Positions 1 through 64,000 of a DNA stretch of 64,000 nucleotides are shown in pieces. Under the pieces are notes generated by a model. The model was given only the letters and a program-made list of their open reading frames with translations. It did not search any database and was not told the DNA's origin. The first letter of the stretch is position 1; each line of letters begins with the position of its first letter. The position numbers and the translations under genes are program-made. Location of the stretch: NCBI GenBank assembly GCA_943789165.1, contig CALSTB010000003.1, positions 191,980 through 255,979 of the forward strand, read 5' to 3'. The DNA is from an uncultured Bacteroidia bacterium (GTDB lineage Bacteria > Bacteroidota > Bacteroidia > NS11-12g > UBA9320).

Positions 1-1
1 G

Positions 2-790
2 ATGCAAGATGGCAAAGCGCTTCAAATGGGGACTTCACACTTTTTAGGTCAGAATTTCGCTGAAGCGTTTGATGTAAAATACACAACTAAAGAGGGCAAG
101 CAGGAATATGTTTGGGCTACAAGTTGGGGTGTTTCAACTAGGCTAATGGGAGCACTCATTATGACGCATAGCGATGATGAGGGTTTAGTTTTACCTCCAA
201 AACTTGCTCCGATACAAGTTGTGATAGTACCTATATATAAAGGTCTTGAGCAATTAGAAGAGATTTCTAAAATTGCCAATGACATTAAATCTAACCTAGA
301 AGCCATCGGCATTTCGGTAAAATTCGATGATAGGGATACGCACAAACCAGGTTACAAATTTGCGGAATGGGAGCTAAAAGGAGTTCCGGTGCGCATTGCT
401 ATGGGGCCAAGAGATCTTAAAAATGGTTCGGTAGAAGTAGCACGTCGAGATACCAAGGAAAAAGAAACACTTCAAATAAGTGATTTACCAAACAAGGTGT
501 CACATTTACTAAAGGCTATTCAAGATAATCTTTTCCTTAGAGCAGAAACCTTTAGGGACAATCACATTACGAATGTGAATACCTGGGATGAATTTAAAGA
601 GGTGTTGGAAAAGAAAACTGGATTTATTTCGGCGCATTGGGATGGTACAAGTGAAACAGAAGAAAAAATTAAACAAGAAACTAAAGCGACCATTAGATGC
701 ATTCCATTTGACGGAAAAGAAGAAAGTGGTTCTTGCGTTTTAACAGGCAATCCGTCGAAAAGGCGGGTATTGTTTGCTAAGGCTTACTAA
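2..790 (+). CDS. proS: prolyl-tRNA synthetase, C-terminal part (5' end lies outside the window)
   Basis: The ORF is open to the window edge. It contains the class II aaRS region [10 protein letters not shown], an anticodon-binding domain (VVIVPIY...) and the C-terminal ProRS domain ending RVLFAKAY, as in archaeal/eukaryote-like ProRS of Bacteroidota. Confidence 0.9.
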
Positions 791-811
791 TATTATGCTT
801 ATATTATAGGC

Positions 812-1027
812 ATGGAAAACTTCACGATACTTCACACCTTTTTTAATAGTATTGACGCACACAACGCGAAGAATCATCTAGATAGTTGCGGCATCTTTAC
901 CCAAATAATGGGAGACATTAACGCCACTACGTATAACGTATTCACTCAAGCGAACGGAGGTATTCAATTGTTAGTTCACAAAGATGACTATGAAAAAGCC
1001 ATTGAGTTATTAAACTTATCTGTTTAG
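812..1027 (+). CDS. small DUF2007-like protein (putative signal-transducing fold)
   Basis: 71-aa ORF. Its pattern (hydrophobic start, AHNAKNHLDSCGI, LLVHKDDYEKAIELL) resembles DUF2007 family members. Confidence 0.5.
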   Translation: MENFTILHTFFNSIDAHNAKNHLDSCGIFTQIMGDINATTYNVFTQANGGIQLLVHKDDYEKAIELLNLSV

Positions 1028-1045
1028 GTAAACTACCTTCGTTGT

Positions 1046-2059
1046 GTGAAAATTAACACCAAAGACGCTTTTCAATATATTAAAACATTGAGGCCTAGCA
1101 GGCTCTTCAATATGTCTAAGGTAGTTAGTAGCTACTTTGTTTCGAGGCTAACTGGCGTCAATAAGCACAAAGGATTTCCTATTGCAATAAGTATTGAACC
1201 GACCACTTCTTGTAATTTACGCTGCCCTCAATGTCCAAGTGGTTTGCGACAATTTACTCGGGATACAGGCATGCTTAACACTGATTTGAACAAAAAAATC
1301 ATTGATGAATTAAAATCCACTTTAACCTACATTACGTATTACTTTCAAGGGGAACCGTACCTAAACACTGATTTTTTGGAAATGGTGTCGTATGCGTCTA
1401 AACATAATATATATACAGCTACAAGTACCAATGCACATTATCTAACTCCTGAAGTTGCTAAGTCAACAATTGACTCCGGATTAAACCGGTTGATTATATC
1501 ATTGGATGGCACAAGTCAGGAAACATATTCAAAATACAGAATAGGCGGAAATCTAAAAAAGGTATTGGAAGGAACCAAGAATATTGTCGAGGCAAAAAAG
1601 AAGGCTGGGCACGGTCCATATATTATTTGGCAATTCATCGTTTTTGGACACAATGAGCACCAAATTGACGAGATAAAAATGCTGGCAAAAGAATATGGGG
1701 TGGATGAATTAGGTATAAAAACGGCTCAGATCTATGATTTTGAAACAAATTTGTCACTAATTCCAGAAAATGATAGATACGCTAGATATTCAAAAGACGG
1801 TTCCCCAAAAATTAAAAATAAGTTACTCAATCATTGTTGGCGATTATGGCACAGTTGTGTCGTAACATGGGATGGAAAAATTGCTCCCTGTTGCTTTGAC
1901 AAAGACGCAAGCCACCAATTTGGGGACCTTAGGACGACTCAGTTTAAGGATATTTGGCAAAATACTCAATATAATGCGTTTCGAAAACTTGTTTTAAAGT
2001 CGCGTAAAAACATTGATATATGTCAGAATTGTACCGAAGGGACAAAGATCTGGGCTTAG
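1046..2059 (+). CDS. radical SAM protein with a C-terminal Cys-rich SPASM-like region
   Basis: GTG start. The CNLRCPQC (CX3CX2C) radical SAM cluster motif lies near the N-terminus. Further Cys motifs (CCFDKD, CQNC) lie near the C-terminus. Confidence 0.8.
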   Translation: MKINTKDAFQYIKTLRPSRLFNMSKVVSSYFVSRLTGVNKHKGFPIAISIEPTTSCNLRCPQCPSGLRQFTRDTGMLNTDLNKKIIDELKSTLTYITYYFQGEPYLNTDFLEMVSYASKHNIYTATSTNAHYLTPEVAKSTIDSGLNRLIISLDGTSQETYSKYRIGGNLKKVLEGTKNIVEAKKKAGHGPYIIWQFIVFGHNEHQIDEIKMLAKEYGVDELGIKTAQIYDFETNLSLIPENDRYARYSKDGSPKIKNKLLNHCWRLWHSCVVTWDGKIAPCCFDKDASHQFGDLRTTQFKDIWQNTQYNAFRKLVLKSRKNIDICQNCTEGTKIWA

Positions 2060-2203
2060 TTTGTAACCTCCACATTGTCAAAAAATTAAAAATAAAATCA
2101 AAATTTTTTTTATTTATCTAAGAACGCTTAATATTGTTGTGTGAGATTTATATGACATTACATGTAAACTCTAGTAAAACTTTATTGAGAAAACTTAAAA
2201 GAA

Positions 2204-3283
2204 ATGAATAAGAAAATCTTTGTTTCCTGTGCTATTCTAGCACTATCATTAATTGGAGTTGGCGACGTTGTTGCTCAAAACTACTTGCACAAATTTGGAT
2301 TTGAAATTAATGGTGGACTTAGAGAATATGGTGGAGATCGCGGAACGCGGTACTTTTTGGCAGAAAAGCCGGATTACCAAGCAGTTGGTGGTTCGTTCGG
2401 ATATTATGTAAATCCATCTTTTGATGCCATCGTTACGGCATCAGTTGGAGAATTAGGTCATAGAGATGATAGCTATCCACGTAAACTTGGCTTTACCGCT
2501 CAAGTAACCGACTTAACCCTTGGACTTCGCTTCAAGTTCACAAACGGGAAAATCATGAACGAAGACAGTCGTATTCGTCCATTCCTAAATGCAGGATGGG
2601 GTGGTATGCAGTCTATCTCAAGAATTATTCATGAGCAACCAGGTTATGATGAGAACTTTGTGAACAATCGTTCATGGATTGCTGCTCACTGGAATGCAGG
2701 TGGTGGTGTTCGAATCGCTCTTACAGATTTTTTAGATTTGACATTACAGTCTAGTTACAACTATACGTACGACGACAACTATGATGGTTTGCCTTTCTCT
2801 TTAAGCAAGGTTCGTTTGAATGCATTACATGATGCCTTCTTATATCACTCAGCTGGTTTTGTAATTAACTTCGGTGAGAATGATGCCGCTTATAGATTCA
2901 AGCATGAGGAAGAAGTTCCAAAAGAGCTTGTTGAAAAAGTTAATCTTGCTGCTAAGAACATTCATTTTGAAACTGCTAGCTCAACCATTAAAGAATCAAG
3001 TAACGCAGATTTAGACTCAATCGTAAATATCTTGTTGGACAACCCTACACTTAATGTGTATGTGGAAGGCCACACTGACAATGTTGGTGCACCAGATGAC
3101 AACATGAGTTTAAGTCAACGTAGAGCAGATGCTGTTCAGGCTTACTTAATTGCTAAGGGAGTTGATGCCACTAGATTATCATCTAAAGGGTATGGAGATA
3201 CGCAACCAATTGCTGATAACAGTACTCCAGAAGGAAGAGCACTTAACCGTCGTGTTGAGGTGAAATTATATTACAGAAAATAG
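2204..3283 (+). CDS. OmpA-family outer membrane protein (beta-barrel plus OmpA_C peptidoglycan-binding domain)
   Basis: Signal peptide, then a C-terminal OmpA-like motif: HTDNVGAPDDNMSLSQRRADAV ... NRRVEV. Confidence 0.85.
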   Translation: MNKKIFVSCAILALSLIGVGDVVAQNYLHKFGFEINGGLREYGGDRGTRYFLAEKPDYQAVGGSFGYYVNPSFDAIVTASVGELGHRDDSYPRKLGFTAQVTDLTLGLRFKFTNGKIMNEDSRIRPFLNAGWGGMQSISRIIHEQPGYDENFVNNRSWIAAHWNAGGGVRIALTDFLDLTLQSSYNYTYDDNYDGLPFSLSKVRLNALHDAFLYHSAGFVINFGENDAAYRFKHEEEVPKELVEKVNLAAKNIHFETASSTIKESSNADLDSIVNILLDNPTLNVYVEGHTDNVGAPDDNMSLSQRRADAVQAYLIAKGVDATRLSSKGYGDTQPIADNSTPEGRALNRRVEVKLYYRK

Positions 3284-3300
3284 ATTCAAGAATTTGATAT

Positions 3301-3334
3301 AAAAAAAGAGCTGTTGATAACAGCTCTTTTTTTT
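3301..3334. terminator. bidirectional rho-independent terminator between the convergent ompA-like and uvrB genes
   Basis: A-run, then a perfect 9-bp stem AGAGCTGTT/AACAGCTCT with a 3-nt loop, then a T-run. Confidence 0.7.
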
Positions 3335-3354
3335 GTGGTCTTTTTCTCGATTTG

Positions 3355-5370
3355 TTAGAGCATTTTCTCCAACGCCCCGATTTCGTCTCTAAATCTAGCT
3401 GCTTCAATAAAGTCTAAATCCTTTGCAGCCTTTTTCATCTTGCGTTTGTTTTGTTCTATAGCAGCCTTTAACTGATCCTTAGACATATATTTATATACTG
3501 GGTCGGCAGCTAAGCTTACTTCTGCATCGTTAAAGTAAGGTTTGGCATCTCGCGTCGACTTTCTGTCTGCAACAGACGTTTGCTCCATTATGTCTTCCTT
3601 ACTCTTGTAAATAGTCGTTGGAGTAATACCATGTTTGGTATTGTATTCAATTTGTATTTCACGTCTTCTATTGTTTTCGTCAATCGTTTTCCGCATTGAA
3701 TCCGTAATTCTATCTGCGTATAAAATTACGCGCCCATTTTCGTTTCGCGCTGCCCTTCCAATTGTTTGGGTTAAAGATCTATGGGAACGAAGGAAGCCCT
3801 CCTTGTCTGCATCCAAAATAGCCACTAACGACACCTCTGGAAGATCCAGACCTTCTCTTAAAAGGTTTACCCCTACCAATACATCGTAAACACCCAATCT
3901 CAAATCTCTGAGTATCTCTACCCTATCAAGAGTTTTTACTTCGGAATGAATATAGGCACTACTAATATTTAATCTCTTAAGGTACTTATCAAGTTCCTCC
4001 GCCATCCGTTTGGTTAACGTGGTCACTAAAACACGGTCTCCCTTTTTTACGACAATATCAATTTCATCTAGTAAATCATCAACTTGGTTGACGCAGGGTC
4101 GTACCTCCAAAATCGGGTCTAACAAGCCTGTTGGGCGAATCACTTGCTCGACAATCACACCCTCTGATTCCATTATTTCGTAATCCGCAGGTGTTGCACT
4201 TACATAGACGACTTGATTTACCAAATGTTCAAATTCATCAAACTTCAGTGGACGGTTGTCCATTGCTGCGGGTAGCCTAAACCCGTAATCCACTAAGTTG
4301 ATCTTTCTTGACCGATCACCACCGTACATGGCACGTACTTGAGGTATGGTCACATGACTCTCGTCAACAATCATCAAGTAATCATCAGGGAAATAATCAA
4401 TTAAACAAAAAGGCCTTGAACCTGGTTGCCGATCATCCATATACCGACTGTAGTTTTCAATACCACTACAATAACCCAGTTCTCGAATCATTTCGAGATC
4501 ATACGTTGTGCGTTCTTCAATCCTTTTAGCTTCTAGAGGTTTTTCATTGCTTTCAAAAAAGGCGACTTGCTTCACCATATCGTCTTGGATATGTTTGATT
4601 GCATTGTTGAGCCGGTCTCTTGGTGTTACCCATAAGTTCGCTGGGAATACTGCGGCAATATCCAAGGCTTCAATGGTTTGACCTGAAACAGGATCAATGT
4701 GGGCCAACTCTTCTATTTCATTTCCGAAAAAAGTAACACGGAGTGCATGGTCATCATAGGCTAAAAAAATGTCAACGTTATCTCCTTTTACCCTGAAAGT
4801 CCCTCGCTTAAAATCGGCTGTCGTTCTTGAGTAAAGACTTTCGACCAAAGAATACAAAAGTGTATTACGGCTCATTTTCTCACCTACTTTGAGTCTTATG
4901 ATGCTTGTTTCAAAATCATTTGGATTTCCTGCACCATAAATACAACTCACAGACGCCAAAACAATTACGTCGCGGCGACCGCTGAGTAGAGACGACGTAG
5001 CACTTAGTCTGAGCTTTTCTATCTCATCATTAATTTGAAGGTCCTTTTCGATGTAGGTGTTTGTTGTTGGAAGGAATGCTTCAGGCTGGTAATAATCGTA
5101 GTATGAAACAAAATATTCCACCGCATTTTCCGGAAAGAATTGTTTGAATTCGCCGTAAAGTTGAGCAACAAGTGTTTTGTTGTGACTGATGATAATGGTC
5201 GGACGTTGCACTTCTTGGATGACGTTGGCCATGGTAAATGTCTTACCTGAGCCTGTTACACCCAATAATGTTTGACTTTTCAATCCTCCTTCAAGGCCCT
5301 CGGTTAGCTGTCTAATTGCTTCTGGTTGATCCCCTTTTGGTTCGAAGGTTGAATTGAGTTTGAACGGCAT
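3355..5370 (-). CDS. uvrB: excinuclease ABC subunit B
   Basis: 671 aa with Walker A GVTGSGKT, helicase motifs and the C-terminal UVR domain (AARFRDEI). Confidence 0.97.
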   Translation of the reverse strand: MPFKLNSTFEPKGDQPEAIRQLTEGLEGGLKSQTLLGVTGSGKTFTMANVIQEVQRPTIIISHNKTLVAQLYGEFKQFFPENAVEYFVSYYDYYQPEAFLPTTNTYIEKDLQINDEIEKLRLSATSSLLSGRRDVIVLASVSCIYGAGNPNDFETSIIRLKVGEKMSRNTLLYSLVESLYSRTTADFKRGTFRVKGDNVDIFLAYDDHALRVTFFGNEIEELAHIDPVSGQTIEALDIAAVFPANLWVTPRDRLNNAIKHIQDDMVKQVAFFESNEKPLEAKRIEERTTYDLEMIRELGYCSGIENYSRYMDDRQPGSRPFCLIDYFPDDYLMIVDESHVTIPQVRAMYGGDRSRKINLVDYGFRLPAAMDNRPLKFDEFEHLVNQVVYVSATPADYEIMESEGVIVEQVIRPTGLLDPILEVRPCVNQVDDLLDEIDIVVKKGDRVLVTTLTKRMAEELDKYLKRLNISSAYIHSEVKTLDRVEILRDLRLGVYDVLVGVNLLREGLDLPEVSLVAILDADKEGFLRSHRSLTQTIGRAARNENGRVILYADRITDSMRKTIDENNRRREIQIEYNTKHGITPTTIYKSKEDIMEQTSVADRKSTRDAKPYFNDAEVSLAADPVYKYMSKDQLKAAIEQNKRKMKKAAKDLDFIEAARFRDEIGALEKML

Positions 5371-5404
5371 ATGGCAAAAATAACCTCAGCCAGCGGAAAC
5401 CATT

Positions 5405-6919
5405 TTAATTTTTCATTAAAGCTAAGATCTCTTCAACGATTTTTCGATCGTTTGACAAACGAGGAACTTTATTCTGCCCCCCTAATTTGCCTTTTTCCTT
5501 CATCCATTTGTAAAACGTTCCTTGATTACACACATGAATTTGTGGTGGTTTTAATGCCATGTCTCCAGCCCGTTTTGCTTCATAATCTGAATTAACTGAC
5601 TTTAATAGGGTATCTAGTTCATATTGAAACTGTTTGATACTGTCGGGCGCTTTTTCAAATTCAATTAACCACTGATGTCCCCCTGACTCCTCATTCTCGA
5701 GATAAACAGGCGCCGCGGTATACTCCTTTATTTCCGCATTGGTCCTTTTACAGGCTTCCGCCATCGCAACTTCCGCATTGTCAATCATCAATTCTTCGCC
5801 AAATGCATTTATAAATAGCTTTGTTCTACCTGTGATCCTAAATCTAAAAGGCTTAACACTTGTAAACATAACTGTGTCTCCAAGCATATAACGCCACAAA
5901 CCTGCATTTGTCGTAATGATTATCGCATAATTTTTATCGACTTCAACCTCTTCCAGTGTTTTGGTTTTTGGTTCTGTTTTTCCCAGGTCACTCATGGGCA
6001 TAAACTCATAGTAAATGCCATAATCCATCATGAGCAATAAGTCACCTGTTGGTTCCAGTGTGTCTTGTATCCCGAAGAAACCTTCCGATGCATTATAGGT
6101 TTCCATGTATTTCATTTTATCAGATGGAATGAGCTTATTGAATGGTCGACGATATGGATCAAAGCCAACTCCACCGTGCATATATAATTCTAGGTTTGGC
6201 CATATTTCTAGGATATTACTAGCTCCTGTTTTGTGAAGAATCCTGTTCATCAGAAGCATTGTCCATGTTGGCACCCCTGAAATACTTGTAACATCAACAT
6301 CGAGTGTTGACTGTGCCATTTTTTCCAATTTCACTTCCCAATCGCTCATTAAGGCAATCTCCTGTTTCGGTGTTCTCAGTAAGTTTACCCAGAACGGAAG
6401 GTTGTTCATCATCACTGCTGAAAGGTCTCCACAATAAGAATTGCTATCAAGCCGATTGATTTCATGACTTCCGCCAATCATCAAACTTTTCCCTTCAAAA
6501 ATTTTACTATCGGGGTTGTTGTGACAATAAAGCGTCATCAAATCTCTGGCACCTCTAAACTGACATTCGTCGAGTGCTTCAAAGCTTACAGGAATAAATT
6601 TACTTTTCTCAGACGTAGTGCCAGATGATTTTGCGAACCATTTAATTTCAGTTGGCCATAGCTCATGTTGGTGACCTGCCATCAATCTCATGATATATGG
6701 CTTTAAACTTTCATAAGTTTGAATAGGTACGTTGTTTCTGTAATCGTTGGGATTTAACAGTGAATTATATCCGTGCAATTTTCCAAAGACAGTTTGTTTT
6801 CCTGCCTCTATTAATGACTCCCATAAATTATGCTGGACCTCGAATGGATTTTCAATGCCATATTGCACTTGTTGTATTCTTTTTTTGAAATACCATGATA
6901 TGACAGAGTTAAAAAGCAT
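5405..6919 (-). CDS. GH3 auxin-responsive-promoter family protein (acyl-adenylate-forming fold)
   Basis: 504 aa. The N-terminal region WYFKKRIQQV...FGKLHGY and overall layout match the GH3 family common in Bacteroidota. Confidence 0.8.
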   Translation of the reverse strand: MLFNSVISWYFKKRIQQVQYGIENPFEVQHNLWESLIEAGKQTVFGKLHGYNSLLNPNDYRNNVPIQTYESLKPYIMRLMAGHQHELWPTEIKWFAKSSGTTSEKSKFIPVSFEALDECQFRGARDLMTLYCHNNPDSKIFEGKSLMIGGSHEINRLDSNSYCGDLSAVMMNNLPFWVNLLRTPKQEIALMSDWEVKLEKMAQSTLDVDVTSISGVPTWTMLLMNRILHKTGASNILEIWPNLELYMHGGVGFDPYRRPFNKLIPSDKMKYMETYNASEGFFGIQDTLEPTGDLLLMMDYGIYYEFMPMSDLGKTEPKTKTLEEVEVDKNYAIIITTNAGLWRYMLGDTVMFTSVKPFRFRITGRTKLFINAFGEELMIDNAEVAMAEACKRTNAEIKEYTAAPVYLENEESGGHQWLIEFEKAPDSIKQFQYELDTLLKSVNSDYEAKRAGDMALKPPQIHVCNQGTFYKWMKEKGKLGGQNKVPRLSNDRKIVEEILALMKN

Positions 6920-7068
6920 CTACCAAATGTAATATTTATGTCATACAAATACAATATCGCATTTCTGATGAAACTTTTTGTCAGGACTGTGTCTATGGAA
7001 TAGGTTAAACACATATATTTGGTGTACAATATTTAAGAAAAGTAGTATTTATCAACATTAATAAACAA

Positions 7069-10000
7069 ATGAAAAACAGGTTTACAAGTTTAAAAATTAA
7101 GAATCTTGGTTCGTGGAATCGATTTTCTTTACTGTTGGCTGCAGTAATTCTTTCCGCTGTATCCGTTTCGGCACAGTATTGTCAATCCGGATGGCAGAAC
7201 GCTTATTGTTCACTCAACGGAATGTCAATTGAGTCCGTAACGATTAGCACAAGTGGTACCACTATTTATAGTAAGGCTGCCGACGGTTGTAACGGAACCA
7301 CTACCTCGAGTAGTACGTTAATTACATCAACCTCTGCCTTTACATTAAACGGCGGTTCAAACTATGACATCGCAATTGGTTGTGGTCGATTCCCTATGAA
7401 TATGGGCGTTTGGATTGATCTAAACAATGATCAAGATTTTGATGACGCTGGAGAATTTGTTTCCTCTTCTTGGACTCAACAAGCAGCAAACTCGACGAAG
7501 ACCTATTCATTTACGGTTGGTTGTAAAAACATCAAAACAGGTGTTACTAGAATGCGTATTAAAGGTGATTACTACTTAGGTAATACTCACTCAGCGACTT
7601 CTTCTTGTAATACTTTGTCTTATGGTGAAGAAGAAGATTACACTATGACATTAGCGGTTTCTGGAACATTAGCAGCTGGATTCTTCATGGTTGATACTGC
7701 CTTCGTTAAGACTAAAGTAAACATGATTAACAATAACCAAACTGGTTATCAGTATCATGGTTGGGACATCGGAGACGACGGATCAATTGATTACACAACA
7801 ACTAACGTTACAGAAAAATTCACTTCAACAGGTAAATACTGTGTGAGACTTTATTCTGAAAACTGTTTAGGTAGAGACTCTTCGTTAAGATGTATTGAAA
7901 TCGTAACTCCAACTGCACCTCCAGTGGCTGATTTCGTATCTAGCTCAAACGCAGTTGAATTATATAATACTTTCCAGTTAACCGACCTTTCTACGAATGG
8001 TGCGATTTATTGGGAGTGGTTTATGTATCAACAAGCGGATTCAGCTGGAACACACATCGACATCGCTCAAGGTGGTTCTGATGCAGATCAAAACCCAGAA
8101 GTATTCTCTGCTAAGGGCATTCCAGGTTTCCCAGATGTTGGAAAATGGTGTGTTGGTTTGACTTCTTCAAACGACATTGGTGCTTCTGTAACTATGATTA
8201 AAAAGGACTACATCGAAATCCTTAAGGGTTGTGACGTAGAAATGGGTCCTGGTACTTTGACTTCAATTTCTGGTAACGTAATTACTTGTACTGCAGGTAC
8301 AATGATTAGTAAGACTGATGGTTCTGGTAACTATTCTGCAAACGAAAATGGCCTTGACGCCTTAATCGCTCCTTGTGGTGCGACTTCTATAACCTTCACT
8401 TTTGACAAGTGGAAAGTAAAAGCTGGTGTTAACTTAAAAGTATATGACGGTCAAGATGCAACTGGAATTGCATTACACCCTAACAATGGATTTGATGCAT
8501 CTAATGCACCTACTACCCCAGTCGTTGCTAAATCTGGCGCTTTATATTTCTTATGGAATTCAGGTGCTGCTACTGACGAAGGATTTTTAGGTCACTGGAC
8601 TTCAACTATTGGAAGCCAAGCGCCTCCAGTTGCAAGTTTTGCTGGTCCAGATACTATTTACAACGCAGTATTTAACAAGTTCGAAAACACGTCTCAAAAC
8701 GCAGTTGGAGAAGTATTTTATACATGGGAAGTAGATGGTAACTTAGAAAGCAATGCCAAAAACTTAGATTATATCTCTTTCAGTAACAAGACTTACAACA
8801 TCTGTTTAACAGTTGAGACTTGTGCTGGTAAAAACAAATCTTGTAGAAACATCGTTGTTGCGCCAATCACGTCTAAAACTAACTTAGATTTTGAAGCTGA
8901 CAACAGACGTCCAAAAGCTGGTGACGATATCACCTTTACAAGTATTGCTGATAAAGCAAACTCATTTAAGTGGACATTCTTCCCAAGTACTTCTGTAACC
9001 TTTACAGGTGGAACGGATGAATTCTCTGCAAATCCTCAAGTAGCATTCTCTGCTCCTGGTAAGTACACTGTATCTTTAAAAGGATGGAATAACTTATCTC
9101 CAACAGATTCAGCTACTTCATACGCACAGGTAATTAAGGACCAATACATCATTGTAATTGATTACTGTAAGCCAGTTATTGGTGTAACTACTAGTACTGA
9201 CGTTGCCATTAGCCAAGTAATCTTGGAAGACAATGCAACTCCAAGAGCAACTTTAATTGACAACGAGTCAACTGAAGAAATTGGATACACTAATTTCATC
9301 GAAGACATCAGAGCTGCTGAATTAACGTTTGGTGGCACTTACAACTTAACAATCGCTAGACAAACAAGTGCCAACAAAGTGAACCGTAAGGTATGGATTG
9401 ATTGGAACATTGATGGTGATTTTGATGACAACGGTGAGTTGGTATTAAATGAAGGCACAACTCAAAACAAAGTTGTTATGGGTAGCTTTACTGTACCTGA
9501 CTTAGCAAATTCATTTGAAGGAACAACTAGAATGAGAGTTGGTATTAGCTATAACAATGATCCTAACATGCCATGTGGTGCTTCAAGTGGAGTTGCCGGT
9601 GCAAACAGAATTGGAGAATTTGAAGATTACGCTTTAATCTTAGCGAATGACAACACTACTCCGATCATTACTCTAAATGGTTCTGATACTGTTTATGTAG
9701 AAGTTGGATCAACTTATGCGGATGCAGGTGCAACTGCTTATGACCCAACTGAAGGTGATATCTCATCTCGTTTAACTTCATCAAGCGACGTTGATGATCA
9801 AGCAGCAGGTATCTACTATGTTACTTACTGTGTATCTGATGCATCAGGTAACGCTGCTCCATGTGTAACACGTGTTGTATATGTGGTAGTTGACCAGTCT
9901 GCTCCAGAATTGACTTTATTAGGTGCTGATACCGTTTATGTTGACGTAATCACTGGTAAGTATACTGAGCCAGGCTTTACTGCAATTGACAAAACGGATG

Positions 10001-11187
10001 GTGACCTTAAAACAGCTGTTCAGGTAACTGGATCAGTAGATATCTTCAAAATTGGATCTTACACCTTGACTTATACAGTTCAAGATGCACAATCTAACGT
10101 TGCAACAGCAACAAGAACTGTAATCGTTCGTGACTTGGTATTCCCAACAATCACTAATGATGAAATGAAAGCTGGAAACATTGTAGAAGTACAATTACAA
10201 TCTGTATTCGTTGATAGAACTGTTCCTGCTGATAACTACAGCAACGGTACTTTCGGTCCACGTTTCACTTATGTAATCTCTCCTTCTAACGCACAAGGTG
10301 ATGCAGACGTTGATACAAGAGTAAAAGGAACAACTGTAGTTACTTACAAAGTGACTGACGAGTCAATGAACGAAACTACTTTAGTTATTAACTACGTAGT
10401 TGAAGATTACATTGCTCCAGTGATTTCTTTGAATACACTTGACACTGTTTATCACAATGTAAACGATCCTTATACACCAGTTAAAGCGAGTGTAACTGAT
10501 AACTTATATGACAATACACAAGTATCGTTGACACGTACAAGTAATGTGAACCCATTCCAATTAGGATTGTACACAGATACTTATACTGCAACGGATGCAT
10601 CTGGTAACGTAACAGTTAGAAACAGATGGGTACGTGTACTTGACAACGAGAGCCCAGAAATTAGCTCTAAAGTTGGACCAATTGTTAAGTTAGGATTGTT
10701 CTCAAATGTACAATTGAGTGAATACTTGAAACTTACTGACAACTACGATTCACCTAAATTATTAGGCGACAATCTTCAAGTAACTTTCAACGACGTAAAC
10801 TTCTACCAAGAAGGTTTCTACGCAGCTGAATTTATTACTACTGATAATTCAGGTAATGTATCTCGTACTTATAGAATGTATGTTGACGTAAGAAGTCATT
10901 ACGAAAGAATCACAAATGGTGTTGAAACCATTGCTGAAGGATCGTTAATGAATATTTATCCTAATCCATCAAATGGTATCTTCAACGTGTCTTTTGACTT
11001 ACCTTCTCAACAAGACGTAACTGTTGCTATCTACGACATGATGGGTAACCAAGTTGCAGACGTAATTGCTGGTCAACTTCAAACAGGTTCTTACACAGTT
11101 GACATGACTGGTAAGGCTGCTGGAATGTACTTTGTACGTATGACTGCAGACAACCAAGTGTTTAACCAAAAAGTAATTATCGACTAA
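7069..11187 (+). CDS. 1372-aa secreted multidomain protein with a T9SS C-terminal sorting domain
   Basis: Signal peptide. Two GEVED-like motifs (GEEEDYTMT, GEFEDYALI). PKD-like segments. At least five tandem Ig-like modules of the DUF5011/HYR type (…TLNGSDTVYVEVGSTYADAGATAYD…). The C-terminus (IYPNPSNGIFNVSF…YFVRM…KVIID) is typical of the Por secretion tail. Confidence 0.85.
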   Translation: MKNRFTSLKIKNLGSWNRFSLLLAAVILSAVSVSAQYCQSGWQNAYCSLNGMSIESVTISTSGTTIYSKAADGCNGTTTSSSTLITSTSAFTLNGGSNYDIAIGCGRFPMNMGVWIDLNNDQDFDDAGEFVSSSWTQQAANSTKTYSFTVGCKNIKTGVTRMRIKGDYYLGNTHSATSSCNTLSYGEEEDYTMTLAVSGTLAAGFFMVDTAFVKTKVNMINNNQTGYQYHGWDIGDDGSIDYTTTNVTEKFTSTGKYCVRLYSENCLGRDSSLRCIEIVTPTAPPVADFVSSSNAVELYNTFQLTDLSTNGAIYWEWFMYQQADSAGTHIDIAQGGSDADQNPEVFSAKGIPGFPDVGKWCVGLTSSNDIGASVTMIKKDYIEILKGCDVEMGPGTLTSISGNVITCTAGTMISKTDGSGNYSANENGLDALIAPCGATSITFTFDKWKVKAGVNLKVYDGQDATGIALHPNNGFDASNAPTTPVVAKSGALYFLWNSGAATDEGFLGHWTSTIGSQAPPVASFAGPDTIYNAVFNKFENTSQNAVGEVFYTWEVDGNLESNAKNLDYISFSNKTYNICLTVETCAGKNKSCRNIVVAPITSKTNLDFEADNRRPKAGDDITFTSIADKANSFKWTFFPSTSVTFTGGTDEFSANPQVAFSAPGKYTVSLKGWNNLSPTDSATSYAQVIKDQYIIVIDYCKPVIGVTTSTDVAISQVILEDNATPRATLIDNESTEEIGYTNFIEDIRAAELTFGGTYNLTIARQTSANKVNRKVWIDWNIDGDFDDNGELVLNEGTTQNKVVMGSFTVPDLANSFEGTTRMRVGISYNNDPNMPCGASSGVAGANRIGEFEDYALILANDNTTPIITLNGSDTVYVEVGSTYADAGATAYDPTEGDISSRLTSSSDVDDQAAGIYYVTYCVSDASGNAAPCVTRVVYVVVDQSAPELTLLGADTVYVDVITGKYTEPGFTAIDKTDGDLKTAVQVTGSVDIFKIGSYTLTYTVQDAQSNVATATRTVIVRDLVFPTITNDEMKAGNIVEVQLQSVFVDRTVPADNYSNGTFGPRFTYVISPSNAQGDADVDTRVKGTTVVTYKVTDESMNETTLVINYVVEDYIAPVISLNTLDTVYHNVNDPYTPVKASVTDNLYDNTQVSLTRTSNVNPFQLGLYTDTYTATDASGNVTVRNRWVRVLDNESPEISSKVGPIVKLGLFSNVQLSEYLKLTDNYDSPKLLGDNLQVTFNDVNFYQEGFYAAEFITTDNSGNVSRTYRMYVDVRSHYERITNGVETIAEGSLMNIYPNPSNGIFNVSFDLPSQQDVTVAIYDMMGNQVADVIAGQLQTGSYTVDMTGKAAGMYFVRMTADNQVFNQKVIID

Positions 11188-11210
11188 TCGATAATCTCTA
11201 ATAAAATTCA

Positions 11211-11240
11211 AAAGGGGTCGTGCAAACGACCCCTTTTTTT
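11211..11240 (+). terminator. rho-independent terminator
   Basis: Stem GGGGTCGT, loop gcaa, stem ACGACCCC, followed by T7. Confidence 0.75.
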
Positions 11241-11263
11241 ATGGAATAGATTTACTTTGACAC

Positions 11264-12148
11264 ATGAAATTTGGTAAAGTATCGGACATTGATCTCCTAC
11301 AGCTCACCCTACCACAAGACCACAGAGACACCTTAGTAGTCTTAAAGAGCAATACTCCTCAACCGCATACGCCAAAAGTCTTTACAGGCTTTGCACAGTG
11401 GAATCGCAACTACCTTAAATCATTCTATCCCAAAGGAATTGGGAAGCGAGATTTAGAATACTATTCAACGCAAGTCAATTGCATTGAAATGAATGCCTTC
11501 TTTTACAGAATATTTCCTCCAGAGATGGTTGAAAGATGGCATCACCGCTCAGCAGATGGTTTTACTTTTTGTCCAAAGATTCCTCAAACCATAAGTCAGT
11601 TTAGTCGACTGAAAAATTGTGAAGATAAAACTACCAAGTTCTTAGAATCCATTTATCAGTTTAAAGAAAAACTAGGCACCGTATTTTTACAAATGCACCC
11701 AAATTTTGCACCAGACAGTTTCCAAGACTTAAAGCACTTTATGGCATCATGGCCCAACGATGTCCCACTTACCATCGAGTTGCGCCATCCTGATTGGTAC
11801 GCTGATCTGACAGTAGCAGAGGAACTATATACACAACTTGAAAAATACGCCATTGGTCATACGATTACCGATACAGCAGGGCGGCGTGATTTACTGCACA
11901 TGCGTTTAACGAACCCTACTTGTTTTATTCGGTTTACCGGAACCAATGACAAATCCGATTTACTTAGAATCAATGCTTGGGTTGAACGATTAACTCATTG
12001 GTCGCAACAGGGCTTGGACAAAATCTACTTTTTCATTCATCAAAATGACGGTCATAAGAATATAGACCTGTACCGCTATTTTGTTAATCAACTGAACCGT
12101 TCTATCGGTTGTTCATTAACGATTCCTGAACAACAGGATATTACGTAA
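11264..12148 (+). CDS. DUF72 family protein
   Basis: 294 aa. The pattern YYSTQVNCIEMNAFFYRIFPPEMVERW…FTFCPKIPQTIS is typical of DUF72. Confidence 0.75.
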   Translation: MKFGKVSDIDLLQLTLPQDHRDTLVVLKSNTPQPHTPKVFTGFAQWNRNYLKSFYPKGIGKRDLEYYSTQVNCIEMNAFFYRIFPPEMVERWHHRSADGFTFCPKIPQTISQFSRLKNCEDKTTKFLESIYQFKEKLGTVFLQMHPNFAPDSFQDLKHFMASWPNDVPLTIELRHPDWYADLTVAEELYTQLEKYAIGHTITDTAGRRDLLHMRLTNPTCFIRFTGTNDKSDLLRINAWVERLTHWSQQGLDKIYFFIHQNDGHKNIDLYRYFVNQLNRSIGCSLTIPEQQDIT

Positions 12149-12902
12149 GCTCCAATGAAATTGGGCAATGGTCAGAACCAAATACGTCATTGTGAATTTC
12201 TGACGCCGTTACCCGTGGCATCAGCGGTTCGGAGACAAGAAAATAATCTATCCTCCAACCTGCATTTGATTTACGCGCATTGAATCGTTGACTCCAAAAG
12301 GAATATTTCACTTCGGTAGGATGTAGTGTCCGGAAAGAATCCACCAAACCGGTTTGTAAAATAGCATCCAATCCGTCGATTTCAACCTGAGTATACCCGC
12401 TGGTCTTGTTGTAGTTAGATTTGTCGTTTTTCAGGTCAATCGCTTGATGTGCTACATTTAAATCTCCTGTCACTATAATTGGTTTAGTCTTTTGAAGATT
12501 CTTCAAATACGCAGCAAAAGATGCATCCCAAGTACTTCTATAATCCAATCTTTTTAGACCAGACCCACTGTTAGGCACATACACATTCACCAAATAGAAG
12601 TCATCATATTCAGCCGTAATTATCCGACCTTCATTGTCATGTTCCTCCACTCCCATATCAACCGTCACATCAATTGGTTTGGATTTAGTTATTATGGCAA
12701 CTCCGGAGTATCCTTTTTTCTCCGCTGAATTTGAGTATACGTGGTATCCTTCCAACCCTTCCAATGCCGTTTGAACTTGGTCATCTTGCGCTTTGGTTTC
12801 TTGCAAGCAAAATACGTCACATTTGAATTCTTTTATGGTGTCTAATAGTCCTTTGCCGACAGAGGCCCTGACCCCATTTACGTTAAACGAAACAATCTTC
12901 AT
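12141..12902 (-). CDS. xth: exodeoxyribonuclease III
   Basis: MKIVSFNVNGVRA start, CLQETK, GDLNVAH and SDHCP motifs of the EEP nuclease family. Confidence 0.9.
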   Translation of the reverse strand: MKIVSFNVNGVRASVGKGLLDTIKEFKCDVFCLQETKAQDDQVQTALEGLEGYHVYSNSAEKKGYSGVAIITKSKPIDVTVDMGVEEHDNEGRIITAEYDDFYLVNVYVPNSGSGLKRLDYRSTWDASFAAYLKNLQKTKPIIVTGDLNVAHQAIDLKNDKSNYNKTSGYTQVEIDGLDAILQTGLVDSFRTLHPTEVKYSFWSQRFNARKSNAGWRIDYFLVSEPLMPRVTASEIHNDVFGSDHCPISLELT

Positions 12903-12911
12903 GCGGTAAAA

Positions 12912-13358
12912 TTACTGTATGTCCTCTATTATTTCACTTGAATTATTAAAGACAATCGAATCTCCGACTTTTTTACCAAGAAAAAGTTGGCCTATTGGGG
13001 ACCCCATTGACATCGTGAGTATATCAGCGTTAGCGACATGTACTTTGCCCATACCTCCACAAAAAAACAAATGTCTCCTTGACGTTTGAACAAGTGAGCC
13101 AAGGCGAATGGCCGTGTGCTTCTCTTTGGACGAGATGTTTTTGAGTATTGTTCCGCTTTTTATCAAATTCCCGTACAAATTGTTCAATCGATCTAGTTCG
13201 ATATGATTCATAGCCCTCGCAGTTTCATACTTATCACCTGCAGAACTTTTCTCCTCTCCTTTTATGGATTCATTTACCGACGCAATTGAGCGCTGCAAAT
13301 CTTCGAGTTGTTCATTTAACTTGTTTGTTAAAGTTTCTATTACCTTTCTTTTATCCAT
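12912..13358 (-). CDS. GreA/GreB C-terminal-domain-like protein
   Basis: N-terminal coiled-coil. The C-terminus SPIGQLFLGKKVGDSIVF…EIIEDI resembles the GreA C-terminal domain. Confidence 0.5.
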   Translation of the reverse strand: MDKRKVIETLTNKLNEQLEDLQRSIASVNESIKGEEKSSAGDKYETARAMNHIELDRLNNLYGNLIKSGTILKNISSKEKHTAIRLGSLVQTSRRHLFFCGGMGKVHVANADILTMSMGSPIGQLFLGKKVGDSIVFNNSSEIIEDIQ

Positions 13359-13454
13359 TTTAAAGTTGCTTTAACGAGAATCTCTATAAGCCTATATAAT
13401 CTTTCAATCGCCAATATTCCTCAATTTTAGTGATTATCCTTTTGCTTTGCACCT

Positions 13455-13763
13455 ATGTTTGGCATATTTAAAAACCTATTAGGTCCGAAACAAGACCTAT
13501 CTGAAGTTGTAGCACAAGGTGCTATTATACTTGACGTAAGAACCGTTGGAGAATTTCAACAAGGTCACGGCAAACCATCTAAAAACATTCCTCTAGACAA
13601 GCTTGGTCAAAACATTGAAAAAATTAAAAAGTGGGACAAGCCTGTGATTACCTGTTGTGCAAGTGGGATGAGAAGCGCAAGTGCAGCAAGTACGTTAAAA
13701 AGTCATGGAATTGAAGCGTATAATGGTGGTTCGTGGCAGGCAGCACATGCTTTGGTACGATAA
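13455..13763 (+). CDS. rhodanese-like single-domain sulfurtransferase
   Basis: 102 aa. ILDVRTVGEFQQGH and the active-site loop CASGMRS. Confidence 0.8.
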   Translation: MFGIFKNLLGPKQDLSEVVAQGAIILDVRTVGEFQQGHGKPSKNIPLDKLGQNIEKIKKWDKPVITCCASGMRSASAASTLKSHGIEAYNGGSWQAAHALVR

Positions 13764-13828
13764 ACTATGTCAAAATGCCTGATTTCTTGATATGGAATAG
13801 GAATTGAAAGACCATTAATAAAACCAAA

Positions 13829-14122
13829 ATGGCAAATTTTAAATCAATCGTTTCCTCAAATACCCCGGTACTGGTTGACTTTTTCGCGGAATGGTGTGGT
13901 CCATGTAAAATGATGCCACCCATTTTATCCGAGGTCAAAGAGCAATTGGGTGATGAAGTTAAAGTCATAAAAATCGACGTAGACAAGAATCCATCACTTG
14001 CCCAATCTCTTCATGTCAAGGGTGTTCCAACCTTAATGGTCTTCAAAAACGGCAAATCTGTTTGGCGCCAAAGTGGGGTAGTTCAAGCAAATGATTTGGT
14101 TCGGATTATTCAATCAGCTTAG
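13829..14122 (+). CDS. trxA: thioredoxin
   Basis: 97 aa with the WCGPC active site. Confidence 0.9.
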
Positions 14123-14162
14123 TCAGGATTAGTTTCAGCAGAAACACTATTTTTACGGGACT

Positions 14163-16070
14163 ATGTCTCGATTTATTGCAAACAATTTTTCAGAATACCT
14201 TGACCTGTATCAAGAAAGCGTTGAACGACCTGAAGAATTTTGGTCACAATTTGCTTCCAGTGAATTCTTGTGGAAACGTCCCTGGGATTCTGTACTAGAA
14301 CACGACCTTTCTGAACCAAGCGTGTCGTGGTTTAAAGGCGCTCAATTAAACATTACTGAAAATTGTATCGACCGACATCTTGAACATAACGGCGAGAAAA
14401 CGGCGATAATCTTCGAACCAAACGACCAAAATGACGAACCATTACACATCACCTATGCAGAATTAGCCATTCAGGTGAACAAAACAGCCAATATGCTTAA
14501 ATCACTTGGCGCAAATAAAGGTGATCGCATTTGTCTGTATATGCCCATGGTGCCAGAGTTGGCATTTGCCGTCTTGGCTTGTGCGCGTATTGGTGCCATA
14601 CACTCAGTTGTATTTGCTGGGTTTAGCTCAAAAAGTTTATCTGATAGAATAAATGATGCTTCTTGTAAGTTCGTACTGACTGCTGACGGGGGATATAGGG
14701 GTGCCAAAATTACTCCACTAAAGAACATAGCTGATGATGCTATCAAACAATGCCCTTGCGTTGAAAAAGTGCTTGTTTTGAAAAGAACAAACTCTGAAAT
14801 CCAATGGACTTCGGGACGTGATTTTTGGTGGCATGAAACGATAGAACAACAGTCTGAGCATTGTCCGGCAGAAACCATGGACGCTGAAGATCATCTGTTT
14901 ATCTTATACACTTCTGGCAGTACTGGACAACCCAAAGGCATGGTGCATACGTGTGGTGGTTATATGGTGTACACCAATTTTAGCTTTAGAAATGTATTCC
15001 AGTATAAAGCGAATGATGTCTACTGGTGCACGGCTGACATCGGCTGGATAACAGGGCATAGTTATATTGTTTATGGCCCACTAAGTGCTGGTGCCACAAC
15101 CCTCATGTTCGAAGGCGTGCCAAGCTATCCTGATATGGGTCGTTTTTGGCAGGTAGTAGAACGACATAAAGTAAACATCTTGTATACGGCGCCAACGGCG
15201 ATTCGTGCATTAGCGCAGTGCGACTTATCATTTGTGACCAATGCGGATATTTCTAGTTTAAGAATTCTCGGAACCGTTGGAGAACCCATCAATAAAGAAG
15301 CCTGGGAATGGTATGACGACCACGTAGGAACGAACAATTGTCCCATCGTAGACACATGGTGGCAAACCGAAACGGGTGGCATCATGATTTCGCCTTTAGC
15401 GGGTATCACGCCAACGATCCCCACTTTTGCCACACATCCACTGCCTGGAATTCAGCCCTGTTTGATGGATGAAAATGGGACTGAGGTTTCCTCTATTGAG
15501 GGTGAAGGTAGGCTGTGTATTAAATTCCCATGGCCAAGTATAGCTCGAACGATTTATGGCAATCACAAAAGATTTAAAGACACCTATTTTAGTGCATTCC
15601 CTGGCCATTATTTCACTGGTGACGGTGCTAAGCGTGACGCTAAAGGGAATTACCGAATTACAGGACGCGTGGATGATGTTGTGATTGTTAGTGGACATAA
15701 CCTAGGCACTGCGGAAATTGAAAACATCATCGACGAGCACGAAGCCGTTACTGAAGCCGCCGTTGTTGGTTATCCGCATCCCATAAAAGGCAATAGCATT
15801 TATGCTTTTGTTACGATTAATGCTGGTCAAGTAGACATGGATAGAACCACTCTTGAATCAGAGATCAAGAAATTGGTTTCAGATACCTTAGGTCCAATTA
15901 GCAAGCCTGAGAAAATTCAGTTCTGCTCTGGACTACCAAAAACACGAAGTGGTAAAATCATGCGCCGAATTTTAAGGAAAGTTGCAGCAGGTGAATTGGA
16001 TAGTTTTGGTGACATTTCTACCCTATTGAACCCAGAATGCGTTGAGGAAATCGTCCAAAACAGACTGTAG
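14163..16070 (+). CDS. acs: acetyl-CoA synthetase
   Basis: 635 aa. AMP-binding signature YTSGSTGQPKG, then WWQTETGG, and the C-terminal SGKIMRRILRK. Confidence 0.95.
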   Translation: MSRFIANNFSEYLDLYQESVERPEEFWSQFASSEFLWKRPWDSVLEHDLSEPSVSWFKGAQLNITENCIDRHLEHNGEKTAIIFEPNDQNDEPLHITYAELAIQVNKTANMLKSLGANKGDRICLYMPMVPELAFAVLACARIGAIHSVVFAGFSSKSLSDRINDASCKFVLTADGGYRGAKITPLKNIADDAIKQCPCVEKVLVLKRTNSEIQWTSGRDFWWHETIEQQSEHCPAETMDAEDHLFILYTSGSTGQPKGMVHTCGGYMVYTNFSFRNVFQYKANDVYWCTADIGWITGHSYIVYGPLSAGATTLMFEGVPSYPDMGRFWQVVERHKVNILYTAPTAIRALAQCDLSFVTNADISSLRILGTVGEPINKEAWEWYDDHVGTNNCPIVDTWWQTETGGIMISPLAGITPTIPTFATHPLPGIQPCLMDENGTEVSSIEGEGRLCIKFPWPSIARTIYGNHKRFKDTYFSAFPGHYFTGDGAKRDAKGNYRITGRVDDVVIVSGHNLGTAEIENIIDEHEAVTEAAVVGYPHPIKGNSIYAFVTINAGQVDMDRTTLESEIKKLVSDTLGPISKPEKIQFCSGLPKTRSGKIMRRILRKVAAGELDSFGDISTLLNPECVEEIVQNRL

Positions 16071-16166
16071 TTAAAGATTTTTTTACGTTCACTTAATCAA
16101 CCGTCACGCAAACTAATTGGATGTTGATTTAACTGTTGAGAGCGCTGTGCTTTGAATAAAAAAAGC

Positions 16167-17180
16167 ATGAAAAATCTACTCTCATTCATTCTGTTATTCG
16201 CTGTTACACTTTCAGTATATGGACAAATTAACGTCGACAATTATCGCCAAATCGAATACAAAAATTGGAATTCGAACCAAGTTCAAATAAAACACCAGCT
16301 CAACCAACTAAAAGCCCAGTGGGCTACCAGCGACAATATTTCGATGGATCTCAATCTATTGATGAATGTGGAAGCCACTGGTTATGCGGCCATTTTTAAT
16401 GTCAGACAAATTGCCAAAACGTCGTTGGACGTAAACACGTTGCTTAACGAGCGCATCGAGGCATTTAAAAAAGGACTTATTGCGAATGGCATTGGCGCTA
16501 GTGATATCGTAGTCGAAGTTATCTCACAAGTGCCCATTTACGGTTTGAGTAATTTCAAGAAGATCTTTAGTAAAAGTCAAAACGAAGTGCCTATAGGTTT
16601 TGAATTGCATAAAAACATCACCGTTGTCTTTACGAAATATGATTTATTGAATGACGTTGTTTTTGAAGCGTCTAAACATGAAATCTATGATTTGGTAAAA
16701 GTGGATTATTTCGCTGAAAACCCTTATCAATATTACGACACCATGCGCCAGATTCTTACTTCATACATCGACAAATTAGAAAAGCGCTACGGGGAAGTCG
16801 GGTTAGAACTTGATTCATTCGACCGAATGTTGAGTGAAAAAACGTCTGCTGTCTATCCCATTTCTCGATACACCTCGTATTCTGGTTTGACTCGGATGTC
16901 GTATGACGAATTGTTAGACAAAAACCAAGAACTCATCTCCGGTGTGCGTACGGTGGTTTCACCGAGTATGTATTACGACTACCTGCCGTTCGATAATTTT
17001 GATGTCATTTTACATCCCAAGGTGATCAAACCTTCCATCCAATACACCATGAATATGAAAATCACCTTCACAAAAAAGAAACCGACAGCTGTTAAGACTA
17101 TCACCAAAACAGAAGTTGAAAAGAAGTTCTTTATGATAACCGATGATGGCCAGGTGAAACTAATTGATGTAATCAAATGA
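16167..17180 (+). CDS. secreted hypothetical protein (possibly SIMPL/DUF541-like)
   Basis: I chose the ATG at 16167 because it gives a clean signal peptide, MKNLLSFILLFAVTLSVYGQ. I see no catalytic motif. Confidence 0.55.
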   Translation: MKNLLSFILLFAVTLSVYGQINVDNYRQIEYKNWNSNQVQIKHQLNQLKAQWATSDNISMDLNLLMNVEATGYAAIFNVRQIAKTSLDVNTLLNERIEAFKKGLIANGIGASDIVVEVISQVPIYGLSNFKKIFSKSQNEVPIGFELHKNITVVFTKYDLLNDVVFEASKHEIYDLVKVDYFAENPYQYYDTMRQILTSYIDKLEKRYGEVGLELDSFDRMLSEKTSAVYPISRYTSYSGLTRMSYDELLDKNQELISGVRTVVSPSMYYDYLPFDNFDVILHPKVIKPSIQYTMNMKITFTKKKPTAVKTITKTEVEKKFFMITDDGQVKLIDVIK

Positions 17181-17788
17181 GCCCATTAGTTCGATCTGTC
17201 TGTGTAAGCTTCGTATTGTGCATTAGCACGCCAATAATGGCCCAACTTGGCTTTATTATGCCCAACAATATAGAACAAGCTCATATCCGTAAAATTGACT
17301 CCTTAGACACGTATAAACCAGACTTAAATGTTTTTAAAGAACACTATCGCGATAGCCTAATGGTTAAGGCCTTCGACACAACGAAAAGATATATTCTGCG
17401 TTATTCGGACACCGTAAAATATGATCGTAGTGAGAGGAGGTTTGTTTTTCGTGAATTCGCCTTCGGGGATACCCTTTATCAAATGGATTCAAATAGCAAT
17501 CTGTATTATCGTTCAAGGACATTTAAACACCAACCTGCAATAAATTCTGCCGAACAAATACTGGACGCATACCTTATACAATCAAAGTGGTTCGTCCCGT
17601 ATATTCCTGATTCACGTGCAATTCCTTTGAAGCCTGACAACAAAACGTATGTCGACTATTTCGTACCTCATCTATACAATAGCCGATATCTAGTATTGCA
17701 GCAACATCATGGATATCACGGATACAACCATGTTGGTTTGGTTAATTTTTCAAATACGATTTGTCACTATTTTGAAGTGCTTGATTGA
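17177..17788 (+). CDS. secreted hypothetical protein
   Basis: Its start overlaps the upstream stop (ATGA). It has a signal-peptide-like N-terminus. Confidence 0.5.
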   Translation: MSPLVRSVCVSFVLCISTPIMAQLGFIMPNNIEQAHIRKIDSLDTYKPDLNVFKEHYRDSLMVKAFDTTKRYILRYSDTVKYDRSERRFVFREFAFGDTLYQMDSNSNLYYRSRTFKHQPAINSAEQILDAYLIQSKWFVPYIPDSRAIPLKPDNKTYVDYFVPHLYNSRYLVLQQHHGYHGYNHVGLVNFSNTICHYFEVLD

Positions 17789-17790
17789 CC

Positions 17791-18231
17791 TTAATCACGC
17801 TTTGAAATGAAGAAGTCTTGCATGAGTTTTTTGCATTCCGCTTCGTGAATGCCGTTTACGACCTCCGTTTTTTTATGTAATAAGGTGGGTTCATATTGAG
17901 TGAATCCACTTTTCGGTTCTGAGGCACCAAAGACAAGTTTTTTCAATCTCGCCCACTTAATTGCGCCTGCACACATCGCACACGGCTCGACCGTAACGTA
18001 TAAACTACATTCTTCCAATATCGTTGACTGAAAATGATTAAACGCAGAAGTCAGTGCCAGCATTTCTGCATGAGCAGTGCCATCATTGAGTCGTTTTGTT
18101 TGGTTGTAGCCTTTCCCAATAATTTGATTATTGACAACCACCACAGCACCAATAGGTACTTCATCTTCTTCAAAAGCAATTAAGGCCTGCTTAATTGCTT
18201 GCTTCATAAAATAATCATCTCCTAATTCCAT
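17791..18231 (-). CDS. tadA: tRNA-specific adenosine deaminase
   Basis: CMP/dCMP deaminase zinc motifs HAEMLAL and PCAMCAGA. 146 aa. Confidence 0.85.
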   Translation of the reverse strand: MELGDDYFMKQAIKQALIAFEEDEVPIGAVVVVNNQIIGKGYNQTKRLNDGTAHAEMLALTSAFNHFQSTILEECSLYVTVEPCAMCAGAIKWARLKKLVFGASEPKSGFTQYEPTLLHKKTEVVNGIHEAECKKLMQDFFISKRD

Positions 18232-18282
18232 GCTGACGTCAATGCGATTTGCGATATTTGCTCATTCAAATGTGCAACGAAT

Positions 18283-18705
18283 ATGTCTAAAATCGATAAA
18301 AAACTAGAACAGATAAAACTACAACATCAAATTGGTGAATTATTACACCAGGACAATGGCGTTTCTTGTCACTTTGACTACCATGTAAATTTGCTTTCTG
18401 ATTACGAAACCATCAAGTTAAATGTGTTAACGTATAACAAACGGCACAACGAATACATGTTGTTGCACACGATTAAGGGTACAAGCAGCATTGACTGTCT
18501 GACTAAAACCGTTACGTTTTTAAACCAGAAAGACCATCGATCAACGACACATTCTTACTCAGTAAAATGGCAAAAGGTCGGGGATTCAACCAGTTACATT
18601 TCTTATTTCATGGCCGTTGACGAAGAAGAGGCAACGAATAAATTTTTACACGAAAAGAATCCAAAAGAGTATACGTTCGAAGTGTATCAAAACCCTGTGG
18701 CTTAG
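18283..18705 (+). CDS. hypothetical cytoplasmic protein
   Basis: 140-aa ORF with no recognisable motif. Confidence 0.45.
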   Translation: MSKIDKKLEQIKLQHQIGELLHQDNGVSCHFDYHVNLLSDYETIKLNVLTYNKRHNEYMLLHTIKGTSSIDCLTKTVTFLNQKDHRSTTHSYSVKWQKVGDSTSYISYFMAVDEEEATNKFLHEKNPKEYTFEVYQNPVA

Positions 18706-18873
18706 ACTGTTTTCACTGTCTTTCATCTACATTTTATTTGGTGTCATACTTTTCTCTGACAAACTCACGTTTACCAAATAACCAATTTCTGTAACTGTAA
18801 TGGTTACTTTTTCGTAATTCAAGTATTAACCCTCAAACAAGGAATGAATTCCTGTTGACAAGAACTTTAATAC

Positions 18874-20322
18874 ATGAACATGAAAAATAACATCACATTA
18901 TTACTTGCCCTTTTAATTACAACGTCATTCTTTAGTTGTAACAAGTCCATTCAAAAATCATCTAAATCAGAGTCAATCGAAGATGTAAGCCAATCATCAT
19001 TTGATCGGATAAAACCAGTGCTTGACATGGCCATTGGTTGTCAATCGGATGTATTTGAAGAAGATAAAGGCGCACAAATCAACTACGCTTCCGGTGCGAA
19101 AGTCATAGTACCAGCTGATGCATTTGTTGACAAAAATGGAGAGCCTGTAACGGGCAAAGTGAAGCTTGAATTTGCGGAAATTAACGATGCAGCTTCCGTT
19201 ATCGCGAGTGGTTTACCCATGTGTATCGAGCAAGATGGTGAAATTGGCTATTTCGAAAGTGGTGGCATGTTTGAAATAAACGCCAATCAAAATGGGGAAC
19301 CCTTACGCTTGGCAGAAGGCAAACGCATAGAAATCCAAACCATGAGCGACAAGCCTGGTGATTTCAATTTTTACGAATTCAACGAAGCCAATGGGAAATG
19401 GGTAGAGCAAAATAAAACACAACTCGCTGCAACCACTCAGCCTAATCAACCGCCTGTTCTGTTAGACACCATTGCCAATAGTCGTCCACCCATAAAACCA
19501 ACAAAAGCTACCTCGGAAGACTTCATTTTTGACTTAAGAGTCGACAATGTAGACGAATATGGCATGAAGAACTGGGAAGGAATCATGTGGAAGTTTAGTG
19601 AGGCTGAAGGCAAAGAGCAAAAATCTAATCATTGGCTGTTTGACAAAAAATGGAAAAAAATAAAAATCGGAAGTTTTAATCCTAAAACGGCTAGTTGTTT
19701 AATCACTGCTGAGTACAGTGAAAAGGAAGCTCAAGTAGATCCTAAAACGGGGGTTAAGGTGTTTAAGAAAATCAAAAAAGAAATGACGGCTCGTGTAACA
19801 CCAGTCCTATTTGGCAATGGATATAAAAAAGCCTTAGACCAATATTACGCAACGATTGAGCAAATGAAAAAAAATGAATACCGGATGGCTCAAGCGGCAA
19901 AGTTGCAATCCGCTCAAAACGCCTTTTTACGGTCTGTATCTGTTCAAAATTTAGGGGTATACAATTGGGATCGAATAATTAAACAACCAGAAACTTTGAT
20001 GCTTACCGCGACCTACCAAGTAGAAGATATTTACGAGAATCACGAACTACCTGTGGTCTATATGATCGCTGGGGACAGAAAAGAAGTCATTACGTTTTAC
20101 AAAGACAGACGAGGCAACCTTGCCTTTAATCCGACATATCAAAATACGTTAATGGTGATTATGCCCAATAAGGAAATTGCCATGCTGAAAACCAATGATA
20201 TTTCCAACGATAAAATTAACGCCGCTCGGACGTCGAAAAAAATCGATATCAACCTAAAGCCTACCGGGGTATTTGTAGAGTCAACCGACCAATTAGGCGA
20301 ATTCATTCGTAAAAACTCATAA
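18874..20322 (+). CDS. hypothetical lipoprotein
   Basis: Lipobox-like LITTSFFSC near the N-terminus. 482 aa with no recognisable catalytic motif. Confidence 0.55.
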   Translation: MNMKNNITLLLALLITTSFFSCNKSIQKSSKSESIEDVSQSSFDRIKPVLDMAIGCQSDVFEEDKGAQINYASGAKVIVPADAFVDKNGEPVTGKVKLEFAEINDAASVIASGLPMCIEQDGEIGYFESGGMFEINANQNGEPLRLAEGKRIEIQTMSDKPGDFNFYEFNEANGKWVEQNKTQLAATTQPNQPPVLLDTIANSRPPIKPTKATSEDFIFDLRVDNVDEYGMKNWEGIMWKFSEAEGKEQKSNHWLFDKKWKKIKIGSFNPKTASCLITAEYSEKEAQVDPKTGVKVFKKIKKEMTARVTPVLFGNGYKKALDQYYATIEQMKKNEYRMAQAAKLQSAQNAFLRSVSVQNLGVYNWDRIIKQPETLMLTATYQVEDIYENHELPVVYMIAGDRKEVITFYKDRRGNLAFNPTYQNTLMVIMPNKEIAMLKTNDISNDKINAARTSKKIDINLKPTGVFVESTDQLGEFIRKNS

Positions 20323-20338
20323 GTTTTAATTGAAACCG

Positions 20339-23300
20339 ATGATGTTCAGATTCACAATCCTGTGTTCAGTGCTGCTAACTGGCTTGTTACCCGTTTTGGC
20401 CCAAAATGAATATTTACCTATTCAAGAAGGCAAACACTGGGGATACATAAACACATCCGGGGAGGTGGTTATCAAGCCCATATACGACTTGGCACATGCA
20501 TTCTCAAATGGTGCCGCTAAAGTTCAAAAAGAGGGTAAAAACTTCCTTATAAACCCGGAAGGAAAACGCATCAGTCCCATGGACATTGAAGATTTTCGGC
20601 ATGTATCAAATCGCATTCTTTTTACACAAAACCAAAAAGAGGGTATGTGTAATTATGAAGGCAAAGTCATACTTGAACCCATATACAGTTCGATTCTTCC
20701 AACTCAAATAGCTGGATTGTTTAAAGTGGGTATTGGCAATCAATTTGGACTTGTTGACACGCTTGGTGCAGACATTGTTCCGTGCTCATTCAGTTATATA
20801 CAATACATAAGCGGTGTGTTCTGGTGTTTAAATAGTGACGACAAAACATACAGTTTTTATGTCCCTAACAGTGCATTATATCTCCCTGGCGATTATACTG
20901 ACATTCGATATACAAATGGTCGGGCATTTGTTCAACTTAATAAGCGTTGGTACATCGATGGCAATCAGGACTCCTTGCTGTCTGAAGGTTGGCAAGACGT
21001 GTTACATATCAATAAACAATATTTTGTAGGTATCAATAAAGGTGATACAACGTTATACGCTCATAATTCCCTTAAGCCAATAGCGAATAACTTTGGTTTT
21101 GTAGAATCCTTTGATAGCAATAGACTTATTCTTAATGATGAAGGCATAAGAAACATCGTGGTTGGTGAACACTACATCGACTCGAGTTTTGGTTTTGTTT
21201 CCTTACAATCTGGAGGAAGCTATTTTGTTTTAAAGAATCAACTCGCCAATTACTTGGATTCAAATCTCAATCCGATGTTCGAATGGAAGTATCGTGGAAT
21301 CGAACCAGTAGATAACAACTATGCTAGAGTACGCGGTGATCTAGGTATCGGATTGTTGTCGTTGAAGTCCAGGAGAGAAATTATATCACCGCGATTTTCA
21401 TCATTAAAGATATACGATGACCGAGTTAAAGCCTATTCAAAAGAGCGCAGTTTGTGGTTGTTTAGTATTACTGAGGAGGCGGCAACGGATAGCATAGAAT
21501 TTAAAAACTATGCGACGGTTAAAGCCTATAGTTTGGATATGTCACAAGGGGCGGTACAGAAAAACAATATCGCTGAGAATGCAGTGGTAGGTAGGTGGTT
21601 TATAGAAGACCAAAAGTGGGGTTATTTAAGTAAAAGCGGTGCAGTATTAATCAAACCCATATTCTCGGCATATAATCCGGTTGGGAACACACGCTTTGCT
21701 ATTGTTCAAACACAACAATTTCACAGTAGAACTGGCGCACTTATAAGTACACGTTACGGCATTGTAGATCAAGTTGAGGGGATCTTACTGGTGTATCCGA
21801 ATTGCACGTTTATTGATCAAACGATGTTGGCCGACTCAAGTTTTTCGGTGGTTCGTATACGTAATCAATACGGCGCTTTTGCATTGATTCATAAATCGAC
21901 TGGCAAGACCAAACGTATTCAAAGTCCATTTATCGATGACTATGTCAATGGACTTGCCAGAATATATGTTGGTGGTAAATTAAGCTACACGGAATCGCCT
22001 TCCAATCCGCATATATCCGTGGCTTATGTATTTACAAATAAGTATGGTTACACACTTGGCACAGGCTATATTAGAATGCAACGCTATGTACGGTCGAAAT
22101 ATAAAAGTGCTGAATTGCGTGTTTATACCGTGGGCGGCCAATGGAACTATGTAGATAAGCATGGAAATCTTCTGTTATCCAACCACAAAAACCCACTTCA
22201 CCAACTTACGTATGCAACTCCGTTTGACCCAAACAACGCCGTTGTTTATAGGCAGGACACCTGTGCTCTTATCAACTCCGCTGGTGATTTTCTTTCGGGT
22301 TTTGAGTTTAACAAAATAGTTAAGGTGACAGATTCGGTGAATTCATATTACAAGGTGACGCGAAGCTCATCATCGTACAATTACTACAACAAATTCGGGC
22401 AAAATATTGGAAACGTCTTTGAATACGGTAACGACTTTAACGATGGTGCTGCCTGGATTCGTCGTGATGGCGTTTTTTACATCTTGAGGGAAGACGGCAC
22501 GGTTGTTAAAACGGAAAGAAATGGCATTCCCTACAGAAATACGTTTCATGACGGTTATTCTCCATTGCGGGTAGACAGACTTTGGACGGTTGTCGACACC
22601 AATGGGACTTTCATGTTTAATCCAAAAATGGGTAAAATCATCTGGTGTTCTGACGGCTATTCTGCCTATCGAACAAGTGAGGTAAATAAAAAAGGGAAAC
22701 GTACAAGAGGTTATGCCGTACTCGATGCTTCTGGTAGTCGCGTATCAGACCAATTATACAAATCCATACAACCTTTTCAGAATGGGTATTCATTTGTTAG
22801 GTTCCAAAATTCGAAAACTGGATTTATTGATACAACTGGAGCCGTGGTTACAAAAAAGCGTTTCTCAAAAACCTGGGGTTTCGATCAAAATGGATTGTGT
22901 GTTGTAAGAAAAGGTGGAGAAGGTGTGCTGTCGACATCTGGGAAAATGATTGTGCCAACCAAGTTCAGCAAAGTGTATATCGGTGATAGCGCTATTTTAG
23001 CAAAAGTTGGAAAACACGTTGTGGTGTATAACCATTACGGTAAACGATTGGCATCGTACAGAAAAGTCGAACGATTGGGTGGCTTTGACAATGGACTTGC
23101 GATGATACGTCGTAAAAACAAAGTGGGTTATATCGGGACTGATGGCCGATGGTCGATTCAACCTACTTACTCCAAGGGGAGTGATTTTTCAAACGGAGTA
23201 GCATTGGTAAGGAATAAAAACGGACAACACGTGATCAATTCAGAGGAGCACATTTTGTCAAGTTTCGGATATAAGGAAAGAATTGCCATCTCCGAGGGTT

Positions 23301-23698
23301 ACTTGGTGCGTTCTAACTCTTGTGGATTTCAATATTACAGTGCTTACGGTATGCTCATTTCACCGAAGTGTTATGAAAAAGCAATGCCGTTTAAAAATGG
23401 TTTTGCCTTGGTCATGGACAATGGAATGTGGGGAGTAATCAATACAAATGGAGATGAAATTCTGAGTTGTGAATACGCCTCCATTCGAATAAATGAACAA
23501 GGAGAAATTTCGGCTAATAAATATCAAACCTATGGGCTCATTGACCAAAAAGGTCAAGAAGTCGTTTCTCCTACCTTCGATGATATCACGTATCTCCCTG
23601 ACTATAACCTATATACACTTCGGTATGGCTTTGTACCAAGTTATTTATCCGAAAAAGGTGAATGGTTGTGGCAAAGAAGTAGACTAACGTCAAGGTAA
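20339..23698 (+). CDS. WG-repeat (KWG-type) containing protein, about 1120 aa
   Basis: Signal peptide from the ATG at 20339. Many repeats of the form WGYINTSGEVVIKPIYD / GLVDTLGADIVPC / WGVINTNGDEILSCEY. Confidence 0.8.
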   Translation: MMFRFTILCSVLLTGLLPVLAQNEYLPIQEGKHWGYINTSGEVVIKPIYDLAHAFSNGAAKVQKEGKNFLINPEGKRISPMDIEDFRHVSNRILFTQNQKEGMCNYEGKVILEPIYSSILPTQIAGLFKVGIGNQFGLVDTLGADIVPCSFSYIQYISGVFWCLNSDDKTYSFYVPNSALYLPGDYTDIRYTNGRAFVQLNKRWYIDGNQDSLLSEGWQDVLHINKQYFVGINKGDTTLYAHNSLKPIANNFGFVESFDSNRLILNDEGIRNIVVGEHYIDSSFGFVSLQSGGSYFVLKNQLANYLDSNLNPMFEWKYRGIEPVDNNYARVRGDLGIGLLSLKSRREIISPRFSSLKIYDDRVKAYSKERSLWLFSITEEAATDSIEFKNYATVKAYSLDMSQGAVQKNNIAENAVVGRWFIEDQKWGYLSKSGAVLIKPIFSAYNPVGNTRFAIVQTQQFHSRTGALISTRYGIVDQVEGILLVYPNCTFIDQTMLADSSFSVVRIRNQYGAFALIHKSTGKTKRIQSPFIDDYVNGLARIYVGGKLSYTESPSNPHISVAYVFTNKYGYTLGTGYIRMQRYVRSKYKSAELRVYTVGGQWNYVDKHGNLLLSNHKNPLHQLTYATPFDPNNAVVYRQDTCALINSAGDFLSGFEFNKIVKVTDSVNSYYKVTRSSSSYNYYNKFGQNIGNVFEYGNDFNDGAAWIRRDGVFYILREDGTVVKTERNGIPYRNTFHDGYSPLRVDRLWTVVDTNGTFMFNPKMGKIIWCSDGYSAYRTSEVNKKGKRTRGYAVLDASGSRVSDQLYKSIQPFQNGYSFVRFQNSKTGFIDTTGAVVTKKRFSKTWGFDQNGLCVVRKGGEGVLSTSGKMIVPTKFSKVYIGDSAILAKVGKHVVVYNHYGKRLASYRKVERLGGFDNGLAMIRRKNKVGYIGTDGRWSIQPTYSKGSDFSNGVALVRNKNGQHVINSEEHILSSFGYKERIAISEGYLVRSNSCGFQYYSAYGMLISPKCYEKAMPFKNGFALVMDNGMWGVINTNGDEILSCEYASIRINEQGEISANKYQTYGLIDQKGQEVVSPTFDDITYLPDYNLYTLRYGFVPSYLSEKGEWLWQRSRLTSR

Positions 23699-23799
23699 GA
23701 GCGGTGTAATAATTAAATCATGTCAAAGTCTTTGGAATGTGGATAATTTTTGCTTAATTCGCTAGCCGTAGCAGGTATTACAAGCACTTATCCACATTC

Positions 23800-24234
23800 A
23801 TGAGCAACTCTAATTCGATACAAAGCGATTTCCAACTCAAGGATAACGTTTTGCTTATGAATCAACATCCTTACAATGGAGTCGTAAAAGAATATCATAC
23901 TGACGAAACCGTAAAAAGCGTTTCTCAATACATTGAAGGAAAAATTCATGGCATTTATAAAGAGTGGTACCCTAACGGAAAATTGAAAAAAGCGTGTTTG
24001 TTTAAATACGGAATCCAACACGGCGAATGTAAAATGTGGTGGGACAACGGCCAGGTAAAGCAAAACTGCTATTACACAGATGGAAAGTTGAACGGTGCGT
24101 TTGAGACGTGGCATGACAATGGAATAAAGTGCAGTTCAAAACATTATATCTCTGGCAAAGAGTGGGGTCGTCAAAAAGAATGGACCGAACTCGGAGAAGA
24201 AATCGAAAACTACTGTGTGAGTAATACAAAATAA
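23800..24234 (+). CDS. MORN-repeat-variant protein (YwqK-like)
   Basis: Repeats of the type GKIHGIYKEWYPNGKLK, HGECKMWWDNGQVK and GKLNGAFETWHDNG. Confidence 0.75.
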   Translation: MSNSNSIQSDFQLKDNVLLMNQHPYNGVVKEYHTDETVKSVSQYIEGKIHGIYKEWYPNGKLKKACLFKYGIQHGECKMWWDNGQVKQNCYYTDGKLNGAFETWHDNGIKCSSKHYISGKEWGRQKEWTELGEEIENYCVSNTK

Positions 24235-24320
24235 TCTCACTTTTTACCCCAACCTTTTAATAACTTTACTCGTCAGACATAAAAGAAGCTCTCTTTACGT
24301 TAGTTTTTATATGCCATTAT

Positions 24321-24878
24321 ATGTCGGTTAGCGATTTAGATATAATCAAATGGGGGAACGCCTGCAAGCAACAAGATCGAGTTGCACAGGAGAAACTGTA
24401 TAAACACTTTTACCCATTATTGATGCCCGTATGTATGTCGTATGTGACCAACAACGACGATGCAGTCGACATTTACAATCAATCCTTTTTAAAAGTATTT
24501 AGATCACTAGACCAGTATACTGGCACAGGTGCCTTGGGAGGTTGGATTCGAAGAATCATTGTGAATACCGCTATTGATTTCATTCGCAAAGAAGAAAAGT
24601 TAAAATTCCAAACACCCATTGAGGAAGCAGTTGGCATTGGCATTGAGACCAACATAATAGCAGAACTTACATCAAACGAAATATTAGCATTGTTTAGGTA
24701 TTTGCCACCAGCTCAACGGCTCGTGTTAAACCTATATATAGTGGAAGGTAATAGCCACGCAGAGATTGCCAAAGAACTCAACATTAGTGTTGGCACGAGC
24801 AAATGGCATTTGAATCAGGGACGTAAACTATTACAGGAAAAATTATACGATTACGGAATCGTGAGTAGACAACATTAA
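24321..24878 (+). CDS. ECF-type RNA polymerase sigma-70 factor
   Basis: The region 2 motif (GWIRRIIVNTAIDFIRK) and the region 4 helix-turn-helix (SHAEIAKELNISVGTSKWHL) are both present. Confidence 0.85.
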   Translation: MSVSDLDIIKWGNACKQQDRVAQEKLYKHFYPLLMPVCMSYVTNNDDAVDIYNQSFLKVFRSLDQYTGTGALGGWIRRIIVNTAIDFIRKEEKLKFQTPIEEAVGIGIETNIIAELTSNEILALFRYLPPAQRLVLNLYIVEGNSHAEIAKELNISVGTSKWHLNQGRKLLQEKLYDYGIVSRQH

Positions 24879-24892
24879 GCGACATAAATGAA

Positions 24893-26038
24893 ATGAAAAC
24901 TACCAATAAAGAACATATCATAAAAGACAAACTCGAAAGGGTTGATTTGCCTGATATGAATGCATCTTGGCAAAAAATGGAGCAATCCATTGAAGCGGCA
25001 GTTCCGGTTCAAGGGGGTTGGTCTGCGTTTCTTGCTAAGTATAAAATTTACCTAAACCTATTTGTTGCTGGCATTACCATTGGTGTTGTTGGTTTGTATG
25101 TGAAATCAAAAACACACACCTCAAACAACGTCTATACACCAACCGAAGTGGCGCCAGTACATCAAACCACCTATTTGTCTTTTAATACACAAATTGATCA
25201 CAACAACGACTTACCTGTTCCAGCATCTCCTGTAATTAAAGGTACAGAGATTGAAACGAATTCTGAGACATTACCTGCAATTCAAGAGAGAGAAGTTGCC
25301 GTATTAGATACGATAAAACCAGCACCTAAAGTTGAAAAGCCAACAAAACCGGTGGTTAATTACCTTGACACCACTGATGACGAACTGGACTTTGAGCAAG
25401 TTGATTTACGTAGAGATATTGAACGTCAGTTTCATTACGTACGAAACCAAGTTGGGATCAAAATCCAGACTGGCGTATTCCCAAATAACAGTGGACAAGG
25501 CGTGATGCAGACTACTGGATTTGGATTATTTGGTAGAAGGTTTATAACCGATCGGACTGCTATACATGTCGAGCTTGGCTACAATCCAATCGCTATTCGA
25601 CCAATCACCTATGTCGAAAATTATAATGTCTTTAATAATTTCAACTACACACAAACCGATAGTGCCATAGTTACTGGGTTAAAGTATGTAACCATCCCCG
25701 TAAACCTCTATGCTCAATTAATGCCTAACGTAAGCATATCTGGTGGCCCTCAGGTATCCTTTTTAACAGGACTTTCTGGAGAGTTAACACGGAAATATGA
25801 TTACCCCAATGCGCCAGAAACTGCCATGGTTACTGAAAAAACGAGTATATCCAACAGAGGCGGATTCAACAAAACAGATTTTGGAATCAATTTAGAATTT
25901 ACCGTCCACACCGGCAGACTAGAAACCGGCGTCCGGTTACAACAAGGCTTTGGCGATTACAGCACAAATAAGTTAAGTCGACAAAAACATTCCATTAGCA
26001 CCGCTCAATTAAAAGTATCATGGATCTTAAACGAATAA
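24893..26038 (+). CDS. membrane-anchored protein with a C-terminal outer-membrane beta-barrel-like domain (anti-sigma position)
   Basis: Short N-terminal segment, one TM helix (IYLNLFVAGITIGVVGLYV), a linker, then about 200 aa of alternating beta-strand pattern similar to PorT/OmpA-like barrels. Confidence 0.55.
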   Translation: MKTTNKEHIIKDKLERVDLPDMNASWQKMEQSIEAAVPVQGGWSAFLAKYKIYLNLFVAGITIGVVGLYVKSKTHTSNNVYTPTEVAPVHQTTYLSFNTQIDHNNDLPVPASPVIKGTEIETNSETLPAIQEREVAVLDTIKPAPKVEKPTKPVVNYLDTTDDELDFEQVDLRRDIERQFHYVRNQVGIKIQTGVFPNNSGQGVMQTTGFGLFGRRFITDRTAIHVELGYNPIAIRPITYVENYNVFNNFNYTQTDSAIVTGLKYVTIPVNLYAQLMPNVSISGGPQVSFLTGLSGELTRKYDYPNAPETAMVTEKTSISNRGGFNKTDFGINLEFTVHTGRLETGVRLQQGFGDYSTNKLSRQKHSISTAQLKVSWILNE

Positions 26039-26667
26039 TATATCTCGCTTTTCTGGTCTGTTTAGTTGGACACGTTCATGCCCAAATAGCGTTTGATACG
26101 TACGACATAAACCAGTCCATAGGAAAAGCGCGCATACAAATAGAAACTGGCAATTACCAATACCACAAGCCCGAATCAGAGAATTATTACAAATTTGGAT
26201 ATGGTATAGGTGGTGAAAGCTTAATTCCTTGGAAGGATCGATCTAAATTCAGTTTGGGTTTTGGCGTTCTATACAACGGAGTGTATGAAGAAATGAAGAC
26301 CTATAGTGTTGAAAATGCATCGTATTATTACCGTTCTACCACCTTAACCGGGCGATTAGTTGCCAATACTGCTGCGATGTATAAATACAATCTTGCACGA
26401 CAAGTCCAAGTGGGTGTAGGTTTCCAGGTAAATATCGTTTTGAATGAGTTCAAGGATCAAATTATCCTAGGTGAGTCTATTAGTGCCATCCCAGATATTT
26501 CTTTTCAACGAACAGAAATGTCTTTATTGGCCTCCATTGGTTATGTAGTTGACCCAAATTGGATGGTAAACTTAGTGGGACAATATGCGGTAAGTCCGCT
26601 CACACAAGGTGAAAATCCATCCTATATGCGCGGCATTCGCCTACAGCTATCGCGAAGAATTCGTTAA
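26020..26667 (+). CDS. putative outer-membrane beta-barrel protein
   Basis: Signal peptide ending HVHAQ and an alternating hydrophobic pattern. It overlaps the upstream gene by 19 nt. Confidence 0.5.
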   Translation: MDLKRIIYLAFLVCLVGHVHAQIAFDTYDINQSIGKARIQIETGNYQYHKPESENYYKFGYGIGGESLIPWKDRSKFSLGFGVLYNGVYEEMKTYSVENASYYYRSTTLTGRLVANTAAMYKYNLARQVQVGVGFQVNIVLNEFKDQIILGESISAIPDISFQRTEMSLLASIGYVVDPNWMVNLVGQYAVSPLTQGENPSYMRGIRLQLSRRIR

Positions 26668-26668
26668 T

Positions 26669-26965
26669 CTAAATACCCAAGCCTGGGATGTTTGGCAATA
26701 TGCCTTTCATTTCGCTCTCTGTTACCCTTTCTGCTTGATTCATTGCGTCGTTTATCGCCTCTAGTACCAACTTATCAATATCAGGTTTTAGAGCCGTTCT
26801 AAGCACGGATTCGTTAATGTCGACAGAAACTATCTTTTTGCTTGCAGTACACACGACTTTCACCAAATCCGACCCTGCAACACCTTCAACGGTAATGGAA
26901 TCTAGTCGTTGTTTTGCTTCCTCAGCGTTTTTCTTAAAATCCTTTAATTTATCTAATCCAAACAT
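26669..26965 (-). CDS. ybaB: YbaB/EbfC family nucleoid-associated protein
   Basis: I chose the internal ATG at 26965 (MFGLDKLKDFKKNAEEAKQRL…GLGI). The resulting 98 aa is the typical length and sequence for this family. Confidence 0.85.
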   Translation of the reverse strand: MFGLDKLKDFKKNAEEAKQRLDSITVEGVAGSDLVKVVCTASKKIVSVDINESVLRTALKPDIDKLVLEAINDAMNQAERVTESEMKGILPNIPGLGI

Positions 26966-27018
26966 GGTTTTCCTTTTGTGCAAAGGTGAAAAGTATTCTG
27001 GGATTAAACAACCATTCG

Positions 27019-27348
27019 TCACCGCCACATAGCCCAAGTTCGCCGTGTGTTCAGATAGTATCGATTGTGGTGGTTGTCAAACGCCTCTTTTTCAAAGCTT
27101 ATCGCCCGGTATGCTTTATCTACAGATCTCAACTTAATAAGATGGTACACAAACTCGCCAAGGTACAAGACGTAAAAAGGCAACACTAGCAGTTCACGTT
27201 GCTGTTTGAGATGAATTTTCTCATGATTTAACAACACTTTGTCTTTTATCAGCTCTCGGTGTTTGATAAAAATAAAAGGCCAAAAAGCAAACGCTCTTAT
27301 CTCTTCTCTAAAAAATGTTTTGAATAATATCGGTGAGCTAAACACCAT
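27019..27348 (-). CDS. small hypothetical protein with an HExxH motif
   Basis: 109 aa containing NHEKIHLKQQ. The metallopeptidase-like assignment is tentative. Confidence 0.4.
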   Translation of the reverse strand: MVFSSPILFKTFFREEIRAFAFWPFIFIKHRELIKDKVLLNHEKIHLKQQRELLVLPFYVLYLGEFVYHLIKLRSVDKAYRAISFEKEAFDNHHNRYYLNTRRTWAMWR

Positions 27349-27360
27349 GTGTTACGCCGA

Positions 27361-28197
27361 TTAGTACGGGATATCGTTAACTACCTTTTCCTTGGGCTTT
27401 TTAATGACAGGCTTAGTTTGAGCAGGAGGTTGTTTTACCGGTGCTGCTTCCTTCTTTTCAGCAGGAGGTTTTGTCGCTGGCTTAGGTGCCGGCTTGATAT
27501 TCGTTGTTTTTGTCGGTGTCGTTGTTTTAGCTGGTGCCTGACGTTGCTTGTTTTCTTCGATTGCGTCATTAGCCATTTGCGTCAATCGTTCATCCATGTC
27601 TGGATCTTGACTCTGTATCACTTTAACTACGTCGTCGTAAGCAATTTGATATGTATAAACACCATCTATCGCAGACAACTCAATGATAGAAAAGGTCGTT
27701 GGGTCTTGAATGTTCAGTTGAATATCTGCTATTTGATCTTCACTTGTTTTCAATTCAGTAAATGAAACCGATGTGTCCGTCGCAGGAGGTTCGGGTGCAT
27801 ATTCAACTGGCTCGGGCAATTCCGTTTCTTGAGTTGGTAGTGGTTCCACCTTAGGCGGCGCTTCTTTAAGAAAGAAATACCACACTGCACCTGCAGCAGC
27901 AGCTAAAACAACCACGGTACCAATTACCTTCATCATCATACTCTTTGCGAGCATGTCAGACTTATACGGTTTGTATCCACCTTGTTGTTTCCATTGCGAC
28001 ATGTCTTGACGCAATGAGGCACCCATTTGAACAGCCCCAAAAATTTCCAAATGTTCGACTGCGTGAATTTGTTGACGAACTGCTTTCGCAAATTCCAAAT
28101 CACTTCGTACCCTCATTTCAAAATCGGTCTTATCGTTTCCGATAAGCTTCCCCGCGATGAAGGCATCAATTAACGCTATGTCGTTTTCGTTAATCAC
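27361..28197 (-). CDS. putative anti-sigma factor with a Pro/Lys/Thr/Ala-rich C-terminal tail
   Basis: Translationally coupled to the upstream sigma gene by a 4-nt overlap. One TM helix (VIGTVVVLAAAAGAVWYFF). Low-complexity PAPKPATKPP tail. Confidence 0.55.
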   Translation of the reverse strand: MINENDIALIDAFIAGKLIGNDKTDFEMRVRSDLEFAKAVRQQIHAVEHLEIFGAVQMGASLRQDMSQWKQQGGYKPYKSDMLAKSMMMKVIGTVVVLAAAAGAVWYFFLKEAPPKVEPLPTQETELPEPVEYAPEPPATDTSVSFTELKTSEDQIADIQLNIQDPTTFSIIELSAIDGVYTYQIAYDDVVKVIQSQDPDMDERLTQMANDAIEENKQRQAPAKTTTPTKTTNIKPAPKPATKPPAEKKEAAPVKQPPAQTKPVIKKPKEKVVNDIPY

Positions 28198-28739
28198 GGA
28201 TTTAAATTTCGTTTAAGTTGACGAATACATTTGTATTTCTGTGTCTTGACAGAATCCGAATCGGCATATTCTAATGCCGATGCAATTTCTTGCATTGAAT
28301 ATTTTTGATAATAAAACATCAACAAAATTTGCTGGCACTTTTCGCCAAGGTACTTCATTGCTTGTTCCATTCTCTGGATGGCTTCTTCCTGTGTCTCTTT
28401 CCAATTAAGCGTGAACTCATATCCCAATTCTACGTGTTGTTCGTAGTCTTTCATTCTCGCCCATTTCCCTCCACGTTTTTTCAATTCCGTTAGCCAAATG
28501 TTCCTACATACAGAATAGAAATAGGTTTTGAATTTCACGGTAAGATTAAACTTGGAATGGTTGAATTTTTTGAATAGTACAACCAGTGCGTCTTGAAACA
28601 CATCTTCAGCATCAGATTCACTCCCTGAATTTTTCATGACCAAATTCCGGATCATTCCGAAATGGTCTTTATAAATCGCATGAAGGGTTTCTGAATCGCC
28701 TTTTTTTATGCCAGTAACTATGTTGTTCTCTTCGTTCAC
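28194..28739 (-). CDS. ECF-type RNA polymerase sigma-70 factor
   Basis: Region 2 (YFYSVCRNIWLTELKKR) and a region 4 helix-turn-helix (SMQEIASALEY…). Confidence 0.85.
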   Translation of the reverse strand: MNEENNIVTGIKKGDSETLHAIYKDHFGMIRNLVMKNSGSESDAEDVFQDALVVLFKKFNHSKFNLTVKFKTYFYSVCRNIWLTELKKRGGKWARMKDYEQHVELGYEFTLNWKETQEEAIQRMEQAMKYLGEKCQQILLMFYYQKYSMQEIASALEYADSDSVKTQKYKCIRQLKRNLNP

Positions 28740-28790
28740 TTAGAGATTAATAGTGGTAATGATGTAAAAGTAACCTTTTTCCGTGAAAAT

Positions 28791-29702
28791 TTAAACTCCA
28801 ATTGAGTCCTTACGCTTACGTACTGGTTGTTTGATGCTGCGTTCAATATATTTTATGACCTCAGAAGCGATGTCAATTCCGGTAGCTTTTTCAATTCCTT
28901 CCAATCCTGGCGATGAATTTACGTCTATCACGAGAGGTCCTCGATCACTTCTCAGCATATCCACTCCGGCAATCTTCAAATTCAGTGCATTTGCAGCTTT
29001 TACTGCCGCCATTTTCTCTTTGCGGTTTAACTCGACAGCTTGAATGCCTCCGCCTTTATGCAACCTACTTCTAAACTCTCCCGGTTTGCGTTTTCGCTTC
29101 ATTGCCCCCACTACTTTCCCATCAATTACAAACGCTCGGATGTCTTCGGTTTTCGATTCTTTGATGAATTCTTGAATGATGATGTTGGCGTCAAGTCCGT
29201 AAAATGCCTCAATTACAGAGCGAGCTGCCTTTGTTGTTTCAGCCAAAACCACCCCACTACCACGTGTGCTTTCTAGCAGTTTGATCACCAAAGGAGCACC
29301 GCCAATTTGTTTCAGCAAATTGTCGATATCACCAGGGTGTTTGGCAAACGCCGTTCTTGGAATGCCTACAGCAGACTTTGCCAACAATTGCAAACTTCTT
29401 AGTTTATCACGTGACCGCACAAGGGCCAATGAACTTAGGGTTGTAAAAACACCTTTTACCTCAAACTGGCGTATTACGGAGCTTCCGTAAAACGTAACTG
29501 AAGCGCCGATGCGAGGAATGATGGCGTCGACATTGTCGATTTCATGATCTCCAAGAAATATATCAGGATCTTCACTTTGCAGTACCATGTAGCACTTATT
29601 GTGATTAATAATGTGCATGGTGTGCCCCCTTTTTTCTCCTGCTTGTATCAGTCGTCGGGTTGAAAAAAGTGAAGACTTGCCACTTAGTACGGCTATATTC
29701 AT
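28791..29702 (-). CDS. rimK: RimK-family alpha-L-glutamate ligase (ATP-grasp)
   Basis: 303 aa. ATP-grasp motifs VIKLLESTRGSGVVL, DIRAFVIDGKVV and AGVDMLRS. Confidence 0.9.
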   Translation of the reverse strand: MNIAVLSGKSSLFSTRRLIQAGEKRGHTMHIINHNKCYMVLQSEDPDIFLGDHEIDNVDAIIPRIGASVTFYGSSVIRQFEVKGVFTTLSSLALVRSRDKLRSLQLLAKSAVGIPRTAFAKHPGDIDNLLKQIGGAPLVIKLLESTRGSGVVLAETTKAARSVIEAFYGLDANIIIQEFIKESKTEDIRAFVIDGKVVGAMKRKRKPGEFRSRLHKGGGIQAVELNRKEKMAAVKAANALNLKIAGVDMLRSDRGPLVIDVNSSPGLEGIEKATGIDIASEVIKYIERSIKQPVRKRKDSIGV

Positions 29703-30166
29703 TTCGCTAGTTTAGAGTCAGCTGAAAGATTGTGTTTTGACACATCTACCATAAATTTTTTGGATAAAAAACGTCTCCCAATCAATACTGGGTATTTCAT
29801 TTTCTTTCGATTTGTTAAGTTAAAGGCCACACGGTATTTCTTATCAAAGATTACCATTCTAAGTTGCACCTGATATCTAAATTCATAGTCACCAAATGAA
29901 CTTTTTACTTTGCGTTCTCTAAACTTATCTGTTTTAATTTCTACACCGTTATAGAGTGGATGGCGTTTGTCCAATAACGTAAAAACAAGGTGTTCAACCC
30001 CATTAATTTCTTTAATACGGATGCGTTCACAATGAATGGCAGACGTATCTGCACCAGTGTCAATTTTACACGGAATCCCACTAAGGCCTACTTCAGGTAG
30101 ATCTATCTTATCGATGATTCCTATCACCTGTAAGGTCTTATTTTTTATTGTACGTTGCCCACTCAT
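29699..30166 (-). CDS. RimK-associated retropepsin-like / ATP-dependent zinc protease family protein (DUF785)
   Basis: KIDTGADTSAIH aspartic-protease-like motif. Translationally coupled upstream of rimK, as in other bacteria. Confidence 0.7.
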   Translation of the reverse strand: MSGQRTIKNKTLQVIGIIDKIDLPEVGLSGIPCKIDTGADTSAIHCERIRIKEINGVEHLVFTLLDKRHPLYNGVEIKTDKFRERKVKSSFGDYEFRYQVQLRMVIFDKKYRVAFNLTNRKKMKYPVLIGRRFLSKKFMVDVSKHNLSADSKLAK

Positions 30167-30243
30167 GGATGCAAATTGTGGTACAAATGTGCGACAATCC
30201 TTTCAGAAAGTAATCATAAATTAATGCGAGAAAATTTTAGGTA

Positions 30244-30480
30244 TTACCGTTTAACACGTTTGTGTTTTTGGTATAAAACATAGGCAACTGCAAAAAGAGG
30301 AAAGATAAACCAATACAGCCAATGCCACTTGTCGATACTCACCAAATACGCAACCAAAATGGGTATTAAAGTCCATTTCAAGACAACAAAAAGAGCGGCC
30401 CACTTAAGGGTTTTTTTGTTGAAACCCCAGTTCACCATTTTCCTCCATATCGACCGTATACTCATCTGGTAGTTGCTCAT
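30244..30480 (-). CDS. small membrane protein
   Basis: 78 aa with two predicted TM segments and basic termini. Confidence 0.4.
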   Translation of the reverse strand: MSNYQMSIRSIWRKMVNWGFNKKTLKWAALFVVLKWTLIPILVAYLVSIDKWHWLYWFIFPLFAVAYVLYQKHKRVKR

Positions 30481-30631
30481 ATCTTTTTAACGTATTCATC
30501 AGTTGATTATTACTGATGGCTACGAATATGGTACAATGAAACAGATAAACGACTGAAAGAGTTTCAGGTTTGGACCTGATTTTTAACAGTTTAGACGAAG
30601 AAATTACACGAATCGATGAAATGGTCCGGTT

Positions 30632-31633
30632 CTACCACTTTATTAAGGCACTCGCCCAGGTAAATCCACTACCAAAAGCTGCCAAGCAAACGAGGTCTCC
30701 TTTTTTAACCTGACCAGAATTAACGGCTTCACTTAACGCAATTGGAATAGACGCCGCAGTTGTGTTTCCGTATTTCATGATATTGTTAAATACCTGGTCA
30801 TCACGAAGTTTCATGCTTCTTTGAATAAACTGGGCAATCCTTAAATTGGCTTGATGTGGTACCAATAAATCAATGTCTGACGGTTGATATCCATTTTTTT
30901 CCAAGGCTTCCATAATCACCTGCGGGAAACGGGTAACGGCATGTTTGAAAACGAAGTTTCCGTTCATATAGGGAAAATATGACAAGTCATTTTCGTCATT
31001 GTCTTTGATGATTTGATCCACCCATCTATTCGTGGCTGGGCCAATCAACGCAAGTTCTTTGGCATGTTCACCTTGACTATGCAAATGCGTGCTCAAAACA
31101 CCACTATCATCATCCGAAGCCGTCATTACCGCTGCACCTGCACCGTCTCCAAAAATGACAGTAACACCTCTACCGCGTGTTGATTTATCCAAACCTCCTG
31201 AGTGTAATTCAGAACCAATGACTAACACGGTGTTATACATCCCTGTTTTTATAAACTGGTCTGCAACGCTTAAACCGTACACAAATCCGGAACACTGATT
31301 TCGTACGTCAAGAGCACCTACAGTATCTAAACCCAAAGCCTCTTGTACTTGAACGCCTGGTCCTGGGAAATAATAATCTGGGCTTAAGGTGGCAAACACG
31401 ATAAAATCTACATCGGTGGCTTCGAGACCGGCATTTTTCAAAGCTTCTTTGGCCGCCTTCACTCCCATCCCTGAAGTCGTGTCTTCGCCAGGTACTACCC
31501 AGCGTCTTTCTTGAATGCCCGTACGTTCTTGGATCCATTCATCGTTGGTATCCATATAGGCTGATAAATCGTTGTTGGTAACGACATTGTCGGGTACATA
31601 AAAACCCATTCCGGCAATTTTAGAATTCCGCAT
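30632..31633 (-). CDS. fabH: 3-oxoacyl-ACP synthase III
   Basis: 333 aa. Active-site region RNQCSGFVYGL, then HQANLRI and GNTTAASIP. Confidence 0.92.
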   Translation of the reverse strand: MRNSKIAGMGFYVPDNVVTNNDLSAYMDTNDEWIQERTGIQERRWVVPGEDTTSGMGVKAAKEALKNAGLEATDVDFIVFATLSPDYYFPGPGVQVQEALGLDTVGALDVRNQCSGFVYGLSVADQFIKTGMYNTVLVIGSELHSGGLDKSTRGRGVTVIFGDGAGAAVMTASDDDSGVLSTHLHSQGEHAKELALIGPATNRWVDQIIKDNDENDLSYFPYMNGNFVFKHAVTRFPQVIMEALEKNGYQPSDIDLLVPHQANLRIAQFIQRSMKLRDDQVFNNIMKYGNTTAASIPIALSEAVNSGQVKKGDLVCLAAFGSGFTWASALIKW

Positions 31634-31701
31634 AGTTGTGTAATCTATGAATGCAAGTTAACTAAAAACGATGAAGACAGTCGATTGATATTCGACTAAA
31701 T

Positions 31702-33393
31702 TTAAGGAGTAAGCACAGGTTTTTGTGCCTTCCAGGTTGTGTAATCGCTCATGATGGCATTGTATAACATCTCTCCAATGTAGTGTGCACCACGTGCATT
31801 AAAATGTGTGTAGTCTTTGGCTGCTAAAGTCGGACTATTATTCACCCAACCTACCATTGCGTTTTCGCCACCCATTACACTGTATAAATCCCAAAACGCA
31901 CAGCCGTTTTCGTATGCGGCCTGTTTCATGGCATCTCTTACTTTTACAACGTTCGGATAAGACACGTACTCTCCTACTACTTTTCTACTCATGTCGCTCG
32001 GACCAATAACCAAAATACTAACGCCAGGCTTGGCTCGCTTAATGGCTTCCAATTCCTTGCTAAACATGTGTTTGTAGAAATTGTAATTCTTTTGGGGATT
32101 CGGAATTACGTTAATGCCATACTGCATAATCACAAGCTCGACATTGGTTTTTTCCAACTGCCGTTTGTAAATGCTTTGATTGATCATGGAATACCCTGTT
32201 CCGCTACTTCCCCTCATAGGGAAATTGTCGACAGCAACTCCTTTATCACCATCAAATAAGAGTCCGAAAAGGACAGGGCTTGTACCCGTAAACTTCAACA
32301 AGACTTCATTGGTCACCATGCCTTTATGTAAGGTCACTTCTGTTCCATATGGGGCCGGTTGAAAGGTTTTTATGTGTTGAACACCGTCAATTGACACCAC
32401 CATATTCACCGTATCTGATGAACTGTACAACATCTTTACATGGCTGAATGTACGGACCCGAGGGTAACTTTTCGTGGCACATTTAAAACTCAGCCAACTG
32501 TATTCTGATTCCTTCTTTTCGTAAACAGGTTTGTAGATGGTATCTAGGTGGAATTTTGATGAATCAAACGGTATAAAAACGATTCCCCATTTGGATGAAT
32601 CTAGAGCAGAATTTGAATCAAGCTTTGCTTTTGACATCCATACTCTTTTCTCTAACAAAGAATCGTACACGTGTTTTACGATTGTGTCTTCCCCGATTTT
32701 TACAAAGTATTTTCCTGTAAACATGTACGACGAGCCTCCAATTCCATAATGTCCTTGAGGATGTCGCTTTTTACTATAAATCGCGTATTTCTCCCAATCT
32801 CGACTTTCACTTTGACGGATAGATACCCGAGCCCTGCTCACATCGATTGGCAACACAATACCAGGACCGTAGCCACCAAAACGATTTTGCATTTTATTCC
32901 TTAAATAATCCGAAATGCGGTCGCCCTCTAATTGAGAATCTCCGTAATGCAAAATTCTAATGAGCTTTTCGGACCCTTTTTCAACGTCGTATAAGGCTTG
33001 AAAAAAGCCATCTAAACTAGTTTTCTCCGTTTTCACGTATTGAATCTTGCGGTCGAGTTGAGGTTCTTTATAACTGGTGTCAACAATAACCACTTCTTCG
33101 GTCGTTGTATCAAGATCGATGTCGCTTAAAACGCTATCTAGGTTGACCACCACCTTTTCTTTGGCGTACATTAGGTCTATTGCTGAAACGAACTGTAGCG
33201 TAAAATCCGACGATGACTCATCGTTTACTAAATGCACAAATGGAATCTTTCCGTTGATCTCAAATCGTTGTTCGCCGGTTGGAAACAACAGCACCACCAG
33301 CCCCAAAACAAAATTGAGTAACACCAACATCCAAACAATGGTTGCCGGGTTTACTTGTTTTGATTTGTGGTATTTTTTAGAGTCGAGTTGCAA
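31702..33393 (-). CDS. membrane-anchored SGNH/GDSL-like hydrolase family protein
   Basis: N-terminal TM helix and a block I-like motif ILHYGDSQLEGDR. 563 aa. Confidence 0.55.
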   Translation of the reverse strand: MQLDSKKYHKSKQVNPATIVWMLVLLNFVLGLVVLLFPTGEQRFEINGKIPFVHLVNDESSSDFTLQFVSAIDLMYAKEKVVVNLDSVLSDIDLDTTTEEVVIVDTSYKEPQLDRKIQYVKTEKTSLDGFFQALYDVEKGSEKLIRILHYGDSQLEGDRISDYLRNKMQNRFGGYGPGIVLPIDVSRARVSIRQSESRDWEKYAIYSKKRHPQGHYGIGGSSYMFTGKYFVKIGEDTIVKHVYDSLLEKRVWMSKAKLDSNSALDSSKWGIVFIPFDSSKFHLDTIYKPVYEKKESEYSWLSFKCATKSYPRVRTFSHVKMLYSSSDTVNMVVSIDGVQHIKTFQPAPYGTEVTLHKGMVTNEVLLKFTGTSPVLFGLLFDGDKGVAVDNFPMRGSSGTGYSMINQSIYKRQLEKTNVELVIMQYGINVIPNPQKNYNFYKHMFSKELEAIKRAKPGVSILVIGPSDMSRKVVGEYVSYPNVVKVRDAMKQAAYENGCAFWDLYSVMGGENAMVGWVNNSPTLAAKDYTHFNARGAHYIGEMLYNAIMSDYTTWKAQKPVLTP

Positions 33394-33404
33394 CGCGCAC
33401 GTCG

Positions 33405-34601
33405 TTAGTCTTTCTTAATGAGCTGGTTTTTTTGATACGTGCTCATCGAGTTGATTTTGTTGTATTGATTATACTGTGAAGCCGGCTTGTATATTTTCAG
33501 CCGCTGGTTCACATTGATTTGGTCTCCTTTAATCTTGTTCCATTTCCGAACATCACTAATTCTCACGTCATACAAATCCGCTATTCTTCCCAAGTAATCT
33601 CCTTTTCGAACTGTATAATACATCAGTCTTGGTCCTGTTTGGGCAGGTGGACTTACCACGGCAGGTTCTTCGACCGTAGGTGTGTCATTGACAATTTTAG
33701 GTTCCACTTTACCGTCGGCCACAGCGTGACTTTGGTAGGTATAAATAGAATCCCCTAATTCATAAAAACGACCAACGCTTTCAAAAGGAATTTGAATGAC
33801 ATATACTTTATCGGTGTTTGGTATGACTTGCTTCTTATAAATAGCGTTGTAATCTTTCAGATTCTGAAAATCCACATCGAGTGCTTTACTCAATTGATAG
33901 ATCGTAACCCACTGGTCTATTTCCACCGACTCCAGTTTCGGAGATTCGATGTTTTCAGGCATAATGCCATGGGCTTCATAGTAACTATGGATATACATTT
34001 CTGCAATAAAGCTAGGTACCGCGAATTGGTATTTTACAGGTAAAAATCTGTGATATTCCCAATAGTCTGTTTTACCACCTGCCATTCGAATAGCCTTGGT
34101 CACTTCCACCTTGTCACCAACAAAGGCCGCAATTACAGCATGCCAGTCTCCAAGTTCTTCATACAGTTGTTTAAAATATGGTATTGCCGCAGAGGTAGCT
34201 TTTCTATAATCTCTTCGTTCGTCGATATAGCTTGATATTTTAAGCCCATACCTTTTGGCCATCACATAGCGCAGTTGCCAATAACCAGATCCACCGTCGT
34301 CGGATACCTTCCAGTTGTCATATTGACTAATAGCGGGTACCAAGTACTGAAGCTCTTGTGGTAGTTTATGTGCTTCCAGACTGTCTTCAATTTCAGGCAA
34401 ATACAAGGCTGATTTGCCTAAAAGTTCAGCGGTTTTATTGTCTTTGTTTTCGACTAAGTCGGTAATGGCTTGCTGCACATAACCGTTGTACGACAAGGCA
34501 ATGTTTGAATTGATTTTAGCCAACCGAGTTGCTGTAACACCTGATTGTGCTGCAACCGACATTGACCAAACCATATATACACCAACTATTACCAGTCGCA
34601 T
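33405..34601 (-). CDS. MltD-like lytic transglycosylase-fold protein with a C-terminal LysM domain
   Basis: SLT-like segment LPQELQYLVPAISQYD…GGSGYWQL. LysM segment YYTVRKGDYLGRIADLYDVRISDVRKWN. Confidence 0.65.
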   Translation of the reverse strand: MRLVIVGVYMVWSMSVAAQSGVTATRLAKINSNIALSYNGYVQQAITDLVENKDNKTAELLGKSALYLPEIEDSLEAHKLPQELQYLVPAISQYDNWKVSDDGGSGYWQLRYVMAKRYGLKISSYIDERRDYRKATSAAIPYFKQLYEELGDWHAVIAAFVGDKVEVTKAIRMAGGKTDYWEYHRFLPVKYQFAVPSFIAEMYIHSYYEAHGIMPENIESPKLESVEIDQWVTIYQLSKALDVDFQNLKDYNAIYKKQVIPNTDKVYVIQIPFESVGRFYELGDSIYTYQSHAVADGKVEPKIVNDTPTVEEPAVVSPPAQTGPRLMYYTVRKGDYLGRIADLYDVRISDVRKWNKIKGDQINVNQRLKIYKPASQYNQYNKINSMSTYQKNQLIKKD

Positions 34602-34603
34602 TG

Positions 34604-36028
34604 TTATTTCATTAAATCAAATAAATACTTTGACATTTTCAGCATCTCGTGCTCGTCAAAATGTTTTGCCATCAATTGTAATCCAAAAGGCATGCCAGAT
34701 TCCACCTGACCTGTTGGAATCGATATCGCTGGTAGTCCAGCTAAAGGAGCTTGCACTGTAAAGATATCTGCTAAATACATGGCAATTGGGTCATCTGCCT
34801 TTTCTCCAATTTTAAACGCCTCACTTGGTGTTGTTGGGAGCAGAATGAAATCAAAGTTATCTAAAATTTTTGCTGTTTCCGATTGAATGACTCTTCGCAC
34901 CTTTTGCGCTTTGGTATAATACGCATCATAATGATCTGAGCTAAGCACGAAAGTACCTGCCATGATTCGGCGTTTTACTTCCTCACCAAAACCTTCAGTT
35001 CGACTCATCTTGAACGTAGATTCAAGGTCGTGGGCCTCACTGCTTCGGTGACCATATAGCAAACCAGAATAACGTGCCAAGTTAGACGACGCTTCGGCCG
35101 TTGTTAATACATAATAACAAGGCACCATATAGTCTAAGTAAGGAAAGGAAACGTATTCTATCGTATGTCCTTCCGACTTAAGTTTCTCGATGGCTTCAAG
35201 CATATGACTTTTCACTTCCGGTGAAAGTCCTTCTGCATTTAAGCAATCTTCAATGACGGCTATTTTCTTTTTTCCAGAAATCTGGAGATCGCCAGTATAC
35301 TCTGGCACCTGTTTATCAGAAACTGTCGCATCATTTTCGTCTACTCCAGCAATGACTTGTAGCACGGCTGCCATATCCTCAACGCAGGTTGTTATTGGAC
35401 CAATTTGATCAAACGATGAAGCATAAGAGAGTAATCCCCAACGCGAAACACGGCCGTAAGTTGGCTTCATGCCAAACGTTCCTGTGAAGGAAGAGGGTTG
35501 TCTGATTGACCCACCCGTATCTGAGCCTAAAGCTACGCGACAAAGATCTGCTTGCACTGCTACTGCTGAACCTCCCGATGAACCACCTGGCACTCTAGAG
35601 TTGTCGGCAGCGTTAAGGACATTACCGTAAGCACTATTCTCATTACTCGCACCCATGGCAAACTCGTCGCAATTTAGTCGTCCAATGATGATGGCATCTT
35701 CTGCCAATAAGCGTTCAACCACTGTAGCACTAAAAAGTGAATTAAAGCCTTCTAATATTTTAGAAGATGCTGAAACGTGGTGATTTTGATAAGCGATATT
35801 GTCTTTTAAACCAATGACCAAACCAGCAAGTTTACCTTGACTTCCAGTTTTAATCTTTTGGTCTAACGCTGTTGCACGCTCGAGCGCTTCTTCTTCGTAA
35901 ACCTCTAAAAAAGCGTTGAGATGTTGGTTGTTCTTTATGTTAAGCAAGTAATGCTTAACCACTTGCTGACAGGTAACATTGCCAGCATTTAAATCCTGTT
36001 GAAGTTGAAAAAGTGATGTATGATTCAC
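34604..36028 (-). CDS. gatA: Asp-tRNA(Asn)/Glu-tRNA(Gln) amidotransferase subunit A
   Basis: Amidase signature GGSSGGSAVAV…GSDTGGSIRQP. 474 aa. Confidence 0.93.
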   Translation of the reverse strand: MNHTSLFQLQQDLNAGNVTCQQVVKHYLLNIKNNQHLNAFLEVYEEEALERATALDQKIKTGSQGKLAGLVIGLKDNIAYQNHHVSASSKILEGFNSLFSATVVERLLAEDAIIIGRLNCDEFAMGASNENSAYGNVLNAADNSRVPGGSSGGSAVAVQADLCRVALGSDTGGSIRQPSSFTGTFGMKPTYGRVSRWGLLSYASSFDQIGPITTCVEDMAAVLQVIAGVDENDATVSDKQVPEYTGDLQISGKKKIAVIEDCLNAEGLSPEVKSHMLEAIEKLKSEGHTIEYVSFPYLDYMVPCYYVLTTAEASSNLARYSGLLYGHRSSEAHDLESTFKMSRTEGFGEEVKRRIMAGTFVLSSDHYDAYYTKAQKVRRVIQSETAKILDNFDFILLPTTPSEAFKIGEKADDPIAMYLADIFTVQAPLAGLPAISIPTGQVESGMPFGLQLMAKHFDEHEMLKMSKYLFDLMK

Positions 36029-36034
36029 TTAAGA

Positions 36035-36241
36035 TTACTCTTCCTTTTTGGTGTCTTCTTTCATACCATCTTCAATGTGTTTTTTCACATCCTTTTTGGC
36101 ATTGTTAAACTCACGAATTCCTTGTCCTAATCCTTTCATCAATTCTGGAATTTTTCGGCCTCCGAAAAGAAGAAGAACCGCTGCGACAATCAGTCCCCAT
36201 TCAGTAACACCAAAGGCTAGAAGTATTGTTAACATCGTCAT
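36035..36241 (-). CDS. tatA: twin-arginine translocase TatA/E family subunit
   Basis: I chose the internal ATG at 36241. The TM helix followed by [22 protein letters not shown] is the TatA signature. Confidence 0.8.
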
Positions 36242-36372
36242 AATGCGTTGTAAATTATTGAGCGACAAAGTTACAATATTTAACTTGGTTTTTGATATTG
36301 GATGAATATGTCTTCTCATCAACAATGATTTGACATTTTTAACTAATTTCGGAAGTCATAAAAAAGGTCAAA

Positions 36373-36894
36373 ATGGTAAGAAAACCCTTCAATTTACAAG
36401 CGTGGATCGACGAGCACCGCGACGAACTTAAGCCACCAGTTGGCAATCAAAATTTATACAAAGACGCTGGAGATTATATTGTGATGATTGTGGGCGGTCC
36501 AAATGCACGCAAAGACTATCATTTCAACGAAACCGAAGAATTGTTCTACCAACTTGAAGGTGACATCAATGTACGGATTCAAGAAGACGGGAAAGCCGTT
36601 GACATCCCGATTAAGGCTGGAGAAATGTTCTTATTACCTGCAAACACCCCACACTCGCCAATGCGTAGTGAAAATTCAATTGGCTTGGTGATTGAACTCA
36701 AACGCCCTAATACGACTGATGGATTGTTATGGTTCTGCGACAACTGTAACACAAAACTGCATGAGACTTATTTTACGCTCAATGACATAGAAAAAGATTT
36801 CCTACCGCGGTTTCGCGAGTTTTATGCTTCAAAAGAACTTAGAACTTGTAAGTCTTGCGGCACGATGATGGAAACAGACTCCAGATTTGTATAA
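36373..36894 (+). CDS. 3-hydroxyanthranilate 3,4-dioxygenase
   Basis: 173-aa cupin. FNLQAWIDEH…PPVGN, DYHFNETEELFYQLEGD, and C-terminal CxxC…CxxC (CDNC…CKSC) rubredoxin-like site. Confidence 0.85.
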   Translation: MVRKPFNLQAWIDEHRDELKPPVGNQNLYKDAGDYIVMIVGGPNARKDYHFNETEELFYQLEGDINVRIQEDGKAVDIPIKAGEMFLLPANTPHSPMRSENSIGLVIELKRPNTTDGLLWFCDNCNTKLHETYFTLNDIEKDFLPRFREFYASKELRTCKSCGTMMETDSRFV

Positions 36895-36902
36895 TTGCGG
36901 GA

Positions 36903-37913
36903 ATGGACGATACAACGATTCACAAGTTTGATAGCCACGCACATATTATGCCGCCAAATTGGGAGCGGTTAGACAAAAAATATGGCTACGGTGGTTTTAT
37001 TTATTTAGAAGACGAAATAGAAACTGGCGCTAAAAAAATGATGCGCGATGATGGCGTGTTTTTTCGCCGCGTTGAAAAAAACTGCTACGACGTTGAAGCT
37101 ATTTTACCTGAAATGGACGCTTTTAATGTTGAAAAAATGGTGTTGTGTACCATTCCAGTCCTCTTCAATTATTGGGCAAAACCAGCCCATACAAAAGAAT
37201 GGAGTCGTTTTATTAACGCTCATTTACTTGAAGTTCAGAACCACCACACCAACCGCTTTATTAGTTTGGGGACGTTGCCTATGCAAGACATCAATCTTGC
37301 GATTGAAGAATTAAAATGGTGTAAGCAAAACGGTATGCCCGGAGTAGAAATCGCTTCACATATCGAAGATAAAAACCTGGATCATGAAAGCTTCTACCCT
37401 TTGTGGGAAGCAGCACAAGACATGGGAATGAGCATTTTTGTTCACCCTTGGGAAATGATGGGTCAAGCCGATATGACCAAATATTGGTTGCCTTGGTTGG
37501 TGGGCATGCCTGCCGAAACCAGTCGCGCCATTTGTAGCATGTTGTTTGGCGGCATTTTTGACAAATATCCCAAACTGAAAGTCATGTTTGCCCACGGTGG
37601 TGGTTCATTTGCACATACCTTGGGTAGAATTTCACATGGTTGGCATTGTCGACCGGATTTGGTCAACGTCAATGATGTTGCCGATCCGTACACCTATACG
37701 GGTAAGTTTTGGGTAGATGGCATTACGCACGACCAAGACGCATTGCGTTATTTAATTCAAGTAATTGGTGAGGATAAAATCTCTTACGGCACAGATTACC
37801 CATTTCCTTTGGGTGATTTAAGACACGGGGAGTTTATTGAGCAAATGGACGACTTGTCGATAAAGACGAAACAAAAGCTGTTTTCTGAAAACTTACTAGA
37901 TTTTCTTAGCTGA
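36903..37913 (+). CDS. amidohydrolase-2 family decarboxylase, probably 2-amino-3-carboxymuconate-6-semialdehyde decarboxylase (ACMSD)
   Basis: I chose the ATG at 36903. It has DSHAHIMPP (the HxH metal motif), FAHGGGSF and YGTDYPFP. It lies directly adjacent to the 3-HAO gene. Confidence 0.7.
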   Translation: MDDTTIHKFDSHAHIMPPNWERLDKKYGYGGFIYLEDEIETGAKKMMRDDGVFFRRVEKNCYDVEAILPEMDAFNVEKMVLCTIPVLFNYWAKPAHTKEWSRFINAHLLEVQNHHTNRFISLGTLPMQDINLAIEELKWCKQNGMPGVEIASHIEDKNLDHESFYPLWEAAQDMGMSIFVHPWEMMGQADMTKYWLPWLVGMPAETSRAICSMLFGGIFDKYPKLKVMFAHGGGSFAHTLGRISHGWHCRPDLVNVNDVADPYTYTGKFWVDGITHDQDALRYLIQVIGEDKISYGTDYPFPLGDLRHGEFIEQMDDLSIKTKQKLFSENLLDFLS

Positions 37914-37915
37914 TT

Positions 37916-38365
37916 TTAACCAACGCGGATTTTATCCAGCAAAAGGTTTAGTTGTTTTACCTCTTTTGCACTGAGGTTAAAAAACACTTCATCAATTGAA
38001 TGAATGGTTTGATTCATTAATTCAACTTGTTCCAAGCCTTCTGGTGTAATGGTGATTTCAGAGTGTCGCTTGTCTGTGGGATTTGGTTTCTTATCTACAT
38101 AACCCAAAGTCTTAAGTCGAACAATCAAACGCGAAATGTCAGAATCATTTTCAACGATTCGTTTTTTGATGTACAACATATTCACAGGACCATTGGCCGC
38201 TTTCAATATTTTCAACACCAAATATTGGGAGTAGGTGATGGAAGCATCACGAAAACAATCTCTGATGTAGCTATTGATTTGGGCATTGCTTAGTTGAAAA
38301 TTAAGGAGCAATTTCTCCCATTTGTTGCGAAACGATTTAACCTTTAATTGCTTTTTCAACTTCAT
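37916..38365 (-). CDS. MarR family transcriptional regulator
   Basis: Winged helix-turn-helix pattern (ITYSQYLVLKIL…DISRLIVRLKTLGYVDKKPNPTDKR). Confidence 0.8.
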   Translation of the reverse strand: MKLKKQLKVKSFRNKWEKLLLNFQLSNAQINSYIRDCFRDASITYSQYLVLKILKAANGPVNMLYIKKRIVENDSDISRLIVRLKTLGYVDKKPNPTDKRHSEITITPEGLEQVELMNQTIHSIDEVFFNLSAKEVKQLNLLLDKIRVG

Positions 38366-38391
38366 ACCACAAAGATAACATGTTGGAACAA

Positions 38392-40092
38392 TTATACCAA
38401 CAAAGTGAGACCACCATCTTTCAATTCGTAAACACAGGTGGCGTTTTTAAAGGAAGATGTGTCATGTGAAATCATAACGATTGTAGTGCCGGCCTTATTT
38501 AATTCTTCGATGAGTTTTATAATGCCTTGTTTGTTTTCTTCATCCAAAGACGTCGTAATCTCATCACAAATCAACACATCCGCCTTTCTGTATAAGGCTC
38601 GTGCGATGGCTAGCCGTTGTTTTTGTCCACCAGAAATCAGGCTTCCTTGATCTCCAATAGAAGTTTCAACACCTTTTGGTAATTCTTGTACCCAATCCCA
38701 AAGTTTAACCTTCTTTAACAAGTCCACAACCTTTTCATTATCAATGTCATCCAGACCAAAAGCTACGTTTTGCTTTACGCTCAATGCCGTAACGAAGGCG
38801 TCTTGCTTAATGTATCCCAATTTGTTTTGCCAACTGCGTTTTACCTCACTGATTGGTAAGTCATTGACTCTAATATGCTGGTTGGGCAACTCATAGAACC
38901 CTAAGATTAAGTTAATCAGCGTTGTTTTCCCGGCCCCAGACGGTCCATACAGCCCTATAAAATCACCTTTATTTACGGTGAGGTCTAGGTTGTCAAACAA
39001 CGGAGCATCTGAATCAAAATTAAAATTCAGTGACTTAATTTCTAAGGACTTAAACCTTTGAATCTCATCCTTCACTTCATTGCTTTTGGCGTCAGATTCA
39101 TCTGGCGGAATTAAATCTAAAATGGCCGTAAAAGAGCTTAAGGTGTTTGCCCCCATGATAACCCGATTAAAAGAAGGCAGTAATCTAAACGCTGCAGCGG
39201 CAAAAAGTGCCAAGGTGCTATAAAAACCTGCGGTTTGATTAAAGCCGTAAAAGTATATCGCCATAATACACAAGGCCAACACCGTGAGCAATTCCATTAA
39301 ACGTTGAGGAGCCGCTGAACTAAACAACTGGACATTTATACGTTGGGTGTACACAGTATCCCGCACCTCGTTTAGTTGTTCGCGATATTTATTCCCTAAG
39401 TTGAATAGGTTAATTTCTGAATACCCCATTACCGACTGGGACACCAGTTCATTCTGTTCTGCCAACCTTTTGTTGATGATATCGCCAGTCTTTTTTAATT
39501 TTTTCTTACTGAAATAAAACAACGCTAAAGATTGAGGCAATAAAGTAGATACCAATGCCAACACCAGAAGCGGTTTAATAAACAACAGTACAATGAATGA
39601 AATCGTTACAAAAGCCATTTCAGTGAGTGCGCTTATGGCAGGGATTAGCACCAAGTATGGCAACGAATTCGTAACCGTATTCACCTCCATTAACCTTTCC
39701 GACGCCAATACCTTTTTGTGACTGTTCAGGTTGACGTTGAAACTTTGGTTGAACACCCGATCCGAGAAAGAAGCGGAGATGTTATAAATTAACTTAAGTT
39801 GAAATTTGTAAATCCACAGCGAAGCAAAGGTTTTTAGAACGAAAAACCCGAACAAGGTTAATAGGGCATTCCTGATACGTGGAGCAATGCCAAGAACGTC
39901 ATCAACTGTTTTGACAAACAATCCTGGTTCAAAAACGATTACCAATAAAACGTAAATGACGGCAAGTCCAATAAACTCGAGGAAAACAGACAGCAAGCTC
40001 ACTCCCAGTAATCTTGAATAGACCGCGCGCTCCGATTTGTTTAGCGTTCGAACTAATTTCTTTTGACTACCGAATAAGGAACTTAACCTCAA
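38392..40092 (-). CDS. ABC transporter, fused permease/ATP-binding protein (MsbA-like exporter)
   Basis: N-terminal six-TM domain. Walker A GPSGAGKTT, signature LSGGQKQR and Walker B VLICDE. Confidence 0.85.
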   Translation of the reverse strand: MRLSSLFGSQKKLVRTLNKSERAVYSRLLGVSLLSVFLEFIGLAVIYVLLVIVFEPGLFVKTVDDVLGIAPRIRNALLTLFGFFVLKTFASLWIYKFQLKLIYNISASFSDRVFNQSFNVNLNSHKKVLASERLMEVNTVTNSLPYLVLIPAISALTEMAFVTISFIVLLFIKPLLVLALVSTLLPQSLALFYFSKKKLKKTGDIINKRLAEQNELVSQSVMGYSEINLFNLGNKYREQLNEVRDTVYTQRINVQLFSSAAPQRLMELLTVLALCIMAIYFYGFNQTAGFYSTLALFAAAAFRLLPSFNRVIMGANTLSSFTAILDLIPPDESDAKSNEVKDEIQRFKSLEIKSLNFNFDSDAPLFDNLDLTVNKGDFIGLYGPSGAGKTTLINLILGFYELPNQHIRVNDLPISEVKRSWQNKLGYIKQDAFVTALSVKQNVAFGLDDIDNEKVVDLLKKVKLWDWVQELPKGVETSIGDQGSLISGGQKQRLAIARALYRKADVLICDEITTSLDEENKQGIIKLIEELNKAGTTIVMISHDTSSFKNATCVYELKDGGLTLLV

Positions 40093-40953
40093 TTATTTTG
40101 CAAGTTTTAACAGATAATTACCATATCCACTTTTCACAAGACTTTTGGCTAATTTCTTTAACTCTGCTTTATCAATAAAGCCCTGTTTGTACGCTATTTC
40201 TTCGATACAACCTACTTTTAGTCCTTGACGTTCTTCAATCACTTGTACAAATTGACCTGCTTGCATCAATGACTTAAAAGTGCCTGTATCAAGCCATGCT
40301 GTCCCGCGATGTAAGACGCCTACTTTTAATTCGTTTCGTTTCAAATACTCTTTATTCACGTCAGTGATTTCATATTCACCACGTGGAGATGGTTTTAGGT
40401 TTTTGGCGATTTCAACGACATGGTTGTCGTAAAAATACAACCCTGGAACGGCATAATTGGATTTCGGTTTATCGGGCTTTTCTTCAATGGATTTGGCATT
40501 CATATCGTCATCGAATTCAACAACACCGTATCGCTCTGGATCACTCACGTGGTAGGCAAATATGACACCTCCTTCTGGATTTGCGTTTTCTTCCAAAACC
40601 CTGCCAAGGCTGGTTCCAAAAAAGATGTTGTCTCCCAGAATAAGGGCTACTTTGTCATCACCAATAAACTTTTCTCCAAGTACAAATGCCTGTGCAAGTC
40701 CGTTAGGAACCTCCTGCACCATATACTCAAATCGGCAACCCAGCTGACTACCATCACCAAGTAGTTTTTCAAAGTGTGGTAAGTCGTGAGGCGTTGAAAT
40801 GATTAAAATCTCCCGAATCCCGGCCATCATCAATGTCGACAACGGATAATAAATCATCGGCTTATCATAGATGGGCATTAACTGTTTACTCATTGCCAAT
40901 GTCAATGGGTGTAAACGCGTACCCGATCCTCCTGCTAAAATAATTCCCTTCAT
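40093..40953 (-). CDS. rfbA: glucose-1-phosphate thymidylyltransferase
   Basis: I chose the ATG at 40953, giving [18 protein letters not shown]. The rest is typical of RmlA. Confidence 0.93.
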
Positions 40954-40955
40954 AT

Positions 40956-41999
40956 CTAACGTTGTTCGTATTGTTCCTTGTAATAATCCATGTACGCACC
41001 GGAGGTGACATGTGTCAGCCACTCTTCGTTTTCCATGTACCAGTCAATGGTTTTGGACAAGCCTTCTTCAAATTGCAGGGAAGGTTTCCATCCGAGTTCA
41101 TTCATTAGTTTGGATGAGTCGATGGCGTATCTAAAATCATGTCCAGCCCTATCTTTTACATAGGTGATGAGTTTTTCGGCACTTCCTTCTGGTCTTCCCA
41201 ATTTCTTATCCATTAGCGTACACATCAACTTAACTAGAGCGATGTTCGTCCATTCGTTATTTCCGCCAATGTTATAGGTCTCGCCATTGGTGCCTTTATG
41301 GAAAATCACATCGATTGCTGTGGCATGGTCTTCAACAAAAAGCCAGTCTCTCACATTTTCGCCTTTCCCATATACTGGTAAGGGTTTGTTGTTCTTTATG
41401 TTATTGATAAACAACGGAATAAGCTTTTCCGGAAAATGATGTGAGCCATAGTTGTTGGAACAATTAGATAGCTTAACTGGCAAACCATAAGTAACGTTAT
41501 ACGCCCGCACAAAATGATCAGAACTTGCTTTTGACGCTGAATATGGCGAGTTCGGACTGTATGGCGTTGTCTCAGTAAACTTCCCCGTGTCTTCCAATTC
41601 ACCATATACCTCGTCGGTACTCACATGATAAAAGAAGCCATCCGGATTTTTTCGATTGGCTTTAAACGCATTTAATAGGTTTACCGTACCCACTACGTTG
41701 GTCATCACAAATTCCAGTGGATTTGAGATACTTCGATCTACGTGAGATTCGGCTGCAAGATGCACTACGCAATCAAACACTTCGTTTTCAAATAGATTTT
41801 CAATAAATCCTTGATCTGTTATATCCCCTTTAATGAAGCGATAATTGGCTTCGTTTTCAATGTCTTTTAAGTTTTCTAAATTACCTGCGTACGTCAATTT
41901 GTCCAAGTTCACAATTTGGGAACTTGGGTAATTCCGTACAAATCTTCTGACAACATGAGAGCCGATAAAGCCTGCTCCACCTGTGATTAATATTTTCAT
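40956..41999 (-). CDS. rfbB: dTDP-glucose 4,6-dehydratase
   Basis: [15 protein letters not shown] Rossmann motif and the YSASKASSD catalytic motif. Confidence 0.93.
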
Positions 42000-42829
42000 T
42001 CGTTATTTAATTTCTCTGCTTTAATGTCAATGACAATGGTCGTATATGGCGGTATGAGTGGGCCATAGCCATCTTCTCCAAAGGCCTCGGCAAATGGTAT
42101 CAACGCGCGTACTTTTTCTCCATGTCTCGTTAACATAAGGAGTCTCGTTAGACCTGATACACGGGTTTGCATTCCTCCGACTTCGAAACGCCAGACATCA
42201 TCTCCCCTCGTTTTTTCAATTACTCTTCCGTCTAGAGTTGCGTATACGTACGAAATTGCTGCCGAATCCCCAATGGTAAAAAAGGGCATATCCGGTTTGC
42301 TTTCAATAATCTCATACATAATGCCGGTGGAGTCGTTTTGTACATTCCAGCCGTTTGCCTTCACGTATTCCTTCATCTTCCCCAGTTCTTGTTCACTTTT
42401 ATAAATCAAATGATCTAGCGGACTAAGAATAGCCTCAACGCCGATGAGTAATTTAAACGTCTCTTGCTTTTCTAAACCTTTCGGGATTTGTAGGCTGTGC
42501 ATGCCAAAAAAAGAATCCGTATTTAAGATAAACGCTACGCTGTCTCCTTCATGAATCATGCTTAACCCTTCATGAAAATCACCTGGGTAAATCGGTTCAT
42601 TGCGTTTAAACATGGCGTGTTGTGAAAACACGAGGCTATCTTTTTTTGTGGTAGCGCTAATGTTTAGGTTATAGATGTCACCGACTTGACCCATTTTAGC
42701 ATCTTTGTCCTTTTTGAAAAAATAGTATTCAAGGCCATTTTCTGTTTTTTCATAAAACTGTTTCGGACCACAACCAGTAAAAATAAAACTGGCTAGTGAA
42801 ATAATGAGGATACCAAGATTAGTTTTCAT
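41996..42829 (-). CDS. FKBP-type peptidyl-prolyl isomerase lipoprotein
   Basis: Lipobox FTGC. The C-terminal FEVGGMQTRVSGL…GEKVRALIPFAEAFGEDGYGPLIPPYTTIVIDI resembles the FKBP_C domain. Confidence 0.6.
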   Translation of the reverse strand: MKTNLGILIISLASFIFTGCGPKQFYEKTENGLEYYFFKKDKDAKMGQVGDIYNLNISATTKKDSLVFSQHAMFKRNEPIYPGDFHEGLSMIHEGDSVAFILNTDSFFGMHSLQIPKGLEKQETFKLLIGVEAILSPLDHLIYKSEQELGKMKEYVKANGWNVQNDSTGIMYEIIESKPDMPFFTIGDSAAISYVYATLDGRVIEKTRGDDVWRFEVGGMQTRVSGLTRLLMLTRHGEKVRALIPFAEAFGEDGYGPLIPPYTTIVIDIKAEKLNNE

Positions 42830-43880
42830 TGCTATAGCTTGTTAACAGTAGATCTTTATATGTTGGAAGCACGTTCTTAAATTTCTCAAGGACCGTTTCT
42901 AAACTTTCTTTTGACGACCCGCCGGCAGCGTTTAAATGTCCGCCCCCATTAAAATGTGCATTGGCAAATTCGTTGCATGGGAAACGGCCTTGTGAGCGGA
43001 ACGACATTTTTACCATTACCGATCGGTCGATAATTAATGCCGAAAAGACAATGCCTTTAATGCCCAGTCCAAAGTTAACAAAGCCTTCCGTATCACCGGT
43101 TTGGATGTTAAATTTCATCAATTCTTCCTGAGTTAACGACACCAAAGCCGTTTTTAGTTCTGGGTACACCGTTAATTTTTTATAGAGGACATAGCCCATT
43201 AATCTATATCGATTGAGGGAAAAATTGTCGAGTAACAAGGCGTGTATTTTGGCAGAATCAACACCAAGGTCGATCAGTTCTGCGGCAATTCTATGTGTGT
43301 GGCTCGTGGTTGAGCTGTATCTGAATGAGCCTGTGTCTGCAATGATGCCTGCGTACATACAAGATGCGATATCGGTATCAATCAGTTCTGCTCCATCATT
43401 GGACTTGATAAAATCGTAAATCAACTCACTGGTAGAACTTGTTTCGATGGTCCAAAAGCGATAATCATCAAAGCCCGATGGATCTCGATGGTGGTCGATC
43501 ATAATCGTTTTGGCGTCACTTTTCTCAACGAGCAATCCGAGGTCATTGATTCTCGACAGGTCGTTAAAATCCAAACAGAAAATCAAATCGGCAGCTTCAA
43601 CAAGTGAGGCTGCTTTCTCGGCTTCGGCTTCAAAATTGATTACAGTATCATTTCCAGGCATCCAATGTAGGTTGACTGGGTAGTCGGTTGGAGTTACGAC
43701 CGTTACCTTTTTTCCCAGCTTAACGAGGTAGTGGTATAATGCTAAGGATGAACCAAGCGCATCGGCGTCGGGTTTGTGGTGTGTGGTGATAACAATATTG
43801 CTTCCTGATCCACTATTTAAAAATGGCCTTATACCCTCCGTGTTATCTTCTATCATATGCGCTTTTGAATTCTTTGACAA
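42819..43880 (-). CDS. DHH/DHHA1 family phosphoesterase (NrnA-like oligoribonuclease/pAp phosphatase)
   Basis: Motifs HHKPDADALGS, DHH (MIDHHRD) and GGGHLNAAG. Confidence 0.8.
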   Translation of the reverse strand: MSKNSKAHMIEDNTEGIRPFLNSGSGSNIVITTHHKPDADALGSSLALYHYLVKLGKKVTVVTPTDYPVNLHWMPGNDTVINFEAEAEKAASLVEAADLIFCLDFNDLSRINDLGLLVEKSDAKTIMIDHHRDPSGFDDYRFWTIETSSTSELIYDFIKSNDGAELIDTDIASCMYAGIIADTGSFRYSSTTSHTHRIAAELIDLGVDSAKIHALLLDNFSLNRYRLMGYVLYKKLTVYPELKTALVSLTQEELMKFNIQTGDTEGFVNFGLGIKGIVFSALIIDRSVMVKMSFRSQGRFPCNEFANAHFNGGGHLNAAGGSSKESLETVLEKFKNVLPTYKDLLLTSYSNEN

Positions 43881-43946
43881 AACTCGTAAAATTCTATTGA
43901 AGTAAGCCTATTTTTGCAGCCGATTTTAAGCAAGACAATAGAAAAC

Positions 43947-44366
43947 ATGGCAACAAACAGAACATTTACGATGATTAAACCGGATGCAGTAGGCAACGGA
44001 CACATTGGAAGTATTTTGGCAGATATGATTGCGGGTGGTTTTACCATCAAAGCAATGAAATACACACATTTAACGGCTGAGACTGCTGGAGCATTTTACG
44101 CGGTTCACAAGGAGCGTCCTTTTTACAACGATTTGGTTTCGTTTATGAGTAGTGGCCCGATTGTGGCGGCTATTTTAGAAAAAGACAATGCGGTTTCTGA
44201 TTTCAGAGACTTGATTGGCGCTACTAATCCTGCAGAAGCAGCAGAAGGAACGATTCGTGCGAAATACGCGAAGTCGATTGATGCCAATGCCGTTCACGGA
44301 AGTGACAGCGACGAGAATGCGGCTATTGAAGGAAACTTCTTTTTTAGCGCATTAGAGCAACACTAA
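43947..44366 (+). CDS. ndk: nucleoside-diphosphate kinase
   Basis: I chose the ATG at 43947. It has [10 protein letters not shown] and the active-site region NAVHGSDS. Confidence 0.93.
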
Positions 44367-44437
44367 AAATTAGGCAAAGATTTTATCTTTGTCCCTCCTA
44401 CGCTATAACTCCTTAGCTAAAGCTACGGAGTTTAATT

Positions 44438-44511
44438 GGGCCTATAGCTCAGTTGGTTAGAGCAACTGACTCATAATCAGTAGGTCCATGGTTCGAGTCC
44501 ATGTGGGCCCA
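44438..44511 (+). tRNA. tRNA with a CAU anticodon (elongator Met, or Ile2 if lysidine-modified)
   Basis: I folded a 74-nt cloverleaf by hand. Acceptor GGGCCTA/TGGGCCC; D arm GCTC-AGTTGGTTA-GAGC; anticodon stem ACTGA/TCAGT with loop CTCATAA; T arm CATGG-TTCGAGT-CCATG. No CCA is encoded. Confidence 0.9.
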
Positions 44512-44521
44512 CCCTTTGAAT

Positions 44522-44551
44522 AAAGGCTTTACAGGAATGTGAAGCCTTTTT
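44522..44551 (+). terminator. rho-independent terminator after the tRNA
   Basis: 8-bp stem AAAGGCTT/AAGCCTTT with a 12-nt loop, followed by a T-run. Confidence 0.7.
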
Positions 44552-44560
44552 CATTTGTTG

Positions 44561-44582
44561 ATTGTAACACAATTGTAACACA
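44561..44582. repeat. perfect tandem 11-mer ATTGTAACACA x2
   Basis: Read directly from the sequence, about 50 nt downstream of the tRNA. Confidence 0.9.
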
Positions 44583-44711
44583 TTTATGAAATAAGGAGTT
44601 TTGTTTTAGTATCTTTCTTAAATGTAAATCTAATTAAATTGGTGGTGTGCTGACGTCTTAAATGGTGATGCTGTTTTGGCATCTCAAGCCATTTAATTCA
44701 ACCTACACAAA

Positions 44712-44894
44712 TTACTCATAATATGAGTACTCACGTTCTGTGATAGACTCTGGGGTGTCATCTCTAAATGACATTTTTTTAACCCAATTTCCTTGTCCGT
44801 CATAGTCATATTTGTAAGTGAGCTTATCATCTAAACTGCCAGGAGTTCCCGATTTATTATAGTGCCCCTGTTTGTCGCTACTGTAAAGGGTTTT
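44712..44894 (-). pseudogene. 3' fragment of a gene ending …LTYKYDYDGQGNWVKKMSFRDDTPESITEREYSYYE*
   Basis: Minus-strand frame is open for 60 codons and bounded upstream by an in-frame TGA with no plausible start. The YDxxGNW-type motif is typical of C-termini of Bacteroidota lipoproteins and YD-like proteins. Confidence 0.4.
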
Positions 44895-44991
44895 TCAGTG
44901 GACGTGAAACATTTTTGAGACTATTTGTTCGACCAGAACCTGAATCCAATTTTACATTTGATTGGTTATTAGAGAACGGTTGTCAATTTAG

Positions 44992-45360
44992 CTGAGTGAT
45001 AACGGTTCTTGCTACATCAGTTCAGAACTTGCTAAATATATTCAAGACAAAGGAATGAGTCATGTTCGCGGAAGACCAATGCATCCGCAGACTCAGGGGA
45101 AGATAGAACGTTGGCACAGGTCAATGAAAAATGTGGTGAAACTTGAAAATTATTATTTACCTGGTGATTTGACAAACAGACTTGAAGAGTTTGTTGAGTA
45201 TTACAACAATGAACGGTATCATGAATCACTTCAAAACCTAACACCAGCAGACGTGTACTTTGGACGCAGCCAAGAGATATTAGATCAAAGACATTTAATT
45301 AAACTAAAAACAATGAAAAAAAGAAGAAAGCAACACCTGTTGCAAAGATTAAATTTATGA
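44992..45360 (+). pseudogene. 5'-truncated DDE (rve) transposase remnant, IS481/IS3-like
   Basis: The frame opens right after an in-frame TAG and reads LSDNGSCYISSELAKYIQDKGMSHVRGRPMHPQTQGKIERWHRS…YNNERYHESL. This is only the last third or so of an integrase-core transposase. No N-terminal part and no terminal inverted repeats are visible. Confidence 0.8.
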
Positions 45361-45404
45361 CTTAATTTTGACTATCTCTGGTAAACATTAGTTTGAAGAC
45401 TTAC

Positions 45405-45476
45405 AAATATACATCTGATTCCGATAAACAAAAATTTGCAGAAGCCTTATTGAAAGAAATGGGCAATTGCAATTAA
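45405..45476 (+). pseudogene. 3' end of a second copy of the 45753-46076 lipoprotein gene, truncated next to the transposase remnant
   Basis: Encodes …KYTSDSDKQKFAEALLKEMGNCN*, identical to the end of the intact copy. Homology stops abruptly at 45405. Confidence 0.7.
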
Positions 45477-45487
45477 TTTAATAAACA

Positions 45488-45547
45488 AGTGGAGACAGAC
45501 CCCACTATAAAAACGAGGCGTATTCCGAAAAGCCTTATGAGTAGGAA
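45488..45547 (+). promoter_or_regulatory. conserved leader element, A-type copy 1
   Basis: AGTGG-loop-CCACT hairpin, A-run, AGGC…GCCT stem, then ATGAGTAGGAA. Confidence 0.5.
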
Positions 45548-45626
45548 AAACATTATTAAAGCTAATATTATTTGGATTATCGTTTATGCAGTTTTTATGG
45601 GATACACATTAAGCAAATTCTCGTGA
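45537..45626 (+). CDS. 29-aa hydrophobic micro-ORF (MSRKNIIKANIIWIIVYAVFMGYTLSKFS), copy 1
   Basis: It starts at the conserved ATGAGTAGG of the leader element and has a single predicted TM segment. It is below the ORF-track cutoff. Confidence 0.35.
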   Translation: MSRKNIIKANIIWIIVYAVFMGYTLSKFS

Positions 45627-45785
45627 AAAAACCAAGACGGTCTGCGAAAGCCAAAGGGTTGACCACCAGATGTGACAAAAAATTATATTACTGAACTTTA
45701 AAGTGGAGTCCAGAACCCACTCTAAAAAACGGGGCGTATTCTGAAAAGCCTTATGAGTAGGAACAAATTTAATTTAAGAAAAATG
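45627..45785. repeat. repeat B, copy 1 (matches 46378-46536 with 2 mismatches)
   Basis: 159 bp covering a promoter-like stretch (TTGACC-N19-TATATT), the leader and the first 11 codons. The offset is 751 bp. Confidence 0.9.
45702..45763 (+). promoter_or_regulatory. conserved leader element, B-type copy 1
   Basis: Same architecture as the A-type: AGTGG/CCACT hairpin with a different loop, then GGGC…GCCT, then ATGAGTAGGAA. Confidence 0.5.
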
Positions 45786-46076
45786 AAAAAAGTAATGACA
45801 ATTTTCGGAGCAATCATATTTGCTTCAACAATTCTGACAAGCTGTGGAGGCGGATCTATTGAAAGTGATGCTAAAAAAGTGGCAGAACTTCAATGTAAAG
45901 CTCAACAACTAATGAAGAAAGCAACATCTGGAGATATGTCCGTGATGGAAGAAAGCACCAAGTTGGCTTCTGAAGCGGCAACTTTATCACAAGAAATGGA
46001 AGGGAAATATACATCTGATTCCGATAAACAAAAATTTGCAGAAGCCTTATTGAAAGAAATGGGCAATTGCAATTAA
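45753..46076 (+). CDS. small helical lipoprotein (107 aa from the conserved ATG; alternative start at 45783)
   Basis: MSRNKFNLRKMKKVMTIFGAIIFASTILTSCGGG gives a signal peptide with a lipobox Cys. Confidence 0.65.
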   Translation: MSRNKFNLRKMKKVMTIFGAIIFASTILTSCGGGSIESDAKKVAELQCKAQQLMKKATSGDMSVMEESTKLASEAATLSQEMEGKYTSDSDKQKFAEALLKEMGNCN

Positions 46077-46087
46077 TTTAATAAACA

Positions 46088-46147
46088 AGTGGAGACAGAC
46101 CCCACTATAAAAACGAGGCGTATTCCGAAAAGCCTTATGAGTAGGAA
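46088..46147 (+). promoter_or_regulatory. conserved leader element, A-type copy 2
   Basis: Identical to 45488-45547. Confidence 0.5.
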
Positions 46148-46226
46148 AAACATTATTAAAGCTAATATTATTTGGATTATCGTTTATGCAGTTTTTATGG
46201 GATACACATTAAGCAAATTCTCGTGA
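46137..46226 (+). CDS. 29-aa hydrophobic micro-ORF, copy 2
   Basis: Identical to 45537-45626. Confidence 0.35.
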   Translation: MSRKNIIKANIIWIIVYAVFMGYTLSKFS

Positions 46227-46234
46227 AAAAACCA

Positions 46235-46377
46235 GCCCATAACCGCACCTACCCGCAAGTGGTTCGGTTGTGGGTTATTTTAACTTTTGTGCTTCTAATA
46301 AATTTGGCGCTAAATTGACAGTGAAGTGTTTCAAAAGCCCCACCTTCGGGTAGCTGCCAACCGTTATGGGCAAGTTT
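46235..46377. mobile_element. 143-bp insertion flanked by the 8-bp direct repeat AAAAACCA, with subterminal inverted repeats (MITE-like)
   Basis: The A/B junction is contiguous in copy 1 (45634|45635) but split in copy 2. AAAAACCA is present at 46227-46234 and 46378-46385. GCCCATAAC (46235-46243) pairs with GTTATGGGC (46363-46371). Confidence 0.45.
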
Positions 46378-46536
46378 AAAAACCAAGACGGTCTGCGAAA
46401 GCCAAAGGGTTGACCACCCAATGTGACAAAAAATTATATTACTGAACTTTAAAGTGGAGTCCAGAACCCACTCTAAAAAACGGGGCGTATTCTGAAAAGC
46501 CTTATGAGTAGGAACAAATTTAATTTAAGAAAAATG
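46378..46536. repeat. repeat B, copy 2
   Basis: Matches 45627-45785. The mismatches correspond to 45668-45669. Confidence 0.9.
46453..46514 (+). promoter_or_regulatory. conserved leader element, B-type copy 2
   Basis: Identical to 45702-45763. Confidence 0.5.
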
Positions 46537-47304
46537 GAAAAAAATTTACCTTTTGTATCCTTATCGCTTACTGATAAAGGTTACAACAAACTAGTCATCC
46601 CTTTTTTAGGGAAACTAGATGACGGAAATGTTTTTAAAAACATTATTATACTTTTACTTACCGTTTTAGCAATTGGTCTTTTACTAGGAGGGATTTATCT
46701 AAGCTTTGATGGCTTGTTTGGAGATTCTGGATTTATTAAAAGCTATATTTCAAACGAGTATTTAAGTGGGGGTAAAAAAGTGGGTGCTGTTGTTGGCCTA
46801 ATCCTTGGCTTTGCAATCAGCATTTTAACCGCTTGGGTTTTATTTAGTGTTTTAAAAAAGCGCTCAGAGCAAATGAAAACCATCGAATATGACGGTCTAT
46901 TATCCTTTATTTTTGTGAAAACTTTACCTAAATTAATTTTGGTAATAGGTGAATTACTATTTGTTCTATTTTTATATGCGGGTATACTTCAAATCATTGC
47001 GGCTTTAGTGGGTTCTTTTGTATATGCGCCATTAATTGAATATCCTGCATTATTATTAAGTATTTTTCCAGGAATGGATGTTTTCACAGGATTAGTTCCT
47101 CAACAAATTGTTGGTGATTATGACTATTTTGGAGAATATATTAAAATAGGAGTTTTGAGCATAGCTGGATCATTTCTTTTGCTAATAGCATTTTATATAT
47201 ACAAAGAAATCTATAATTACATATTGAAACTGGTAACAAATCTAATCTCATTTTTACCAAAATTTGCTATTCCTCTTGCAATAAGAAAGAAAGACGAAAA
47301 TTAA
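46504..47304 (+). CDS. polytopic membrane protein of unknown function
   Basis: 266 aa. It has the same first 11 codons (MSRNKFNLRKM) as the lipoprotein gene, followed by unrelated sequence with about 5-6 hydrophobic helices. Confidence 0.65.
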   Translation: MSRNKFNLRKMEKNLPFVSLSLTDKGYNKLVIPFLGKLDDGNVFKNIIILLLTVLAIGLLLGGIYLSFDGLFGDSGFIKSYISNEYLSGGKKVGAVVGLILGFAISILTAWVLFSVLKKRSEQMKTIEYDGLLSFIFVKTLPKLILVIGELLFVLFLYAGILQIIAALVGSFVYAPLIEYPALLLSIFPGMDVFTGLVPQQIVGDYDYFGEYIKIGVLSIAGSFLLLIAFYIYKEIYNYILKLVTNLISFLPKFAIPLAIRKKDEN

Positions 47305-47443
47305 TTGACAAAACCAGCCCATAACCGCAAATAAGCGCAAGCAGGGTTATAGTGCTTCGAAGGACAGGACAGTAGGAATTTTTAAGTTCTGTTCTTCGTG
47401 GTAATGTAAAATGTCAGCCTAATGTTTACCACTTAAGAGATAA

Positions 47444-47629
47444 AATGGTACTTGGTCCAAAGACCAATTTGTAACCGCAGTTAAAACGGGTATGATTCAA
47501 AATCAAGAAGCGCTGCGATATCCTATGCTGCCATACACACAACTAACAGATTATGAAGTAGGTTGTATTTATGAGTATTTACAAACCATTCCTGCAATTT
47601 CGAATAAAGTGGAACGCAGCGGTTTATAA
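47444..47629 (+). pseudogene. 3' fragment of a c-type-cytochrome-like gene
   Basis: Frame open for 61 codons after an in-frame TAA, with no start codon. It ends …ALRYPMLPYTQLTDYEVGCIYEYLQTIPAISNKVERSGL*, resembling the C-terminal helix of class I cytochromes c. The CxxCH part is absent. Confidence 0.4.
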
Positions 47630-47635
47630 CAGAAC

Positions 47636-47671
47636 AAAAAAAGCCACTCAGCATGTTGCTGAATGGCTTTT
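47636..47671. terminator. bidirectional terminator-like hairpin
   Basis: A-run, then a 12-bp stem AAGCCACTCAGC/GCTGAATGGCTT with one mismatch, then a T-run. It sits between convergent genes. Confidence 0.6.
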
Positions 47672-47697
47672 AAACTAATAGTGTAGATCAATAGCTC

Positions 47698-48816
47698 TTA
47701 TTTGGGGTCGATGCGGTAGACTTCGTTCGTTAATGAACTTACAAACCAAAGCTTGCCGTCTTTATCGGCTTTTATCCCCATAATTCCTTTTTTACCTGTT
47801 TCGAATCTTGCTAGCTCGGTTCCATAGGTCAATTCATATGCAATGATGACACCCGTTTCGTAGTCAGAAACGTATAAAACATTATTGCTTAATTCGATGC
47901 CAGCAGGCTTTTGAAGATCTTTATCAGTAAAAATTTTCCAATCCACACCACTCATTTCCCAGTGCTCTTCTAATACTTCGTTGAATAAAGACAAATCCTT
48001 TAGCTTACTACCTGTCTTCGTGTTCATTTTCAGTATCCTTCCATTTCCAGAATCAACAATATACAACCAGCCAGATTCGTGGTCTAATACCAAGTGACTT
48101 GAAACGCCATCGAGTCTTTTTAAAGGTACTTCGCGATATCTATGTACCAATCCATCATCATGATTAGAGTTTCCTGGACCGTGGTCCAATTGAAAATCAT
48201 ACCAACAGATATGTCCGTTATGACCGTCATACACCCAAAAGGCATTTCCTTTATCCCATTCAATCCCCATCGAATACGGACTGCTATGCAGCATGTCTAA
48301 ATGACTACCGTTTCCACCTGAAGGCTTTGCATATACATTCATGTCACTGCTCCACAAGGTAGGACCAGTAAATGTTCCACCTTGTCGGTTAGCATCCTGA
48401 ATTTCGGCTCCAGTCGCCCAGTTACCGTTGTCTTTACTAAACGACATCGACGAAGGAAGGGCCATAAAATGCCACGCATTTCCATCTTCTCTCCATTCCG
48501 TTTTCTGGTTTCCTAAACCTGCATTAGTGATCGTTACCGTATTCCCACCAGTTCGCTCAGTTCCTTTGTTCAATATCCAAAGTTCGTTGTCTCTAAAGGG
48601 ATGAAAATCCAAATCCCAAGGTTCAATGATTCTGTCTGTTTGATCAGCAATCAAAGTCATCTCAGGCGTATTTAAACCATACGCACCATCAACAGATGGC
48701 AAATAAAAAGCCGGCACGGTGTTGATTTTAATTGGTTCTGGTGTTTCTTTTTCATCGTCTTTACAGGCTGTAAAGAACATAGTTCCTATTAAAAGGTAAA
48801 GAATGTTTTGTTTCAT
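47698..48816 (-). CDS. His-rich beta-propeller-like lipoprotein
   Basis: Lipobox FFTAC. NHL-like segments (LYIVDSGNGRILKM, LYVSDYETGVIIAY). His clusters HLDMLH, DGHNGH and DHGPGNSNHDD. Confidence 0.6.
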   Translation of the reverse strand: MKQNILYLLIGTMFFTACKDDEKETPEPIKINTVPAFYLPSVDGAYGLNTPEMTLIADQTDRIIEPWDLDFHPFRDNELWILNKGTERTGGNTVTITNAGLGNQKTEWREDGNAWHFMALPSSMSFSKDNGNWATGAEIQDANRQGGTFTGPTLWSSDMNVYAKPSGGNGSHLDMLHSSPYSMGIEWDKGNAFWVYDGHNGHICWYDFQLDHGPGNSNHDDGLVHRYREVPLKRLDGVSSHLVLDHESGWLYIVDSGNGRILKMNTKTGSKLKDLSLFNEVLEEHWEMSGVDWKIFTDKDLQKPAGIELSNNVLYVSDYETGVIIAYELTYGTELARFETGKKGIMGIKADKDGKLWFVSSLTNEVYRIDPK

Positions 48817-48915
48817 ATTCAGGTTTTGCGCAAAACTATTTTAATTACAGCGAGTTGTCGTATTTGTTTGCGGTTAATGACAACTATTCGCCAAACATTA
48901 CTATTTATTTACTTA

Positions 48916-49584
48916 TCATTCCGTTAATAAGGCATTGATATCGTCGATAATTCTTTCCATATCCAATGACAAGGTTGCATTGTAGACTCCTCGAATATAC
49001 CCGTTTCTGTCGATAAGTACACAACGCTCAGTATGGAGAAACTCTTCGGATGTCGCATTGAGACCAAATCTTTCTTCGACGAAATACGACTGCCTTGCTA
49101 AGGTATAAATCTCCGACTGGTCACCTGTTAACAGGTGCCACTTTTTCCCTAAGTTGTGTAGTTTGTGGTAATTCCTCAAGACGGGTACTGAGTCCATGTC
49201 AGGAGTAACCGAAAACGAAATAATTTCGATGTGTTGATTCGATTTGAAATGTTCAGCCACCTTGCTGAGGTTATTGGTCATTTTGGGGCAGATGGAAGGA
49301 CAAGCCGTAAAGAAAAAATTGGCGACATATATTTTACCTGCCAATTGATTCGAGCCAAATAATTCGTTGTTTTGGTTGGTAAAACTAAAAGCATTGATGG
49401 TATGTGATTGTGCGTTTATTGAGTCACTAGACCACACCGGACTTAAATCTGGGGTAAGGTAATAAGGCACGGATCTTATAGGTGCATTGCAGGCTACAAA
49501 AACGAAAAGGCTACAAACTATCCAGCACTTCCGACCAAAGACTTTTACAATGTTTGATTCCTGCATTTCCATATTTTCTTCCAT
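48916..49584 (-). CDS. SCO1/SenC family copper chaperone / thiol-disulfide protein
   Basis: Thioredoxin fold with the CPSICP (CxxxC) motif in FFFTACPSICPKM. The conserved His lies downstream. Confidence 0.8.
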   Translation of the reverse strand: MEENMEMQESNIVKVFGRKCWIVCSLFVFVACNAPIRSVPYYLTPDLSPVWSSDSINAQSHTINAFSFTNQNNELFGSNQLAGKIYVANFFFTACPSICPKMTNNLSKVAEHFKSNQHIEIISFSVTPDMDSVPVLRNYHKLHNLGKKWHLLTGDQSEIYTLARQSYFVEERFGLNATSEEFLHTERCVLIDRNGYIRGVYNATLSLDMERIIDDINALLTE

Positions 49585-50065
49585 TTACTACGTCGTAATT
49601 TAAATACAACTCGCCATTCTCACGCCAGGCTTTTTGTCTGCCTGCTGGCTGGCCATCTTTGTAATGCGACAACAAGTAGAGTTGACCGTTTGGATACCAT
49701 TCCTTTAGCGTATCGACATACACCCCATTATCAAAATGATATTCAAACGCTTTTTTCCCGTTTGGATACCACTTCTCATGAAACCCATGTCGCCGGTTAT
49801 TCTGGAAAAATCTTATTTCATTGACTGCGCCATTTGCGTACCACGATTGAAATGAACCGAGTTGCTTTCCATCCTTGACATCATACAAGCCTACCGTGTC
49901 TTTGTCATTAGAACCGAAAGTAATGACACTCCCTGTAAACCGCTCTCCTTCGAAATAAATCGTTCCGTTTTTAACTTCAATAAATTCCACATTTGCGGTT
50001 ACATGAGTCCAGCGATCACAGCTAGACAAACCGACCATGGCTAAAAAAATGATTCCAAGTCTCAA
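49511..50065 (-). CDS. MORN-repeat-variant lipoprotein
   Basis: The signal peptide ends LSSC. Repeats GSFQSWYANGAV, HGFHEKWYPNGKK and LKEWYPNGQL. Confidence 0.7.
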   Translation of the reverse strand: MRLGIIFLAMVGLSSCDRWTHVTANVEFIEVKNGTIYFEGERFTGSVITFGSNDKDTVGLYDVKDGKQLGSFQSWYANGAVNEIRFFQNNRRHGFHEKWYPNGKKAFEYHFDNGVYVDTLKEWYPNGQLYLLSHYKDGQPAGRQKAWRENGELYLNYDVVNGRKYGNAGIKHCKSLWSEVLDSL

Positions 50066-50829
50066 CGCGTAACAGTTCCTGGAGTCCCTTTAAAACCGTC
50101 TCCGTTTATATAAGGATCTGTATTGGTGATGTGGTAATGGTAAATCCCTTCTGGGTAATCGGCTGTCACGTGTTTGTGTCCGTGATAATTATCTAACGCA
50201 GATTCCTGAACTAGCGCGCCATCTTCCATTGGGCCATATACAGGGAAACCATCTAACAAAAAGCCAAGTAGAGCATCTTGTCCTTTGTTTGCGGTTAAAT
50301 AGGTTGGTTCCAAGTGATAATGGTAATTCCCTTGCTGTTGTGGGTGACCGTTGTATTGGTCAAAAGAGTTGATCTCGTCTGTAAGGGGTTGGTTGTTTGG
50401 ACCCGCATATTGGTTGTACAAAGCAACTCCATTTATGGCCACACCCATGGCACCCAAAGAAGTGGATTGGTTACCTGAAGTCAATTCAACTGGATTCATT
50501 GGAATACGGAACACAAAACTGCTTTCAGAAATGGTGTTTGGGTTCTTTTTCCATGACGGGTTGTTGCCATTATACGCTTCGTATAAATCTGACCATTGTG
50601 TTCCTTGGTAGTAAGGACTTTTATGGTCTGGTAATCCATTGGTTTTAATAACCACAAAATCACCGTCTTGGTAAATATCAGAAGCGCCGTATATCTTTTT
50701 ATAAACCGCTAAGGCATCGGTTGTTGGTTCATCTGTCGGTGTAGGTGTCGTTGTATCGTCTTTACAAGCTGTGAGTGACAAAGCACAAATGCCAAGTAAT
50801 AAGCAGGATTGTTTAAATATGTATTTCAT
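50062..50829 (-). CDS. YHYH-domain lipoprotein
   Basis: Lipobox LTAC. Two YHYH motifs (GNYHYHLEP, GIYHYHIT). Confidence 0.75.
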   Translation of the reverse strand: MKYIFKQSCLLLGICALSLTACKDDTTTPTPTDEPTTDALAVYKKIYGASDIYQDGDFVVIKTNGLPDHKSPYYQGTQWSDLYEAYNGNNPSWKKNPNTISESSFVFRIPMNPVELTSGNQSTSLGAMGVAINGVALYNQYAGPNNQPLTDEINSFDQYNGHPQQQGNYHYHLEPTYLTANKGQDALLGFLLDGFPVYGPMEDGALVQESALDNYHGHKHVTADYPEGIYHYHITNTDPYINGDGFKGTPGTVTR

Positions 50830-50888
50830 TACAATGGGTTTTAGGGTTAGACCAAGTATGGCAGTGCTTCATTCCGCACTATATTAAA

Positions 50889-51293
50889 TTAAAACGTCAG
50901 TCTGATTGGTTTTGAAAAACTCATTCTAACAGGCTTGCCGCGCTGTATGGCTGGTTTCCATTTGGGCATTTGTTTAAACACGCGAAGTGCTTCTTCCTCC
51001 AACCCGTATCCCAATCTTCTTGTGCTTATGATTCTTACGTTTGTGATGCTCCCATCTTTTTCAACTATAAACGAAACCAATATTGTTCCCGACTTTGCTT
51101 TTTTGTTCGCCTCTTTGGATATGTTAAAATTAGAAACGATGTATTTGTCTAATGCTGCGTCTCCTCCAGGAAATTCGGCTTTCTTTTGGACTTGATACCA
51201 CTGTAAAGGTTCTTCCTTTGCTGGCTCTTGGGCGTAAGAAAATTCTGCCCAGCAGAAAAAAAACAGACTTGTGAGAAGGAGTTTGATTTTCAT
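50889..51293 (-). CDS. TonB C-terminal-domain protein
   Basis: Signal peptide plus AEFPGG…ILVSFIVEKDGSITNVRI…PAIQRGKPV, typical of the TonB_C fold. Confidence 0.7.
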   Translation of the reverse strand: MKIKLLLTSLFFFCWAEFSYAQEPAKEEPLQWYQVQKKAEFPGGDAALDKYIVSNFNISKEANKKAKSGTILVSFIVEKDGSITNVRIISTRRLGYGLEEEALRVFKQMPKWKPAIQRGKPVRMSFSKPIRLTF

Positions 51294-51314
51294 GGTGCTA
51301 AGATATAATTAATT

Positions 51315-51349
51315 GATTTTAGATTTCAGATTGATGATTTCAGATTGAT
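51315..51349. repeat. five tandem GATTNNN heptamers
   Basis: GATTTTA GATTTCA GATTGAT GATTTCA GATTGAT, read directly from the sequence. Confidence 0.9.
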
Positions 51350-51523
51350 TTTTATTAATGGTTAATGAAAGAGATTATTTGTTACATCTGTTCGGTGGAA
51401 TTCAATCTCAAATGTGGACAAAATCACATTACCAACAAATGTTTTTAAAAAGCACGGAAGTCATTTTTTCTGACATTAAATGTTCTATCTTGCTTCCCCC
51501 AATTTTAAAAAATAAGAAAAGTC

Positions 51524-52741
51524 GTGTCGTCGATTCGAAGTATAGCCCATATGGATTTGGATACTTTTTACGTATCCGTAGAGCGGTTAATGGACAGCAA
51601 GCTCAACAACAAACCTATCTTGTTGGGCGGCACTGGTGATCGCGGTGTGGTGGCGTCGTGTAGTTACGAAGCGCGGACGTTTGGCGTACACTCAGGCATG
51701 TCGATGAAAATGGCGAGAGAGCTGTGTCCAGAAGGCATTGTTATACGCGGTGAAGCAGGTGTTTACAGCAAATACTCCAAAATCGTTACCGAAATATTAA
51801 GAGAAGAAGTCCCCATTCTAGAGAAGTCGAGCATCGATGAGTTTTACCTAGACTTAACGGGTATGGACAAGTTTTTTGGCTGTTACAAACTGGCAGGCCA
51901 CTTACGTCAACGCATTATCAAAGAAACTGGTTTGCCGATATCGTTTGGTCTGTCGAAAAACAAAACCGTTTCTAAGATTGCTACGGGAGAAGCCAAGCCC
52001 AACAATCAAATCAATATTGATTTTGGATTAGAAAAACCCTTTCTCGCTCCTTTACCCATCGGGAAAATTCCGATGATTGGTGCCAAAACAGGTTTCTTGT
52101 TAAACCGTATGGGTGTTCGAAAAATAAAAACCGTTCAAGACATGCCGCTTGAATTGATGGAAAAAGCATTTGGTAAAAACGGACAAAGTATTTGGTATAA
52201 AGCCAATGCAATTGACAACAGTCCTGTCATTCCCTTCCACGAAAAAAAATCCATCAGCACCGAACGTACATTTGAAAAAGACACCATTGATGTGATCAAA
52301 CTTCAGTCGATGGTGATGGCCATGGTGGAACAATTGGCGTACGAACTGCGTCGGGCTGATAAAGTCACTTCCTGCATCAGCATCAAAATTCGGTATGCCG
52401 ATTTTCAGACCTATAGCAAACAAAAAAAGATTCCGTATACATCGTGCGACCACACGTTAATCGACATTGCCAAAGACATATTTAAAGTGTTGTACAACCG
52501 ACGTACCCGTGTTCGATTGATTGGCGTACGACTCAGTGATTTGGCTGGTGGTGGACATCAAATAGACTTGTTTAACGACAGCTCCAAGGTGTTGAAGTTG
52601 TACCAAGCAATGGACCACATCAAAAACAGATATGGCGCCAATTCAGTCCGCAGAAGCGCAGCGGTTCAAATAAAAGGACTTGGACGCGGCAACCCGTTTA
52701 GCGGCGAACCAAACGTGGTACCTGCACATCGGAATGCGTGA
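51524..52741 (+). CDS. dinB: Y-family DNA polymerase (DinB/Pol IV-like)
   Basis: GTG start. IAHMDLDTFYVSVE and SIDEFYLDLTG catalytic acidic motifs are present. 405 aa. Confidence 0.85.
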   Translation: MSSIRSIAHMDLDTFYVSVERLMDSKLNNKPILLGGTGDRGVVASCSYEARTFGVHSGMSMKMARELCPEGIVIRGEAGVYSKYSKIVTEILREEVPILEKSSIDEFYLDLTGMDKFFGCYKLAGHLRQRIIKETGLPISFGLSKNKTVSKIATGEAKPNNQINIDFGLEKPFLAPLPIGKIPMIGAKTGFLLNRMGVRKIKTVQDMPLELMEKAFGKNGQSIWYKANAIDNSPVIPFHEKKSISTERTFEKDTIDVIKLQSMVMAMVEQLAYELRRADKVTSCISIKIRYADFQTYSKQKKIPYTSCDHTLIDIAKDIFKVLYNRRTRVRLIGVRLSDLAGGGHQIDLFNDSSKVLKLYQAMDHIKNRYGANSVRRSAAVQIKGLGRGNPFSGEPNVVPAHRNA

Positions 52742-52750
52742 TTAAGGATT

Positions 52751-52790
52751 GAATTACAGAATTATTGAATTATAGAATTATAGAATTATA
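52751..52790. repeat. tandem octamers GAATTAYW x5
   Basis: GAATTACA GAATTATT GAATTATA GAATTATA GAATTATA. Confidence 0.9.
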
Positions 52791-52816
52791 GAAAAGTGAC
52801 ACATAAACACATTTAC

Positions 52817-52852
52817 ACTTCAACTTCAACTTAGACTTCAACTTCAACTTAT
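52817..52852. repeat. tandem hexamers ACTTCA x6 (two of them variants)
   Basis: ACTTCA ACTTCA ACTTAG ACTTCA ACTTCA ACTTAT. The array ends 2 nt before the dnaE2 ATG. Confidence 0.9.
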
Positions 52853-52854
52853 CC

Positions 52855-55819
52855 ATGTACCTCAACTGCCACTCATATTACAGCTACAAATACGGCACCA
52901 TGTCGCCGAAGGAGTTGCTGGAGGAAGCAGAAAAACACGGAGTCACCAGACTGGCATTAACCGATATCAACAGTACTTCTGGAAGCTTGTATTATGCCAT
53001 GGAAGCCCAGAACCAAGGCGTGCAAACCGTATTGGGTGTTGATTTTAGGAACAGCGCCGATCAAAAGTTTATCGCTTTAGCCAAAACGAATTATGGTTTT
53101 CAAAAAATCAATGAATACCTCTCTCAATTACAGGCCTTAAAAATTGATGTGCCCGATGAAGCTCCTGAGATAGAAGATGCTTTTATCATCTACCCCCTAT
53201 TTAATGCCCCAACCCGAAAACTCCGATTAAATGAATTTGTCGGCATTACGCCGTCCGACAAACGCACTTGGGCACTCAAAAACAAAACACAATTTTCAGA
53301 GGCAAAATGCGTGGCATTGCAATCTGTCACCTTTCGCACCAAACGCGATTTTAACACACACCGACTACTCAGAGCTATAGACAAAAATGTGTTGTTAAGT
53401 CAGCTTAAAACATCGGAACAAGGACTACAAGAACACCAGTTTTTATCCCAAGAAATTGAAAAAACCACGTACGAATTATACCCGCACCTCATCGAAAATG
53501 CAAACCGATTATTAGAGCAATGTAGCGTGCATTTTGATTTTAACTTAAAGGGAAAAACACAGAACAAAGAAAGCTTTACGGGAAATGCTGCTTCCGATTT
53601 TGACATGCTCAAACAAATGGCGAATGAGGGTTTGGCATATCGTTTCAATAATCAGTTAACTCCAGAGATTACCACTAGATTGGAAATGGAACTCCGCGTC
53701 ATCAATCAATGTGGGTTTGTTCCCTATTTCTTAATCAACCAAACCATCGTCAACTATGCCCGAAGTAAAGGCTATTTTTATGTTGGAAGAGGAAGTGGCT
53801 CCAATAGCCTAGTTGCCTACCTGCTGCGCATCACCAATGTCAATCCCATTGAACTGGATTTGTATTTCGAGCGATTCATCAATCCCAATCGAAAATCACC
53901 TCCCGATTTTGACATAGATTTTTCATGGCGTGACCGGAATGATGTGACAAAATTCATTTTTGACACGTATCCCAACACTGCGCTTTTGGGTTCGTACATT
54001 ACGTTTCAACAGAAGTCAGTCATACGAGAAATTGGTAAAGTACTTGGCTTGCCTGCGGACGAAATAAAAAAACTACAACACACCGACGACCCAAGTCAAC
54101 TAGATGAAATTACCCGACTTACTGTTTTATACAGTCGGTTTATTCACGGTTTGCCGAGCCACCTAAGTATCCACTCGAGTGGTATCATCATTACCGAAAA
54201 ACCCATTCACTATTTCGGTGCTACGAGCATGCCGCCTAAGGGCTTTCCTACCGCACACTTCGACATGCACATTGCTGAAGACGTGGGCATTCATAAATAT
54301 GATATTCTTGGGCAACGTGGTTTAGGTAAAATCAAAGACACCTTACAAATCATCAAAACCAACCAACCCTCGGCTCCCGACTTTGACATTGACGATATTG
54401 ATCGGTTTAAGAAGGATGAAAAAGTAAAATCCTTGTTGCGAAAAGGAGACTCCATCGGTTGTTTCTATGTCGAAAGTCCTGCCATGCGTGGCTTGATGAA
54501 AAAACTGGAAGTGGATGATTATAAAGGCTTGGTGGCGGCTAGTTCCATTATTCGTCCAGGTGTTTCACAAAGTGGTATGATGCAAGAGTATATCAAGCGA
54601 CATAGAACGCCATCCGCGCGAGCGGCAACACATCCTGTACTTGGTGAGATTTTGAATGAAACGTATGGTGTGATGGTGTACCAAGAAGATGTGTTAAAAG
54701 TCGCCCATTATTTCGCTGGTTTGACCTTGGAAGAGTCCGACTTACTACGTCGAGGTATGAGCTGGAAGTTTCGCGAGCGTGTAGAGTTTGTGGAAGTAAA
54801 AGACAAGTTTTTCAACAACTGTGATGCCAAGGGTTACCCAATTACCTTAACCAAAGAAATTTGGCGTCAGATAGAGAGTTTTGCGAACTATGCCTTTGCC
54901 AAAGGACATTCAGCCAGTTATGCGGTGGAGAGTTATCAGAGTCTGTTTTTAAAAGCCTACTACCCGTTGGAATACATGGTCGCGACTGTGAATAATTTTG
55001 GTGGGTTTTATAGCACCGAACACTATTTGCAGGAAGCTCGACTCAACGGAGCCAAGGTGAGTTCACCATGCGTTAATACAGCCGAAATTCAAACCATCAT
55101 TCGCGGTAAAGAAATCATTATTGGGTTTCAGCATGTCAAAAATCTTGAGGCACATACCATTACACATTTAATTAAAGAACGGCGTGAAAATGGTGCATTT
55201 GAAAACATTGAAAACTTTGTCGACCGTGTGCCAGTCAGTTTAGAAATGTTGATCATATTAATCCGTACCAACGCTTTTAGGTTTACCAAAAAAACTAAGT
55301 CGGCGTTGCTTTGGAAGGCCCATTTTATGCTTGGATCCGATAAAAAAAGCATTGTCGAACACAAACTCCTTGTTTGGGCATGGCAACATTAAAAAAGTGG
55401 ATGTGCCTAGCCTTGAACCTATGGATTTTGAAGACGCCTATGATGAAATTGAACAGCTTGGTTTTCCGTTGTGCTCGCCGTTTGATTTATTAGAACATAG
55501 TGTTGGAGACAACAGTATATTTTCCGACGACTTCCCCGATTTGGTTGGAAAAAACGTCCGGATTTTGGGATATTTGGTTCATCGAAAGCGTACCACTACC
55601 CGAGGGCGGTATCCGCAACAAATGATGTTTGGAACCTTTATGGATATGAAAGGAAAGTTCTATGACTCTGTCCATTTCCCGCCGTCATTTCGTCAATACA
55701 AAATCACAGGAAAAGGTATTTATGAGTTGTTTGGCAAAATCTCTTCCGACAATGGTCACCACTCTATAGAGGTAGAAAAGATGGAGAAACTACCGTATCA
55801 GAAGTTGGTGGTTACTTAG
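52855..55819 (+). pseudogene. dnaE2: DnaE2-type error-prone DNA polymerase III alpha subunit, reading frame broken in an A7 run
   Basis: PHP domain start MYLNCHSYYSYKYG, then polymerase core motifs. The frame stops at 55392, and the C-terminal part continues in the +1 frame (55331-55819: …EDAYDEIEQLGFPLCSPF…). Removing one A from 55342-55348 gives a continuous protein of about 990 aa. Confidence 0.85.
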
Positions 55820-55846
55820 ATTTCAGATTGAAGATTTTTGATTTTC
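55819..55846. repeat. four tandem GATTNNN heptamers
   Basis: GATTTCA GATTGAA GATTTTT GATTTTC. The 16-mer TTAGATTTCAGATTGA (55816-55831) is identical to 51319-51334. Confidence 0.9.
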
Positions 55847-55991
55847 AGATCGCGTCATTTGATAACAGTGAAAAATCTCTCGCTCGCTGGACTCCTAAGT
55901 TTTTTTTAACACAAAGTCCGCAGAGTAGGCACAGAGAGGTAACAAAACAAAGTCTTGTTCCTTGAGTGTAATTTCCTTCGTCTATAAACAA

Positions 55992-56047
55992 GACTGAAGA
56001 TTTTTGTTGAATAGAAATCATCACATTCAACATTCAAAATTCATCAT
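55992..56047. repeat. heptamer-periodic AT-rich array
   Basis: GACTGAA GATTTTT GTTGAAT AGAAATC ATCACAT TCAACAT TCAAAAT TCATCAT. It shares TGAAGATTTTTG with 55828-55840. Confidence 0.8.
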
Positions 56048-56050
56048 TAA

Positions 56051-56983
56051 TTAACCAACCATTCGCTCCCCTGTTGCCATTGCGGCACTGGTCATAATAT
56101 CCAAGTTACCCGCATACTCTGGTAAATAGTGACCTGCACCTACCACTTGTAACAATACGGAAGTTTTTAAGCCTGAAACATGCCCGACTCCTTCAATGAA
56201 GACAGGTTTATCCGCAGGGATTTCTTCAAATTGCACTTCTTGATGAAGTGAATATCCAGGTACATATTGCTGTACTTCCGCAACCATAGCGTGAATGCTT
56301 TCGCGTATTTTTTCTTGATCGGCCATTTCGCTTAATGTAAACACCGTATCTCGCATGACCAATGGTGGTTCTGCAGGATTTAAGATAATGATGGCTTTGC
56401 CTTTAGTCGCTCCGCCAACCTTCTCAATCGCCTCAGCCGTAGTTTCTGTAAACTCATCAATGTTTGCTCGTGTGCCTGGTCCAGCGGACTTACTAGCTAT
56501 TGACGCCACAATTTCCCCATAATGTACTTTGGCAACTCTACTTACCGCCGCCACCATTGGAATCGTGGCTTGTCCACCACACGTTACCATATTGACGTTG
56601 GATAAGTTTAAGTCTAAGCTGAAGTTGAAATCTTTACTAAAACTAACTGCAGGAATTACATATGGTCCAATAGCTGCTGGAGTCAAATCCACAACTTTTT
56701 TATCTGGATAGGCTTTAATTTTATCAAAATTGTAATGATGTGCTTTGGCAGATGTGGCATCGAAAATAATTTCGATGTCGTTCCACTCAGGCATCTTCAT
56801 CAATCCATCAATTCCTTCATGCGTCACCGCACTGCCCATACGTTTCGCTCTCGCCAACCCATCCGATTCTGAATCAATCCCCACCATAACGCTCATTTCT
56901 AAAACCTTAGACGTGCGCATTATCTTTATCATCAGATCTGTACCGATGTTTCCTGAGCCAATTATTGCGGTTTTTACTTTCAT
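56051..56983 (-). CDS. mhpF: acetaldehyde dehydrogenase (acetylating), DmpF/MhpF type
   Basis: [44 protein letters not shown] and YAGNLDIMT are all typical of the family. Confidence 0.9.
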
Positions 56984-57315
56984 TTAAAATGATGTTTTTA
57001 TGAAATGAGATGGACGTGCAAAATTAGGGCTTACTTGTAATAACTCATTTTCGATTTTACGTTTTAACTGGTTTCAATGCAAAGGGAGCAGACCCATATC
57101 CGACTTATGTGTTTTTCGCTTGGAGTTTACCACTTAGCTAGAAGGTGGACACGGCGCACCTGTAACGACCCAATCGTCAGTTTTTCCGTGAGACCCAACA
57201 ACGCTTCACATTGTTGATTAATCTGACAACAAACAAAGAGCGTTGGCCCGCCAAAAATGCGGGGGCGGCGATAGCCTTGAGCGATGGAAGTCATTTTTTT
57301 GGCTTGTCTTTTTTG

Positions 57316-57346
57316 GTTACTTTTTTTGACTAAGAAAAAAAGTAAC
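57316..57346. repeat. perfect 12-bp inverted repeat GTTACTTTTTTT / AAAAAAAGTAAC with a 7-nt loop
   Basis: Read directly from the sequence. It is followed by a second hairpin, AAGGGC-ggaca-GCCCTT, at 57355-57371. Confidence 0.9.
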
Positions 57347-57408
57347 TCGGGTTTAAGGGCGGACAGCCCTTATGGACAATCAAGTCTTAACGGTAATGTA
57401 TAATGTGA

Positions 57409-58185
57409 TTAAACAATATTTATACTTACCTCTCCAAGACCTTCAATCACAGCAGTGATGGCATCACCAGATGCAATATTCACCATAGGCCCTAACGCAC
57501 CTGACAACAATACTTCACCAGCTCGAAGTGGTTGCCCGTTTTTCGCCATAACCTGTGCCAGCCACAAAGCAGCGTTTAACGGATTATCCATGCACGCAGC
57601 ACCAGTTCCTTCTGAGGCAATTTCCCCGTTTTTGGTCATGATCATTTTACACCCAACTAAATCCAATGCATCCAATTTTTTTGGCTGATCCCCCAAAACA
57701 AAATGACTTGCAGAGGCGTTGTCAGCAATGGTATCGGTGATGCGAATATTCCAGTTTTCAACGCGGCTGCCCACTATTTCAATTGACGCCACGGCATAAT
57801 CGATAGATGCTATCAATCGCTCCATGGTTACCTCACCATCAAGATCTTGTTTCATCACAAAAGCAATTTCTGCCTCTGCCTTCGGTTGCATTAAATCTGA
57901 AAATGCCAATTCACCACCATTTTTCACTTCAGTACTTTCGAACAACATACCGTAGTCAGGTTGGTCAACGCCCAATTGCTTCTGCACCGCAAAAGAGGTT
58001 AAACCAATCTTTTTACCGACTACTTTTTCTCCAGCTTCAATCCGTTTATGGTTGTTTACTTCTTGCACTTTGTAGGCCAACTCAATGTCGGTTTCTCCAA
58101 TGATTTCTCGAACTGGCTGACAAACCGTTTTATACTCATTTGCGTTCCACAATACTTCTGCGGCGATGTTTGCTTTTTGCTCCAT
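57409..58185 (-). CDS. 2-oxopent-4-enoate hydratase / 4-oxalocrotonate decarboxylase family protein
   Basis: 258 aa. Layout and motifs (GKKIGLTS…, EAEIAFV…, VLLSGALGPMV) match MhpD/XylJ/XylI family proteins. I cannot tell hydratase from decarboxylase by eye. Confidence 0.75.
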   Translation of the reverse strand: MEQKANIAAEVLWNANEYKTVCQPVREIIGETDIELAYKVQEVNNHKRIEAGEKVVGKKIGLTSFAVQKQLGVDQPDYGMLFESTEVKNGGELAFSDLMQPKAEAEIAFVMKQDLDGEVTMERLIASIDYAVASIEIVGSRVENWNIRITDTIADNASASHFVLGDQPKKLDALDLVGCKMIMTKNGEIASEGTGAACMDNPLNAALWLAQVMAKNGQPLRAGEVLLSGALGPMVNIASGDAITAVIEGLGEVSINIV

Positions 58186-58311
58186 ATCTGACTTAAAACA
58201 GCAATATTAATTCGCGATTTTGAAACACCACGAACAATCTGCTAAAGAAAAAACATACCCTTAACACTTGAACCCTTAAAACACAACAATAAATCATAAA
58301 TTTGCCGCTGC

Positions 58312-59322
58312 ATGTTGAGGCCAGTTTACATATTCATTTTGGTATTCGTCGTTGGTTGTGTCACCACATCTGAAGCACAACTCCTACCAAACTTTGGCGG
58401 TCAACGCGCCGGACTATCTACTTTAAGTTTTTTAAAAAATGACTTAAACCCACGGTCCTCAGGCATGTCTGGAGCAAGTATTGCAAACAAAGTAGATGCC
58501 TACAGCGCGTCATCTAATCCCGCAGCTTTGGCAACGTTAACTGAAAACAGTCTTGGGATTAGCCATTTATTGGTTGGTGCCGGCATCCAGCAATCATTTT
58601 TATCATACCAACACAAGCTGCAAAATGAGGCCTCTCTGGGTTTAACAGTGAACTCATTAAACAGTGGCGACATGATGGTGCGCACCGAGTTTCAACCTGA
58701 TGGCACGGGTCAGTATTTTAACATGAGTCAGAATGCCGTCAAGGCCACGTATGCAACTCGATTATCGAAAATGTTTAGCTTGGGCATAGGCTTGAGTTAC
58801 ATTTATGAAACGATGCAGACGTATAACAACAGTACTGCAGCCATCGACTTAGGCTTTTTATACCAAACAGATTTTAAGAATTTGCGCTTCGCAGTAGTTG
58901 TACAAAATTTTGGTGGAAGTTCAGCCATTTCTGGTTCAAGTATTCAGGTGGATTACAACCGTGATGGAGAATTAGAATTGGGCCGATATTCCTTACCAAC
59001 TGTTTTTAAGATGGGATTCGCCATTGACGCTTATAAAAAAGACAAGCACTTAATTGTGGGTTCATTGCAACTCAACAATCCTAACGACAATGCCGAGAAC
59101 ATTCGCATTGGTGCTGAATATCAATATTCCGAATTAATTCAAATTCAAACGGGGTACAAATTAAGTGTTAAGGGACAATCTTATCCATCATTTGGGTTTG
59201 GTTACAAGTCTAAGTTAGGCGCCAACCCATTGCACATTAATTACGGAATGAACCCAACCAATTATATGGGAACCCAGCATATTTTTGGCATTCAATTATC
59301 CTTTAATAAAATGGAACGTTAA
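58312..59322 (+). CDS. PorV/PorQ-family-like outer-membrane beta-barrel protein
   Basis: Signal peptide. The N-terminal pattern GLSTLSFLKNDLNPRSSGMSGASIA…SNPAALA resembles PorV/PorQ-type T9SS-associated barrels. C-terminal aromatic-rich strands. Confidence 0.5.
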   Translation: MLRPVYIFILVFVVGCVTTSEAQLLPNFGGQRAGLSTLSFLKNDLNPRSSGMSGASIANKVDAYSASSNPAALATLTENSLGISHLLVGAGIQQSFLSYQHKLQNEASLGLTVNSLNSGDMMVRTEFQPDGTGQYFNMSQNAVKATYATRLSKMFSLGIGLSYIYETMQTYNNSTAAIDLGFLYQTDFKNLRFAVVVQNFGGSSAISGSSIQVDYNRDGELELGRYSLPTVFKMGFAIDAYKKDKHLIVGSLQLNNPNDNAENIRIGAEYQYSELIQIQTGYKLSVKGQSYPSFGFGYKSKLGANPLHINYGMNPTNYMGTQHIFGIQLSFNKMER

Positions 59323-59323
59323 G

Positions 59324-60500
59324 ATGAAAAAGTACTTCTCATTCTTACTTCTTACTTTTTTCCTGTTTAGTTGTGATGGTTTTTTTTGGCACCAAAACGG
59401 ATTTGGATTTTATCGATACGCCAGAGTTTCAGATTAGAGACATTTCTTACGTACCTATCCAACCAGCGTTAACAAACTTTATTCGCCCAGTGGATATTAC
59501 CACAGGTTTTGATGAATTGATTTATGTGGTGGATGCCGGAACCGAAGAAGTAGTATCACTTGACGAGTCTGGTCGTGAGTTGGGCAGGTTTAGCGTTCAG
59601 GGTGCACGTTCGGTGGTTCAAGATCGACGGTTCGACTTATTGGTGATTGGCACCAAAACGGATACAATCTCTGGACAAACGTTCGATTTGACTTGTATTT
59701 ACCGGATTGACTTACACGGGTCAAACGGACTTTATGGAATACGTCATGCTAGAATTACCAAAGAAATTGTTCATCCTTTCTACTATAAATCTACATTCTC
59801 AAGCACCGACCCAGGCGTGATTTTCAACCGCATAGGCGTATTGGCCAACAACTCATATTACGTGACCAGAAACGGAAAGGGAAGCAACAATTTTGACGGA
59901 CCAGATGATGCCGTTTTGTTGTTTAGTGCGGAAGATAAGTTTGTAACCCCTGTTGCCGTGAGTTCAAATGGTGCCTTGTATAGAGATTACTTCAAATTGC
60001 CGTTTGGCATTGTTACAACTGTACAACCTCCTCAAATATCGGCGAACGGAAACAATGATTTTATATATTCAAGCTTATCGCCGACAGGTGTAATTAAGGT
60101 ACAATACATTGAATATATAGAAACTGAGTTCGGGGCCACTTATGAGCCACGTATTATGTCGACCACAGAAGATGAAGCAGATGGTTTTTTAACCTACCCG
60201 TATCGGTTTGACGACCCTAAAGGAGTTTCGTTAGCAGGCGATGGTACCAATCATATTTTCATTACGGATTCTAAAAAGGACTCGTTATACCTATTTTCAT
60301 TAAACGGATTTGAAGGAGTCAAACCACCTCCAGGTTACAGCACTACCAAATACATCAACGTATCGTTTGGCGGAAGAGGTACTGGTTTATCTCAATTCAA
60401 TGAACCGTCTGGAATCGCTTATAAAAACAAAGTAGTGTACGTTGCTGACGCTGGTAACGGTCGTGTGTTGCGGTTTAAGTTAACGACCGACTTCGATTAA
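59324..60500 (+). pseudogene. NHL-repeat lipoprotein whose signal peptide is out of frame with the mature part (T8 run)
   Basis: The ATG at 59324 encodes MKKYFSFLLLTFFLFSCDG (lipobox). This frame dies about 20 codons later. The long ORF (59373-60500) is in the +1 frame. With T7 instead of T8 at 59380-59387 the protein reads …FSCDGFFGTKTDLDF… continuously. There is an NHL motif (FNEPSGIAYKNKVVYVADAGNGRVLRF) at the C-terminus. Confidence 0.7.
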
Positions 60501-61532
60501 TCGATCAAGCGTTTTTTGCCTATCTATTTTGCCTGATTCTTTTCGATCAAAATAATCAGTCCAGTAAAATTTCTTTGGAACGTCGTATTTGGGAAGTGAT
60601 TGTCTAACCACTTCTTCAGCTTCACTATTTTGATTTCCAGATAATCCGACCAGTACTAGTTTTTCGCCCAGAGCGTCATCTGATTGTTTCCAAAGGAAGA
60701 ATCGTATCAATAAACCATTCTCCTCTAAAATCTTATCGATTGCGAGCCTGATGTCGTGTATATGAAGCTTGACGCCACCACTATTCACTACCTCGTCCTT
60801 TCTAGATAGAAATTCGATCATTCGATCATCAATCCGGCCGACGTCCTTTGTTTTAACCACCCAATCAACCTCAACAAAATCAAAACGCATACAGCCTGAT
60901 TTAGAAAGTTTTACTTTCACGCCATCTAACAAGCGAAAAGTATTCGGTTTCATTGTGCGAACGTTCCTTAAAGCCACATGACTTGCGGTTTCCGTCATAC
61001 CATATGAATGAAACACATTTGTTTTACAAGACTTTAAAAACGATTGAAGTTCGTTCTCTAATACCCGACTTAAGCCAGCGCCTCCAATTAAGATAGTCTT
61101 AAACCGTTTGAGTTTCTCGGTTGACTCTTTGTCGGCAAAAATGGTGGTCAATTGATATGGTACCAGGCTTACAAAAGTGAAGGAATGATTTGACGGAATG
61201 TCTAACAACGGATTCGCGGAAGCCTCCTGAATTTGCAAATCCCATTTAAAAATCATACTGCGGACGAGCAACATTCTTCCTCCAATCTTGGAAAACGGAA
61301 TACACAACAAGATTTTTTCGTCGTCTGTTAACTTGAGTGCTTTTTTACTTTGATGTGCACTCCATTGCACGACATTTTTAGGCAAAACAATGGTTTTTGG
61401 TTCGCCAGTAGATCCAGATGTTTGGATTGATATTGACTTTGTTTCACGCCAACTGGAAACAATCTCTTTTAGGTCATTCGGTAGTTCAATAAGTGACCCC
61501 TTTGGGTTCAGCTTACCGGCAAAAAGTATCAT
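60480..61532 (-). CDS. short AMP-binding (adenylate-forming) enzyme, O-succinylbenzoate-CoA-ligase-like
   Basis: 350 aa. QTSGSTGEPK AMP-binding motif, YGMTET, and a C-terminal SGKIDR. Confidence 0.65.
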   Translation of the reverse strand: MILFAGKLNPKGSLIELPNDLKEIVSSWRETKSISIQTSGSTGEPKTIVLPKNVVQWSAHQSKKALKLTDDEKILLCIPFSKIGGRMLLVRSMIFKWDLQIQEASANPLLDIPSNHSFTFVSLVPYQLTTIFADKESTEKLKRFKTILIGGAGLSRVLENELQSFLKSCKTNVFHSYGMTETASHVALRNVRTMKPNTFRLLDGVKVKLSKSGCMRFDFVEVDWVVKTKDVGRIDDRMIEFLSRKDEVVNSGGVKLHIHDIRLAIDKILEENGLLIRFFLWKQSDDALGEKLVLVGLSGNQNSEAEEVVRQSLPKYDVPKKFYWTDYFDRKESGKIDRQKTLDRLIEVGR

Positions 61533-62791
61533 GCACTTAATAAATTCTTGATTAACGTTTCAATCTCTTCTTCACTGTTGTAAATATGCGTTGAAACGCG
61601 AATGCAATTCAAACCACTTTCACCAACAAAGCGCAATATCCATTTTTCTTTTCTTAGTCTTTCATAAATCAATCGATCATTTCCTTCGATGTTAAAGGAA
61701 AGAATACCGCCACGTGACCGTCGTTCTTCGGGAGTCAAAATAGAGAACTTGTTATTGCCATGTAAGCCTTCGAAAAGCATTTGATTCAACTCTGAAATTC
61801 GTCCTGCGACCCTCGGTATCTGAATGGATTGTAAAAAGTCGGCAGCGGCACTTATGCCTGCGTATAAGGCGGTGTTTTGTGTTCCGTAAAAAAATCGGTG
61901 GCTATCTGCTCGAAGTCCGGTGATTTCAGACTTCTCTTCACTAATTAACCAGCCAGTATCTGAATATCCGCCAACAAACAAGGCGTCTAATTCTTCAATT
62001 AAGTCTTTGTTGGCATACAACACGCCTGTCCCTTTTGGACCCAACATCCATTTGTGACAGCACGACGCATACATGTCACATCCTAGATCCTTCACGTCTA
62101 AGTCTAACATACCAACGCCATGTGCCCCGTCAATTAAAGTTTTGATACCCTTAGTTTTAGCAAACGCACATATTTCTTTGATGGGAAGGATTTGTCCTGT
62201 GGTGCAAGTCACATGAGGTACAGCAATTACTTTGGTTTTAGGCGTCACTAATTTCTTAATATCAGCTAAACATGATTCCGCCGTACTGGTCAATTTGAGC
62301 ATTTTTATTTCAATGCCATCTCGCCTTTTACGATTAAGCCACGGTAAGGCATTCCCAACGTGTTCATGATCTGTGAGAATAACTTCGTCGCCCGCTTTAA
62401 GAGGTAAGGCCCATGCGGCAATATTGATTCCTTCTGAAACATTATGCGTAATCGCGATTTCTGACGCCTCTGATCCCATCATTGTCGCCAACTTTTCCAA
62501 CGCAATATGTTCCATTCCGCTATAACTACCCGTCGAATTAACAATCTCCATACGTCGTATTACAGCCTCCGAAACAACGTTCGGAGAAAGACCCATTGTG
62601 CCTGTATTCAGGTATCGGATGTCTTTTTTGATGGAAAATTCGTTTTGAATTTTTTTCCAAGAACACTTTGAACGGTCTAAGTTTTTCTCTTGAACGTTCT
62701 CAAAGCCAGTAATATCAGCGGTTACACGATTCGCGAATAATCCCACCAAACCAGCGGCTCCAAATCTTATAAAATCTCTTCTATCTTGCAC
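61529..62791 (-). CDS. class V aminotransferase-fold PLP enzyme with a twin-arginine signal
   Basis: N-terminus MQDRRDFIRFGAAGLVGLFA (RRxF Tat motif plus hydrophobic region). The Lys in ASCCHKWMLGPKG looks like the PLP attachment site. Confidence 0.8.
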   Translation of the reverse strand: MQDRRDFIRFGAAGLVGLFANRVTADITGFENVQEKNLDRSKCSWKKIQNEFSIKKDIRYLNTGTMGLSPNVVSEAVIRRMEIVNSTGSYSGMEHIALEKLATMMGSEASEIAITHNVSEGINIAAWALPLKAGDEVILTDHEHVGNALPWLNRKRRDGIEIKMLKLTSTAESCLADIKKLVTPKTKVIAVPHVTCTTGQILPIKEICAFAKTKGIKTLIDGAHGVGMLDLDVKDLGCDMYASCCHKWMLGPKGTGVLYANKDLIEELDALFVGGYSDTGWLISEEKSEITGLRADSHRFFYGTQNTALYAGISAAADFLQSIQIPRVAGRISELNQMLFEGLHGNNKFSILTPEERRSRGGILSFNIEGNDRLIYERLRKEKWILRFVGESGLNCIRVSTHIYNSEEEIETLIKNLLSA

Positions 62792-62913
62792 AAATCAAAC
62801 TTAAGCAAAATTGGGCTGAAGTGTAAATCCAAAACTGATACTCCGTTTACCTTTTGAGTAGTGATTATCATTAAATTCGCGGTTCTCATAAATAATGAGC
62901 TTAAACGATTCAC

Positions 62914-64000
62914 ATGGTTAAAAAAATATTTTTCTTACTGAGCTTTTGTGCAGCCACAATGAGCTTTGCACAAAAAGGTGGTCCGGCTGTTTTTAGTGTT
63001 GATGGCGATACCATCTGGGGTGCCGAGTTCGAACGCGTATTTAGCAAAAATGACAAAACACCAGATGTTCGTCCTACCATGGACGAACTTGAAGACTATT
63101 TGAACTTATACGTTCGCTTCAAATTAAAAGTAAAAGAGGCGTATACACTTGGTATGGACACCAATGAAGTCTTTATCAAGGAATTAGCTGGTTACCGAAA
63201 ACAACTGGCGCAGCCATACTTAACCGATAAAACAGTAACGGATAAACTCATACAAGAAGCGTATGACAGAATGAAGATTGAAGTTGAAGCAAGCAACCTT
63301 ATGATTCACCTTTCACCAGCTGCGTCACCTGAAGATACGCTTGAAGCTTGGAATAGAATGAACAGGTGGAAAGAATTGATTAATTCTGGGGCGAAGACTT
63401 TTGAAGAAATCACTCGTGATAGTAGCTCGGACGAACATGGTCGAAAAAATGAAGGCCGATTAGGTTATTTCTCTGTCTTTAACATGATTTACCCTTTTGA
63501 AACTGTGGCCTACAACACGCCTGTCGGACAAGTAAGTGCACCATTTCGTACGCAATTTGGTTACCACATGCTTAAAGTGACTAATAAACGTGCGACTCGA
63601 GAAGATATAAAAGTAGCACACATCCTTATCAGAATAAACAATGAATCAGAATATGAGACCAACAAGCCGCGTATTGATGCTTTATATGAGCGTTTGAAAA
63701 AGGGCGAAGACTTTGGGAAATTGGTTCATGATTTTAGTGAAGACTTCGACACGCGAGAATCGGGAGGACAATTGAACTGGATAAAAAGTCTAGATTCACA
63801 TGTACCAGTTGATTTTAGAGAAGCGGCATACAGTTTAAAAGAAGGCGCTTTTTCAAAACCAGTTAAATCACCTTTAGGTTGGCACATTATTAAACGAATT
63901 GAGCAAAAGCCATTTCCAGAACTTAACATGGTTAAAGAAACCATAAAGATGAAGATTGGACGTGATTCAAGAAGTGAATTAAACAAGTCTGCTGTTTTAA
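62914..64000 (+). CDS. SurA/PpiC-type (parvulin) peptidyl-prolyl isomerase, 3' end outside the window
   Basis: Not in the supplied ORF track because there is no stop in the window. The ATG at 62914 gives MVKKIFFLLSFCAATMSFAQ. Two parvulin-like segments (…GRLGYFSVFNMIYPFE…FGYHMLKV… and …GGQLNWIK…PLGWHIIKRIE). Confidence 0.85.
   Translation, partial: MVKKIFFLLSFCAATMSFAQKGGPAVFSVDGDTIWGAEFERVFSKNDKTPDVRPTMDELEDYLNLYVRFKLKVKEAYTLGMDTNEVFIKELAGYRKQLAQPYLTDKTVTDKLIQEAYDRMKIEVEASNLMIHLSPAASPEDTLEAWNRMNRWKELINSGAKTFEEITRDSSSDEHGRKNEGRLGYFSVFNMIYPFETVAYNTPVGQVSAPFRTQFGYHMLKVTNKRATREDIKVAHILIRINNESEYETNKPRIDALYERLKKGEDFGKLVHDFSEDFDTRESGGQLNWIKSLDSHVPVDFREAAYSLKEGAFSKPVKSPLGWHIIKRIEQKPFPELNMVKETIKMKIGRDSRSELNKSAVL

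Follow-up and report, generated by a model that had tools for sequence, protein, structure and literature searches.

The window analysed here, a 64,000-nucleotide stretch of contig CALSTB010000003.1 from an uncultured Bacteroidia bacterium, carries a block of low GC content (45405-47404; 34.5% GC compared with 41% in the flanks) that is enclosed by two IS ends and in which a structured leader occurs four times, on the sense strand of genes for small envelope proteins (Table 1). The initial annotation had placed two A-type copies at 45488-45547 and 46088-46147 and two B-type copies at 45702-45763 and 46453-46514, sharing an AGTGG/CCACT stem, and we found both sequences at these positions and the stem in all four copies. 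A 31-nt core pattern matched only at the four copies, with an expectation of 0 from shuffled sequences.

Table 1 Features of the block and its flanks (positions are those of the window).
Feature	Position	Strand	Details
tRNA-Met gene	44437..44514	+	Left flank of the inserted block; ARAGORN and Rfam tRNA match
IS3-family transposase 3' fragment and terminal inverted repeat (45379-45405)	45055..45405	+	Pfam rve_3, E = 6e-12; inverted repeat I1
3' end of second lipoprotein gene copy	45405..45476	+	Cut by the IS end at 45405
DUF805 RNA motif copy A1	45484..45551	+	RF03081, 71.8 bits, model positions 1-68 of 68
29-aa ORF copy 1	45537..45626	+	Remnant of a 114-aa membrane-protein gene, 308-bp deletion
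DUF805 RNA motif copy B1	45698..45767	+	RF03081, 79.4 bits over the full length; lipoprotein gene leader
97-aa lipoprotein gene (MKKVMTIFGAIIFASTILTSC...)	45783..46076	+	True ORF behind B1; exact product called on 9 other contigs
DUF805 RNA motif copy A2	46084..46151	+	RF03081, 71.8 bits; identical to A1, inside repeat D1
29-aa ORF copy 2	46137..46226	+	Same deletion remnant as copy 1
attC-like imperfect palindrome	46229..46377		R'' box GCCCATAAC 46235-46243; R' box GTTATGGGC 46363-46371; inverted repeat I6
Conserved ~70-nt 'type I' region (CCAAGACGGTCTGCGAAAGCCAAAGGGTTGACCACCCAATGTGACAAAAAA...)	46378..46448	+	From R' box to motif; part of repeat D2
DUF805 RNA motif copy B2	46449..46518	+	RF03081, 79.4 bits; serves as leader for the 256-aa gene
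256-aa polytopic membrane protein gene (MEKNLPF...)	46534..47304	+	True ORF behind B2; exact product called in L121
5' half of attC-like palindrome, 256-aa cassette	47311..47404		Repeats D6, I7; cut by the IS end
Solo IS end	47405..47431		Inverted copy of 45379-45405 (I1: 27 nt, 78% complementary); closes the putative cassette block

Scanning the window against Rfam identified the repeated hairpin leader of ~68 nt as the DUF805 RNA motif (RF03081): all four copies matched the covariance model over its full length, as we required, and all exceeded the gathering score of 51.1 bits. The leader, for which the initial annotation had recognised no riboswitch or leader family, is already catalogued in Bacteroidota as a candidate cis-regulatory RNA and is not new, an outcome that the initial annotation had itself named as refuting its reading. 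RF03081, of clan CL00115, originates in a comparative-genomics survey (Weinberg et al. 2017; PMC5737381) whose main text does not mention the motif. The window copies have the same two hairpins, conserved loops, GAGUAGGA tail and sense-strand position upstream of a gene as the family. In all four, the P1 hairpin, (A)GUGG/CCAC(U), closes a conserved 10-nt loop (AGnCCAGAAn), an A-rich linker joins P1 to P2, and P2 has 3 bp (GGC/GCC) and a loop ending in GAAAA, followed by a conserved single-stranded 3' tail of the form NNG-AGUAGG-A. The second stem of the initial annotation held for this GGC/GCC core; its fourth pair (A-U versus G-U), which would lengthen P2, was dropped because relatives keep only the 3-bp core. 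Pairing of the tail AGUAGG with the 3' arm of P1 (CCACU) was also rejected, since P1-compensated copies, judged by eye, keep the tail unchanged, as was kissing of the P1 loop (CAGAA) with the P2 loop (UUCUG), which fits the B type but is contradicted by a P1 loop that stays constant whatever the P2 loop. DUF805b RNA (RF02914, same clan) has the P2 hairpin and GAGUAGG tail in common with DUF805 RNA but lacks P1, and the window copies score better as RF03081. P2-less variants also occur, and some members carry an optional extra hairpin between ACG and GGGCG.

The four copies had been treated as independent instances, but they are two leaders, A and B, multiplied by one recent ~600-bp duplication. 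Repeat D1 (45405-45634 = 46005-46234) is 100% identical and repeat D2 (45627-45791 = 46378-46542) 98% identical. The IS inverted repeat stops at 45405, the exact position at which D1 begins, and the hybrid junction of the duplication falls inside the B leader. Comparison with loci in other genomes (given L numbers here) revealed that the genes behind the A copies have been deleted and that the B copies directly precede true genes. Window positions 45405-45556 and 45554-45634 correspond at 100% identity to positions 223-374 and 683-763 of L124, and alignment and translation showed that the 29-aa ORF is MSRKNI joined to the last 23 codons of a 114-aa protein. The 29-aa single-TM peptide that had been annotated is thus no gene, having been left over from the 114-aa gene by the 308-bp deletion; it is also nested inside a 45-aa ORF with a GTG start. 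In the history that we reconstruct, the A and B leaders were doubled, most likely by unequal recombination between two B-type leaders, after which 308 bp disappeared from one downstream gene, an attC-like site disappeared as well, and IS3-type elements cut the block at both ends. Homology to L121 stops at 47405, and exact-protein look-ups of the flanking genes for an empty-site comparison returned no record.

The initial annotation had read ATG-AGT-AGG at the end of each copy as a shared start feeding 107-, 29- and 266-aa ORFs. These ORFs do open mechanically at the motif ATG, which is present in all four window copies with its frame open into each of them, as would be expected of a real start that gives the products a common N-terminal Met-Ser-Arg or serves a regulatory leader peptide. 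Among the 85 full motifs listed, however, the triplet before AGUAGG is ATG in only 34, ACG in 31 and AAG in 16; most motif ATGs open ORFs of just 4-12 codons, and 6 of the 34 are in frame and open into the downstream gene. Downstream of the tail, the first ATG to open an ORF of 30 aa or more comes after a median of 20 nt (IQR 17-23), and the tails of B1 and B2 each end 21 nt before the ATG of the true gene (45783 and 46534). Furthermore, gene callers on other assemblies begin the identical proteins at MKKVMT and MEKNLPF. In the lipoprotein homologues of L042 and L108, a stop codon separates the motif ATG from the MKK start, and the motif upstream of the L105 homologue of the 256-aa protein is of the ACG type and has no ATG. 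We consider a genuine shared start highly improbable; these comparisons indicate that the motif ATG is the variable NNG of the RNA tail and not a start codon. ORF calling thus appears to have been misled by the motif ATG, which put 10 false codons on each of two genes and produced a false 29-aa "peptide".

In a survey of relatives, the P1 pattern was found at at least 120 genome loci, almost all in Bacteroidota, and the full motif in 85 among the P1-pattern matches listed. More than 100 genomes, from several orders of Bacteroidota, carry the motif upstream of genes unrelated to one another. Pairing in P2 holds in 96% of cells, and 2-3 of its pairs show double changes; P1 has double changes at three pairs in copies not picked by the search pattern (GUUG/CAAC, GUGA/UCAC, AUGG/CCAU). 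This covariation is modest, given short, highly conserved helices and an alignment, used for the P1 and P2 counts, that was fitted to the model. These results bear on the possibility that the A and B types are merely diverged, functionless copies of one gene's 5' end in a local duplication. Half of the redundancy is so explained, because A1 equals A2 and B1 nearly equals B2. The likeness of A to B, though, is that of two members of a family spread across these genomes, and the fixed spacing to the start codon, the compensatory changes and the unrelated downstream genes also argue against mere divergence, to which we assign almost no weight. The survey likewise excludes that the motif exists nowhere but in this duplication, an outcome that the initial annotation had raised.

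The family reportedly lies upstream of DUF805 genes. We found that 2 of 76 downstream genes encode DUF805 proteins, the others encoding diverse small membrane, lipoprotein or secreted proteins, and no ORF of the window matched PF05656 (DUF805) in Pfam, so the link that gave the family its name is weak. The earlier view that conservation is a property of the leader and not of a protein family was right. The DUF805-gene association is descriptive and not part of the RF03081 model, and membership in RF03081 therefore stands without it.

Comparison of the window with these other genomes suggests that the block 45405-47404 is a fragment of an integron-like cassette array. The cassettes appear to begin at G/TTATGGGC..., continue with a conserved region of ~70 nt, the leader and one or two ORFs, and end in an attC-like palindrome. 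The conserved 'type I' region, of which the window holds a second copy at 45627-45697, also lies upstream of the motif in L005, L036, L043, L061, L079, L088, L111 and L121, and has no match in Rfam. The palindrome at 46229-46377 closes the lipoprotein/114-aa cassette at its 3' end and bounds the 256-aa cassette on the 5' side, and it folds as single-stranded DNA with z = -3.1 for the bottom strand and z = -1.75 for the top strand. In relatives, the ends and pairing of the palindromes are kept and the stem sequences differ (compensated stems). Homology to L121 sets in at 46362 and that to L124 breaks off at 46366; such breakpoints suggest that the cassettes are mobile. The palindrome of the 256-aa cassette, halved in the window, is complete in L121, where it ends in GTTAGGC. 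On other contigs, different genes follow the 97-aa gene, and between genomes the gene after the lipoprotein switches exactly at the A-type motif. When the initial annotation offered a cassette boundary as one reading of the leader, it was right that cassettes are involved, but the boundary appears to be the G/TTATGGGC site ~90 nt upstream of the leader, paired with the attC-like palindrome after the gene. Recognisable cassettes hold ~29% of motifs; the motif also precedes ordinary stand-alone genes with hairpin plus T-run terminators, which makes it a general leader and not a cassette boundary.

Although the window is without any recombinase, both genes behind the B leaders were found behind one elsewhere. 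In L121, a tyrosine recombinase is followed by 12 short genes in one direction (34.3% GC), of which the last is the exact 256-aa gene, and the first cassette behind this recombinase carries DUF805b RNA, which also occurs in the L159 array. In L122, another recombinase has the exact 97-aa gene immediately after it, and the genes behind this recombinase run in one direction (cassette stretch 9787-11100, 34.5% GC). The two recombinases are Xer-like and 39% identical to each other. Against the IntI profile TIGR02249 they scored 186.6 and 205 bits, under the cut-off of 265; the L121 protein has its best stretch at profile positions 236-315, and for the L122 protein the first of two matching stretches spans positions 5-179. 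The catalytic Arg and HxxR are 89 aa apart, a Xer-like distance by the generally known spacings of such enzymes. Among 80 metagenome loci with related recombinases, none had the full DUF805 motif, and DUF805b was found in 1 of the 14 that were scanned with Rfam. A general association between the recombinase family and the motif was therefore rejected, and our claim narrowed to the leader marking only a subset of cassettes. A recombinase beside solitary cassettes was also rejected, as 10 neighbouring candidate ORFs and a 55-ORF Pfam sweep gave housekeeping genes; the only integrase matches in that sweep were the L121 and L122 recombinases, included as controls. A 61-codon fragment in the window at 47444-47626, considered as a cytochrome c, had no Pfam match.

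These arrays resemble integrons in that the cassettes are co-oriented short ORFs with an imperfect palindrome after each. By inspection and folding, the palindromes end in ...AAC and GTT..., as in integron attC sites, and have an asymmetric unpaired spacer and a variable, compensated stem of ~55-160 nt. As in integrons, breakpoints between genomes, read from comparison alone, fall at G/TT; terminal cassettes end in GTT followed by unrelated DNA, one of them in canonical GTTAGGC; and the array is headed by a tyrosine recombinase and then a simple TATAAC-nn-GTT site. Unlike in integrons, the recombinase is Xer-like, lacks the IntI-specific insertion and is transcribed in the direction of the cassettes, which carry ~190 nt of conserved 5' sequence, RNA leader included. 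According to published IntegronFinder surveys, integrons and attC clusters are almost absent from Bacteroidetes. The rAID-1 arrays (recombinase-associated acquired interbacterial defence) of Bacteroidales have conserved intergenic motifs 'reminiscent of integrons' (Ross et al., bioRxiv 10.1101/471110; PMC12247911), and are defined by a 5' XerD-like recombinase that shares no less than 44% identity with BF9343_RS08045, and by two or more genes downstream, all in one direction, whose GC does not exceed 41% (Ross et al., bioRxiv 10.1101/471110). L121 and L122 fall within this gene and GC range, and the window block lies at 34.5%. By description, the likeness extends to the XerD-like recombinase, co-oriented short genes of ~100-300 codons, low skewed GC and intergenic motifs; the window differs in containing just an IS-bounded fragment, without a recombinase and, by Pfam, without recognisable immunity domains among its genes. 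An integron analogue may be built from a recombinase of Xer type, a platform site TATAAC-nn-GTT and hairpins resembling attC, and would probably be of the same kind as rAID-1.

We are fairly confident that the best overall explanation is a DUF805 RNA 5' leader that acts in cis and that was doubled here on integron-like cassettes. The RNA would act on the following ORF through translation initiation or mRNA stability: the motif abuts the upstream edge of the ribosome-binding region, and the ~20 A-rich nt that remain before the AUG are too few for a terminator-type expression platform. The same element could instead work as DNA, either by serving a cassette as its promoter or operator, or by providing cassette junctions with a recombination site or portable homology, and the share of motifs found in cassettes fits this. 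Indeed, the gene switch at the A-type motif and the hybrid junction inside the B leader indicate that the conserved sequence does serve as recombination homology. As the element's function, however, a DNA role is unlikely, because pairing of both helices is kept through double changes, the motif occupies the sense strand without exception, at 17-23 nt from the start codon, stand-alone genes carry it too, and site-specific breakpoints fall at the GTTATGGGC box ~90 nt upstream and not at the motif. Nor did the Bacteroidota -7 box TAnnTTTG show positional enrichment upstream of P1, where we found only A-richness from -1 to -11. Promoter boxes within the motif's own sequence were checked by eye only.

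A metabolite or ion riboswitch, with P1, linker and P2 as aptamer and the tail as expression platform, is a possible but disfavoured form of regulation. Unpaired nucleotides are very strongly conserved throughout the phylum, the optional inserted hairpin and a possible loop-linker tertiary pair (alignment columns 13/36: C-G 54, U-G 9, U-A 8, other 8) are consistent with an aptamer, and most downstream genes encode membrane proteins. Yet no pathway or transporter theme unites the regulated genes, horizontally mobile cassettes of mixed content carry the motif, and the P1-less and P2-less variants argue for two separable binding modules and not one ligand pocket. Because the preceded genes are unrelated, small and mostly for the envelope, the input to the cis-acting leader is more likely a common factor, such as the ribosome or a protein, or a general envelope-related signal than a pathway metabolite.

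What is new is the context, namely that the leaders sit on small integron-like gene cassettes, as a sizeable fraction of DUF805 leaders do, and this link makes an orphan RNA motif testable. We consider it an even proposition that DUF805 and DUF805b are the self-contained expression leaders of many cassettes of a Bacteroidota-wide integron analogue, and that their near-invariant sequence would double as portable homology, duplicating and reshuffling cassette genes as in the window. If so, the RNA motif would gain a concrete biological setting, and rAID-like arrays would extend beyond gut Bacteroidales. The cassette link also suggests that a catalogued RNA family may be among the "conserved intergenic motifs" described for rAID-type defence arrays.

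A whole-window scan against Rfam returned five matches, one tRNA and four full-length copies of RF03081 ("DUF805 RNA"; gathering score, 51.1), a family that Rfam classes as cis-regulatory and assigns to clan CL00115. The A-type and B-type leader sequences quoted in the initial annotation were found where it had placed them, and a 31-nt core pattern matches the 64-kb window at exactly these four positions, where shuffles expect 0. It had not recognised the leader as a known riboswitch or leader family; the leader belongs to RF03081 and hence is already known, and a match to a described Rfam family is an outcome that it had itself named beforehand as refuting its reading. The family consensus already includes ...GAAAAgCCAuAuGAGUAGGAaAaaa, and "ATGAGTAGGAA" therefore belongs to the known motif. 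The DUF805 motif goes unmentioned in the main text of PMC5737381, the source paper for motifs of this class. Nor are the four copies independent instances. A repeat comparison within the window revealed that 45405-45634 and 46005-46234 are 100% identical and that 45627-45791 and 46378-46542 are 98% identical; the window thus has two distinct leaders (A and B), both of them copied in a single recent duplication of ~600 bp.

We surveyed one genome per species for the pattern of the P1 hairpin (GUGG/CCAC) and obtained at least 120 loci. Those listed are nearly all from Bacteroidota (Flavobacteriales, Bacteroidales, Chitinophagales, Cytophagales and Sphingobacteriales), and 85 of the matches listed hold the full motif. 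In 79 aligned members among the matches listed, 96% of cells keep the pairing of the second hairpin, P2 (GGC/GCC), and two of its pairs show double changes. The P1 sequence was fixed by the search pattern in these members; 26 further copies, retrieved with a covariance model built in this analysis, include the P1 variants GUUG/CAAC (twice), GUGA/UCAC and AUGG/CCAU. An exploratory post-hoc mutual-information scan, whose events are possibly not independent, found that P1-loop column 13 (C/U) covaries with linker column 36 (G/A; C-G 54, U-G 9, U-A 8, other 8), and these columns may form a loop-linker tertiary pair. An additional hairpin sits between ACG and GGGCG in some members; P1 alone is present in others, in places with a GUGGCGACUACGC module, and DUF805b (RF02914) consists of P2 and the single-stranded AGUAGG tail only. 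The existence of P1-only and P2-plus-tail forms indicates that the leader halves are separable modules. One variant leader continues after P1 and the A-rich linker with another 3' module, GUGGCGACUACGC (GCG-ACUA-CGC hairpin), ~10 nt before the ATG; at gathering level this variant gave no RF03081 or RF02914 call. The loci L003, L057, L058 and L083 hold another P1-only class (AAAACGGCTTGCTTG...).

The ATG inside the motif, which had been proposed as a shared start codon, is no start codon. Among the matches listed, the triplet preceding AGUAGG in the 85 full motifs varies (ATG 34, ACG 31, AAG 16, other 4), the motif ATG is in frame and open into the downstream ORF in only 6 of 34 cases, and most motif ATGs open ORFs of merely 4-12 codons. 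The distance from the tail to the first ATG that opens a frame of 30 codons or more has a median of 20 nt (IQR 17-23) among the matches listed. The corresponding window ATGs, 45783 with a lipoprotein signal (MKKVMTIFGAIIFASTILTSC...) and 46534 with MEKNLPF..., are both found 21 nt past the tail, and exact-protein look-ups revealed that other assemblies call exactly the same 97-aa and 256-aa products as genes. The 29-aa single-TM peptide likewise did not hold up as a real ORF. Six other contigs have the identical A-type leader in front of a 114-aa (or 122-aa) membrane-protein gene; compared with these, the window lacks 308 bp, including the gene start, and the 29-aa ORF is an in-frame fusion of the motif ATG and five codons to the last 23 codons of that gene. 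It is a pseudogene remnant left by deletion, and it occurs twice because of the local duplication.

The DUF805 leader lies on the sense strand at a fixed short gap from the start codon, with base pairing maintained, and the gap between motif and AUG has no room for a terminator hairpin. Bacteroidota generally lack Shine-Dalgarno-driven initiation. We propose that the step controlled in cis by the RNA would be translation initiation or mRNA stability, and that it would act from the upstream border of the region bound by the ribosome. Action at the DNA level instead, as a promoter or as homology for recombination, accounts for some of the local rearrangements but leaves the covariation and fixed spacing unexplained.

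Cassette-borne leaders sit within a recurrent unit that reads, 5' to 3', G|TTATGGGCAAGTTTAAAA, a conserved ~70-nt region (two or more types), a DUF805-type leader, a ~20-nt spacer and one or two ORFs. The cassette 3' end is AAACCAGCCCATAAC, a stem whose sequence varies among copies while complementarity is kept, and ...AAACC-G|TT. The corresponding attC-like palindromes have conserved ends (AAACCAGCCCATAAC / GTTATGGGCAAGTTT) and a variable but compensated inner stem. Palindromes of the same family, 55-160 nt long, are present in L005, L039, L043, L071, L112, L115 and L121. The 'type I' region, with its GGGYTGACCACCC..GTGACAAAA and a tetraloop-like hairpin (GC-GAAA-GC), recurs in several orders, has no match in Rfam and may be a promoter or a further RNA element. 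In other cassettes it is replaced by a second region type (..GACAAGAGAACCACC..TTTGAYAGTTCTT..).

Coordinates of leader, cassette and insertion-sequence (IS) features in the window and in compared loci (L-numbers)
Feature	Position	Remarks
DUF805 RNA, A copies	45484-45551, 46084-46151	RF03081, 71.8 bits each
DUF805 RNA, B copies	45698-45767, 46449-46518	RF03081, 79.4 bits each
Columns 13/36 of alignment A3	C45710, G45733	window B copy
'Type I' region	45627-45697, 46378-46448	~70 nt, between GTTATGGGC box and RNA leader
attC-like imperfect palindrome, complete	46229-46377	directly past stop codon
attC-like palindrome, second	47311-47404	directly past stop codon; interrupted at 47405 by IS end
IS3-family transposase 3' fragment (rve_3) and terminal inverted repeat	45055-45405; repeat 45379-45405	
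Solo inverted copy of IS repeat	47405-47431	2 kb from first repeat
GUGGCGACUACGC variant leader	L005 (minus strand, two sites), L049, L088, L119, L121 4212-4275	
TATAAC-nn-GTT site	L121 3389-3420; L122 9787-9830; L130-L194	15-130 nt behind genes for Xer-like recombinases

Exact-protein look-ups placed the 256-aa gene in L121 as the last of twelve co-directional short genes downstream of a 371-aa tyrosine recombinase, and the 97-aa gene in L122 directly behind a 385-aa tyrosine recombinase; on other contigs, different genes come after the 97-aa gene. At the nucleotide level, homology with L121 (99% over 1 kb) starts at 46362 of the window, homology with L124 stops at 46366, and both breakpoints fall inside CGTTA of the R' box, an end box of the palindrome. 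Terminal cassettes have a GTT end followed by unrelated DNA, with a canonical GTTAGGC end in one. These comparisons suggest that the cassettes are mobile. The lipoprotein cassette (window 45700-46156 versus L122-L129) has 95-100% nucleotide identity on 9 contigs from different samples, one host having ~31% GC versus 41% for the window, and this near-identity across contigs and hosts points to recent horizontal spread.

The cassette block of the window adjoins a tRNA-Met, and its GC content is 34.5%, against 41% for the flanks; the block in L121 has 34.3%, and that in L122, where host DNA has ~31%, has 34.5%. The IS fragment and solo repeat flank the block 'inside-out', resembling composite-transposon remains. 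Immediately behind the IS end, a 61-codon open frame (47444-47629) continues to a stop and resembles the 3' remainder of a gene that the insertion truncated; a Pfam search with it gave no match. The window lipoprotein gene bears the leader of the 256-aa cassette, and it has another upstream region in L122, L123 and L128. Parsimoniously, unequal recombination between the lipoprotein-cassette leader and the 256-aa-cassette leader would have duplicated the lipoprotein unit; one attC-like site would afterwards have been lost between direct repeats AAAAACCA, and the first copy cut by the IS.

For the L121 and L122 recombinases, the best NCBIfam model was NF040815 (XerA / integron-integrase type), with a score about at cut-off. 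The integron-integrase model TIGR02249 scored below cut-off, matching profile positions 5-179 in L122 (two stretches) and 236-315 in the best L121 stretch, a partial coverage that we read as absence of the IntI-specific insertion. Catalytic Arg to HxxR spacing is 89 aa, and the recombinases are Xer-like. A metagenome scan using them yielded 80 loci, more than 20 of which have a conserved TATAAC-nn-GTT site past the recombinase stop, with variable sequence beyond GTT; this fits a candidate attI-like platform site. In two marine loci, an S15-Flavobacteria ribosomal leader (RF03161; L141 3013-3077, L149 727-794) lies 3-5 kb upstream of the recombinase, which may reflect a conserved chromosomal location for the platform. 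The cassette system would work like an integron; its recombinase fails the IntI test, and its cassettes differ by their long conserved 5' regions. IntegronFinder surveys have found almost nothing in Bacteroidetes. The system matches what has been described for rAID-1 arrays of Bacteroidales, in which short genes of one orientation accompany a XerD-like recombinase, GC is low and motifs are conserved between the genes (Ross et al., bioRxiv 10.1101/471110; PMC12247911); those intergenic motifs are possibly DUF805 and DUF805b RNAs.

The full DUF805 motif was found in 0 of the 80 recombinase-bearing loci, and DUF805b in 1 of 14 additionally scanned with Rfam. Recognisable TTATGGGC-type cassettes house 25 of the 85 full motifs among the matches listed, and other motifs precede ordinary stand-alone genes ending in hairpin and T-run terminators. 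We therefore rejected the leader as a recombination site; it is a general Bacteroidota leader borne by a subset of cassettes. The family is reportedly positioned upstream of DUF805-domain genes; among the matches listed, such genes follow the motif in only 2 of 76 cases, the remainder including genes for T9SS-sorted proteins, DUF5684, Bor lipoproteins, YccF, TM2, 2TM and an aquaporin, and many having no Pfam family. A riboswitch is a possible but less likely reading. Since the genes behind the motif have unrelated functions and are in part putatively mobile, we favour a leader that would answer to a common partner, the ribosome or an RNA-binding protein, or to a general envelope-related signal, over one that would answer to a pathway-specific metabolite.
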